A stretch of 64,000 nt of DNA from Gnetum montanum (Eukaryota; Plantae; Gnetophyta), in contig MNCI01002384.1 of assembly GCA_015680685.1 (NCBI GenBank), positions 736,493 to 800,492 of the forward strand, given 5' to 3'. The position numbers were made by a program, and so were the translations under genes. Shown here piece by piece: positions 1-64,000 of this stretch (its first letter is position 1; each line of letters starts with the position of its first letter). The notes below the pieces were generated by a model. The model was not told where the DNA came from. It saw nothing but the letters and a program-made list of their open reading frames with translations, and ran no database searches.

Positions 1-894
1 CCACACCCTATACAATTTTCAAGCCCCACTCTATAGTGTTGGACCGTAGCACAAATCACTCAACCTCGTAAGGTCCTATCAATCTATAAAACATGGTCTC
101 AAGACTTCCACAACCTTTACAATCTTGAGCTCCACACTGGAGTGTTGTACTGTAGTACCAACAACTTAATCCTATAGGATTTCAACAAGCTCAAGGAACT
201 TAACCCCATAGGGCAACAAGAACAAGAATTATAATGAATGATTGAAACTCAATTTTTTGATCCTTACAAAGTTAGGTACAATACACTTTACAATGCTAAA
301 ATAATAAGACAATGAAGAGTAACATAGAATTCAATGATTATAAATGATTGCACAATGAGTACAAGAATGATTGCTCATTTTGCAATGAATATGAAGTTTT
401 CTTATAGCTACTATGTCGCTAAAGCTTTCTCGATACTCATGCAACAATTAGCTAATGGTCACTAATAGTTGTAGGGAACATCTTTCTCATGCTTGAGATG
501 TCTCTCTAAATTTGGCTTCAAATCTAGGAAGACATATTTGTTTCTTGAAAGATGTCTTTGCTCAATGAAAGATGTCTTTCTGTATTTGGTCTACATTCTG
601 TAAAGACATCTTTGCCTCATGAAAGATGCTTTTGGCTAGGAAAAGATGTCTTGTTATTTCTAAAGATACCTTTTTAAATTTTCTCTAAGTTCATCCCAAA
701 TTTACCAAGATGTCTGTTGCTTCTCAGAGATGTCTTTGTTCATCTTCCTTATATTTTCAATTCATCATTCCTTGTCCATAACTTTGCTTAATTCAAGTTC
801 TTGTTTTGCAAGCACAACAACTACACACACATACAAATAACCTTATTCTTCATTTTTCTTAATGTTTTGACATACCAAAACAAAAAGGTTCACA
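1..894 (-). repeat. 3' LTR of Copia A (truncated by window edge)
   Basis: Homologous to ~5040-6001 (e.g. ttcttaatgttttgacataccaaaac); terminal CA at 893-894 abuts the PPT. Confidence 0.9.
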
Positions 895-910
895 ATCTCC
901 CCCTTTTTGG
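895..910 (-). other. Polypurine tract of Copia A
   Basis: atctccccctttttgg = minus CCAAAAAGGGGGAGAT directly before the LTR TG. Confidence 0.9.
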
Positions 911-1116
911 TAGTGTTCAAAACTTAAGAAAATGGGTTAGTCTTGTCCTAATGATAACACATTTTACTTCTTCTCCTTTTTGGACATAACCAAAAAGGTG
1001 AGATAAACTCCCCTAAATAGATGCATAGAGAAAAGAAAATATTTTTAGTGTTTTGCATTTTGTATGTTTGTTTTATTTTATTTTATTTGAAGTAAGAATA
1101 GAAATAATGAAAATAC

Positions 1117-4100
1117 TCACATGATAGGACAAGGTCCTATCCCTATATTCTTGCATAGCGATGTCAATCAATGTTCATCCAAGGATTTTATGAAGGCATC
1201 AACTAGTTGACTCTTGGTTCCAATGAACTCTAGTTTGACATGACCACTCTATGTATGCTCCCCTATGAAATGATGGTGAATCTTGATGTTTGGTATAAGA
1301 ATGTTGAATTCGATTCTTGGTCATGTTGATCACACTCTTATTATCAAAATAAATAGGAGTTGAGTCTACATGTATGCCTAAATATTTGATAGTTTCCTTC
1401 ATCCAAAGTAGTTGAGCACAAAAACTACTAGCAGAGATGTATTCAACTTCCATGGTTGAAAGAGCTATAGAGGTTTACTTCTTCATTGTCCAAGAAACAA
1501 GACTTCTTGACAAGAAGAAACAATTACCACTTGTGCTACGTTAATCATTAGAACATCCTACCCAATCTGTATCACAATAATCAACAAGATCAAGGGAGGA
1601 ATCCTATGGATACCAAGGGACCTAGTTAGTAGTACCTTTTAAGTAGTGAAAGATACATTTGACAGCCTAGTAATGTGAATCTTTTGGAGCTGACTGATAC
1701 CTAGCACACAATCATACACTTAAGGCTATATCTAGTCGACTAGTACTTAGATAAAGAAGACTACCAATCATACCTCTATAAAGCTTGGGATCAATTGGCT
1801 TACCTTGATCATCTTTAACAAGTTTAAAATTTGTAGCCATTTGAATACTTTTAACTTTAACATCATCCAAAATTTATTTGAGTAGAAGATCTTATACATA
1901 CTTGGTTTGACATAAGAAGGTTCCATCATGTGTTTGATAGATTTGAAATCCAAGAAAGTTCTTGAGTTCTCCCATCATGATCATTTCAAATTTAAATTGC
2001 ATAAGATTAGAAAACGTTTTGCAAATAATTTTGTTAGTGGCACCAAAACTAATATCATCAATGTAGATTTGAACAATTAAAATAACTTCACCTTCTCTTT
2101 TAAGAAATAATGTAACATCAACTTTACCCCTTGTGAATCCATTTGATATGAGATGTTGAGAAAGCCTTTCGTACCAAGCTCTTGGAGCTTGTTTAAGACC
2201 ATAGAAAGCTTTCTTGAGTTTAAGGAAATGATCAATCTAGGTTGAATCAGTAAATCCCTCAGGTTTCTTAATGTATACTTCTTCTTGAATGGTTTCATTT
2301 AAGAAGGAACTTTTGACATCCATTTGATCTAGCACGATTTTGTTATTACTAGCATAGGCAAGAAGAAGCTAATAGATTCCAACCTCATAACTGGAGAAAA
2401 AGTTTCATCAAAATCTATACCTTCTTGATGGTTGTATTCTTATGTAACCAATCTAGTTTATTTTTTAATGATGTTTCCATTATCATCAATCTTGTTCCTA
2501 AAGATCCATTTTGTTTCAATAACAGGGTTATCAAAGGGCCTAGGAGTTAATTTCCATACACCATTTCTAGCAAATTGAATAAGTTCATCTTGCATAGTAG
2601 AAATTCAACCTTTCTCTTTTTTAGCTTCTTTAAGGATTTTGGGTTCAAGCTGAGAGAGATAAGAAAAGAAGGCACACATTTCTTTGAATTGGCTTCTAGT
2701 GCAGATAACATCTTGTACTTCCCCAATAACATCATTGAGAGAATGTGTTTTGCAGAGTCTAAGAAATTTTAGTTGAGTGGCTGACATTTCTTAATCATCA
2801 TCATTTTCTTCCTCTTCATGATCACTACTGGGGTTTGAGTCTTTTTCATCTTGCACTAAAGTTTGGCTAGGTAGTTTTTGGATGGGAATGACTTCATCAT
2901 CAAGTTCTAGACTAGTAAGATCATAATCATCTATTTTGACATTTATAGTTTCCTCCAGCATGTTAGTTCTTTTGTTAAATACTTTATATGCTCTACTAAC
3001 TAAAGAATATCCCAGGAAAATTCCCTCATCAATTTTTGCATCAAACTTTCTCAAGTTATCTTTATCATTTAGAATATAGCATTTTGAACGAAAAACATGA
3101 AAATAAGATACTAAAGGCTTTCTACCAATCCATGATTCAGAAGGAGTTTTAAAAGTAAATCTTCTTACCAGAACTTTGTTGGATACATAATAGGTAGTGT
3201 TGATGGCTTTAGCCCAAAAGTGATGAGAAAGGCTTTAATCATTTAATATTATTCTCCCCATCTCATTCAAGATTCTATTATTCCATTCAGCTACACTATT
3301 TTGTTGAGGAGTTCTTGTAGTAGAAAATTGATGAAGAATGCCATTGCGTTGGCAAAACTATTCAAATTTTACATTTCTAAACTCACCTCCATTGTTACTT
3401 TTGATAAATTTAATACCATATGCTTTTTCTTTTTGGATCTAATTACTAATTCAGAAAAAATAATCAAACACCTCATCTTTGTGATACAAAAAAGCAACCC
3501 AAGTAAAGTGAGAATAATCATCAACAATGGTCAAAAAATATATTTTCTTTCCTAAGTTGAGAGTTTAAATTGGACCAACCACATCCACATGAAGTATATC
3601 TAAGGGACGAGTAGTAGAAATACAATTTTTCTTATCAAATTTTACCCTTGTTTGTTTTCCTTTTTGATAGGCTTTACATGTATTGAGATTAAAATCTTTA
3701 AGCTTAGGGAGATCACAAACCATTTCTTTAGATACCAAGGTCTGGAGAATTTTCTTGTTTATGTGGCCTAATCTCCTATGCTATATATGAGTATCATCTG
3801 CATAGCATACTAAACACTTGGATTCAATGTTAGCAGAGTTTCCAAAAATAGTAGTGTACACATTTCCTTTCCTTCGCCCTTCTAACACAAAATTTTTAGT
3901 AGATGAATCTTGTATTCTACAACTATCTTTTGAAAAGGTAACATTAAAATTGAATTCACAAAGTTTACTCACACTAAGAAGATTATGTTTTAACCCATCA
4001 ACAAAAAACACTTTGTTCATTGTGGGTAGTCCCTTACCTTTTCCTCCTATGGTACCAATACCTATTATGGGCACTTCCATATCATCTCCAAATGTGATTG

Positions 4101-4190
4101 TACCTCAATTTTATTTCTTGAAGTGGGTGAAGTACGATTTGTCACATGTCATGTGCCTTGAACATCCACTATCAATATACCATGTGCTAG
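1117..4190 (-). pseudogene. pol: Copia pol pseudogene (PR, GAG-pre-integrase, INT, RT, RNase H)
   Basis: WYIDSGCSRHMT (~4150-4182), VFFVDGLKHNLLSVSKL, KFDAKIDEGIFLGYS, QMDVKSSFLN, VQIYIDDISFG, EVEYISASSFCAQLLWM; many stops and frameshifts. Confidence 0.93.
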
Positions 4191-4199
4191 CATTGTCAT

Positions 4200-4806
4200 T
4201 GAAGAGGATAATTTGTGCCATCAAATTCTTTTCAAGATTTCCTTCTTTCTCTCTCCAACCTTGCATGGTCTTCATTCTAGGTTAGTTTTGCGAAGACCAA
4301 GAGTGGTAATGCATTCTAGGATAACAATAAGCTTAAACATGATCATATTTACCACAAAAGAAATATTTCAAGTAATTTGACCTAGAATATTTTCCTTGGA
4401 TGAATGTTGTTTTTGATTCTCGGGTTTCTTCAAAGAGCTCTTGTTCAACTACTCAAACAATCTTATTAGTTTTTGAATCTCCAACCTAAGATCTAAGTTT
4501 TTCCTTTTGAGGTAAGATAATTCATCATCAAGAATTTTTATTTTTATTTCCTTATCATGTAAATCATCTTTTATTTCAATACATAAATTTTGGAAAGAAA
4601 GAATGCTATGGCAAAAATTTTCATACCTATATTCAAAAGAATCATTATTTTGATAATCACAAGAATTGTTAACTTTACATAATATTCTATCTTTCTAAAT
4701 ATAAGTAAGGAAATAATATACTTGATAAAAGAGGTGACAAATGAATTGAATGCAGTAGTTGATTACGTTCATTAGGCTCCGTCTAATGCTAAGAATCCCT
4801 TCCATG
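4200..4806 (-). pseudogene. gag: Internally deleted gag remnant of Copia A
   Basis: ATGGAAGGG start just after the PBS resembles the Copia B gag start; degenerate knuckle (FFCGKYDHV) ~4335-4365; only ~0.6 kb versus ~1.8 kb in Copia B. Confidence 0.65.
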
Positions 4807-4835
4807 TTCACTCTTGAAGTGAGCAAGAAAACCAA

Positions 4836-4847
4836 GCTCTGATACCA
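4836..4847 (-). other. Primer-binding site, tRNA-iMet
   Basis: Minus TGGTATCAGAGC 2 nt from the LTR end. Confidence 0.93.
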
Positions 4848-4849
4848 CT

Positions 4850-6001
4850 TGTGGATTGTTGAACTTAGAAGGGGGGNNNNNNNNGGGTGTGAATAAGTTC
4901 CCCAAGTCAAAACTTAGACAAAAAAAGCACACAGAAATAAATTTACATGTTTCCCAAACTAGGGTACTCTACATTCAAAGGATAGATTGCAAGCACACCT
5001 CTGAACTTTGTTGCTCTCAAATTGTCATTGAAGGGTCCACACCTTGTGCAATTATCAAGCCCTGCTCTAGAGTGTTGTATCATAGCACCAATCACTCAAC
5101 CTCAGAAGGTCCCATTAGTCTTGGAAATGTGATTCCAAGGCTTCCAAAACCTTTACAAACCCTACTCTAGAGTGTTGTATCATAGCACCAATCACTCAAC
5201 CTCGGAAGGTTCTATTAGTCTTGGAAATGTGATTTCAAGGCTTCCAAAACCTTTACAATCTTGGGCTCTGCATCAAAGTGTTGTACCACAATACCAACAA
5301 CTCAATCTCACAAGATCCCGACAAGATCAAGTTAATTCCACAAGGCAACAAGAAGAAGAATTACAAGGAATGATTGCAACTCAATTTGTTGATCCTTGCA
5401 TAGTTAGGTACAACACACTTTACAATACCAAAATGATAAGATAATGAAGAGAAATAGAGAATTCAATGATTACAAATGATTGTACAATGAATACAGTAAT
5501 TCTTGTTCATTTCCCAATGCACATGAAGTCTTCTTATAGATGTCATGTTGCTAAATCCTCCTCAAAACTCATGCAATGGCTAGCTAATGGGTACTAATGG
5601 TCATAAGTGACATCTCTTAGAATTTGGCTTCAAATCCAAGAAGAAATCTTTGTTTCTTGAAAGACATCCTTCTAAAGTGTCCATCCTGGAAGACATCTGT
5701 GCTCAATGGAAGACATCTTTCTATATTTGATCTACATTCTATAAAGATGTCTTTGTCTCATGAAAGACATCTTTGGCTATGGAAAGACATCTTGCTATTT
5801 TTGAAGATGTCTTTCTAAATTTTCTCATGAAAGACTTCTTTGTCCATCTTCCTTTGTCTTTTGAATGCATTGTTCCTTGTCCATAGCTTTTGCTTAATCC
5901 AAGTTCTTGTCCTACAAGCACAACAACTACACACACATACAAACAACCTTGTTCTCCATTTTTCTTAATGTTTTGACATACCAAAACCAAAAATATCCAC
6001 A
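4850..6001 (-). repeat. 5' LTR of Copia A (contains a short N gap near 4880)
   Basis: TG...CA termini; homologous to 1-894 and to the Copia B LTRs. Confidence 0.88.
5061..5260. repeat. Near-perfect 100-bp tandem duplication inside the LTR
   Basis: cct(g/a)ctctagagtgttgtatcatagcacc... at 5061 and 5161. Confidence 0.92.
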
Positions 6002-7620
6002 AAGGGGACCATCCCAAGGATAGGTTCAAATACCACAAGTTCTTGATGACCTACATATAGCTTTATAACATGTTGCTAAAGGAGGGGAACATTATCCCAA
6101 AATAGATCTTTGAGAAAGTAAGGGCTCAATTTAAAAGGCTTCAAACTTTGACCATTGATCATTCCCAATAGATGGAAGAAGATCCACATGTCCTAAAGTA
6201 ATACAATCTTAATAAGTTATGTTATTATCATGAAGCCACTGGACATGATACTAATGATTATAACCTACTTAAAGATGATGTTCAAGGATTGGTAAAAAAG
6301 ATAGTAATCATTCTCAACATGCCAATGCAACCAAGTAATCAGAATAGCAAATATTCTAAGAACCATTGAACACTAATTTAGGAAGAATATTTATTTTTCT
6401 TATGGAGCCCAAAGATAATTGGCCTAAGACCTCCTTTGTTGATCAAATGGCTTCATCTCAACATGATTCTACTTCATCCACTCATGCAAATCTATCAAGG
6501 CTCAAAAATTCCTTTGTGATTAACCTCCCTTGGAATGATTCTAATGCATCCACTTCCCAAAACATGTGTAGAATTCCATTGATAATTAACATGATACCTC
6601 ACTATGATGAAGCTCCCCCACACTTTAATTTCACTTTTAGCTATCCACCATTTCCTCCAAGGAATAAATTAAATTTTTCTATATCATTTTGGCCTATTGA
6701 TTATTCTTATATTTTACCTTATATTATACCTTATTTATCTCATTTCTTATCAACTTCTAAGTTATAAGAGCATCCCTTACTTTTCACTCCTACATGGCCT
6801 ATTAGGATCCTCACCCAAGCCTAAAAGAAGATAATGACTAATAGAAAAGATAAAAAGAAGGAACAAGTGAATAAGTAGCATATATAGAACAACAATAAGG
6901 TCTAAGTTCAAGGTACATTGAAGATAACTCCTCTTGAACTTGTTCCTACACTCTCTTCTTCTACATCAGATACTATTCCTCATGCACTAATCATCAAGGA
7001 TGCAATCCTATGGGGCAAAGCTTTACCTCAAATCATAGTTGCAATGAAATTGAAGGGAACTAATCTATCTTTCTTTGATCTCATCTCAACTTGTAACAAG
7101 CATTGCTTGACATTAGAGAAGCTTCTCAAATCCATCACAATGCCAGGAACTATTTAGCCTTACATCTATTCCATCTCATTAGTGTTTAATGTCCCATGAT
7201 ATGAGGCTAACTATTTTATGTTAAAAATAGACAACATTAAGAAACATCCTACAATGGGCCAACTTTCTATCTACATTACAATACTAAGTAGGGATAACAT
7301 TGCACTATCCTTAGTGCACATAAATGATGGAATTGGGACTAACATCATTTCATAGATTATCATTGAGCATCTTGGCCTTGATAGAGAAGAGGTAATAGGA
7401 GTGATACATTTTTTATTTTTAGTTGAAACTCACATGGCATCTAATGCAATCTTTGTAGTTATTAGAGATTAATTGAGTATAAACACTGTTATGGATAGGT
7501 TTTGGTTAGCTTATTATCATTTTGTTTCTTCCCTCATATATTAAGAAATTCACTTTTCATGCAAAGATAGAAAAGTATTTGTTCATGTAAACCTCAAAGT
7601 GCCTACTATTTTCTATCTTG
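6002..7620 (+). pseudogene. Old Tat-type Gypsy gag C-terminus plus protease fragment
   Basis: LCYYHEATGHDTNDYNLLKDDVQGLV (~6215-6295), LSFFDLISTCNKH, VHINDGIGTNIIS (~7315-7350); each parallels the 43.4-45.1 kb Tat element (YHQKCGHNMD..LKDDIQ; MSLYDLIMTS; VHIDDGVATNVIP). Confidence 0.8.
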
Positions 7621-9797
7621 ATGTTATATAAAAACCTAGCCTAGGGTCCTAGCCTATACTAATAGGACAAAATTAAATGGACCAAGAAGTCAACAAGCAT
7701 GAAACTACTATTTCCTAGAAATCTAGCATATACAATTTTGTAGATCTAAAATTTGGTAAACTAGACATAGGAAAATTGGTCAAAACCATGAAGGATCCTA
7801 CTAGATCGTAAGCTAGGAAGGTTATTGCTAAGACATAACCACTAAAATAGTTACCCCCATTTTTCTTCTTGTTTGTTTATCCTTTATTTAGCATTCACAT
7901 GAATTTTATATTCTTAGTTAGGAGTTACAAATTTTTAATTTATGATCCTTTTTTAGGTAACAATAACATTGGAAAATTATTTTAGTGGTTTCTCAATCTT
8001 GAGGGTTTCTAGCAAATTTTTTGTAGTATATTTTTTCTTCTTTTTACTTAATAGGGAATGATCTAAAGATGGAAAGTACTAATGGCTCTCAGACTATAAA
8101 GACTATGAAGAATCTTCAAGATTTTAATTCTATTTTATTTGATGATTTATATGAATTCCTATCAAAAGATATCTCATCATAATACATATTTCTATAGATT
8201 ATTGAATTTTTTTATCAAAATGTGGGCTTTACACAAATGATTCAAGAAATTCTTGAACACTATGAAAGTAATTTTTTACATGCTCACTATTTTTTGAAAT
8301 CTTTTTTGCTTCTCAAACTTGCCAACTCTGAAATGGTAGATAAATCATTGGATCTTAAAGTTTCTATAAATCAACATAATACTTTTATTGATAAAAAATG
8401 GAAAGTATAACTTGATTCATATTATTCTGATTATTCTAAAATTCATTGCTATATTAAATTAGAAAGTCTTCCTCTAAATTTGTCAAAGTGTTGGAAATAA
8501 AATTATTGGCAACATTAGCATAATCCTGAAGACAAAGTCAAAAACATTACTAAAAGGTATGTAGTGCATATGTGTTTTTATAGAGATTAATGTATTGCAA
8601 AATAAAATAGAATTAAAACTCAAGGTTAGTGTTGGCGACCATTTGGGACCACCAATGTTTACTTCAAGTCTCATGAATGAAATCATGGAAAACAAAGGTC
8701 TTCCTTCAAACTTGAGTTAAGGTGTTTACTCATCTCTAGAAACACCAAGGCCTAGATACCTCCAAATAAACTCAGTGGGAATAGAGCAAAGTAAGCATAA
8801 ATGTGTATTTGCTGTTATGATTGTTGAAATGTGTGGGTTTGTGTATGGAACTATAACTAACTATTATAATAGAATTTTAGCTAACCTTGTTGAATACTGT
8901 GAGTTATTAAAGATTCCTATTTTATAAAGTCACTTATTCTATATAGTTCCTATAGTATGTTGCTTGAAATAAATAAAATTTCACCAAAATTGTTAAGCAC
9001 AATTCTACAGAAATCTACTCCTAAATTTCCCCTGAGAGAAAAGTCTACAAGAAAAACAAAAATAGAGTGAGATTCAATGGATTTTAAAAGAAAAAAGAGA
9101 GAGAAGGCAAATTTTTATGGAATCTCAAACATTTAAGTGAGATAAAATGAACATGAGGAAGCACTTCAAAATAAAGTTATTTCAATTCAATATAAAGTGT
9201 TACAAATTGACCAATCCCTCTGAGCTCAACAAGCAATTTCATAAAAGAAACTTCTATTAAACTACCAAAATGCTTTGTAAAAGATAAAATACAAGCTATT
9301 ATATGGCTAGTTAATTGTTGTCAATAATTGCAAGAATAGAGCTATCTGAAAAGGTATAAAAATTTCAAGATTGAACATGATAAAAAAAATTATAATTGAA
9401 TCTACTTCAAGTTAGCTCAAAATATCAAATATTTTCTAAATCCTCTAGACTTGATCAAGAAATTTAATAAAGACATTACTACTAAATTGCTCAAGATGCT
9501 TTTCAAAGGAAAATATAAGCTCTTACATGGCTAACTAATAGAAGTCTAAAATTGCAAGAAAACAGAGCTATAAGAGCAATCAAAAAATTCCAAAATTAAA
9601 TGCCAAACATAGTACTATATAAACTATTAGCTAAGAAGCTAAGAAAAAATGAGAATAAAAGAACTCATGGGATTTAAATAAAGAGCTGAATTGATGATGC
9701 AATTAGCAAGCCATTCTTACAAATAATCTTCAATATTTTTTTCAAGTTCTTCATCCTTTTCATTCTACCCTTGAAGCTCTTTTTATAGTGGCTTCTT

Positions 9798-10010
9798 GGT
9801 AGTTACAACATCATGGGAAATTAAAATTAGTTATAATCACTATAGGAATTTATTTACAACTACAATAGAAATTAAATACTATAGTTGCCAAGTGTCATGT
9901 TCGGTAGTTACAACATCATGGGAAATTAAAATTAGTTACAACCACTATGAGAATTTAGTTACAACTATCATAGAAATTAAATGCTATAGTTTCCAAGTGT
10001 CCTGTTCATA
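9798..10010. repeat. ~105-bp tandem duplication in solo LTR
   Basis: ggtagttacaacatcatgggaaattaaaattag at 9798 and 9903. Confidence 0.9.
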
Positions 10011-10239
10011 TAGGAAATTGGATAACTTTCCTATAAATCCTTTACATTTTAAGCTCCTTCAATGATAACCACATTCTCTTAAGAGAGCATGGTTCATTGA
10101 ATTTAGTTTTAAAGCTATTTAATTTCTAACAACTAAGTAACTTCTTGTAATACCATGCTTTTTAATGATTTGATTCAATGCACTAAGACCAATGTGCTCT
10201 TTAATGAGGCTAGAATGTGGCCTCATGAATGAGCTCTAT

Positions 10240-10900
10240 GTGTTGACGTGATAGGTTGTTGATGTGATGGTGATGACATGGTGCTATGCTAAGGTGGTAG
10301 AGCTAGTTCATGATACTAAATTTTATCTTTACAAAATAGCTATGCATGCTAACATGGCATAGTGTTGATGTCATGATGATGTCACTTACATTGTCATGGA
10401 ATATACTAATGTGTCAGAGATTACGTGGAAGAGCTGATTTTTAGAGGATAAATTTCACCCTTCAAACTAGCTTGAAAAGCTAATGTGGTAAAAAGCTGAA
10501 GTGGCATGGTCATCATGGCACTAATGACATGGTTAAGTAACCTTATAGGACTGAATTTCTACTTCACAACCTAGCTCTATGAGTTGATGTGGCACGAAAG
10601 TCATGCTAATGTGACATATGATGATATGATAGAACATATTCATTTAGCTAGTAATCATTTTGATGAGCCACCTCTAGAAGTTGACATGGTAGCTTGCCAA
10701 CATCATAATGACATGCTAAAAGCTGACATGGCAATGTTGATCTGGTATGCTAACTTGGCCTCATGTTGATGTGGCATATGCTGATGTCATGCTGACATTT
10801 GTAGAAGATGATGTGGTAGATGAAGCAAAAAACTCATCTAGATATAAAAAATGAGCTTAATCTAAATGCTAATGTGGTAGCTTGCCACATGGCAGAATGG
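10240..10900. promoter_or_regulatory. Dispersed array of deaminated TGACGTGG(C) ACGT-box motifs in U3
   Basis: Many tgacatgg / tgatgtgg / taatgtgg copies, with intact ACGT cores at ~10245 (tgacgtga) and ~10422 (tacgtgg). Confidence 0.6.
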
Positions 10901-12265
10901 GTTTGTAGTAGCAAAAATCATTCTTATGAATAGGCTTGATAATATGCTAATGTAAAGAGAATATGAAATGGAAAAATAATATGTGGTAAAGATAATTTGG
11001 CTTTGAAAGATCAAGATGAGCTTTTAAGCATCTAAATGGATGAATCTCGTCCAAATGAGACTCTGTGAATGCTTAAAAGCTCATTATTGGACCAATCCCA
11101 CAAGGCTTATGAGATTTTTTTACTTATTATTACATGCAATATTGCAACTTAGACTTTTCATCATTTATCTAAAGTTTCCATACTAGAGATTGATCAAAAT
11201 AGCTTGTGAGGCCTACATATTTGTGCTATGCTATTCTTCAAGCCATTGTGATCATAATGCTCCTAATAAGCTGGATACATTAATAATGGATTATGAAGCT
11301 TTCTTTCCTTTCTTTCTTAGAGCTTAAATATCTTTGCTAAGTCTTCTCTACCTTCATAATCTCAAATCATTATTGTAAGGAGCTAATGATGGAACCAAAA
11401 GTAAAATAAAATGTAGCTAATGAGAGTGTTAGGTTTAAAGTTGAGCTCAATGAAACTTGTTTCTCATGTTTTCCATAGCTAAAATGGTTTCTACATCTAG
11501 TAACCTTAGCATAGCTTATCTCCTTCTATTTGCAATTTTAGAAATTTAATTGAATAATAGCTTATGTGCTAAAGTCAAAAAGGAACTCAAACTAAAGCTT
11601 TTATTTTAAAGTAATAAGTTAAGCTTGTTCATTCAACTAGATTTTAGAATCTACTATAGCTATTATTCCAAAGATCTTTTCGAGCTTATTGCATGGGGAT
11701 TTGAAAATGCTTGAAGGAACATAAACCATTGTTCAAGCTTTAATACCTCCATAGCTTTGTAGCTTAGGAACCCTCTCTTCTTTTAGCATAGAATCTCTTT
11801 TCAGTCTTAAGCTCTTTTTTCTTTTCAGTAATAATTTACTTTTAACACTACAACATTATAAATTCTACTTCATGAAATGGCCAGAAATGTACCAATAGTT
11901 AGTAATTAGGATTTTTTCTTAAAAATTAGATATTTTAATTTACGAGGATGTTGTAACTATTGTCATCATGAAGGTCATGTTTAAAAAATAATTTTCAAAA
12001 AAGGTAAATAATAGAAGTTTTTAGTTGGTATAAATGAAATCTTCTTCAACAAGTTCTCAACATTTTACTAATCTTATTAATTCTAAAGATGCTAGTAAAC
12101 TCTTGATATCTAAAGAGTCTTTCTATTTCAAAAAAATTAAATTTTTAGTAGGGACTAGTAATGAAAATACTATGCAAATGGATTTCACTCAAAGTAACAT
12201 AAAAAGAATAAGTGTACAAATACTTCTTTCAATTTAAAAATCCCAAATATATCTCATTCTCTTTT

Positions 12266-13440
12266 TGTGGACCTTTTGGTATGTCAAAATGTTTAGAAAA
12301 ATGAAGCCCAATGATGTTGTGTATTTGTGTGGCTGTTGTGTTTATAGGATTTGAATTAAGACAAGAAGACGTGGAAATTCAAGAACATGGAAAAGGAATA
12401 AAGACTTCAAAGCTCGGAAGCCTTAGCAGTGAAGAATTATTTTAGAGAACACATCTTCTAGAAACAACAAAAATCTACCATCAAGTGAAGAAATCTGCAA
12501 GGAAAAGAAGATCTCTTGGTAGAATTGAAGGCAACATAGGAGAAGACATCTCTAGAAAATAGTAGATGTCTTTCTAGATAGAAAGACATATTTCATGAAA
12601 AGAAGATTTCTTTGTAGAATGAAGGTCCATTGCAAAAATACATCTCAATCTTGAAGAAGATGTCTTTCTAAAATGAAGGTCCATTATAGAAAGATGTCTC
12701 TATCTTGGAGAAGACATCTCCAGTGACAATTATTTGGATGTTGCATGAATTCTAAGGTGATTTTGAAAATGTATTGGCTATAAAAAGACTTCATTCTCAT
12801 TGAAAAATATGTAAGAATTATGTACTTTCATTGCATTCATTAAGAAATCATTGTAATCATTATTATTCCTCATTATACAATCTTTTGTTTGTTGTAATTG
12901 ATCAGAGTGAGCTATACCTCAAAGTGCAAGGATCAACAAACTTAATTGCATTATTTCCTTATGATTGTTGGTCTATATCATTTCCCTAGGGGGTTGATGT
13001 GCTTCTTGCAAAAAGGCATCTTGCTTGAGCTTGTTGAGATCCTACGGGATTGAGTATTGGTGTAGTGCCTCAACACTTTGAAGCAGATCTCAAGTTGTAA
13101 AGGTTGTGGGATCCTGAAAACCACATTATAAGCTTGTTGGAACCTTGTGAGGTTAAGTTGATTCATAGTGTTGAATCACTCCATTGCAAAGCTTAGAGCT
13201 TGTATAGGGTATGGTACCCTTCAAACCATATTTAAGAGCAACAAAGTCCAGAGGTATGCTTACAAACTATCCTCTAAGTTTGTACTACCCAAGTTGGGCA
13301 ACCATGTTAATTTTTGTGTGTGATTTACTTCAAAGAATTTTTTTTATTTGGGAAACTTATTCAGCTCCGCCACCCCCCGCACCCCCTCCCTCGGGGCAGC
13401 CCCCCACCTTCCTCCCTCCTTCTAAGTTCAACAATCCTCA
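12266..13440 (+). repeat. 5' LTR of Copia B
   Basis: TGTGGACC...ATCCTCA followed by the PBS; matches 17873-18093 plus 28597-29508. Confidence 0.9.
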
Positions 13441-13442
13441 AG

Positions 13443-13454
13443 TGGTATTAGAGC
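13443..13454 (+). other. PBS tRNA-iMet (1 mismatch)
   Basis: TGGTATTAGAGC. Confidence 0.88.
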
Positions 13455-13493
13455 CTAGTACTCTTCTTAATCATCACCTTCAAAGAGTGAACA

Positions 13494-15300
13494 ATGGAGG
13501 GGAAATCATATACCAAGCCATCCATGTTCAATGGATTCAACTTCACCTATTGGAAAGATAGAATGCATGGATTCTTTGAATCCATGGAGTTTGAGTTTGG
13601 GAGTTAATCCTTAAAAGCTACACCCTGCCTATCAATAGCTCTACTGGAATCATCAAGCCCTATAACAAATGAACAAAATAGGAGAAAGATAAGTTCATGT
13701 TTAATTGAAAAGGAAATTTTTTTTTATATTGTGCTTTGAATAAATCTAAATTTAATAGAGTAGCAGGATGTAAAATTGCCAAAGAAATTTGGCAAACTTT
13801 AGAAGCTACTTATGAAGGAACCTCTATTGTTAAGTAATCAAAATTGTTAGTTTTGCAAAGTGAATATGGTAAGCTTAAAATGATAGAAGGTGAGAAAATA
13901 AAATATTACTTATCTAGAGAAAATGATACTATTGTAGCTATTAGAGGTACTAGTAAAGATTTTTCCAAGAGCAATGTCATCATCAAAATGATCAGAAGTC
14001 TTCAACTAGAGTTCGGACGGAAGGTCATGGCTATGGAAGAAATCGAATATTTCTTAAATTTGAGATTTGAAAAGCTTCAAAGTGCTCTCATTACTTATGA
14101 AATGAATCTCATAAGCAAAGGATCCATCTAAGAAAGATCTATTTCTCTAAAGACAACCTCCAAGAAGAAGGTGCTCAATGAGAATGATGAGGGCAACAAG
14201 GATGAGATTGCTCCTTAAAAGGAAGGTACAATGACTAATAATAATAAGAAACAAAGGGGCATATTAGAAAAGATCCAATCAATAAATAGGTAAAGAAAGA
14301 GGCACACATTTTTTGATTCTAAGTTATATTTCTCTTCTATAGAATGTTAGATCTATGGTGGAAAAGGTGATATGACCTCTAAATGTCCTAGCAATATCTT
14401 GTTGCAGGCCAAGAAAAAATCCACTAACGAGATGAAGAAAACCAACTTCTATAAAAGTTGGAATTTTTGAGAGTAGAGTGAGAAAGAAGTGGAGGATGAG
14501 GCTAAAAATTCTAATCTCATCTGCATGGCCCTCACTAATGATGACAACAATTCATCAGATGATGATCTTAATGATGAAGAAAGGTTTGATCTTTTATGCA
14601 ATGAGCTATTGTCTTTTCAAAATCTTTGCAATAAGTTAAATAAATAGGTCAAATATAAGGATCAGAAAATATCCTTGTTGAATTTGATTATTTCTGATCT
14701 TACTAAATGACTATTAGACCTAAGGGCTTAAAATGAAAAACTAATCTCATCCTTAGAACAAGTCAAAGTGGAAGTTGCAAATGTCAAATTAGTAAATGAA
14801 AGATTAATTAAGGAAAAGGAATCTCTTTGAATGGTGTCGGAACAAGGAAGAAGTTCACATGATAAGGTGGTTTGGAATGTTGCACATAAGAGCAATCATC
14901 TTATATAAATCCATCATAAACAAATTATCCTTTGAAGGAGAAAGGTAGTATACCAAAATCAGAGGACACTCCCTTCCATCAAAATGATCCTAAAAGGTTA
15001 TATCATCCTAATTTTTCATACTACCATAGGAGGATTAGATGCCATTATTGTCATAAATTAGGACATAAATAATGGAATTTCAATCTCAAGTATTATCATA
15101 TAAATAATTTTTCATATCATAGAACTCCTTGGTCTTATCAAAGTACAATGAGAATGTATTTTTTTTAGGATCATAGGGAAGATAGGATGTTAACTCAAAA
15201 GAACAAAGGAACTAGGAAAGAAGGGAGAATTAAAAGAGAGGAACAAGAGAATCATGATACTCTCACTAACAAATTTGTAAGAGGAAGTCAAGCCTTGGAC
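13494..15300 (+). pseudogene. gag: Copia gag pseudogene (UBN2-type plus two degenerate zinc knuckles)
   Basis: MEGKSYTKPSMFNGFNFTYWKDRM, CKIAKEIWQTLEATYEG, LQSEYGKLKM..KMIRSL, CHYCHKLGH (~15040). Confidence 0.88.
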
Positions 15301-15739
15301 ATTGAAGAAGTTTAATTAAGAAAGGAATCCTGAAAAGAGGAAACTCCTTCTCTAGTTATTTGAGTACCATTACTTTTTGATAGAATATTACATAAGGAGA
15401 GGTAAGTTTTTCTTTTTTCAAGTATCTATTAAGACTATAGTCCATTGGTAGCTTTTCCCAAACCCTATCCTATTTTCTGCAAAGACATCTGTCCAAAATG
15501 AAAGATGTCTTTATGAAGATGTCTACTCATAAACAAAGACATATCTTTGATTTATCTTGCTTCATGGGAAAGATGTCTACTATGTCTAAAAGGCATCTAC
15601 TTTTGTTTTTAAAATGTGGATTAGACATCCTCCCTCTATAAAAGACATCTTCTTTTTCATTCAAAGCCCTCATTCATCACTGCTATTAAAGTCAAACCCC
15701 CCATTCCTTTGTCATATTCTCTCATTTAATCCCATAGAG

Positions 15740-17354
15740 ATGACTAGGGCTCCATCATCTACAAAGATTTTATTAGAGATGGCTCAAAAGAAGGTTAAAA
15801 CGTCTAGGATGCCACCAAAGAAGAAATCCAGTGGAAGTTCCAATAGCACACCACCCACTTACATGTCCCAATTATATAATGCAAGCACACAACATAGGTT
15901 TGAGGCCACTCAAACCACTAGCATCATTACTAAACATTCTCTATCTTTCCTTGCCCATAGACAAAATACACTGATGGATTACTTTAAATCTTTGAATTGG
16001 GGCTCTTTCATTGCAATGAATTTTCTAGTTCTTGAAGTATTAATTAGAGAATTCTATTGCAATATTATTATTACAAATGCTATTTTTGGAGCATTCACTT
16101 ACATAGTTGAGGGTCTTCTCATCAAGGTCTCTCCCCAAGTTGTAAATGCAATCCTTGGGATCTCCAATCTCGATGTCTTCTGAGTAACCATTGATTCCAT
16201 GCAAGACATTTATTCAAAGGGTATCATACCCATAGTATATGATGAATTTTGTAATTTATTATTTGGGAAAGATGTTACATTTGAAAAAGGCCATGTTGAG
16301 AGGAGCTGGATGACTCCTAATGCTTCCACCTTATCTCTTATTGTATTATATAACATTGTGGTAAAAGGGAAAAGTTATAGTTATCTGTTGTCATCCTAGG
16401 CCTATGTGCTTTATTGTCTTATCAGTGGACTAACATTAGATTTGGGGCATATACTTTATCAAGATATGTTAATTCTATTTACCAAGGAAAGAGTCCTTGG
16501 GCATCCTGATCTCATCATCTTGTTGATCTGTTAGAAGGCTATGCCAATTCTAGACATGCCTTTGCTCAAAGGCAAGAGGAGCCTCAACGAATATGTTAAG
16601 AAGAGGATTCTTTCAAATGTGGTAGAAGCAGGACCTAGCATCATATCATAGAAGAAGAAGAAGAAGGAGGCATCTCCCTAGCTGAGCAAATCAAAATACA
16701 CAAGTTCTCAAAATATCTCTTCACTAAAGAAGCTTCTCTAACCTTTTTCATGAGCCATCAAGAAGCTTGGAGAAACCTCTCTTACTAGCATAAGAGTTTG
16801 AATGTAGTTGGCATTACACCTCCTTCTAATGGGCAGGTGTTCAAGGAGGTTACTACTCCTCCTATTTCTAATAGTGAGGAGGATGTTGTCAATCACCAAG
16901 GCATTCCTTTGCATGCTCATGACTTAGGGATGAAATCTAATTTTGAGCCTAAGGTACCACCAACTCATTTCCAAGGGGAGCATCGTGTTCCCATGTAGTA
17001 GCCTGATCATCATGATACTACATCACTTGTTCATTTCATTCCTCCATCAGTCAATGCTCCTAGCTCATTTGAGTAGCAAGGTATGGAGAGTATCTTTAGG
17101 ACCATGTCCCAATGGGAACTAGCTTAGCAACCTTCATCTTAGCTAGATCCTCTAGCTTCATCTCGAATTCAAGTAAAGCTTTGTCCCTAAAGAGCTCCCA
17201 TTCAGTAGATTGAGTCCTTTAAAGAGGACATGAAGCAATCAAGCCAACAAAGCACTAACAGTGATGATGATGAGGAGGAGACTTATTGTCCATCCAGAGT
17301 GGTAGCATAATCATAATTGAAGGATGCAACTAAGGCTAGTGATTACAGACCTTA
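15740..17354 (+). pseudogene. Extra 3' ORF of Copia B (env-like position; putative plant transposon protein/Transposase_32-like)
   Basis: FKSLNWGSFI..LIREFYCN..VEGLLIKVSPQVVNAILGI..LYCLISGLTLDLGHILYQDM, then a low-complexity tail; lies between gag and PPT. Confidence 0.7.
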
Positions 17355-17856
17355 GGAGACTTTTTTTCTCTCTCATTTTTGTTGTTGTCCAACAAGGATG
17401 AGAATTTTTTGTTTCTTACATATGTGATTTTTGGAACTTTGCACATATGTTATTAATCTAATGCTAGACGAATGGATGTGATTGATGTGATGCTAGACTA
17501 ATGATTTTTGATAGTTGCAAATGTATGTGGATAGTTAGCCACATGATAGTTTGTTAAAGAGTTATAGAAAGTTGGTTTTTTCCTTTGATATCTCTATGTG
17601 GTGTTCTTTTTCTCTTTACTTTTGAATTTACATTATCTCATTATTTTCCACATTTTACCAAATAACCTTGAACCTCAATGCTTTATCCTAGTCCCTAGCT
17701 ACCAAAGGAATTATATGTCTTAATATATTTATTGGTTTTTAGAGCTAAGATTATGTGTTTTATCCTTTTTGATGTTGTTCAAAAAGAGCGAGTATGGTTA
17801 TGGTTATTTTTGGATGTGTGTATCTACTAATCCATTTTCTTAAGTTTTGAACATCA

Positions 17857-17872
17857 CCAAAAAGGGGAAGAT
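17857..17872 (+). other. PPT of Copia B
   Basis: CCAAAAAGGGGAAGAT before TGTTGACC. Confidence 0.85.
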
Positions 17873-18093
17873 TGTTGACCTTTTGGTATGTCAAAACATT
17901 AAGAAAAATGAAGCACAAGGATTTTTTTCTATTTGTGTGGTTGTTGTGTTTTTAGGACTTAGATTAAGATAAAAAAGCATATGGAAGTTCATGAACATGG
18001 ACAAGGAAAAAAGACTTCAAAGCTTAGAAGGAAGCCTTAACATTGAAGAATTATTTTCAGAGAAGATGTCTTGCAAAAACTATAGATGTCTAC
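17873..18093 (+). repeat. 3' LTR of Copia B, left part
   Basis: Matches the first ~215 bp of the 5' LTR. Confidence 0.88.
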
Positions 18094-18618
18094 TATGACA
18101 TCCTATTCCTAGATGTTGTAAAAACACAATCGTTCATCGCTTAATTCATCATATTCATTGCATTTGTAAGTAATATAATAGAAATATCAAAAAATACTTT
18201 GATAAATAAATGAATGAATGGAAAATAAATAATTGGTACATAGAATAGAAAATAAAATATAAATAAAAAGAATTTTATTAGTAAGATTGGTTTACTATAA
18301 CGCCCTTTGGGTTATCTTTCCATGCCACTTAGGCCTTAAAGGTAATCCAACACTACCACCATAGTTAGGTTGTCCATCCAAAGGGGTGATTAGTCCCTTC
18401 TTATACCACTTCATTTGTCTCTTATCACTTACCATTGCAGGCTGTACAAATCCATGTTGACATGACCTCTAAACCCAACCTTAAATGGCATAGGTCAAAC
18501 CCATTCCTGAGGGATACATGAATAATCGTAACTCCTCATAATGAGGCTTTCCTTTATTTGAAGGTTAATTACATTATTACAATTTGTTTCCACCCTTGAC
18601 AAGGAATGAGACATTACA
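18094..18618 (-). repeat. 3' LTR of Tekay element
   Basis: Collinear with 28071-28591; PPT AAGGGAGGTAGAT at 18619-18631 (minus). Confidence 0.92.
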
Positions 18619-18824
18619 ATCTACCTCCCTTAAGCATCAAGCTTGTCCTCAAGTGCTTCTTCTACATCTAGTTGCTTAGCTGTTGCTTCTTCATTATGCT
18701 CCTCAGCTTTAGCTTCTTTATTAACCTCATTACCATCTATACAAATAAAATATCAAAATTATAAAATATAATTTATTACATCAATAATAAATACAATTTT
18801 ATCATTCAATATCATGTTGATCAA

Positions 18825-21800
18825 AAGGTTGGGGGTAAGTATTAAGAATAATCTCCCTATTTTCCTAAGTCTATTGATCACAATTTGACCATTGAACAAG
18901 TACTTCACCGATAGTTTTATTTCTTAACTTCTTGGTTCATTGGTTCTTAATAGCAATGGGTTTAACTTCAAAGCTAGTGTGGGATCACAAGGGCCAGGTA
19001 TTCCAATCTATCACTTATGGCACATCATTTGCATGAAATTTCTTTAGCAAACTTACATGGAAAATTGGGTGAATTCTTAAGGTTGCTAGAAGATTTAACC
19101 GATATTCCACTTCACCAATTATTTCAAAAATTTCAAAGGGTCCACAAAATCTAGGTGCCAATTTAGTATATTTTCCAATTTTAAGAGAACTTGTAGGTTT
19201 TACTCTTATTAGTACTTGATCTACTACTTGAAATGTTTTCTTATGTCGATGTTGATTTGCATAACCCTTATATTTATCTTGGGCAACTTGTAAATTTTGT
19301 TGCTTCTTCCTTCCATTCTACTCTTAAGGCTAGATCTACCCAAGTTAGTGGCCTACAACAATTATGCCCATATATTACTTTGAATGGTTTTTGATGTATA
19401 GAACCTTGATAATTGTTGTTATAGGTAAATTTGGCTAGATGCAAGTAATTCTCCCATATTTTTGGACTACTCCCTACATAACTTCATAGAATATCTTCTA
19501 ATATTCTATTCACATGTTAAGTTTGCCTGACACTCTCAAGGTGGTAAGTTGTGCTAAATTTCAACTAGGTTCCAAGCTCTTTGAATAATTTTTGCCAAAA
19601 TTTGGGTATGAACTTGGGATCTCAACCTGAGGTGATAGATTTTGGACAACTATGCAATAAAAATACTTCTCATACAAATTTTTGGGCTACTTCTTTAGCT
19701 ATGTTTTTGGATTTTAAAACTATAAAATGTGTCATCTTTGATAGACAATCTACCACTACTAAAATCTAGTCATTTTCCTTTTGGGTTATTGGCAATCCCA
19801 CAATGAAATCTATGGTAATGTCTTCCTGGAACTTCCAAAGGTTGTAACAGTTCACTAGGTTTCCATTGTTCATCTTTTAACCTTTGGCATGTTGGACAGT
19901 TTTTAATGTACAAGGACACATCATTCTTCATTCTACGTTAGAAATAAGATTTACATAACATCATATAACTTTTAATATAACCTAGATGTCCTTAATATGG
20001 TACTTCATGTGCTTCACACAAAAACCTTAGTCTCCAATTTCCTTCTATTATGCACATTCTTTATCCTTTCATCAATAAACCATTAGAAGAAAATTGATAT
20101 CAAGGCTTAGAGGGAATATCGATTAAAATATTCTTGAAGTAATGATCTTCTTTTATTTTTTTCTTAATTTCTTCTTCCATCAAAGTCATCACCACACCTA
20201 TCATCGAGTTCCACATTCAACTAAGGGCATCAGCTACTACATTTTGTTGTCCAAGAATATATTTGATTTCAAAATCATATTCAGTCAATAATGCTATCCA
20301 TTGTCATTGATGAGTATTCAAAATAGGCTATCTGTAAAAATATTCTAAATTTTTATGATCTATTTTTAATGCAATCATTTTTCCACAAAGATAATGTCTC
20401 CAAAAATTCAAAGCATGAACAATTGTCAATAATTCTAAGTCATGGGTTGATTAATTTACCTCAACTCCTCATAATTTACATGATTCATAACATACCACTT
20501 TATCTTTTTATGAAAGAACTTCACCTATTCTTATTCCATAGGCATTCATGGATACTTCAAATGCTAATTCTACATCTAGAATTCTCAGAATAGGTGTTGT
20601 TGTGAGTAGCATCTTTAATCTGAGGAATCTTTCTCTGCATTTTCATCAAACCTGAATACATGTTTTTCTTGTAAAAGGTTAGTCAAGGAGGCTACTAAAG
20701 TAGAATAATATTTAATGAAATGTCATTAAAAACCTACTAAGCCTATAAAACCATGAACCACTATAGCATCTTTTAATTTAGGCCAATCCCTAATTGCACT
20801 AACTTTTGCTAGATCTACTTGTAATCCCTTTTTTGAAACTATATGGTCCAAATAAGAGACTTATTCTTTAAAGAGTTCACATTTACTTAATTTTGCTTTT
20901 AATTGATGCTCTTTAAGAATTTTCATTGTGATTTTCAAATGTTTGACATGTTCTTCTCTTGACTTAGAATAAACAAGTATATCATCCATAAATACTCTAA
21001 CAAACTAATTAAGACATTCAGGAAAAATATTATTCATTAACATCATGAACCTTCCAGGTGCATTAGTTAATCCAAATGGCATCACAACAAATTCATACAA
21101 TCCATACCTAGTTCTAAAAGTAGTTTTCTCAATTTCTCCTTAATCCTTATTTGGTGATAACATGATTTTAAATCAATCTTTGAAAAATAATATGAATCAG
21201 TAAGCAGATCAAACAAATCATTGATTCTAGGTAAAGGATAAGTATTTTTAATTATCACCTTATTCAATGCCCTATAATCTTAATGTACCATCTTTCTTTT
21301 TAACAAATAAGACTGGTGCACCCCAAGGTGATACCCTAGGTCAAATTTTCTCTTCTTCCAAAAGTTGATCCAATTGTACTTTAAATTCTCTTAATTCAAA
21401 ACTAAATAATCTATAAGGGAATTTTAAAATAGGTTGTGTACCATGAAAAATATCAATATCATGTTCAACAGTTCATTTTGGAAGCAAATATCTAGTTTCA
21501 TCAAATACAAAATCTTTATATTCCTCAAGTTCTTTTGGAATCTCAATACGTAAAGATTTCTGGGATTGAGTTACTTTGACAACCAAAATTGTAGCATCCT
21601 TTTTGACTAATCTTTTGGCTTGCTTAATGGTTATCATATGAATTTTCTTTGTTATTCCTACCCCCCTTAGAACCTTAACTCTGTCAATGATTACAGCTTT
21701 CAGAATACAAGTTCGAAAGTGGGTAGTAATATCAAATTTTGTAGGAAAGACATTCCTAAAATTGTGTCAACATTACCTAGTTCAAATTCAAAGAATTCAT

Positions 21801-23243
21801 AAAAAAAAAAGCATATTTTACAAAGTAAAGTTAATTTCTTCATACCTGGTATGCTTTCTCACAATCATTTCATTTGCAAGTTCTATCTTAATAATTTTCT
21901 TGAAAGGTAAACTTAATTTCAATAAATTAATTAACTTTCGAGAAATAAAGTTATCATTGGCACCACTATTAATCAAAAATTTAATTTATTTACCTTTAAT
22001 TGAACCTTCAAAAGTTAGTGAGGAAAATTGAAATTTACGCAAACCTAATTTAGTTCATGAAGATATCTTCCTCATAGCTATGGTGATGGTTAAGATTTTT
22101 CCTTTTTTCATGTTTGGGTTGGATTTTTGATTGGATTGGTCCTTCGTACCTTTGCTCATAATTTTGAAGAGTCTTGTTTAAAATGATTTTCACCACACAA
22201 AAAAATCCTATCCCTGATTAAGCTCTCTTAATTAGTATTCTTCTACTATTGCTTGAGGAAGGGTAGCTTGTCAAAGAAGAGTTCATACTTGATTCAATTC
22301 TTTATAATCCTTAGTAATTCTATATGTTTCATCAACTATCTAAGGGTTATATGCTTGTGTTTGGAAATGTAAGTATGTATGTAGTCCACCAATGAACTTT
22401 GAAGCTAATTCTCTTTCCTCTTGGTGGCTTACATACCAAGAAATATCATAGAACATTTTGTAGTAATCTTCTACAAATTGCCTTCCCAATATTAAGGAAT
22501 CAAATCTCATTTTGTGCTCTTTGAGAAAAGAATCAGGTACAAATGTTTTTTCAAAATCTCAATAAAAATTAAGCTAATTTGTAATCAAACCTTGAGATCT
22601 TAGTCCATTCCACCATGTTGCCACAAGACCTCTTAAGTATAGGGAGATGACTTCTAAACATTGTTGACTTAATAAATTTAGCATATCAATGTAATTTTTC
22701 ATTGTATCAAGCCAATCCTTTGCCTTCACACTAGATCCAAGGGCTTCATCATAATGGTCTAATTTTACCTTCTTGGCATGAACTTGCATAAGTGATTAGG
22801 TGGATTAAGCTAGTTTCCATATCCCTCATCTTTAGTTTCTCCTCTATGATCTAAAGAAGGGATATCAATATCTTGGTGACTAGTAGGTGAGGGTTAGTTT
22901 CTAGGTGAATCCCTAGCAAACAATTGATCTTGATCTTAACATTGATGTCTAGGTGGAATGTGGCTAGGATTTGAAGACTAAGTGAGATGGTTGGTTAGTT
23001 TCTTAATGGAGTCTACAAAGGAATCCATCTTTCCTTGCACATCTAACCATTTATCCTTCGAACTCTAGGACAATTTTCTAATTTCCTCAAACATATTCTA
23101 CATCTCTATCTGAAACCCTTGATTTGATTGATGAAGCTCTTCTTGAACACCCCTGATTTCATTAATTTGATTGAAAGGACATTCATCTAGTCATTGGCAT
23201 GAGCCTCCATTTCTCTCCAATTTATTCTTCGTGTTCTGGACAT
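18825..23243 (-). pseudogene. Tekay gag-pol pseudogene with C-terminal chromodomain
   Basis: AKDWLDTM..VATWW (gag); LINSGANDNFIS (PR, D>N); [33 protein letters not shown] (RT); [29 protein letters not shown] (INT); KKLRNKTIGEVLVQW..ILNTYP (chromodomain, ~18825-18965). Confidence 0.9.
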
Positions 23244-24221
23244 TAGTAAGTTAAAGAAATTAGGTATGTTGGTAATCCTTGTCCTATATAGTAATTTTTT
23301 ATGAATCTCAAAATAGTTATTCTATTACAAAAGAGGTTGAAACTATCATGGATTTCTTCTTTGACCATCGAATCCTAATCATTTTTTGGCCCTTAATTAA
23401 TGGATTAAAAGCTAATTTTCTATAACTTGAGAGCTAAATCTACCCATTCCATTGAGTCTAGAAGGTTCAAATCTATCAGAATTGATTTTGATTTGGTTAA
23501 AATTGGACTCTGAAATCAAAATTTATAATTTTTTTAAGTTGTAAAAACCTATATGATTCAAGACTTCCCAAGAGGTCATCCATCCTAGTACTACTCCAGA
23601 ACGAGCATTCTTAATGACAGAATTCTTATCCTTGTTATTACCAAGATGCTAAATTCAAATTTAAAAATTATTTTTGTACATTCCTCTTTTAAATTTTGTT
23701 CATGATGGAAATTTCAAATTTTTCGTCAATTAACAAAAATTTCCAAATTTCTGTCATTTGAGAAAAATGTTTTCATTACCATCAGGCCAGAATGACAGCA
23801 AATGCAGGGGGTGGTAGTGGTTACAGTGGCTTTGGTAGTTCATTAGGAGTGTGATGGTGGTCAAAGTCTATAGGGGAGGGGCTTTGCTAGGTGACATGGC
23901 CCCTTCTAAGGCCTACATGGCTCTTACCAAGGCCTACACGACCCTTTCTAGGGTTCACGTGGCCTTGTCGTGGGCTATGCACCTTACATAGGAGCCAACA
24001 TAGGGATTCACATGACTCGTGCGATGCCAACATAGCCTATGTAGGGTTAGTATGGCCCATAATGGGGCTAGCATGACCTGTAGCAAAGGCCTAGTGTGGC
24101 CCTAGCAAGGCCTACATGGCTTGCAATGGTAAAATTGACTTGCATGTTTATGAGCTTGAGGGTTTTCTAGCACTGGGNAATTGACTTGCATGTTTATGAG
24201 CTTGAGGGTTTTCTAGCACTG

Positions 24222-24710
24222 GGGGGAAGGTAGTGATCTACGATGAGAGAGGCAATGATCGTGGTAGGGGAGGTAGTGATCAACAACATAGGATGCAGTG
24301 ATCAATGACATGGGAGATAGTGATCGATGGTATGAGAGGTAGTGATTAGTGGTACGAGAGGTAGTGATCTATGGCTAGAGAGGTGATGATCAACAATATG
24401 GGAGGCAGTGATCAATGACATGGGAGGTAGTGATCAAAGGTAGGGGAGGCAATGATTAATGGCATGGGAGGCAATGATTGTTGAAATAGGAGGCAGTGAT
24501 CAATGGTATGGGAGGTAGTAATTAATGACACAGGAGGTAGTGGTCAATGGTATGGGAGGTAGTAATCAATGACATAGGAGGCAGTGATCTACGGTGAGAG
24601 AGATAATGATCGGCTACAAGGGAGGCAATGATTAGTGACATAGAAGGCAATGATTGATGATAGAGAAGGCAATGATTGGTAGCATGAGAGGCAGTGATAG
24701 GCGGTGTTGA
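24222..24710. repeat. Degenerate ~22-bp tandem array (GGGAGGYAGTGATCAATGRYAT) in the Tekay 5' internal region
   Basis: About 20 consecutive visible copies. Confidence 0.9.
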
Positions 24711-25610
24711 AAGCAACCAAGGGTGCACATGCATAGGTCAAAGAATAGAAACAAAAAATGGCACATCAATGATTGTAGGGCATGGGGGTTTGCAACACAT
24801 GGCAAGGCAGCAAACAATGTAATGGCAAGCCACAAGAATGGCAAGAGAGTGGCAACAATTGCATAGGAGAGCGAAGACATGTGGCTGCTAAGGAGCAATG
24901 GATGATTGAGGAGTGATAGGTAGCTGAGGAGTGACAAGTGGCATCATGGCCATCCTTGCTACTAGTCCTTGGGGTTGGCCGCAATGTTGCATGGCCCAAT
25001 TGCTATTGGCCATTGGCTAGCTAGGCCTACAAGCCCAATTGTGGCTAGTAGCAAGGCCAATCATGGCCGGTAGCAGGGCTAGTCACAACCCTACCAAGGA
25101 TTTTTTTAATACTATGATTATTATTTTCAAATAAAATAAAAAAATAATTTTGGTGGTCGAGGTCAAACTCGTGACCTCTTGGTTCACTTTTTCTTTATAA
25201 ATAATTAAAGAAAAATTTTAAAAATTAAAAAAATATACTTTTTTTTTTAAATTTTAAAGTACATGTAAATCGAGAAATGTCATATCTTCCAAACTGTAAG
25301 CCAAATTTCAAAGAAATTGGTACCATTGGAATCTTCTTGGAGAGCACTATGCATTGAGCCAAAGATAATGTCATTTTGGTAAACCTAGAAATCACAAAAT
25401 CATGAAAATTGAGCATTAGCTTAAATAAATCATAACTTAAGTTGGTACTTCCTCTTTTCTCCCATTGCAGTTCTTGTTGTTCTTCTTGTTGTTCTTTTAT
25501 AAATACATAAAAAAGTAAGTTTTTTTTTCTCATCATAGCACAATAGCAGTGAAAGAATGGAAGGATTCCTCCCAAAGCTTGCAACTCCAGAGATTTCAAC
25601 CATTGACATC

Positions 25611-27540
25611 ATGGCTCCAAAGCATCAGACTCCATCTTCACCTACTCATCAAGCTCAAGCTTCTACAACTCCTTCAAGTAGCTCCCAACTAGTATCCATA
25701 ATTTTACATCAAAAAAATGTAATTATTTCTTCCAATTTTCTTCATAGTTTTCTTGGAAAGGAGGAATTTCAGTACCTTACAACTTCAAGGTTATCTAAAT
25801 TACTTGTTTTTCGTGCTTTCAAGTTATCATAATGAAAGAGCTTAAGGATGGAATGGTTTGATTAGTATGATAAAAGTAGAAGTTCTACTTTAAAATTAAT
25901 TTTTGGATCAATAATAATTCTTCCTACTAATATTCAGATAGTTTATGGTTTTCACTATAGGGGGATCCCTTAATTCCCTTAGTTCACTCTTCTAAGTTTA
26001 AATCATTTTGTCAAAAATAATTATTCAATTATGTTATTGATTCTATTGTCCACAATAGCCAATTTAGTCATGGAGATTTCATCAATGAAATTCACTTTAA
26101 GTTATGTCAATTTATCCATAGTAAGGTTTTATGGTAACAACACCAATCCTATGTTACTGCATATTCTATCTATATACTTCATGGTGCTATAATTTGTAGA
26201 GCTTATGACTGATTGTTATCCTATTTTAATGCTCTATATAACATCATGAATGGAATTGTTGCTACCTAGCAAAATCCAAAGAAGCCATGTACCATATGTT
26301 GCGTACCTGTGATCATGTGTTTAATCTTAGGTTACGATAATTTGACCTAACATTTTAGTCGTTACAATCCCCATTTATGCCCTAAATTTCTTGAAGAAGA
26401 TAGAATTATAAAGAGTAGGATCGAGGATGCCAAGAAAGGCCTCATGGCTTTGCAGCAAGCTTGAAATCAGGAGGGAAGTGGTGAGGTATATATATATATA
26501 TAGTTTGCATTTGTATTGTTGCTTATGTATTTTTTTTGTATTTGATAGTGCAATCTAGGCTATAGAATGAATTGATTTAAGGTGCACAAGCTGAGAATGT
26601 TCAAGGTACTTCATCCATTCAAGGCACTTCATCCTTTGGAAGGGTTTAGTCTGGAACCCAAGTTACACTTAGTAGCTCCAAGATATATAAATATAAATAT
26701 ATAAATAATAGCCTAGTTTATTATTTTACTTACTCTTCTAATAAATTCCTTTTTCCTCTCTTATTTATTTATTTATTTATCTATTTACAGAGGCAACATA
26801 CTAGGAAAGGTTCTAGTAGCCCAAGACAAAAAAGCCAACAAAAAGGCCAACAAAGAGTCCAACCCCAAGTCCAACAAGATAATAGATAAGATAAGGGAAA
26901 AGAGACAGAGGTAAGTTTTAATTATTTTAAGGTTTGAATACTTTCCTTTTTCTCTTTTTGTATGATGTTGATCCTTTTTGCATTGTAAATGTTTGTGAAG
27001 TGGAGGTTCTATATCCAGGAAATGAGGAGAGATGATACTATAAGCCTCACTACCAAACAAACTTTTACACCTATAGCTTCCACTCCTTTGTCTAGATCAC
27101 CATGTGTGGCATCTACACATGTGATCCCATCTATTTATGTGTCTTAGGGAAGGGGTTCCATACTACAAGTAGTAACAACATTAGTTGCTAGGTCTGTACT
27201 AGTAATTCCTTCAATCTCTATCTTAGGTACCCCTTCCTCCCTTGGACAGATGGTGGTGGCTATATAGGAAGAACTTATTTATTTTTGGTATCTGGATCAA
27301 TAGATCATGAGGAAAATTCCTTACTTTGTTTATAAGGATATCTATCACATTCTAGACTCCTAATCATGTGACTTCAAATAGGATTATGAACGGGTGTAGA
27401 CTAGTGTTCCTTCATTGTTCCATCCAATTCTTGAAGAGGCTCCAAAGGTTGTCCAAAATCTGGAGTAACTTCTAGGAGAGTTGGAGAGTGTGACATGTCT
27501 TTCTTGCCATCTACTAACTTGTGAGTGATACCTTCAAGTG
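25611..27540 (+). pseudogene. Antisense, apparently spliced accessory gene inside the Tekay element (plant-mobile-domain-like)
   Basis: TATAAATA ~25498, ATG 25611, EFQYLTTSRLSKLL, IILPTNIQIVYGFHYRGIP, RAYD*LLSYFNAL; splice-like sites tttacag| at 26790 and gag|gtaagt at 26910. Confidence 0.55.
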
Positions 27541-28056
27541 GAGACTAATTGGCTGCAGATGAGTATCTCTCCTTTTTTTTATCTTCTTATTCATAATTCA
27601 TAATTTCAAATCATATTTTTGTATGTGCAAAGGAAAGAAAAGGAGTGAAAAAAAAAATACTTGGATAATTCATAATCTCAAATCTTATTTCTATGTGTTG
27701 GAGGCCTAGCTGAAAAAGGAGGAGGTAGCAGCTACAGTGAAAAATGCCAGTAAGTGTATGAAGCAATTGTGTGGCAACCTGGCAAGATGCAAAGTAGTGC
27801 TTAGTAAAAAGGATGCCACTAATGAAGAATGGAAAGTGCAACTAAAGATAGTTTTAGATCTTCTTGATGCATTCTAGTAAGATGACTCTCACTATTATGT
27901 TTCTTGTTTTCCCTATTCCTTATATTCCACATCTTCCCCATTCTTGTTTTCTACTTCTTTCCTCATTCTTCCTTCACATATATTCTACCTATACCTTTGT
28001 TATGGTAATAATAAAAATAATATTTTTCTTCCACTTTGGCTCCTAAATCATGGTTT

Positions 28057-28068
28057 GCTCCAATACCA
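28057..28068 (-). other. PBS (tRNA-Met-like, 2 mismatches)
   Basis: Minus TGGTATTGGAGC next to the LTR. Confidence 0.75.
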
Positions 28069-28070
28069 AA

Positions 28071-28591
28071 TGTGACATCTCATTCTCAGACATTGTAAAA
28101 ACACGATTGTTCATCGCTTAATTCATCATATCCATCACATTCGTAAGTAATATAATGAAAATATTGTAAAATACTTTGATAAATAAATGAAGTAATTGTA
28201 AATAAATAACTAGTACATAGAATAGAAAAAAAAACATAAATAAAAAAAATTTTATTAGTAAGAGTGGTTTATTGTAATGCCCTCTAGATTATCTTCCCAT
28301 GCCACTTAGGCCTTAAAGGAAATCTGGCACTACCACCATAGTTAGGCTGTCTAGTCAAAGGGGTGATCAGTCCCTTGTCTCACTTCATCTAGCTCTTGTC
28401 ACTTGCCATCCAAGCTCCACAACTCCATGCTAGCATAAATTCTAAACTTAGCCATAAATGGCCTACGTCAAATCCATTCCCAAGGAATACATGAATAATC
28501 ATAACTCCTCATAACGAGGCACTCCTTTATTTGAAGGTTAATTACATTATTACAATTTTTTTCCACACTTAACAAAGGATAGAACATTACA
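28071..28591 (-). repeat. 5' LTR of Tekay element
   Basis: TGTGACATC...CATTACA, matches 18094-18618. Confidence 0.92.
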
Positions 28592-28596
28592 TTTAC

Positions 28597-29508
28597 CATC
28601 AAGTGAAGATGTCTCCAAGGAAAAGAAGACATCTTGGTAGAATTGAAGGTATCATAGGAGAAGGCATCTCTATAAAATAACAAATGTATTTCTAGATAGA
28701 AAGACATATTTCATGAAAATAAGACATATTTTTAGAATGAAGGTCCATTGCAAAAAGACATCTCAGTCTTAAAAAATACGTCTTTCCAAAATGAAGGTCC
28801 ATTATAGAAAGATGTCTCTAGTGACCATTAGTTAGTTGTTGCATGAATTTTGAGGTAATTTTGGAAACATATTGGTTCTAAGAAGACTTCATTATCATTG
28901 AGAAATGTGCAAGAATTATGTACTCTCATTGTATACATCAAGCAATCATTGTTATTCCCCATTGCACAATCTTTTGTCTATTATAATTGGTCAAAGTGAC
29001 ATGTATCTCAAAGTGCAAGAATTAGCAAACTTAGTTGCATTCTTTATTTATGATTGTTGGTCTCTATTGTTGCCCTATGGGGTTGAGGTGCTTCTTGCTG
29101 AAAAGCATATTGCTTGAGCTTGTTAGGATCCTACAAGATTGAGTGTTGGTGTAGCACCACAACACTTCAAAGTGGATCTCAAGTTCTAAAGGCTGTGGGA
29201 TCCTAGAAACGACATTCTAAGTCTATTGAGACCTTGTAGGGTTGAGTGGATTCGTAGACTTGAATCTCTATTATGGAGCATAGAGCTTGTACAAGGTGTG
29301 GCATCCTTCAAATCACATTTTAAAGAAACAAATTTCAAAGGTGTGCTTGTGAACTACCCTTTGAGTCTAGACTACCCAAGTTGGAAAACCATGTTAATTT
29401 TGGTGTGTGCTTTACTTGAAATATTTTTTTGGGGGTAGCTTATTTATTCCTCCCCCACACCCCACAACACCCCCTCCTCCTCCTCCCTTCTAACTTCAAA
29501 AATCCTTA
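28597..29508 (+). repeat. 3' LTR of Copia B, right part
   Basis: Resumes with catcaagtgaag, collinear with ~12479-13440. Confidence 0.9.
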
Positions 29509-29639
29509 CTTTCTACTATTATGAATATTTTAAATGTTTTTTTATTAGAAAATTCTTTTTCACTTATTAGTGACATGAATTATGAGACAAATTTTGAGCT
29601 TGAAAAATCAAGTATGGTAGCCTCCTCCCCTATATCCTA

Positions 29640-32600
29640 ATGTTAGTTTTATCATGGAATGTTCAAGGTCCTTTCTAATAGGGCTTGAGCAAAGATTATT
29701 AAGTATCTTTCAAACTAGCATTAATCTCTAGATTTCCTTTTATTACAAGAAATTTAGATTTTAAATCATGATATTAATTTGTTAATATATATTTTTAATA
29801 ATTACATTTTTTTGTTGCTAATGAAGTTAATAAATAAGGTGTTTCTATTCTTGTTAATAAATATTGGACTATATAAATTCTATTTTTGATAACCTTCAAA
29901 TAGTTGTTTGGATTATCTATCATAATGAAAAAGGTGACTTTGGACTTTGTAATATATAATCTCCTAATAATTCAAAAGATCGATTAGAGGTTTGGAAATA
30001 TCTTCTATCTTTGCCTATAGTCACTTGGAATACTGGAGGTGATTTTAGTATGGTTGAAAGTAGTTTAGATAAACATGATGGTGTTCTCCTATTATTTCTC
30101 AAGAAAAAGAAGATTTGTGAAATTTCAAAGAAAAATATTTTATTTCTAATGTTAATTCTTTATTCTCTTCTCCTTCAAATGAAAATAATTATATTTAATG
30201 TAATTATTCATAAGGAAATGATAGAATTTATTTTTGACTTGATAGATTTTACATCTCTAATGTTCCTTTTTGGAAGCCTACAAGGAAAGTAGAAGTGCAT
30301 ACAAATGCTACTTTGTTAAATCATTTTTCTATTAGCATTTTTATCTCTGGTATTAATTCTTTATCCTTTCAAAAGCATGAGCTTTTTCAAATTAATGCTA
30401 ATATGTTCATAAACTTCGTGGGAAAAATATTTTTTAATCTCTATGAAATGCAGAAAAAAAAGCCTACTAGTGATATTAACTAGATTGACTAGTGGTAGTC
30501 AACTACTTGTAGAATTAGAAATTTGAAAGAAATTTGCTAAGTATCAAGCTAAAGAAGATATTGTAAAATTTGTAAAGTAAATGAAAATTATTTTACATCA
30601 AAATCCCCTTTAAAAAAAATTCAAAAAGCCTTAACTAAAGCTCATTATGCTAAATAATGTTGGGATGCTTTTGAAGCTAAAAGTACTCTCACTAAAAGTC
30701 ACATTATTTGCTAAAATTTGAAAATAAACCTTTTAAGGAATTTTTAAAATTTCTAAATGGAAATAGTCAAGTACCTAAACTAAAATCACTTTATATAAAT
30801 GATTCTATCATTAAAGATCTTAAGACTATTAATAGTTTTTTTGCAATTTACTTTTTTTCTACTTTTTCTTCTAAAGGTTTTAGTAAGAAATCCTTTCAAG
30901 CCTCTAGTATGCATATTCTTGGTGTAGGGGCATCTCTTCTAATCTCCTTGTTCTACCCTACATGCTATGTGTCTTTTTGAGTTGACTTTTAGGGGATGAT
31001 TCTTGGATGTTTTGGCATGTTTTTGGGTGTTTTGGGATCATTTTGATGAGTTTAGGGGGTTCTAAGGTCTATGGGAACTTGTTGGGAGCCCTGTGAAGGC
31101 TCTTTACATTAAAAAAAGCATTTTTATGTTTTGGCACCTTCAAAAAAGCCATATCTCTAGAAAGATTGACATCTCCCCTAAGACATCTCACCTAAAGTAT
31201 AGACGTATCAAGACTAGAGTAGATGTCTATCAAAAATAATGGATGTCTCTCCTGAAAGCAAGGCTTTCATAGTAGATGTCCCAGTAAAGCTAGAGATAAC
31301 CTAGATACATGGGGAAACTTCCAAAAACACCCATTACAATTCAAGAAATAGACGAAGCAAGATGAAAATGATTGGGGAGAAGGTGAGAAGACTTAGAAAA
31401 CATCTAAAGAACCTCAAGTTGAGTTAAGGAAAGGTTTCTAGGATTCTTATCTTTTGGTTGCTTATAAATATTGATGTAATTCACCATTGTTAGTGCCAAA
31501 GTGCCAAGTGCTATAGTGCCAAGTGCCGCAATGCCAAGGGCCAAAGTGCAAATGCCGAAGGCCAAACATCCCAAAAAAGGGTAAGAGAGAGAGCTCTTAA
31601 GAAAAGAGAGCTTATGTAAGAAGAGAGCTTACGCAAGGAAGGAGAGCTTGTGCAAGAAGAGATTTTATGCAAGGAAGTTGAGTGAAAACCAAGGAGAGCA
31701 CTTGAAAGAGGTTAGGAGAATCTCTTATAAGTGTCTTTTCTTGCACTTTGGCTCCATTATGAGTAATTAAGGATTGAGAGGGGACAAGTGTGGCCTCTAA
31801 GATCCTTGGAAGAGTTATGAGTTCAGCATGGCTCCTCAGCTTTAATGTATTTTCTATGTATTGGAGAAATTTCTTAATATAAGTATTATGTTCTCTATCT
31901 TATTGTGTTGTTCTTAATTTCTAAGCTAAATCTACTTGAAAGTTGTGGATTGGGTCCTATTGGGGTCTATCAAGATGTAACACCTCCTACACCAAATTGA
32001 TATCAGAGCCAAGCTTTAGAGGTTTCCACGCTTCTATGTTGAGGCTTGGTGTTTTCTTTAAATGAAAGGAACATTATTTTGGATATTTTTATATATGATT
32101 TTGGATATCGTTCTTGTTTCTTTAGGTATGGGTCTAAAGAAGAAGACATATCAAGAGCTTAGATAAGAGCTTCAAGACTTTAATAATTCCTTTAAAGCTT
32201 TTGTGGTTGAAATGTAAGAATTTCTTTCCAAAGTAAAGGTCCACAAGCACCAAAATTCTATAGAAACTTCGAAAAGAGATATGAAGAAATTGAAACTAAC
32301 ATGTGAAATATTTTGGGGAAAATTTATAGAATATCTTCTAGCCATCTAGAAGGAAAGGAAGATGAAGGGTTTGATGAAGTAGAGATCAATGAGAAAAGGA
32401 GTTATCAAGTATCTCTTATTAAGTGAACGAGTGCTCAATACTCAAGGTTTTCAAGAAAGGGAACCAAGAGCTTCATCAAGGGGAAAAAGAGATCTTCAAA
32501 GTCCAAGATGGTGTGTGTTGCTAATCAAGGAGAGTTCCTACTTCATAAGTCATGGGAGATGAAGGATCAAAGCCAAAGGAGTGGTAAAGATCAAGGTACT

Positions 32601-35600
32601 TCTTCAAGGAGGATCAAGGGTATCACTAGAAGGTATGATATTCATTCTTTTTGAAATTTTTCTACAATTTGTGGTAAGGAAAAGAAGATTCTAAGTCAAG
32701 TTGAGACTATCTCATGGGAGAGAGGTTAGTCTTCTAGCCATGGTATGTGGAAGAATGATTTCTTTAATGATGTTTTTGATGAATCTGATGTTAAGGAAAT
32801 GGAGGAGAGTTTACCTTTTGAGTTGGTACCTCCAAAGTGGGATGAAGAGCTTGTTGATGATTCCTTTGAAGATGAGAAACCATTAGAACTAGAAATTCCT
32901 ATTTATCTTGAACCTTCAAGCTTTGATGAGATTGAACAACTACATGTTGAAGATCAAGTTGAACCCAACATGGATGGAAGAAGCCATGAAGAGGTAAGTA
33001 AGGATGAGCTTTACCTTGTTGATGGTAGTAATGTCTCTCATGTTGAAGCTAGTGTGATGGATGGTAGTTTTTCACTTTAGCTTAGTAGTGGTTTGTTCAA
33101 TGGTAATGATGAGCATCATTATCATTGTGGTGATTGTGATGGAATTGAGAGTTATGTTGTAGGTTTTGATGTCATTGCTAGTGAGAGGAAGACTAATAAT
33201 GGTAAATTTTTTGATTATTATGGCTATTGGGATAGTCATTGTAAGAAGGTCATCATTGATGTAAGTGAAGACGTTGATAATGATATGATTTTTAAAAATT
33301 TGGAGATGCTTGCTATAGATTATAGCAATGATAAATTTGTGAAGTGTGTTTATGGATTAGAATATCTTGGTTGTAAAATGGAAGTGCATCATGAAGGTAA
33401 TCTACATGGTGGTGATGAAAGGAAGATAAGTAGTAGTCTTCCAAACTCCAAGAAGAGGAAGGTGAAGAAGAGAAGAAAGGATGTTGAATTAAGAAAGCTT
33501 AATACTTTTTCTTATTCTTATTCTTTATTTATTATAGGTTTGAATCATTATGGGGATGCAAGGGAAGAATTTCAAGGAGATACTCAAATAAATAAAGGAT
33601 GGTGGGGCATGAGGACAAGCCCCCGTGAGCAAGGGAAGCTCAAAACCAAAACTTCCAATGATATTTATTCTGATGTTTGTAATGCATTGAGTCATGATTG
33701 TTGTGATGGCCTTGAGCCATGGAGGCATGGAGCCTTCCAACTTGTGAAAGGTCATGTAGCTTTGATGTATTTTCTATGTATTGGAGAAATTTCTTAATAT
33801 AAGTATTATGTTCTCTATTTTATTGTGTTGTTCTTACTTTATAAGCAAAATATTTTTGGAGGTTGTGGGTTGGATCCTATTGGGATCTATCAAGGTGCAA
33901 CCCTTGCACCAATTCTTTATCTTATCACAGAAGTGCATCGAAGTATTGTTGAAGTAAAAATTATAGTGGAACAAATCAAAGTAGCAACCTTTAGTTTAGA
34001 ATATGGTAAAGCTCTAGGTTTTGATGGTTTTCCTAATGGTTTTTTAAAGAATCTTTGGGATATGATTGAAAATTATCTCTTTCGTATTTCCAAGAAGCCA
34101 TTAAAAAAGTTTCTCTTAGTAAAAATATTAATAAAAGTGTGATTCATCTTCTACCTAAAAATGGGAATATTGAACATATTAGTAATTGAAGACCTATTAC
34201 TATTCTTAACAATATTTATAAATTTTTTTTAAAAATGCATGGCTTATTGAATTCAGAAGATTATTAAAGATATCATTAGACCTAAGTAGACTGGTTTTGT
34301 TAAAGGAAGACATATCTTAAATGGTGATATAGCCACTTAGGAGGAAATCTAGTGGGTTTCTAATACCAACCAAGACATTGCTTTTATTAAGTTAGATTAT
34401 GTTAAAACTTATGATAGGATTAAATGGAATTTCATTATTTCTTGTCTTTATAAATGAGGATTTGGTGATTATTTCATTTAACTTATTTTTACCCTACTTA
34501 GTAATGTCAATGCATAAGTTTCTACTAATTTTGGATTAATTTCATCCTTTTCTCTTCAATGGTCCATTCATCAAGGTTGTCCTTTAGCTCCCTATCTTTT
34601 TACTTTTGCTACAAATTTTATTTCACATAATCTACATAGGAATTTTATTAAGGGACTCTTAATTAATAATCAAGGTAAATAATTTCTTAACATGCACTTT
34701 GTAGATGATTCTTTTTCTATGATCAACAATTCTCTACAACATATTAATACTCTATAAGCTACAACAAAGGATTATTGCATATTATCTAGCTCTCGAAATC
34801 AATTAGAAAAACTATGTTGTTTATTATAATGGAAATATTGATTAGTGGGTTGTTCTCAAGCTTTAGAAAATCTTTAAAAAATATTTTGTCTTCAAAATTT
34901 TAGGAATACTTTTTCTTTTTAGCCTAATATTACTATTTTTTGGAATTATGTGGTTGATAAAATTAAAAATAAGCTCGATACATAGAAAAAAAAAGGTTTA
35001 CCCTTACTAGAAAAGTTTTAGTTATTAAGTAAATGCTTTAATAAACTCATGTTTATTACATTAGTTGTTGGAATCTTTTTAAAACTTGTTATAAGATAAT
35101 TGATCGTATTATTCATTAGTTTCTTTGGTCTGCTCAACAACATAAAAAAGATTTTTCTTGAGTTTCTTGGAATATTTGCACTAGTAGCAAGAAAGATGAA
35201 GGACATGTCCTCATTAATTTTTATAACCATGGTATTTTTCTTATAGAAAATGGATTGTAAAGTACAGTAATAGAGATGATGTTTGGAATCCTTTTAAGAA
35301 ATAGACTTATGCAAGGAAAACCTAAGAATGATAACATTTGATCTTCTAATAACTTTCTTCACTATCTCATTTTTTCTTAGGCCATTGCTATTCCTAGTTC
35401 TTCAATTCTTCAACAAATTTGGAAGATATGGTGCAAGCCTAGTAAGTATTAAAATTACATTCATATTACATTTTTGGAAGATATTCTTAAGGTGAATTAT
35501 CCCATGATGACTTCCTTTTAATGAAGAAGCTTTGGCTACTAATGCATCTCGATTATGTACCACTTGGAGCAAATTTGGTATCACTATAGTCCTTGATTTT

Positions 35601-36350
35601 TGTATGTCTAATAGATGGATTACTTGGAATGAAGCTTCTAGCCTCTATGATTTGAATAAAAAGTGGAAATTTTTTTTTGAAAAAATAATTTCTAATCCTG
35701 ATATTTTATTTAAAGTTGACAATCATTTACATTAGGCTATTCCAAATATTTTTTGGAAGGATTATAGACATTTATTTCCTTTTAATTCAAAAGTTTCTTC
35801 TAATATTATTACAAAGAATGATTTTATTCATAAAAAATTCAATAAGACCTAGAAAATGTAATTATCATCATACTTTTGGATGAGGAAAATGAAAGATATT
35901 TAGAGAACTTCTACATTTTTTGAAATTCAATTTTTTATGGTATCTTATTCATCAAGGTCTTCCTAGCATCACTCGTCTTAAACATATGAGAAATATTTCT
36001 CCTTAATGTCCTCTTTGTAGAAGTGAGGACTCATTTTCAATTTTTTTAAGTGCCTTTTTGCTCAACAAGCTTGGAAATGGACATCCATAATTTGTAACAA
36101 CTTTCAACTAAATAGCAATGAAGTTATTCTTGGTGATTAACCTCCTTTGTCTACTTCATCTTCTTGCATTTGGTGTAGTCTTCAACTTCTTGTTCTCAAC
36201 TCTATTTGGAAACTTTTGTGTGCATTTATTTTCTAGCAGCAAGAGCATAACTATGATCACTCTTTAGATGTCAAATATCAACTTCTTAAACTTGTCACTT
36301 TTCAACTATAATGTTAAGCAAAAAAGCTCCTAGTGAAAGTTGAATAATTA
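29640..36350 (+). pseudogene. L1-type LINE ORF2 (AP endonuclease-RT-zf-RVT), interrupted at 30920-33911
   Basis: MLVLSWNVQG, WNTGGDFSMV, KALGFDGFP, RPITILN, LDYVKTYDRIKW, SIHQGCPLAPYLF, HFVDDS, CPLC..FFKCLFAQQAW; end coordinate approximate. Confidence 0.9.
30920..33911 (+). mobile_element. Non-autonomous LTR element (possibly CRM/Gypsy-derived): full 5' LTR, PBS, non-pol ORF remnant, truncated 3' LTR
   Basis: TGGTGTAGG...CCTACACCA LTR 30920-31994; PBS TGATATCAGAGCC at 31998; 33757-33911 repeats the last ~155 bp of the LTR; perfect TSD ATTCT. Confidence 0.85.
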
Positions 36351-36709
36351 ATTTTCTTCTATGTTTTTAGTTTATTTGTGTTTTGAAGGCTCAAGAATGG
36401 AAAGCTTTTAGCTTTTGTTGCTATTTGTTCTTTATCTCTAATTGATGTATTTTTTTCCTTAAATAGAGTTTTCTCCTTCTATTTATAAGAAATCCTTTAG
36501 TAAGAAGTGAAAACCCATGATCACACTTCTAAATAAGGGTAGGGCCTAATCCTTTTCCTTCCCTAGAGGAAAGAATTTTTAGGATTGGTTGTAAGGATGA
36601 AAACCTGAAAAGGCATCCCCAAAACCATTGGACTTTTTCTTTAGACTCTCTATTCAATGATCTAATGTATTATGAATTTTTTTATTATTATTATTATTAT
36701 TTATTTTGG

Positions 36710-38150
36710 GTTCTAACACCTCCACCCCCACCTGTGGCTCCTTCCTCCCTGGCTCCCACATGGACTTCCCTCTTCCCCTTTCTATTCTTAGTTATTTCTA
36801 GACATTAATGTTGTTTTTCTTTATTTTACACTTTTGCAATGTTTACTATTTTCCTAGCTTAATTACTCTTTATGTTTTATTATCATCACTTAAATTTTTC
36901 TCTCATTTACACTTAGAATTTTTATTTTAATTACTTTTTTTTATTCTGCATTAAAAAAATTTGAAAAAACATAGACATCCAAAAACTTAGAAAATTCCAT
37001 AAACATAGAAAGCTATAGAACTATAAAATTATAACTACAAAAAATTACCATAGTCCATAAACAATAAAAATCCTTGTAATATATGTCCATAAAATATCCA
37101 TCATCAAGAAGATTCATAATGTTCCATCTAAAAACAAAAATATAAAAATACTATCGCAACAATCCTCTCACATCTAACATAATCTCTAGACTATTACTCC
37201 TAACTACCTAAAGCTCCATCAGTGATAGGAAAAACCTTTTCCACCACTATTGCATCCTCTCCATCCTTTCCCACCACTAAGTGCATCTATACTTTCTTGA
37301 AATAATAAATAAAAAATGTTAAAATTTATATAAAATTCCATGAAAATACTAACATAAATAAATTAAAAATATAAAAAATAGTTGGAATAAAGGAAATTAA
37401 CAAAAGAAAAAACAAACTAACAAATTTTTTTCCTTACCTATAGCCACATCACTCATGCCTATTTGAAAATCATACACATCAATAAGCTTTTGCATGATCT
37501 TCTCCAAAAAAAGAACTGTGAAATCCAAATCTGCTAGATTCACATCCAGAATGTTTGGTAGGCTAGAATCCTCTATACTATGTTATTTCTCCACCTTGCC
37601 ACTCTTCCCTCTCATCATGGAACCTAAGGTCTGGATCTTCTTTTTCTTCTTCCACATAATTATACACCCCTCAAATACCTCTAAAACATCATCAATCCCT
37701 ATTTTTGCAATCAACAAATCCATCACCTTCATAGATATCCTCTCCTCCTTAAGTTGTTTCATGAGAAACAAGCTTTTCTTCTTATAAAATCACTTGTTTC
37801 TCATGTGTTTTTTTAGTACTCCCATGCTAAGTAACTATCCCTCAAATTACCATTTAAGGTCTCCATGGTCAACAACTTATGTTGCTAAATAGTATGAAAA
37901 ACCAACATGGAGTCTAGGAAATCTCACAATCACCAATACAAGAAAGTTGTAGGATCATGATGGACCATCTTAGTTCCATGTAAATCAAACTCTAAGTTCT
38001 CCACTTATTCATCCAATCTTACTATCTTGAAATTCATCTTCCCATTCTCATTCTAAGTCATTAGTGGCTCCATCTCTATTCCATATTAAGTCATAACAAA
38101 CACCTTCCCCCAATTAATGAAAATCTAGGAATCTATTAAAATATTTATCT
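36710..38150 (-). pseudogene. Degenerate spliced coding remnant, possibly the antisense cassette of the old Tat element at 6002-7620
   Basis: Minus donor ag|gtaagg at ~37437, AT-rich intron-like gaps, weak by-eye peptide similarity to the 45.8-46.6 kb exon. Confidence 0.35.
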
Positions 38151-38160
38151 AGTACTCCTG

Positions 38161-39020
38161 TGATGAGTGGCGAGGTACCCCTATACTCAACCATACGAAT
38201 ACAAGTGTTTCATGCGCGATCCAGTTGAACTCCATAGACGAACTAGTTGTGGTATCTAGACAGTTACTCGTAGATCGCAGCTCGCTGTCTTCCCACCTAG
38301 ACTAGTATTAGCTTTGTCACGTATGGTTTAGTCTAGAGTGAGGTGTATGATGTGTTTCTAAACTAATGCTACTCTTGGGTATGATGGTAAATAATATTAA
38401 CTAAACTAGGAAAGAGAGAGAGAGGGTGAGAAAGAATCTAAACTAGCCTAAGTGCAATGAGCACCTATTCCTTAATCATCCATACACATCTTGGACCTCG
38501 TGCACGACTACCACTGGGATTACCAAGTGCATGGCCTAAGTACACTACTGGGCTACCAAGTAGTCACACTTAAATGCTCGTGATTAAGTCGTACTCATTC
38601 TGCATTACTAGGAGATAAGGGTGAAGACATATTAACTAAGAAAGCAGTAAATAGCAATTAAATAAATAAATAAGTAAGCTAAGTGGATGCTGTAATGATG
38701 AAGTAATCTCGATCTTTATTGTTGGTCATGTGCATGTCCAAGTATGTCACACTTGAATAAGGATGCTGTACAATTACAATCACCACACTGTGGGCATGCA
38801 CTAGGAGAGAAGGGTTGAGAGGAAAAACTAATGTACTAAAAACTTATTGAAAACTTAAACTTAATAAACTCTAAAACTACCTACCAGATCTGCCTACCTC
38901 TTATTTATAGATGAGGAGATAGGCTGCGATATCGCGTACGTGATATCGTGTCTAGGCTATGATATCGTGTACATGATATCATGGCTGCGATATCGTGGCC
39001 AACAAATTCATGACTCATCA
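38161..39020 (-). repeat. 3' LTR of an Athila-like Gypsy element (minus; body continues beyond 64000)
   Basis: Inverted termini TGATGAGT...ACTCATCA; preceded on minus by CTCGAGGATGAG...CATGGGGGTA PPT region (39021-39056); minus TATAAATA ~38902-38909. Confidence 0.78.
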
Positions 39021-39281
39021 TACCCCCATGACTAAATAAAAACTCATCCTCGAGTTAAAGTGAGAACAAGCTCTATTGATTACATAGTGGATAGGTATGG
39101 GATTATTGACTGGTGAGAATGGATTCATGCCACAGTATGGAATTAGAAAAAAATTGAGACACAACATGGGGAATGTGAAAGAAAATACTATAACTACAAA
39201 ATTGATGGAACTCATGTAGTTCTTGGTGGCAGTGGCTCCTCCATGGGTGCCTTTCCCTTGTCTTATGCTTCAGGTCTTGGT

Positions 39282-41097
39282 TGAAACACTCTAAAATTTC
39301 GAGACCCTCTTGCTTCACCAGGGTCTTAGAATCTAGGCAAGGGATTTTCGCAAGTGCAGCATCACAACAGTTTGGCAGGAAATAAATGCTCTGAGTTTAG
39401 ACTATCTAGTTCAGCAAATTTTCTACTTCCAGTGTTGACAGGCCCGACGGACTCTCCAGCCTACCCACCTGGACCATTCACTTAGCTAACAGCCTACTCA
39501 AAAACCATGTGTGGTGTTGTTGGTAGTGCTTAGGCTGCCCAAAATAGTTCGGCAAGTTTTTTAGCATAGCAAACCTCAAAAGACAATTGCTAAGATGATG
39601 AAGTACAAACTGTTGTAGAATAGATTGCTACGCTATGCTATGCTACACAACGTAGCACAGTGTAGCAAAAGGCAAGACAGAAAGGTCCAACTTACCTAGT
39701 GATTCCAATTCACTCAGCAAGAATTTTGGCCTTCAAAACCAGTTGCCTTGATTGACTTCAAGTCCTTTAGCAAGATCTCTTACTAGAAAGTGGCAGACTG
39801 AACAAAGAAGTAGGATTAGCTGGCTGCTATGCTATGCTACACTGTGTAGCGTAGCACAGTGTAGTGATAATGCAAGAGCAGCAAGAAAGGCTTCAAGTGC
39901 AAGTTCAGTAGGTTCAAAGCCTCCCCTTCACAAAAGGCAAAAGTTGTAGTTGTTAACATGGTAAAAAATTTAAACAAGTGTTTGTAACTTTAACACGAGT
40001 TGTAGATGAGGTTGTTGCTACGATATGCTACGCTACGTAGCGTAGCATAGTGTAGCAAGGATGAAAGTCAAACAAAGTGCTGTGAAAGTTACATCGATGT
40101 GCGCCAAAGTTTCTGGCAGATGTGGTTAACTTTAACACCAATTTCTTCTTCAAACTGGTGGCTACGCTATGCTATGCTGCATAGTGTAGCACAGCGTAGC
40201 AAGCTACTATGCTACAACAACATGCTATGCTACATTATGTAGCACAGCGTAGTAGGCAACTACGCTACTTCAGTGTGCATCATTCCTCATATGCATTGTT
40301 GGCATACTTGATTCTAGCATCTCTAGTTTTGACAGTGTAATTGCAGGGTGGTAGGCTTATCAATCAGCTTTGCATGTTCATGCAGCATGGACACGTCAAC
40401 ATCTTGCAGGTCCAGAACATGTGGCATTCAGGCTACATTTCTCGTGTGCTCCTAGCCCTATAAATACCCCAATGAGAAATGCTCAAAGGGTTAGCAAAAG
40501 AATTATTGGTTAGAAAAAATTAGTTAGCAAATTTGAGCAGGGTTGGCAACTCTGAGCATTGTTAGCATTTGTTGTTGACAAATTGGCAAAAATTAAAATG
40601 GTTGGCATTTTCACTCAGCATTCTATTAGCTCCTTTCCATTGTCTTTGTAGCACTTTGCATTGTTGGCTTTTGAGTCCATGTTCAAGAATATAGTTGGCC
40701 TTCTTTGAACACTCTGGTTACCTTTGGTATCTCTGTGCTTCCAAATGTTGCGCAACTGATTGTATCCACTTCAACAAAGTAAAGCCACGATCTTGAGGCT
40801 GTGCATTCCCTAACTCTTATTCACTTTAAATTCCTGCTCATTATTATTGCATTTTACATCATTTTTCTCTTTGTTGCATTTATTAATTTGTATATTACGT
40901 TACAAACATTGCTTCCACATTACACGTTTACGAAAGGTTAAGTGACACCGACTAAGTCCCTGTCTGATCGACTAAACCGTTTAGGGCACCCCATTTCTAT
41001 TTTTAATCTAGCACAACCCTCGCATAGATCCAAGGTTAAGACTGTTCACCTAATAACCTCTCAGTGTTTCCAGCCACTGACGTTTTCAGTCACTACA
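39282..41097 (+). repeat. 5' LTR of Tat element
   Basis: TGAAACACTC...TCACTACA; collinear with 60201-62042; CCTATAAATA ~40457. Confidence 0.93.
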
Positions 41098-41103
41098 GTT
41101 TTC

Positions 41104-41120
41104 TGGCACTAGAAGGAGGG
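41104..41120 (+). other. PBS, probably complementary to tRNA-Asn(GUU)
   Basis: TGGCACTAGAAGGAGGG (consensus TGGCGCTAGAAGGAGGG with CpG>CpA); tRNA identity from recalled plant tRNA-Asn 3' end. Confidence 0.72.
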
Positions 41121-41342
41121 CCTTTTGGTGTCTTTTCCATGTTTCATGGTAGTCTTGCATGCGTTCTATACTCCATCACACACTAGCATAAATGTGATAC
41201 CATCTTGCAGTTGTTTACGCATCGTGTGGTGTAGATTGGTCACTCTGACGATTCCTTTGGAATCTTGCAACACACAAAGCCTTTGATCGCCTTTTGATCT
41301 CCTTGTTTTCCTCATTTACAAACCCCTTTTAGCCTTAAGACA

Positions 41343-44300
41343 ATGATTTCCTTGAGCACAGTAGCTACTACCTTTAATGTTGAGGTTCCCCTCTTGGTTC
41401 AAGGCATCATAGGTGCCAAGAAACTGCCTAGCCCAGTGCTAAGGCCATGTCGGTCCCTAAGGATCCAAAATCAGGCACTTGAGGGCTTGAACCAACAATA
41501 CGAGCGATATAACTTTCTCTGTGCTAAGGTGCAGGCAAACCTACCCTTAGATACACAAGAACTTGAAGACAAACATAGCTTCAAGTTCACTTACTACAAT
41601 GGAAGGGAATTTTTTCCACTCCTAGCATTTCCATCCCTTTAATGCAAACAAACCAATGGCTCATAGATCATCTGATCCAAGTCATTAGGCCTGGGGAGCC
41701 ACGAGACACGGTGTTTCACCACGATGAGATGCTCCAAGATGGGCAGGAGGAACTGGATTCCCAATTTGAGGGTGGGGGTCAAACTAACCTTGCCACCATT
41801 CCTTCCACCCCATTTTGCTGGACAAACTTGCTCTCTACCGCTGCTCCCTTCATGATCATGTCTATGCTATCGCAACCCCCGATTACATTAGCAATGGGTA
41901 GCCATGTCATGTCCTCAGTGTATCAACACACCTACTCCCTTGTCTCATTCTTAGCCACTACCCTGTTGCAAACTATTCCCCAACCTATTCCCTCACTATA
42001 TCCCGCATCCGATATGGCTACCCTGCCATACGTTCACACTATACCTACCTCACAATTTCATGCATTTTCCACCTTCATCCCTGTGTCTACACCTGTCCCA
42101 CCATTAGTGGGCGGCCTAGGCCTATCCACATGGTGGACCCCATTTTCCTCTCCTCTTGTTTCACAACCATCACAAATGTATCACTACACTCGTCATCAAA
42201 CCTTCCAGGTCCCATATATGGTACAACTGAGTGCGGGACCATGGTCTATCCCACTGACCGCACAAACAGCTTACCCCATAGCACAACCAGTGGCTGCTAC
42301 TTCCATAGCACCACCTATTGAGTGGTGGATGGCACAAGCATCACATTTCATAGGGGCTGCCCCAAAACCATCGCCTATGGGTCATGTTGCTACCCCTGCC
42401 ACACCATAGATGGGAGCTGCCTCGATAGCTCCCCAACCGTCTACATCACAGGTCATGGAATTTTACCAGGATGATCCCATCATCCCAAAAGTCCCCACAC
42501 TGACTTTACCCCCCCACAATGCCACTCCTCCATTTCACAAAATACAATGGAGAAGGTGATCCCAACGCCCATCTTGTCACCTTCAGATATGAGTCTCTTC
42601 TTCTGCAACAATGGCCGCATACAATCATCCATGTCTTTGCTATGTATCTTATGGGGAAAGCCTTGGACTGGTACCGCATGCTTCCATGCTCCTCCATCTC
42701 AACCCTAGAGGAGCTCTTGACCCAGTTTGTAACGTGTTTCAAGTACAACTTGAGACCAGAAGTTACGTTGGATTAGCTAATGAGTGTGAAGCAAGATCCA
42801 CTAAAGCCAGTCCAGAAGTTCATCTAGTGGTGGAGTGCTACCCTTAATGAGATCTGCGAGCCCATCGTGGAAGCCCATTTGCTAGCAGTCTTTAAGGGTG
42901 CAATGAACAACTTCATCAAGTCCAAATTGTACTACCTCGCTCCCCAGACTCTTAGTCAGGCTTTTGTCCAAACAAAGAGCATATAAGATGTGGCTGAGGT
43001 AAGCAAAGACCTAGCTTATGTTGCATACAAGAACACATTTGCAAAGAAGGACAAGGGCAAGCCTGCAACAACCATAATGGCCGCTGTGGCGAATGAAGCC
43101 AAGCCCAACAACAACAATAAGAATAATAAGAAGGTAGCTGCATCAGCACCTAATGTCACACCCAAACAGGGCAATGCACCTCAATCATCCGCATCTACAT
43201 CAGAAGCATCCGCACCCACTAAGCCAAACTTTGAGAGTAAAGATTGCTCCAAGTATACCCCACTGCCCGTTAAGCCTTTAGAACTCCTGAAGCAATTATT
43301 GGCGGTGGGGTACATCTAACACAAGTGGATGTCAGAGGAGGGAATTAAAAAATATCAATGATATTGTGAACTTCGTAGGAACCCCTCCTTGGCCTTGCCC
43401 AATGAGTTGCCAGTTCCTAAGAATTTTAGACTGGAGTGGTTCTATGACTACCATCAAAAGTGTGGTCACAACATGGATTACCGCATGGTGTTAAAAGATG
43501 ACATCCAAAGAATGATTGATCAAGGAAAACTAGTCCTCGATGAGAGTAACCTAGTACACCTTGAAAATCAATCTCTACATGTTTACATGGATCCTCTTAA
43601 TGCCAACAACACCGGTTACATCATCAACACCATTGGCATTGACAATAATCCTGAACTGCCCTAGTAGCTGTTTATGATCCCTGTGCCTCAACGTAGCGCA
43701 CTAGTGCTACCAGTGGCTAGATAAATCCCACAGCAACCATTTGTCCTAAGAGTTCCTACTTGGACATCCACCCCTACACGGCCTATTAGCAAGATTGCAC
43801 CACTGCCATGCCCATTAACATCATTAACACCATTTTTCATCAAGGGGCCAAGTCATTCAACTACCCTAGCCCTGCATAAAACAACACCATAGCTTTCTCA
43901 TCCAAAAAAATGAGAAGAACATTTGACAGGCAAGGAATCAATGGAATGTATTGCTCTAGGTACTTCTAAACCTATGTCCTTTCCCTTTGCATCTATGTCC
44001 CCGTTGCCGAAAGATGACGTTGCTACACATGCATGGTCATCGCCACCTCACCTAAAACGGTCTAATCCCAGGCCCGCATAAAAAAGCACCACAACCTTCT
44101 TGTCCAAAGAAATGAGAAGAACATTTGATAGGCGAGGCATCAACAAAACATACTACTCAAGGTACTTCTAAACCTACGCCCTTGCCCTCTGCATCTATGT
44201 CCTCGTTGTCAAAAGATGACATTGCTACATGTGCACAGTCATCGCCACCTCACCCAAAAGGGTTTGATCCCAGGCCCGAAACTATCCCTCCTCGCAAAAT

Positions 44301-45141
44301 TCACCTCTTGGGATGAATGGAAGAGGAGAAAAGCAGTAAATAGGAAGGTGGCCTTGACCTGTTGAATGCTCTCACCTAGGTCAAGTAGGCTCTAAAATAG
44401 AAAAACATAATGATGAGCCTGTATGACTTGATTATGACTTCTACCGTGCACCGTGAGGCTCTAGTTCACATGTTAACGTCAATATCAGTTGATGAGAACA
44501 TGCCAGCAGAAGAAAAAGCAATCTACTCAGTGATGCTTCCTTCTACTCTTGTAGAACCAAAGCTGTCCCAACTAACTTTTTGCTATGATTCCATTAGAGA
44601 AGACCCTGAAAAGGGTCAGGCAACTACAACACCCCTCTTCATCACAATTTTGGTTGGTCAACATAAGATCCAAAGGGTACACATCGATGATGGGGTTGCT
44701 ACCAATGTCATCCCATTCCCTATTGTGGATAAGTTGGATTTGGTCAACCAGATCAGACCCACGACAACGTCATGCTTAAATTTGTTTGACGAAGCATGGG
44801 TCATGGTGAAAGGCATGGTCCACATTGACTTTGTGGTAAGGGACCAGTTCCCCATGAATGCAACATTCATCATGGTGGAAGAGATTCCCGGGTTTAACCT
44901 AATCTTAGGGAGGTCATGGTTAGCACAACTTAGGGTAGTCTCTTCACCCATACATCATGAGATTCATCTACCCTATGCAGGCAGGGAGGTGGTAATCCAT
45001 GGCGATGAGGTAGCAACTCAAGCTATAAATAATGTGGACATGGAGCAGGGTTTACAGGTTATCACCTCTGAGAATGAGACACTTGTCTCTGTCAACGCTC
45101 ACTACTTAGTAAAGGAGCCGGCCCAACATGTTGGCTCATAA
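41343..45141 (+). pseudogene. Tat gag-protease pseudogene
   Basis: FTKYNGEGDPNAHL..LMGKALDWY (Retrotrans_gag), YHQKCGH..LKDDIQRMID, VHIDDGVATNVI..FNLILGRSWL (aspartic protease). Confidence 0.9.
43879..44278. repeat. ~202-bp tandem duplication between gag and protease
   Basis: atgagaagaacatttga at 43910 and 44112; cccaggcccg ends both units. Confidence 0.88.
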
Positions 45142-45361
45142 AATGAAAATGCATGTGCTGAGTTGCCCTTCCAAGTGGAGGACAATGATACAAATGAATG
45201 CCCTGGCAGAGCGTCTTGTCCTTACGCCTTGCCCAATCCACGATGGGTCAGGAAGAAGCTACGCATAGCGTAGCAACCTCACCACTCCCTGCCCAGTTGA
45301 CATCCTTTATGCATTTATCACCTTTTTGTTTTACATCCATCCATCTATGCTAGGTACACCC

Positions 45362-45466
45362 CATGGCCCGAAATGGCCTAAAACTATGCATGGCCCGAAA
45401 TGACTTAAAACTATGCATGGCCTGAAATGGCCTAAAACGAGTGACAGCCCGAAATGGCCTAAAACT
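45362..45466. repeat. 4 x ~27-bp tandem repeat (ATGGCCCGAAATGGCCTAAAACT)
   Basis: Directly visible. Confidence 0.85.
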
Positions 45467-45619
45467 AAGACACATCAAAATAAAAACAAAATATAAAAAT
45501 AAATCATGTAGAGAACGTGTAAAAAAATAACACTGATCTTGCCAAGATTCATTTTTTTTCATTCAAAATTTCACTTAAACAATATTTTCAATATTTTTGC
45601 AAAAAACAAAAAAATCAAG

Positions 45620-48600
45620 AGCCTTGCAGTCATGCATTATCTTCCCCTTCATCATTTCCATCCGCATCACCTTCTTCTGCTACATTATCATTTTTTCCCT
45701 CTAGGGGCCCTGCTTCTTCATCTGGAACTTGCATCATAGAAATAAAGTAGTTAGCTAGAGTTACACGTAAAAGATAGAAAACATAAACTATTGCATTGTG
45801 GAAAGTGACTAACCCAAGATGGCCCTGTGTTTGTCTCGAAGGGTATGTGGTTTAGTCCAAACCTGAGGTGGTGCCAGACCTCCTCCTCCATGATATCTGC
45901 CCAATGCCTATCACTTAGTTCAGCGTTTGCAATAGCTTTATCCTTTTCAATGGCCGTCCACCTTGGTGGTCTTGGAGAAAAGGAAGCAGTGGTGGTCTCA
46001 CTTGTGGGAAGGTTCACTTCTCGCTTAGGTGACTCAGTGACTGTCACTTGCTACATAAACTTGTTGTAGGCCTTAGAAGCACCAATAGCATCCAGGAATG
46101 CTTCATGAGTGAACAATTTCACTGAAGTATCCGGATATTGTTTACGATATGTGGCACGTTCCAATTTATACATGTGCTTATGATTCTTCTGGGATTGCCC
46201 CCACTCGTAAACTTTGGTGCTATAGTCTTTCTAGTCTTGGTTCTTCTGAGCCAACAACTCCATCTGCATCTGCTTTTCTATTATCTCCCAAGTGGCCTCA
46301 TTATTGTGTCGCACAACCATCCAATATCTGGCATAGTCTATGATAGTTGTGTGCCAATTACCATCATTGTTATCATGGTCTAGGAGGAACTCATTCCTAG
46401 AAAAGAGGTCTCCCACCTCGACGGTCAGATTGGCTATCTCCCTCTCTTGCCTTTGGACCTGCTTCCATAAGTCTTCGTTCACACCCCTACACTCCTATAG
46501 GGAGTGTGTCGAGTGTAATGCACACTTGCTAGCCTCATCATATATGTGATGAGGAACCTTAGTTACTTCAGGTGGGAATGTAGGCATGACTTCCACCTTT
46601 ACCACTTGTTTCGGGTCCCACTTGAGGTGAGAGACTGTTATCACACATAGAAGCACATCAGTCACATTAGCGTAGCAAAGTTTGGTAATTCAGGAAGTCT
46701 AGCATAGCAAGTTAAAAGCCTAGAATAGACACTCTACTTACCCACTTCTGGATTGACTTGTTTGAGATGGCTAATCATGTCATCGACAACCCCTTACATG
46801 AACATAAGCTTGTTAGGGGTCTTGGTCCATGGTTTCAGCCGGATTAGGGGAGGTCCTGCAGTGTTAGCGGTGGTGTCTGCCATATAACCAAATGCGTCAG
46901 CCATGACCGAGATGGACTACAATGAAGTTGATGAGAAACACAAATGACAGTGCAAAGGCTCCTACCCAACAAACCCTCAGGGGTGATAACGGGAAGGGGG
47001 GGGGGATAGTGTTGCCCATCAACATACTGTCAAAAATACGGTCAAACTCACTAGATTCTAGTTGTAGATCCCCTCCTTGCTAGCTTAAAACTATGATGGC
47101 ACCCTTTTCATTCATTTGTTCATCTAATGCTGAATTGAATTCAGCGAAAGGATCATCAACAGAGGTTTCTTCCTCGTTGATGTGGGCTTCCTCTCATTCA
47201 CTGGAGCCTTTCTTTTTAAGGCACCATCATCCTCCTCATCATTAGGGGAATCCTCCTCATCAGTAGGAGCTTTTTCTTTATCGATGAGAGCCCCTTCCTT
47301 TGTGGTAGGGATTTCTTCCCTCTTGACCAGGGCCCTTTCCTCTATGACCGGGGCCCCCACATCTTTATTAGCCATCCCCGTTTTGGGGGCCGACATCTCT
47401 TCATCACCTACTTCTTCTTCATCTTCTTCCTATGATAGAAAAGAAAGTTCGCATTAGGCTTAGCATATTAACCTAAAATCAATGCTATGCTATGCTACAC
47501 TCCTTAGCGTAGCACAACATAGCAAGTATTAACCAAGTTAGCGAAGAAACAAGCATAAAAACAAAAAAAACATTTACCAATGGGAGGCTGCACTCTACGC
47601 AGCTTGAATTGCAATGTCCATCCCTCTTCTTCTTCTGTATGGGGAAGATCCTTAGCTAGATGAGGCCTCTTTTGCCACAACTTGGTGGCCACCGTTTCCA
47701 CGATAAGGCATTTCCCCTGTGATACTCTATTGGTAGTAGCAAGGGGCACCTCTCCCACGCTATCCTAGCCACAGAAGTTGCAGGCCACCCGATCCTTAGT
47801 CGTCATGAAAAATGACTCCCCAATTGCTTCTAGGGGATCTTGGGCTTAGGTGGTCTGGAAGACTTGGTAGATCCATGGTTTGGAAATCTGGTTGTGATCT
47901 TGCATAACCCAGACTTTGTTCTCATAGACCACCAAGAATTCTGTGAAACGCCGCAAGTAAGCTATGTAAAAAGCATGATGCATGTTGAAATGCGACTCAT
48001 CTTCTTATGAAGCTTGATCATTTCAGTTTGAAGGCCTTTGCAGAGATGCCTAGCCCAGTTGTAATGGGTCCCCTCTTCCATGACCTCCCTCATCACCCAG
48101 GCTTGCTCAATCCCAATGATTTTTCCTTGGGAAAGTAGTTGGGGGAAAGCACAGGCATAGAAGATGAGATAAATGTCTTTGGATACTCTTGACTTTGCCT
48201 TTGTCATGAGGATCCCCTTTCTCCCCTTTGCCACTCCTAGCCACTCCTCAATGTTCTTCTGATGGTTTTCCTTCTTTTTGGATTTTGCTATTATGGGAAG
48301 TCTATTAACAGGGACACCAAAGAGGTCCACGAATAGTTGGTCATTGATTTCAAGGACCACTTGCACACCATGCACATGTGTGCAGAAGCAGTCTATCTTT
48401 TCAGAAAATGAGTTAGCTAGGGACAACATCTCAGTGGTAGGGGTGCTTAGGTTCATGGCCAAGAACAAGTCCATGAGTCCAGCGTTCTTAAGGTATTGGG
48501 TTAGCGAGTCCGAGGCCCCATTGCAAAGCCAATGTTAAGTCTCATCTACCTCCCCGTACTTGAAGTAGATGTTGGCTTCATGATGCTCAGAGTTGATCAC

Positions 48601-50280
48601 CATCACCTCCTTAGACTTGTTCACTGTTGTGGTAATTTTCACACACACAAAAAGAAAAAAAATATACAAAAACTCAGATAAGTAGAAAATAGCATAAAAA
48701 TAGGATCGACACTCGAACATGCAAAAAATCCACTATTTAGCTTACCGGGTTTAAACGGTGATGGAAATGGCAGAAGATCCACTAATACATCTTCAACAGT
48801 GATCGATTTGAAGGTTTTCCAACCATCATCCAACCAACCAAACTCCTTACATTTTTTGTAAAGCTGGGAGTACCAGGTTGGGTAAGTTTTGTATTCACCC
48901 CTACATTGGCCTATCACACCTGCATGCATATGATAAGCAGAAGAAAACTCCCACAGCACCATCCGTGCTAAGGCCAATGCATCCGTGTCACCATGAAGTC
49001 CATCCTTGTTGATAAAAAACTTGGTAACAAAAACATATTGTTAACATTTCCCTAGCGTAGCAAGTATTGCATAGTGTAGCAGAATATGTTCACAAAACTC
49101 ATCCACCGACACAATAAATGGTTCTTGGTGGGTTTTGAAAATAGGTTTCCATGTGGCGTGCAATAAACAAAGTGTTGTACGAATGGTAGCAATTATATTT
49201 GGGCATCTTCCAAATCCAAGCCAGATTCCTCGAATTTTTTGGACACTGACTGGATCCTTCTCCCTGCCCCCTTCTAATTGCTCCATCTGTCAAAAATCTC
49301 AAAATACCCCAATTTTCCGTCGGCAATAGGGTTTCTGTCACAACGGTCACTACTTCCTCTGACAAGTGTGACCAAACGATCACACTGAAGTGCTGGAGGA
49401 GAAATTGCAAGAAGTCGCGTGCCCCTTCCTAGAACCAGACTGCCTACTGCCCCACACATGCATGGGATGAAGGAATGTTGGCCACCAGTTCTCTTAGGTA
49501 GCACATGACCCCTACAATTTCTAGAATAATCAAGATCGGCCTTAGCACCATCCTGCATGACACAACAACAAATGTTAGCATCATGTTCAAGTGGGATTCA
49601 CATACAACATAGCAGAGTTAGCAGTTAGCAGATAGCATAGCACAATTCTCTCTATGCATGTAGTGTAGAAAAAACATGAAGGCAATAGTGTAGTAGAATT
49701 AACCTAGCGTAGCAACAAAAAGATAAACACACATCTTTTGACAAGAAAGAATTCAATGTGCTACACTAGTTTCAACAAATCTTCTGCTTGACAACACGAT
49801 TTGCAATACCTCGTGGTAGACACGTGTTACGCTGTCTAATCACACACATGGCCAAACCATCCTGAGGGTAGTATGCTACGCTATTCGCATACGGAGTTTC
49901 TAAAATCACCTAAGCTTCTACGGCAAGTCAGCTGTAGTGATGGCAGTTTAGACAACATTGCATGCAACCCCAGCATAGTGCCCGTACACCCGTCACAGAC
50001 AAATCGGTAACAGCGATGGTGTAATGGCCAAAATAGCAATAAAACGATGATAGAAAGACATAGATTGCATGAAAAAATTTGCAAAAAACAAAAAAAGAAA
50101 AATCAGAAGCAATAATCACAACATAGAAAGAACAAAGGGAGAAATAGCATAGCAACTTATCAAGTTGATTGGGTCTCCTCTCACATAGGAACACGCACCT
50201 ACATCACATGCCCCAGGGTCCTTTACTTCGTCCACCTTGACAAGTGCTAGGTGTTTGCATTCTTTCCCGAGAGCCATCAT
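45620..50280 (-). pseudogene. Antisense multi-exon accessory gene within Tat pol: Cys-rich N-terminus + FCP1/NIF HAD-phosphatase-like domain + plant-mobile-domain-like region + acidic/coiled-coil tail
   Basis: TATA 50411-50419, ATG 50280; exons ~50280-50161, 49931-49735, 49552-~49100, 49019-48746, 48623-47579, ~47431-47100, ~46916-46742, ~46634-45814; several junctions in phase; in-frame stops present. Confidence 0.65.
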
Positions 50281-50410
50281 TTTGGCACTAATTCTTTCTT
50301 GCTTGCTACGCTGAATTGCCTTGCTCTTAGTTAGCACAATCACTCTACACTTGAAATGAAATCTCTGCACTATTATGGTGAAAATGACAAGTTTACCGGG
50401 GGTAAACCCC

Positions 50411-50419
50411 TATTTATAG
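50411..50419 (-). promoter_or_regulatory. TATA box for the antisense gene
   Basis: Minus CTATAAATAGGGG ~130 bp upstream of ATG 50280. Confidence 0.6.
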
Positions 50420-50589
50420 CTGAAAGTGGTGAAACAAAACCTGCCATTTTCTTATCCTAATTAATGAGGGGTGTTCTGTACAGCATAGCATTCCCCCATA
50501 GCGTAGTAGCATTGTTTGCATTATGGTAGGTGGGCCCAATAGAAAACTTCAACCCACCTTAGACTAACCATTTGCCTTCGCAATTATAG

Positions 50590-50870
50590 CAAGTTAGTGG
50601 TTTGCAAAGACCTTAAACTAGCAATTCTAACAAGTTAGCGGTCTACAAAGACCTTAAACTAGTAGTTCTAACATGTAGCTTTGATCTCGTTAGCGATCTG
50701 TGAAGACCTTAAACTAATACTTTGTATTTTTGCTAAGTGGCTTGCTAGCAGTCCGCAAAGACCTTAAACTAATACTTCAAATTTAACCCGTCAGTGGTCC
50801 ACAAAGACCTTAAACTAGCAGCTTTACTTTTTTTGCACCCAGGCAGTTTGCTATGACTTTAAACTAGCAG
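50590..50870. repeat. Tandem array of GTCYRCAAAGACCTTAAACTA units
   Basis: About six copies; same core as 58.6-58.8 kb. Confidence 0.85.
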
Positions 50871-53494
50871 GTAGCAAATTTCACGTTACATTTTTATAAT
50901 TAATTCAACTGAACCTTGAGTCAATAAACTGGGGATCATCCATAGAAAGCACTGTAGCTTCGTTGGAAACATCCCCAGACTAGCCTAAAAGTCTGGTCAA
51001 AGCCCTAGATTTAGAGGCCGAGGATGTAACTGAGGACCCTCTCATTAAGATACCTGTGACCACATCCAGGGGGGAGATAAAAATGTTAAAACTTAGCTCC
51101 CTCCTAGATTCATAGACGCACAAAGATGTAGCCAAAGTATTGCAGAACAACATCAAAGTATTCGTTTGGTCTTATAACTACATGCCGGGTTTAGACCCAA
51201 GGCTCATACAACACAACATTGTCTTAGATCCATGGATGAAAGCAGTGAAGCAGAAGGCTTGCATGGTTAAACCAGAGATCGCACTAGCCATACGGGATGA
51301 AATCACCAAGCTCTATTAGGCTGGTTTCATTTAGGTAGATGATTACTCAGAATGGGTGTCAAACATCGTCATAGTTTCTAAGAAAATGGGAGGGATATGT
51401 ATCTGTATAGACTTCTAGGATCTGAACAAAGCCATAATAAAGGATGACTTCCCACTACCGAGTATTGATCAACTTATTGACACTACGGTTGGTCATGCTC
51501 TATTATCCTTCATGAATGGTTTCTCCAGCTACAACCAAATTTACATCAACCAAGAGCATCAGTTAACAACAACCTTCATGACCCCATGGGGGACTTTTTG
51601 TTATACTATGATGCCCTTTGGGCTCAAAAATGCTGAAGCAACCTACCAGTGAGCCATGACATACATCTTTAGCGACTATATCTTAGAAATGCTAAACGAC
51701 TACATGGATGACATAGTGGTGAAATCTAAAGAAGTTGTTGATCATCCCAATGATATAGGTGTAGTCCTAAAGTGTTGCCAGATGCACGATTTATGCCTTA
51801 ACCCAAAGAAGTGTGTCTTCGGGGTGAAAATCAGACTCATGTTAGGGTTTGTAGTATCGGAGGTTGGAATACGAGTGGACCTTGACAAAGTCAAGACCAT
51901 CGTTAACTTAGCACCACCTACAAATCTTAAGGAATTACATGGGTTACAAGGTAGAGTACAGTTCATCAAAAGGTTTATAGCAAAGTTGACTGACAAGTTA
52001 CATCCCATGAAACATCTACTAAAGAAAGGGATTAACTTCTAATGGACAACACAATGCCAACAAGACTTTGATGATCTAAAGGAAGAGCTTTTACACCTCC
52101 CAACTGTTTACCCACCATAGAGGGATAAGCCTTTCTTCATCTACCTTGCCATGTCAGACGCATCTATCACAACACTATTATGTCAGAAATAAGATGATGG
52201 CTCTAAAATTCTAGTGTACTACCTAAGTCATGCATTGGTAGCGTATGAGGCAAGATACAATGAGGTGGAAAGAAACTTCCTTGCCTTAGTGTTTGTGTTA
52301 AAGAAGTGGAGGCATTACTTGTTTCACAGTAAAGTTAACATTATATGCAAGAGCAATGTAATCCAGGCTATCACAAATAACCTATATGAAAGTAGAAGGA
52401 TAGCCTAGTGGAAAGCCATAACAACGAAATTCGATTTGCATTATGTGAGCCAATCATCAAAAAAGGGTCAAGCTATGATAACGCAACTTACGATCTTGCC
52501 CGTCGACGATCAGGCAATCATAGATCCCAAATTCCCTGACGAGCATGTTAGCACTATCAATGCTATCCCATCGCATCTTGAAGCTACTTTGCACTTCGAT
52601 GGTGCCTCAACCATGTGAGGGGGTAGTGCAGCTGCTGTCATTGCATTCCCCTTTGGGGAAATGCAACCTTTTGCTTATCATTTTGGGTTTCCTTGTACAA
52701 ACAAAGTGGAAGAGTATGAAGGGTTACTCAGGGGCCTCTTAGCAGCCCAAGAATTAAGCATACAACACCTAGTGATTCACGGAGATTCACAACTTTTTGT
52801 GAATCAAATCACCTAAGTCTACACCTAGAAGGTTACACATCTACAGCCCTACTGCGACCTAGTGAAAAGCCTACTCAAAACTTTTGCAACAACGGACGTA
52901 CAACATGTGCCATGCAACAAAAACACCATAGCAGATGCCTTGGCCACCCTAGCATTAATCGTGTCATCACACCTATTTGCAAATTTTCCAAGTTTGATTA
53001 CTGAGTTTACGGAGCCTATCACTCAGGCAGTACACGTAGCCTTTGTTAGCGTTGCAGATACCCAGGAGTGGTACACCAACATTAAAACCTACCTGCAACA
53101 CAGTGAACCCCCAAGCAGATTGACATCTGCCTAGAGAGATGTGATCCACAAGCATGCTTGATAATACGTGCTCATGGGAGACAATGCCCTATGTAGATGC
53201 TCCTTTGATAGGATATTGCTAGCATGCGTAAATGAGGAGTAAGTGCAAAAGGTCGTTAATAAGGTACACAAGGGACTATGTGGTGGACACATAGCACCTA
53301 GGGCCATGGCTACAAAAATTAGGCACCTAGGGTACTATTGGCCTCACATGGAGCATGATTGGCTAACCAAAGTAGAGACTTGTGATACGTTCCAAAGATA
53401 TGCAAATCTCATATATGTTTCACCTATAGAGTTGCATCCAACGTAGATCACATGGCCTTTCCAACGATGGGGACTAGACATCATAAGACCTATC

Positions 53495-56400
53495 TGTTGG
53501 CACATTTGGCCATTTCATGGAATAGTAGGAATATCTTATCCAAAATTGGAACATCGTATGTTTGAAAATTTAGAAGTAAACATGTAGCTTTAAGGTTATG
53601 GGTTGATGGGTGTTTTGGAGAAGTTATTTACTGTTAAATAAAATGATGTTGAGACCAACTTGGGATACAAAATTAAAGTGCCAGATTATTCCTTTATCTT
53701 AGATTGGAAGATAGTACAATAGCAAACAAGGAATTATATTATTTACCCTGATGAAAGCATTGATCATACTTTAGATCGAAGGAAGACTTATGAAGGCAGG
53801 CCTTCTTATTGGTCAAGTAAAGGATTAGTTGATACAAAGGCTCCTGAGACATTGACATACAGGATGCACACAAACTTGTCGATCATACATGAAGTTCAAA
53901 TACGACCCTTTAAAGCTTATTTTCATAGGGGATCTCTAATATATTCAGCCATGAAAATTCATTTTCACTTTGGGCATTGGGCTTCATCATTTTAAAAAGA
54001 AGAGGAGACTCTAGCTAATACAACTAAAAAAGAAGGGAAGACTCTAGCTGATGCAATTGATAAATCATCATCGGAAAAATACATTTAGACTTATGTGTTA
54101 CCAGAATATGCCATGCTTTAGGAGGACAAGTTGTAGGCTTTCACACTTCCTCACCCAGTATTATGCATTGGAAACATACTGCAAATTGAACTCACGGGAA
54201 GGGTTCAAGTTTAGGAATTTGACGGACTATATTATATCTGCATATGCCATGTGCATGTTGTTGGGAGACCCATTTCAACCTTGGACTTTGCTTTTATTGA
54301 GCATTCAAGAAAGTATGTCTTAACAAATTATGAAGAGCAACATCCTCTTGCGGATTTTAAGAATGCATCTTTCGTTGACATGGATGAAGATGAAGATAAT
54401 TCTATCAAACAAGACACCCAAATCAGAGCTAGGAGGATTCACAGAATGCTACATCATATAACAATGGCAGATTTAAATGGTGATTATTAGTTGGAATTGG
54501 ACAATGAAGATTTTCTCCTTTAAGTTCATATGAGATTCATTCAGCCATGGTTATGTGAAGGTTGATATATTTGACTTTTTCCTGTTATCAAATGTCATCA
54601 ACGGCATCATTATCCTCCTAGGATGTGAACTTAGAGTGGATACACTTTTCTTTTGTGTAGTCTTTAGTTTCTGCTTGTTTAATTTTATTAGGCTATTTCA
54701 TGCACCTTGTGAAAGTACCCAGTTGGGAAACATTGGATGAATGGCTGTTACATGAACCCAAACTGCAGCAGACTAGAAATAAAATGCTCTCCAATCTTTG
54801 CTCTATGGGCAAATCCCATACCAAAATCCAAACTAGGATATTATACAAATTCAAATCATTTACTATAGACATTCTGTCGAACACTTGCTGCATCTAGGGA
54901 AAAATGCCAAAACCCTAGCTCACGCAGTTGTTGGCAACACAAACAGAACCCAAACTGTACAGGTGTATAGCAAATTTATAGGCCTCCATCAACGACATCG
55001 TGCTCATGGACGACAACATCGGTGCTTTCACCATGGCATGAGCACGATGCGCTAGGGCATGTGCACCGCTGGAAGGTCTATGATTTTTGGCAGCATTTTG
55101 CTGGCCATGATCGAAGGCGACAGTGGAGAGGGAGGCAGCGGCACCAGCACGCTGTTATTTATGTACACTGACAAAAACACGCGGCCGCGGTGGTCATGAA
55201 AATGGGTACAAAGGACTCTATCGATGTTTGTCGTTGAGAACGATACCCTTAGCCCAGTCTTTATAGCCAATCTCCTGTGATAGATATTTTTCAATGAATT
55301 CCACCAGGATTGAAACAAAAATGGATATAAAAAACATTCGTCTCTGCCTGGCCGCGGCCGCGATATGGTGTTATTGAGGTAAGTCTAATAATAATAAAAT
55401 CCCACTATTTCCTGGGCAAAGGCTACCATGGTAGCAGTTACGCTGAACTAGCTGCTGCTTGTGAAGTCTGAAGCGAGTCCCCCACCGCTGCACCAGTCTT
55501 CAAGGTTTCTGGTTTTCAATGCCATTGGTGGAGGATGGGCTTGAATCCCTTATTCTTGAACGTCTGTCCATGGACTATAGAAAAAATAGAAAAATCTAAG
55601 CTTGGATTCACTGTGTTTTTAGTAGGAATTATTTCAGCAAAATTTTTGAATCAATATGTGGAGGTCCCACTGTTTATGTCGGAATTATTATTGGATATAA
55701 CTACCATGGCATAGCATTTCATTTTAATACATTTTGCAGGTTTAAACCCTTCAACTTGCAGATGATTTGGACAAACAGAGGTTGATGGCAGGCAAGAAAT
55801 AAACCATGGGTCCCAAGCATAAGATAGATGGACAAATATTACACATGTACATATATATTTATATATTAACCCATCCATGTATGGAAAAACTCCATGGTTA
55901 CTATCTCTCTATCACTATGATTTAGATAAAATTTTCATGATTTAGAAAGGAAAAGAAAATTTAAAGGACTTTTGTATAACATCATTTGTAAAGAAGACAT
56001 TTGGCTATTATCCCTTTTATTCCTATGGAAGTTGTAACTTCCTATGATAGTTACAACTATAATATTTATAACTAATTTTAATTTGGATTATCATGAAGAC
56101 ACTTGGCAACTACATGGGACACTTATCAACTGTAGCCTTTTTTATCTCTATAGTGGTTACAAACATCCAAGATTTTTTGTAACTTACCTAACTTGTTGGG
56201 CAAGTAACCTCTTAACTTGTTGGCCAAGTTACTTGGGAGAGAAGTTAGGTAAGATATTTTTGAATATGTAACTACCTTTGAACTTTATAAAAAGGCTTCA
56301 GGGGTAAGAAGAGATATCATCACTTGAGGTCTCACACATCACACTTGGGATCTTGGAAGATTTGTAAAGAAGATTGCTTATTAAAGAAAAGATTTCAGCC

Positions 56401-57478
56401 TCTTTGTCATGGTCCTGTGAGTTATGTATTTTATTTTTTATTTTGTTTAAATTGTTTAGCTAGTGGTTTAGATAGTATCATCCTTGGCAAGTAATTTTGG
56501 GATTTTTAGATTGCTCTTATTGTTCTTGTTGCCCAATAGAAAATTTTTGTTAAAATTTTGCCATGGAAGTGCTTGTGTTTAAAAGCCTTAAGAGCATTTT
56601 AGTAGTAAATTTTGTTATTGTGCAACGTATAAGAACCACTATTGGGATTGTTGTAAGAGAGCCTCTATTTGTAGTCATGCTGTTGAACGATTCAATAGTC
56701 AAGAGGGTTCTATAAATCTTTGGTATTTTGATGGGACCAGAATAGCTTCTTTTTATCTTTAAAGTGAATCTCCATGGTATTTCAATTAGAAATTTTCAGG
56801 TCTTTTGAAGGTTCTATTGAATGCAATTGTTGACGTCCATTATCTAGCCAAAATGGAGTCTCGTACGTGGTATTTTACGTAGCAATTTTTTGGTAGCATA
56901 GTAGGATTGTCTTGAAGAAATTGCTTATTTGAGCCTTGGAAGTTTGAACAATTCATAGATATTTAATTTGGGATAGCTTTATTGCGAAGTGTTTACTCGT
57001 GTCATTTTACCTTGTTTAAATATTTGAGGTCTACACAAATCTACTTTTCTTTTCTGTTTATTTCCATCGAATCTTACTCTATTTCTAGTTTTCTTGTGGA
57101 ACTATCTCTTCTCTTAGGAAAATTAGAAGTAGATTCGCAGAGTTGTGCTCAAATGTTTTTGCAAAATTTTATTTGTTACAAGTAGGTATTATAAGGACCA
57201 CGTAGACTAGGCAGTTGAACAAAATAGGAAACTTTCAACAACTCATAGTACTTGGCAAAGTTGGCTGAATCTCTTTAAAGTAAGTCATTTGTAGTTTACA
57301 CACAATGCAATCGCTTCATTTTTCCCAACCGCACGCTGCAACAGCACACACACATACTCACATTAACTACTGAGTTTATTTGGAGGTATCTGGGCCTTGG
57401 TGTTGCCAGAGACCAACAGGCACCTAAATCCTATTCGAGAACACTCGTTGGTGGTCGTGTCCCAAACGGTCGCCAACA
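53495..57478 (+). mobile_element. 3.98-kb solo LTR inserted in integrase
   Basis: TGTTGGC...GCCAACA inverted termini; perfect TSD CTATC (53490-53494 / 57479-57483); integrase rejoins in frame when it is removed; no PBS/pol inside; TATAAAAAG ~56286. Confidence 0.92.
53702..54523 (+). pseudogene. Captured F-box gene fragment (At4g00755-like C-terminal domain), intron-free, in LTR U3
   Basis: Single frame: YPDESIDHTL..RPSYWSSKG..APETLTY..IHEVQIRPFKAYFHRGSLIYSA..FHFGH..YI*TYVLPEYAML*EDKL*AFTLPHPVLCIGNILQIELTGRVQV*EFDGLYYICICHVHVVGRPIS. Confidence 0.85.
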
Positions 57479-58309
57479 CTATCACACCTAAGTCTTCCGC
57501 AGGGCATAGTTTCATCATCACCACCACCGAGTATTTTACAAAGTGGGTGGAGGCTATTCCCCTAAGGAAGACTGCATCCCAACAGGTTTTCCACTTCATC
57601 TTAGATAACATCGTGACAAGGTTTGGGCTTCCCATGACTATTGTGATCGACAATGGGCCACAGTTCAGTAGTGCGGAAACCAAAACCTTCTGTAGCAATC
57701 TTGACATTAGGAAATCATTCTCCTCGCCATACTACCCATAGGCAAATAGACAAGTAGAAGCTACGAACAAGTCCATCATCAACTTGCTTAAGAAAATGCT
57801 TAACAATAATAAGAGAAGATGGCACAAGCAAATCCTCTATGTGTTGTGGGCTTACAAGATGATGTGCAGGACTACAATAGGTAAGACACCTTATAGTCTT
57901 CTTTATGGATCTGAAGTGATGTTACCTCTTGAGCTGTAGGTACTATTACTTCGAATGATCCTGTCAAACATCTTGAGCGAATCCCAGAACAACGAGTCAA
58001 GGATCATTGACCTCGACTCAATAGAGGAGGAGCACACACAGAAACCTGGTCGCATAGGGAAATATTAGAATAAGCAACAGTAGAAGCATCATGAAAACCC
58101 TTGTCAATGTCCAATACAAAAGGGATACCTCATTCTGAAGGCTGTCTATGAGCATATGAACAAATTCTCAGCAAACTGAGAAGGTCCATTCATGATCACA
58201 AAAGCCTTTGGGAACAGGGCCTTCAAGCTAGCAGACATGGATGACAACGAGTTTGTAAATCCTGTGAATCATTCATACCTCAAGCCATACTAGACTTGAT
58301 GCAAGTGTA

Positions 58310-58810
58310 AGGCAAGCAAAATATCTGCTATGATGTAAAATTGGCAAAGGTAAGCAATCATGTGCTATGACGTAAAATTTGCAAAGCTTGTCCGCTACGA
58401 TGTAAAACTGGCACAGATCGTCTCCTACGATGTAAAACTGGCCAAGGTAGTCTGCTATGACTATAAACTGGCACAGACTATCCATCATGATGTAAAACTG
58501 GCCAAGCACATCTGCTACAATGTTAAACTGACATAGATGGTTTGCTATGACTTTAAATTGGCCTATCCACCATCCACTATGATGTTAAAGTAGCACTACA
58601 GTCTGCTAGGAACTTAAACTAGCATAGGCACCATCTGCTATGATGTTAAACTAGCACTACGGTCTACTAGGGCCTTAAACTAGCACAACGATCATCTGCT
58701 ATGACGTTAAACTAGGACAACAGTTTGCTAAGACCTTAAACTAGTGCACCACGGTCTACTGAGACCTTAAACCAGCACATCAGATGGTCTACTAGGACCT
58801 TAAATTGGGT
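58310..58810. repeat. 3' UTR tandem array (~30-40-bp units CTGCTAYGAYGTAAAACTGGC grading into GACCTTAAACTAGC)
   Basis: About 14 visible copies right after the integrase stop. Confidence 0.9.
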
Positions 58811-60187
58811 TCGTGGAACATCCCCAGCATGCATCTACAATCATCAAACATGCGAGTCTGCACACCTGCCAAGACGAGGTGGGACGTTGCAGTTCCTGAA
58901 TGCAATTCATGATGCTAAGAAAACACCCTTAGGAACATATGCAATGCCACTAACCTTGTCATCTTGCTGATCCTCCGGAGATGTCTTATGACATCTTGCT
59001 AACTCTCTGGAGCTACCGCCATGATGACTCATCACCTTGGTAGTAGCTTCCCTGGTTAGCACTTGCTACTAGAGTTCCAGCAGTATTGTGGCCCAGCCAT
59101 AATGTTGCTATCCTCCAGCCCCCGTCGTCGTCCAAGCTCAAAAGATGTTTAGATGTTGGGTAGCTAATCTCACAGCCAAAATGCATAATGTTTGCCTTGG
59201 GCGGGGATTCTTGAGCACTCACATCACCACAATTCCTAGCTGCCTCGGTGCCAACTTTTCCACGTTGATGCTGTGACAACCACCGTTGGCCTTTCTAGTT
59301 TGGGTATGTTGCATGGCTCAACAACAACATCAGTTGCTCCAACAATGTCCAAAGCAAGTAAAACCTCCACCTTCATTTTGCATTATGGTTTTTTCTTCTA
59401 GTTTGCTCTCTATTTTATTTGTAGGAAATGTGTAGGAGGGGTGTCAGTCACAGGTGCATTTCACCAAGTCGACAGGGTGCTACATCATTCTAAAGTGGTT
59501 TTCTTGACTAGCTTGGCTAGTTGGGACTGCACATCCTATCCTCCCTTCCTTTAACCTCTTTTACATCATTCCTTGTACCAGTAATTCTCCCTGTCACACT
59601 TCCCTTTTACGATTTTTTCCTAATGCTTGTAAAGCCCTCCCATATGCTCAACCTCAAAGTCCATGATGCATGTAACACAACTCGCTGCATGGGAAGCATC
59701 CATAGGCAGGTTAAAGCCCCATGTGAATGTAACAAAACTCATACTAGGAAAGAAACACCTATCCTATGACAAGGTTGTTTGCAAATGTAAATGGTAGAAC
59801 AACAAAAGAAAAAGCATAAAAGAGCAAAAGCTCACGCAAAAAAAAGCATGCCCAAAATGAGTGGCACATTAGCTGTTCTACGGTGACCCTCTCTAAGCAT
59901 TCCGACGAGAGGTCAAAGGTCAGCAAAATCAAAGATGACCATGCAAAAGACTCCCTCACAAGCACTCCAACGAAGGATCTTACCAAGTCTCATCTTTACC
60001 ATTTTTCTGAACCTCCTTCTCCCCCCAATTCAATCCTTCCTCTTTGCCTGCATAACCAATCCAACACTCTCAAGCATAGCTAAGAAACATCTTGGCGATA
60101 ACTAAGGGATTGATGTTAGCATCTTGTCTTTTGTGGTGTTTTGTATTCTTTGTCAATGCCTCTTGGGTCCGTTCTCCAGACGTCGAC

Positions 60188-60200
60188 AAAGAGGGGCCAA
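60188..60200 (+). other. PPT of Tat element
   Basis: AAAGAGGGGCCAA directly before TGAAGCACCC. Confidence 0.85.
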
Positions 60201-62042
60201 TGAAGCACCCTAAAATTTTGAGATCCTCTTACTTCACCAGGGTCTTTGAATCCAGGCAAGGGATTTCCACAAGTGTGGTGTCACGATAGTTTGATAGGAA
60301 ATGAATGCTTTGAGTTTAGACTGTCCAGTTCGGTAAATTTTCTACTTCCAGTGTTGATAGACCCAATGAACTCTCTAGCCTGCCCTCCTGGACCATTCAC
60401 CCAGCTAACAGGCTACTCAGTAACCATGCATGAAGTTGTCGGCGATGCTCAGGCTATGTAAAATAGTTTGACAATTTTTCTAGTGAAGAAGTTTGCTACG
60501 CTATGCTATGCTATGTAGTGTAGGAGGCCTCAAAAGATAGTTGCTAAGGTGATCAAGTACAAAATATTGTAGAATAGACCGCTATGTTATGCTACACTAC
60601 GTAGCATAGCACAACGTAGCAAAAGGTAAGACAGAAAGGCCCAAATTACCTAGTGATTCCAATTGCACTTGGCAAGCATTCCAGCCTTCAAAACTAGTTG
60701 CCTTGATCAACTTCAAGTCCTTCAGCAAGATCTCTTACTAGAAAGTGGCAGATTGAACAAAGAAGCAGGATTAGCTGGATGCTATGCTATGCTATGCTAC
60801 ACAGCGTAGCATAGCATAGCGACAATGCAAGAGTAGCAAGAAAGGCTTCAAGTGCAAGTTTTGCAGGTTCAGAGCCTCCTCTTAGCAAAAGGCAAAAGTT
60901 GTAGCTGTTAACATGGTCAAAACTTTAAACAAGTGTTTGCAACTTCAACATGAGTCGTAGATAAGGTTGCTACTATGCTATGCTATGCTACGTAGCATAG
61001 CATAGTGTAGCAAGGATGCAAGTCAAACAAAGTGTTGCGAAAGTTAAATCGATGTGCGCTGAAGCTTTCGGCAGATACGGTTAACTTCAATGCCAATTTC
61101 TTCTTCAAACTGGTGGCTACACTATGGTATGCTACATAGCGTAGCAAGCCACTACGTGATGCCAACATGCTATGCTACATTGTGTAGCAAAGCGTAGTAG
61201 GAAGCTATGCTACTTCAGTGTGTTTCATTCCTCATCTGCATTGTTGGCATACTTGATTCCAGCATCTCCAGTTTTGACAGCGTAATTGCAGGGTAGTAGG
61301 CTCATCAATCAGCTTTGCATGTTCATGTAGCATGGACACATCAACATCTTGTAGGTCCAGGACATGTGGCATTCAGGTTGCATTTCTCATGTGTTCCTAG
61401 TCCTATAAATACCTTGAAAAGCAATGCTCAAAGGGTTAGCAAAAAAATTGTTGGTTGGCAAAAATTGGTTAGCAAATTTGAGCAGGGTTGGAAAATTTGA
61501 GCATTGTTAGCATTCGTTGTTGACAAATTGGAAAAAATTAAAATGGTTGGCATTTTTGCTCGACATTCTATTAGCTCCTTTTTGCTATCTTTTTAGCACT
61601 TTGCATTGTTGGCTTTTGAGTCCACGTTCAAGAATATAGTTGGCCTACTTTGAATGCTCTGGTTACCTTTGGGATCTCTGTGCTTCCTAGTGTTGCACAA
61701 CCAATTGTATCCACTTCAACAAAGTAAAGCTGTGATCTTGAGGTGGTGCATTCCCTAACTCTTGTTCACTTTAAATTCCTGCTCATTATTATTGCATCTT
61801 ACATCATTTTTCACTTCGTTGCATTTATTAATTTATATATTACGTTACAAACATTGCTTCTACATTACACGTTTACGAAAGGTTAAGTGACACTGACTAA
61901 GTCCCTGTTTGATCGACCGGACCATTCAGGGAATCCCATTTTCATTTTTAATCCAGCATAGCCCTCACACAGATCCAAGGTTAAGACTGTTCGCCCGATA
62001 ACCTCTCAGTGTTTCTAGCCACCAACGGTTTCAGTCACTACA
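60201..62042 (+). repeat. 3' LTR of Tat element
   Basis: Collinear with 39282-41097. Confidence 0.93.
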
Positions 62043-62047
62043 TTGGG

Positions 62048-64000
62048 ACTTGATGGCGTTGAAGTATGACTTGGAGTTTCTCCTCTTCGGTTTGGGGATC
62101 CTGTGTCATCCATGCCAATGTTCCAATGTTTGATGGAGTTGGCACCTCCCATGGGAAAGGTAGTTATGGAAATATTTTGTTTGCTTTGACATACCAGGCT
62201 GCAAACACTTGCTGTTCCTCCTCATAAGCTCTGGCTTTGTCTCTGTATTCTTGAAAATCTGCAAGCCGTTGAGCCAAGTCTATTGCAATACCTTTTTGCC
62301 CCTGGTAGCTTGCTTTAACCACCTCAAGTTCAGAATTTGCAACCTCCAATTTTTGCAATATCTTCTTGCGTTCTGCAAATTCTATTTCATATTTGATGTA
62401 GGTGGTGGCTACCCATTGCTTGAGCTCTGTTCTCAGGCACCATGCTATTAACATGGCAAGGTTGGAATACCGTAGGTTTGCCAACTCCATGTATTCTGTA
62501 AGGTCTTGGATCTGTAGGTCCTAGTTCTTAACTTCTGCCTAGTGGGCAAATGCATATGTGTCCAATATGGCTCGCTAGTCAGTGTGTTGAGCACTGAGAG
62601 TGTTGATGTGGGCCTTGGCCATATGGATCTCCTTCTCAATGATCTATTTATATATCCCCACCTGGTCTAGAAAGTGCTCCTTTAGATTTTCATGCTATTT
62701 AGCCTCATTTTGCCACGCGCTTATTTCAATAGTCATCTTTTGACGAATGGTGCATACCTTCTACATTGAGAGGGTTCGATTTTTCCTGGCTAAATAGTTC
62801 ATGTCCTAGTTGACCCTGATGAGTTGTTCTCACAACTGTTGAAAATGTTCTTCGAGAACATTCTTTTGCTTCTCCACAGAGGTCAACCGAAGGTTGTCAG
62901 CAAAAATTTGCTTGTTTTCCTCTTGTAAGGCCTTGAGTGCCTTAGTATGCACATAAGTTTGTGCTTTTGCCTTAGAGGCATCCCAAACAACCTTCTCTTT
63001 TTCTTCTGTCACCTTCTTATTCTCCATCAATAGTTTGGTTAGTTGCTTAGTTTTGAAAGTGTCCAGTTGGTCTACGGGAACAAACTGAGAAGGATCCCGC
63101 TGTGTTGCTTGTAGGATCATGAGCCTTTCTTGAAATTTTTGCACCTTTGTTTCAGCGTGCTTGGCCCTCATCTTTGTTAAGACCAGCCTCCCTTTGGTGG
63201 AAATGAGGTCTGATTGGATTGCTGTAACATCCTATGGGATGTCAAACAAGGACATCATTACTTGTCCTATTTATAGCAATTAGTCAAGTACATCCTCATG
63301 TTTCATAGGAGTCATTGAGATTCCAGCCAGAGTTTGAGCATCCCATGCTCTTATAAGATTTGGTGGTGGCACAATAGGTACATTGAACGATTCTTTAATG
63401 TGGTCTGCGACCACTTTTGTGGCTCCTGCTACATCCTGGTGCTGCATGACCACCATTGTGGCCCCTTCACTAGTTTCTAATTGCACTTGAAATGATCCAG
63501 TGTTCCCTGAGATCTATTGTGACCAAGTGCTCTCCTCTCCTCCTATATGGATGGACACTTCATCCCTTGCACAATCCAAAGAAACTGTGGGCTATATGGC
63601 ATCATCGATGATGAGGAAGAGATTTGCATCATCGATTCCCCAACTGACCATCTTAGCGATGGCCTTGAGATGGCTCATCAACGGTCTATAATCTTATAGC
63701 AGTGGTGGTGGTTGATCCTACTAGCTCATGCTAGGCCCTGCTTCTTGTTGTTGGTTGGGTCCCATGCTTGGAAGTTGGCTAGGTCCTACAAGTTGAGTTG
63801 TAGTTGGCCCTGCCATTTGTTCCTTTTCTTGTTCTAGACCTAGTGTCTCACCAGTGATTTTCCTTGCAGCTGGTAGCTTTAGCAATTCATCATATGAAGA
63901 ATTTTAGGCTTTTTAGAGGACAACATTGGTGTATCCTCTAATACTAGCACATTGGCATAGCTTCCTGATAAGACAAGGGAAGGACAACACAAGCTTCCCT
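62048..64000 (-). pseudogene. 3' extra ORF (coiled-coil, env-like position) of the Athila-like element; continues at 39276-39212
   Basis: Same-strand ORF pieces 63280-63486, 62830-63171, 62164-62490; across the Tat TSD it reads ..LQRHQVPRPEA*DKGKAPMEEPLPPRTT* just upstream of the PPT/LTR. Confidence 0.65.

What the first reader, a model, noticed from the sequence alone, without database searches (positions are those of the whole stretch)
53495..54523. Host F-box (At4g00755-like) coding sequence captured inside an LTR U3
Seen: ~820 bp (53702-54523) in one frame, with no frameshift or intron, starting ~200 bp into a TSD-flanked solo LTR and upstream of the LTR TATA (~56286). The stops in the conserved part sit where Trp/Gln are expected (TGG/CAG>TAG), consistent with post-insertion deamination. 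Established (recalled motifs): SYWSSKG, PETLxY, IxPFxAYF..IYSA, LPxPVLCIG, IELxGRVQ, YICxxHVxVVGRP characterise At4g00755-like F-box proteins. The F-box motif itself is missing or degraded, and a segment before YPDESI appears deleted. Inference: RNA-mediated transduction into the LTR, so every insertion would copy it twice; it could produce siRNAs against the host gene or a truncated substrate-binding decoy.
Basis: partly seen in the sequence, partly recalled or inferred. Interest (0 to 1): 0.82.

Follow-up and report, generated by a model that had tools for sequence, protein, structure and literature searches.

The report
Dead F-box gene piece inside LTR
A leftover end-repeat (solo LTR) of a plant retrotransposon carries a dead, intron-free, front-truncated copy of an ordinary F-box gene, which is a common kind of gene-fragment capture in large plant (probably conifer) genomes.

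Summary
Window 53744-54520 reads in one frame, without frameshift or intron, as residues ~125-394 of the 'F-box protein At4g00755-like' family (family HMM 248 bits, E 5e-77). Its best matches are gymnosperm proteins at 47-52% identity.

The F-box domain and linker (HMM 1-126) are absent. Six premature stops break the frame, and five are TAG at conserved Trp/Gln codons.

The fragment lies 232-250 bp inside a 3984-bp unit (53495-57478). The unit has TGTTGGC...GCCAACA ends and a 5-bp duplication (CTATC), and it splits a gypsy integrase precisely. A related LTR elsewhere in the window shares the TATA-to-end core, so a solo LTR is the best reading.

At least three or four intron positions conserved in the family are missing, so the copy came from spliced RNA. 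It has no poly(A) tail or flanking duplication of its own. It is about 27% diverged at sites fixed in gymnosperm mRNAs, versus at most ~8% allowed since the insertion. It therefore most likely arrived here as an already decayed passenger of the LTR.

Copy number and presence in both LTRs could not be tested. A decoy protein is excluded for this copy, and siRNA cross-talk is untested.

Earlier notes of this scan describe similar gene-carrying LTRs on other DNA of this genome. Verdict: a new member of a known, very common kind; low interest.

The parts
53490..53494 (.). Left copy of the 5-bp target-site duplication CTATC
   Evidence: Removing the unit plus one copy restores the integrase reading frame ...DIIRPI|TPKSS....
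53495..57478 (+). Solo-LTR-like unit of 3984 bp, with TGTTGGC...GCCAACA termini and no internal long direct repeat
   Evidence: The TATA-to-end core is colinear with a second LTR tail in the window.
57479..57483 (.). Right copy of the target-site duplication CTATC
53726..54523 (+). Intronless, 5'-truncated, decayed copy of the C-terminal two-thirds of an At4g00755-like F-box protein (family HMM 124/127 to the natural stop). The robust part is 53744-54520.
53994..54059 (+). 33-bp tandem duplication (1.9 copies) inside the variable loop of the fragment
54086..54214 (+). Cluster of four TAG stops (54086, 54119, 54134, 54212) at family W, Q, Q, Q codons. Further stops are at 53993 (TAA) and 54488 (TAG, a Q position).
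54929..54936 (+). Second copy of the LTR's first 8 bases (TGTTGGCA). With 53495-53502 it brackets the 1434-bp block that holds the fragment. Its meaning is unclear.
   Evidence: chance about 0.05
55443..55470 (+). 28-nt stretch, 27/28 identical to the 3' end of plant rbcL, in a GC-rich patch of the same U3
56000..57478 (+). Conserved promoter-to-end core of the LTR, with the TATA box at 56286-56293
53243..53494 (+). Upstream half of the interrupted Ty3/gypsy integrase of the host element (H2C2 zinc domain)
   Evidence: PF17921, E 5e-8
57484..57738 (+). Downstream half of the interrupted integrase (rve core, profile positions 22-102)
   Evidence: PF00665, E 3e-14
8630..10250 (-). Related LTR tail. 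It has the same ...GGTCGCCAACA end and the same TATA context, and is 65-75% identical to 56000-57478. It shares nothing with the 5' 2.5 kb of the unit.
39274..41104 (+). 5' LTR of the old host element that the unit is nested in. Its partner is at 60193-62053; p = 0.138, K2P = 0.158.

Best explanation
A spliced mRNA of a host At4g00755-like F-box gene was copied, without its 5' third, into the 5' part of U3 of an LTR retrotransposon. The donor belongs to the gymnosperm 'clade B' paralogue. The most likely route is reverse-transcriptase template switching inside the virus-like particle. From then on the fragment was non-coding cargo of the LTR and decayed under cytosine-methylation-driven mutation. 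One such element later integrated into the integrase gene of an older gypsy element, making the CTATC duplication. It was then reduced to a solo LTR by LTR-LTR recombination.

Shown: the identity of the fragment, its intronless single-frame structure, its truncation and stops, the limits of the unit, and the nesting.

Inferred: that the unit is an LTR, that the fragment was already in it at integration, and the template-switch route. The fragment has no function as a protein here.
For: - Family identity.
- Spliced origin: 53 partial gene models of the family break at PFQ|A (HMM 183-187) and then read intron. At least 10 break after FPMxQ (HMM 243) and about 7 after YYI (HMM 282). The window reads straight through all these points in one frame.
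- Unit is LTR-like: TG..CA ends with a 7-bp inverted tip, a 5-bp TSD, exact restoration of the split integrase, and no internal repeat. It shares a TATA-to-end core and an identical 3' tip with a second copy.
- No signature of a separate retrocopy insertion: no 15-nt window with at least 11 A in 54500-55300, and no convincing flanking repeat.
- Age argument: 119 of 439 sites that are identical in four gymnosperm mRNAs of two paralogue clades differ in the window (27%). G>A is 25% and C>T 21%, against 8% for the reverse changes. CHG sites number 13 against 30-34. The host element's LTR pair differs by only p = 0.138, so at most about 0.07-0.08 per site can have accumulated since the unit could have landed here.
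- Literature: capture of gene fragments by LTR retrotransposons is documented (PMC2774510; review PMC13317346) and is very frequent in gymnosperms (PMC13477047).
Against: - Only one copy of this LTR could be examined, so it is not shown that other copies, or both LTRs of a full element, carry the fragment.
- The related LTR in the window lacks the whole 5' 2.5 kb, so the fragment is not a feature of the wider lineage.
- The true donor gene of this genome was not available. Part of the 27% could be donor-lineage divergence.
- The stop count alone (6) is only weakly incompatible with 7-8% decay (P about 0.05-0.12).
- The LTR tip 8-mer recurs at 54929. This could mark a separate insertion event at the DNA level.
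- The assumption of equal neutral rates in the LTR pair and in the fragment is untested.
Confidence: 0.6

Rival explanations
1. An independent processed pseudogene. A LINE-type reverse transcriptase copied the F-box mRNA, 5'-truncated, into this particular LTR copy or an immediate ancestor, unrelated to the LTR element's own replication.
For: The copy is intronless and 5'-truncated, as LINE-made retrocopies are. Other intronless, decayed copies of the same gene exist in conifer assemblies (P0004, P0312). A 10-mer AAATAAAATG occurs on both sides, at 53636 and 54777.
Against: There is no poly(A) tract anywhere in the 800 bp after the stop codon, and the 10-mer is AT-rich and has no A-tail before it. 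Decay of 27% at conserved sites is 3-4 times what the age of this insertion site allows, so it cannot have landed after the LTR integrated here.
Confidence: 0.15
2. A DNA-level acquisition. The 1434-bp block 53495-54928, or 53503-54928, entered the edge of the LTR as filler DNA during double-strand-break repair, or as another small mobile element that already carried the dead retrocopy. The repeated TGTTGGCA would be its 8-bp target duplication.
For: The LTR's first 8 bases recur exactly once, at 54929, directly bracketing the block with the fragment. The U3 also holds a 28-nt rbcL-identical snippet, as filler-DNA mosaics do.
Against: The 8-mer recurrence has about a 5% chance expectation, and similar TTGTTGGxCAAG motifs occur near the TATA. 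The block has no terminal inverted repeats. The integration-competent tip would have to be recreated exactly.
Confidence: 0.15
3. A still-functional gene piece: a truncated substrate-binding decoy protein, or a selected siRNA source against the host F-box gene.
For: The fragment covers the whole predicted galactose-binding-like/DOC-like C-terminal domain of the donor. One exact 21-mer, coding SYWSSKG, is shared with conifer mRNAs of the closest clade.
Against: There are six premature stops, and 13 of about 60 family-invariant residues are changed. There is no start codon context, and the fragment lies upstream of the LTR promoter. Overall nucleotide identity to the nearest mRNAs is about 72%, and only in two blocks.
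Confidence: 0.03

Closest known systems
Gene-fragment capture by plant LTR retrotransposons (maize Bs1; 189 captures in B73 LTR elements, PMC2774510; rice/sorghum surveys cited in PMC13317346; about 400,000 captured fragments per gymnosperm genome, PMC13477047)
   Same: A host coding fragment lies inside the boundaries of an LTR retroelement. It is spliced (RNA-derived), non-functional and single-gene, in a TE-dense giga-genome context.
   Different: Here the fragment sits inside the LTR itself (5' U3) rather than in the internal region as in Bs1. Only a solo LTR survives, so propagation could not be shown.
Foreign sequence placed into an LTR by aberrant template switching (BARE-2, Veju long form; reviewed in PMC13317346)
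   Same: New sequence lies within the LTR while the termini and the promoter-proximal core are kept. This is the proposed route here.
   Different: In those cases the inserted sequence is from another TE or is unknown, not a host mRNA. The mechanism is not demonstrated here.
LINE-mediated processed pseudogene
   Same: Intronless, 5'-truncated, decayed.
   Different: No poly(A) tail and no target-site duplication of its own.
F-box protein At4g00755 family (for example Papaver XP_026404352.1; Cryptomeria, Taxus and Picea homologues)
   Same: Homologous over the C-terminal roughly 270 residues, including all signature motifs.
   Different: It lacks the F-box domain and linker, and is broken by stops. 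It is a pseudogene fragment, not a family member in the functional sense.

Membership tests
F-box protein At4g00755-like family | Homology of the C-terminal SYWSS/PFQAYF/LPxPVLCIG/YYICxxHV domain | tested here: met
   HMM 127-346, 248 bits, E 5e-77. tblastn E 3e-66 to P0173.
F-box protein At4g00755-like family | N-terminal F-box(-like) domain (PF12937/PF00646 in the relatives) | tested here: not met
   No match to HMM 1-126 in six frames of 52500-58000. The relatives carry PF12937.
F-box protein At4g00755-like family | Intact open reading frame | tested here: not met
   Six premature stops
Solo LTR of an LTR retrotransposon | TG...CA termini with short inverted tips, flanked by a 4-6 bp target-site duplication | tested here: met
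   TGTTGGC/GCCAACA termini and CTATC on both sides. The integrase ORF is restored on excision.
Solo LTR of an LTR retrotransposon | Homology to the LTRs of a full-length element of the same family | tested here: inconclusive
   Only one related LTR tail is in the window (8630-10250, minus strand). It has the same 3' tip and TATA core, but its own 5' end and any internal region could not be found.
Solo LTR of an LTR retrotransposon | No internal LTR pair or coding domains of its own | tested here: met
   Self-BLAST finds no internal repeat. Pfam finds nothing in its ORFs.
Gene fragment captured and propagated by an LTR retrotransposon | Fragment lies within the element's boundaries and lacks the donor's introns | tested here: met
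   Position 232-1029 of the unit. Intron sites after HMM 183, about 197, 243 and 282 are all closed.
Gene fragment captured and propagated by an LTR retrotransposon | Same fragment in both LTRs, or in several copies of the family | not testable with these tools
There is no second copy in the window.
LINE-type processed pseudogene | 3' poly(A) tract followed by a target-site duplication that also flanks the 5' end | tested here: not met
   No A-rich 15-mer in 54500-55300. The best flank repeat is an AT-rich 10-mer without an A-tail.

The most novel reading that the evidence does not exclude
This LTR may belong to a family, noted by earlier readers on other DNA of this genome, in which the tips and the promoter-to-end core are constant. 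In that family the 5' U3 would be a slot that repeatedly takes up pieces of spliced host RNA. Here that would be an F-box mRNA plus a 28-nt rbcL snippet. The duplicated 8-base tip (53495 and 54929) would be the footprint of a template switch at the U3/PPT boundary that extends the LTR leftwards. That would amount to a 'Pack-MULE-like' behaviour of LTRs with a defined mechanism.
Probability: 0.15. Interest if true: 0.6.

Novelty: new member of a known kind. Interest (0 to 1): 0.25.

Why it matters
It is a clean, well-delimited example of a host gene fragment sitting inside an LTR rather than in a retroelement's interior. The molecular dating shows the cargo is much older than the insertion. On its own it changes nothing: such captures number in the hundreds of thousands in gymnosperm genomes (PMC13477047), and this copy is dead. 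It would matter only as one data point if a genome-wide survey showed that this LTR family systematically acquires spliced host RNA at a fixed place in U3.

Tried and rejected
- Pfam on all pieces of the fragment and on ORFs of the rest of the unit gave nothing beyond the flanking integrase.
- The word-index protein search with the 90-aa piece found no candidates, because of its length limit.
Intron positions were therefore inferred from read-through partial gene models instead.
- The metagenome scan returned conifer-like mRNA contigs and algal genomic contigs. There was no land-plant genomic copy and no UTR homology, so the 3' limit of the captured mRNA could not be set.
- The search for N-terminal or F-box remnants upstream of 53744 was negative, both by HMM in six frames and by DNA alignment.
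- The search for poly(A) or a TSD around the fragment was negative.
- Rfam on the unit gave nothing. The bacterial promoter/terminator scan is irrelevant here.
- A profile search of solved structures by sequence gave nothing. The rbcL-like piece gave nothing by PDB or Pfam because it is too short.
- The search for a TSD-consistent 5' end of the related LTR found none.
- Sensitive alignment of the two LTRs' 5' parts found no similarity.
- Earlier-findings look-ups by sequence were blank.

Full report
**What is there**

The open pieces between stops are 53723-53992 (90 aa), 53996-54085, 54089-54118, 54122-54133, 54137-54211, 54215-54487 (91 aa) and 54491-54520.

Pfam has no model for this part of the protein, and the length-limited word search found nothing. 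I therefore ran the 90-aa piece through the full HMMER search. It found 192 relatives at E<=1e-3 and 65 at E<=1e-10. Most are 350-420 aa, with the match at about residues 124-206.

The sources name these 'F-box protein At4g00755(-like)', for example Papaver somniferum XP_026404352.1 and Cryptomeria japonica. Many carry the Pfam F-box-like domain PF12937 at their N-terminus.

**Extent and state of the copy**

- tblastn of full-length relatives against the window gives one HSP in one frame. P0173 residues 133-382 match 53744-54511 at 47% identity, E 3e-66. P0005 residues 125-382 match at E 2e-53.
- A family HMM built from 44 full-length relatives matches positions 127-346 of 395 at 248 bits, E 5e-77. 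It finds no trace of positions 1-126 (F-box plus linker) in any of six frames of 52500-58000.
- DNA alignment to conifer-type mRNA contigs also loses all similarity upstream of 53741-53744. MAFFT suggests that 'TRN' at 53726-53734 is the family's 'TDN', followed by a 9-bp insertion.
- The C-terminal end aligns down to the natural stop region at 54521.
- The premature stops are at 53993 (TAA) and at 54086, 54119, 54134, 54212 and 54488 (all TAG). The five TAGs fall on a conserved W and four conserved Q codons.
- About 13 of 60 residues invariant from Amborella to conifers are changed.
- A 33-bp tandem duplication sits in the variable loop at 53994-54059.

**Nearest relatives**

The best hits are a gymnosperm paralogue group. 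It contains P0173, P0174 and P0175, P0181 (whose cluster holds Picea sitchensis ADE77500.1), Cryptomeria SUGI_0751730 and Taxus KI387_034361.

Nucleotide identity to their mRNAs (loci L001-L007) is about 72% in two conserved blocks and undetectable elsewhere, including the UTRs. The window is therefore probably gymnosperm DNA. The true donor gene was not available.

**Spliced origin**

I therefore used the many partial gene models in the hit list that run from an exon into an intron.
- Fifty-three models stop matching the family HMM at positions 183-187 (...PFQ|A...), and many then read 'G' followed by unrelated sequence.
- At least ten break after FPMxQ (position 243), many then reading 'V'.
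- About seven break after YYI (position 282).
- A few indicate a further boundary near IYS|AKA.

The window reads straight through all these points in one frame. The copy therefore derives from spliced RNA.

**The surrounding unit**

The fragment lies in a 3984-bp unit, 53495-57478. The unit begins TGTTGGC, ends GCCAACA, and is flanked by CTATC on both sides.
- Upstream is an integrase H2C2 zinc domain (PF17921). Directly downstream the rve core resumes (PF00665, profile 22-102).
- Deleting the unit and one CTATC joins ...DIIRPI to TPKSSAGHSF... in frame.
- The unit has no internal long repeat and no recognisable coding domain.
- Its last roughly 1.5 kb is colinear at 65-75% identity with a second sequence on the minus strand at 8630-10250. 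This stretch runs from about 280 bp upstream of a TATAAAAAGG at 56286 to the end. The second sequence has the same ...GGTCGCCAACA end.

A solo LTR is the best reading, and the fragment lies in its U3 by position. The other LTR shares nothing with the 5' 2.5 kb of the unit. Its own 5' end could not be defined.

**Passenger or later arrival?**

No poly(A) tract follows the fragment: no 15-nt window with at least 11 A exists in 54500-55300. No convincing direct repeat flanks it either.

The age comparison points the same way. The unit is nested in an older element whose LTRs (39274-41104 and 60193-62053) differ by p = 0.138, K2P 0.158. At most about 0.07-0.08 substitutions per site can therefore have accumulated since the unit could have landed here.

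The fragment, however, differs at 119 of 439 sites (27%) that are identical in four gymnosperm mRNAs from two paralogue clades.
- The bias is strong: G>A 25% and C>T 21%, against 8% for the reverse transitions.
- Only 13 CHG sites remain, against 30-34 in the mRNAs.
- A simulation with this spectrum gives six or more stops in only 5-12% of runs at d = 0.07-0.08, but in 55-95% of runs at d = 0.15-0.27.

The fragment was therefore very probably already an old, unconstrained sequence when this LTR integrated, that is, cargo of the element. This is an inference. It assumes equal neutral rates and a donor that is conserved like its relatives.

**Function**

The donor's C-terminal domain is predicted as a beta-sandwich (AlphaFold2, overall pLDDT 64, beta core 70-90). 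It resembles galactose-binding-like, discoidin, CBM32, APC10-DOC and IFT25 domains (Foldseek E about 1e-4, probability about 1.0). A substrate-binding role is plausible for the intact protein.

The copy here cannot make it: the longest open piece is 91 aa. One exact 21-mer (coding SYWSSKG, at 53804) is shared with conifer mRNAs. Small-RNA cross-talk therefore cannot be excluded, but it is untested and would be marginal.

**Context in the literature**

- LTR retrotransposons carrying gene fragments are well known. Maize B73 has 425 such elements from at least 189 captures (PMC2774510). Bs1, the rice and sorghum surveys, and LTR-internal acquisitions by template switching (BARE-2, Veju) are reviewed in PMC13317346.
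- A 2026 survey reports about 400,000 TE-captured coding fragments per gymnosperm genome, with capture events more ancient than in angiosperms (PMC13477047).
- Earlier notes of this scan, which are AI notes treated here as leads only, describe LTRs in this same genome with constant tips and core and a variable U3 made of host gene pieces. My window shows the same pattern for two LTRs and adds a 28-nt rbcL-identical snippet in the same U3.

**Unexplained**

The LTR's first eight bases, TGTTGGCA, recur once inside the unit at 54929. Together they bracket the 1434-bp block that holds the fragment. Chance expectation is about 5%. Similar TTGTTGGxCAAG dyads lie just upstream of the TATA. The recurrence could be a footprint of how the block entered, by template switch or by an 8-bp target duplication, or it could be a coincidence.

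**Limits**

No plant genome collection was searchable. Copy number, presence in both LTRs, the donor locus and the 3' limit of the captured mRNA therefore remain open. In the tools, pieces between stops were searched separately by reference. In scripts the frame was read through with X at each stop or by tblastn.

**Verdict**

Propagation is inferred, a decoy protein is rejected, and siRNA cross-talk is untested. This is a new member of a known and very common kind, of low interest.

Noticed in passing
window 55443-55470: A 28-nt stretch is 27/28 identical to the 3' end of plant rbcL (codons PELAAACEVW, with the W codon reading TGA here). It sits inside a GC-rich patch (54950-55520) of the same LTR U3. 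The exact 23-mer occurs in 15 short chloroplast-contaminant contigs of bacterial assemblies, and the L016 ORF 174-1634 is a plant-type rbcL. There is no longer homology.
   Followed up: partly
window 53495-53502 and 54929-54936: The LTR's terminal 8-mer TGTTGGCA is repeated once inside the LTR, bracketing the block that holds the F-box fragment. Chance is about 0.05. Related TTGTTGG(G/C)CAAG dyads lie at 56189-56232, just upstream of the TATA box.
   Followed up: partly
window 8630-10250 (minus strand): A second, diverged LTR tail of the same lineage has an identical 3' tip and the flank CTAAC. Neither its 5' end nor a matching target duplication was found.
   Followed up: partly
window 58333-58722: Tandem arrays with 30-bp and 61-bp periods lie just after the integrase of the host element, in its 3' untranslated part.
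   Followed up: no
protein P0061 (Adiantum nelumboides MCO5570917.1): A fern gene model fuses a chromovirus integrase core and chromodomain with an At4g00755-like stretch (residues 336-414). It is either an annotation merge or another TE-associated copy of this gene family.
   Followed up: partly
proteins P0004 (Logan) and P0312 (ENA): These are two other intronless, decayed copies of the same gymnosperm paralogue on short conifer-like contigs. Both ORFs end just before the Trp codon that is TAG at window 54086. Their flanks could not be fetched.
   Followed up: partly
proteins P0001 (Papaver armeniacum), P0002 and P0003 (Striga): Gene models with two or three tandem copies of the N-terminal part of the C-terminal domain, pointing to local duplications of this gene in some angiosperms.
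   Followed up: no
model m7bb4ec9ce523 (P0173): The family's uncharacterised C-terminal domain is predicted as a galactose-binding-like, discoidin, APC10-DOC or IFT25-type beta-sandwich. No Pfam model or solved relative is found by sequence.
   Followed up: partly
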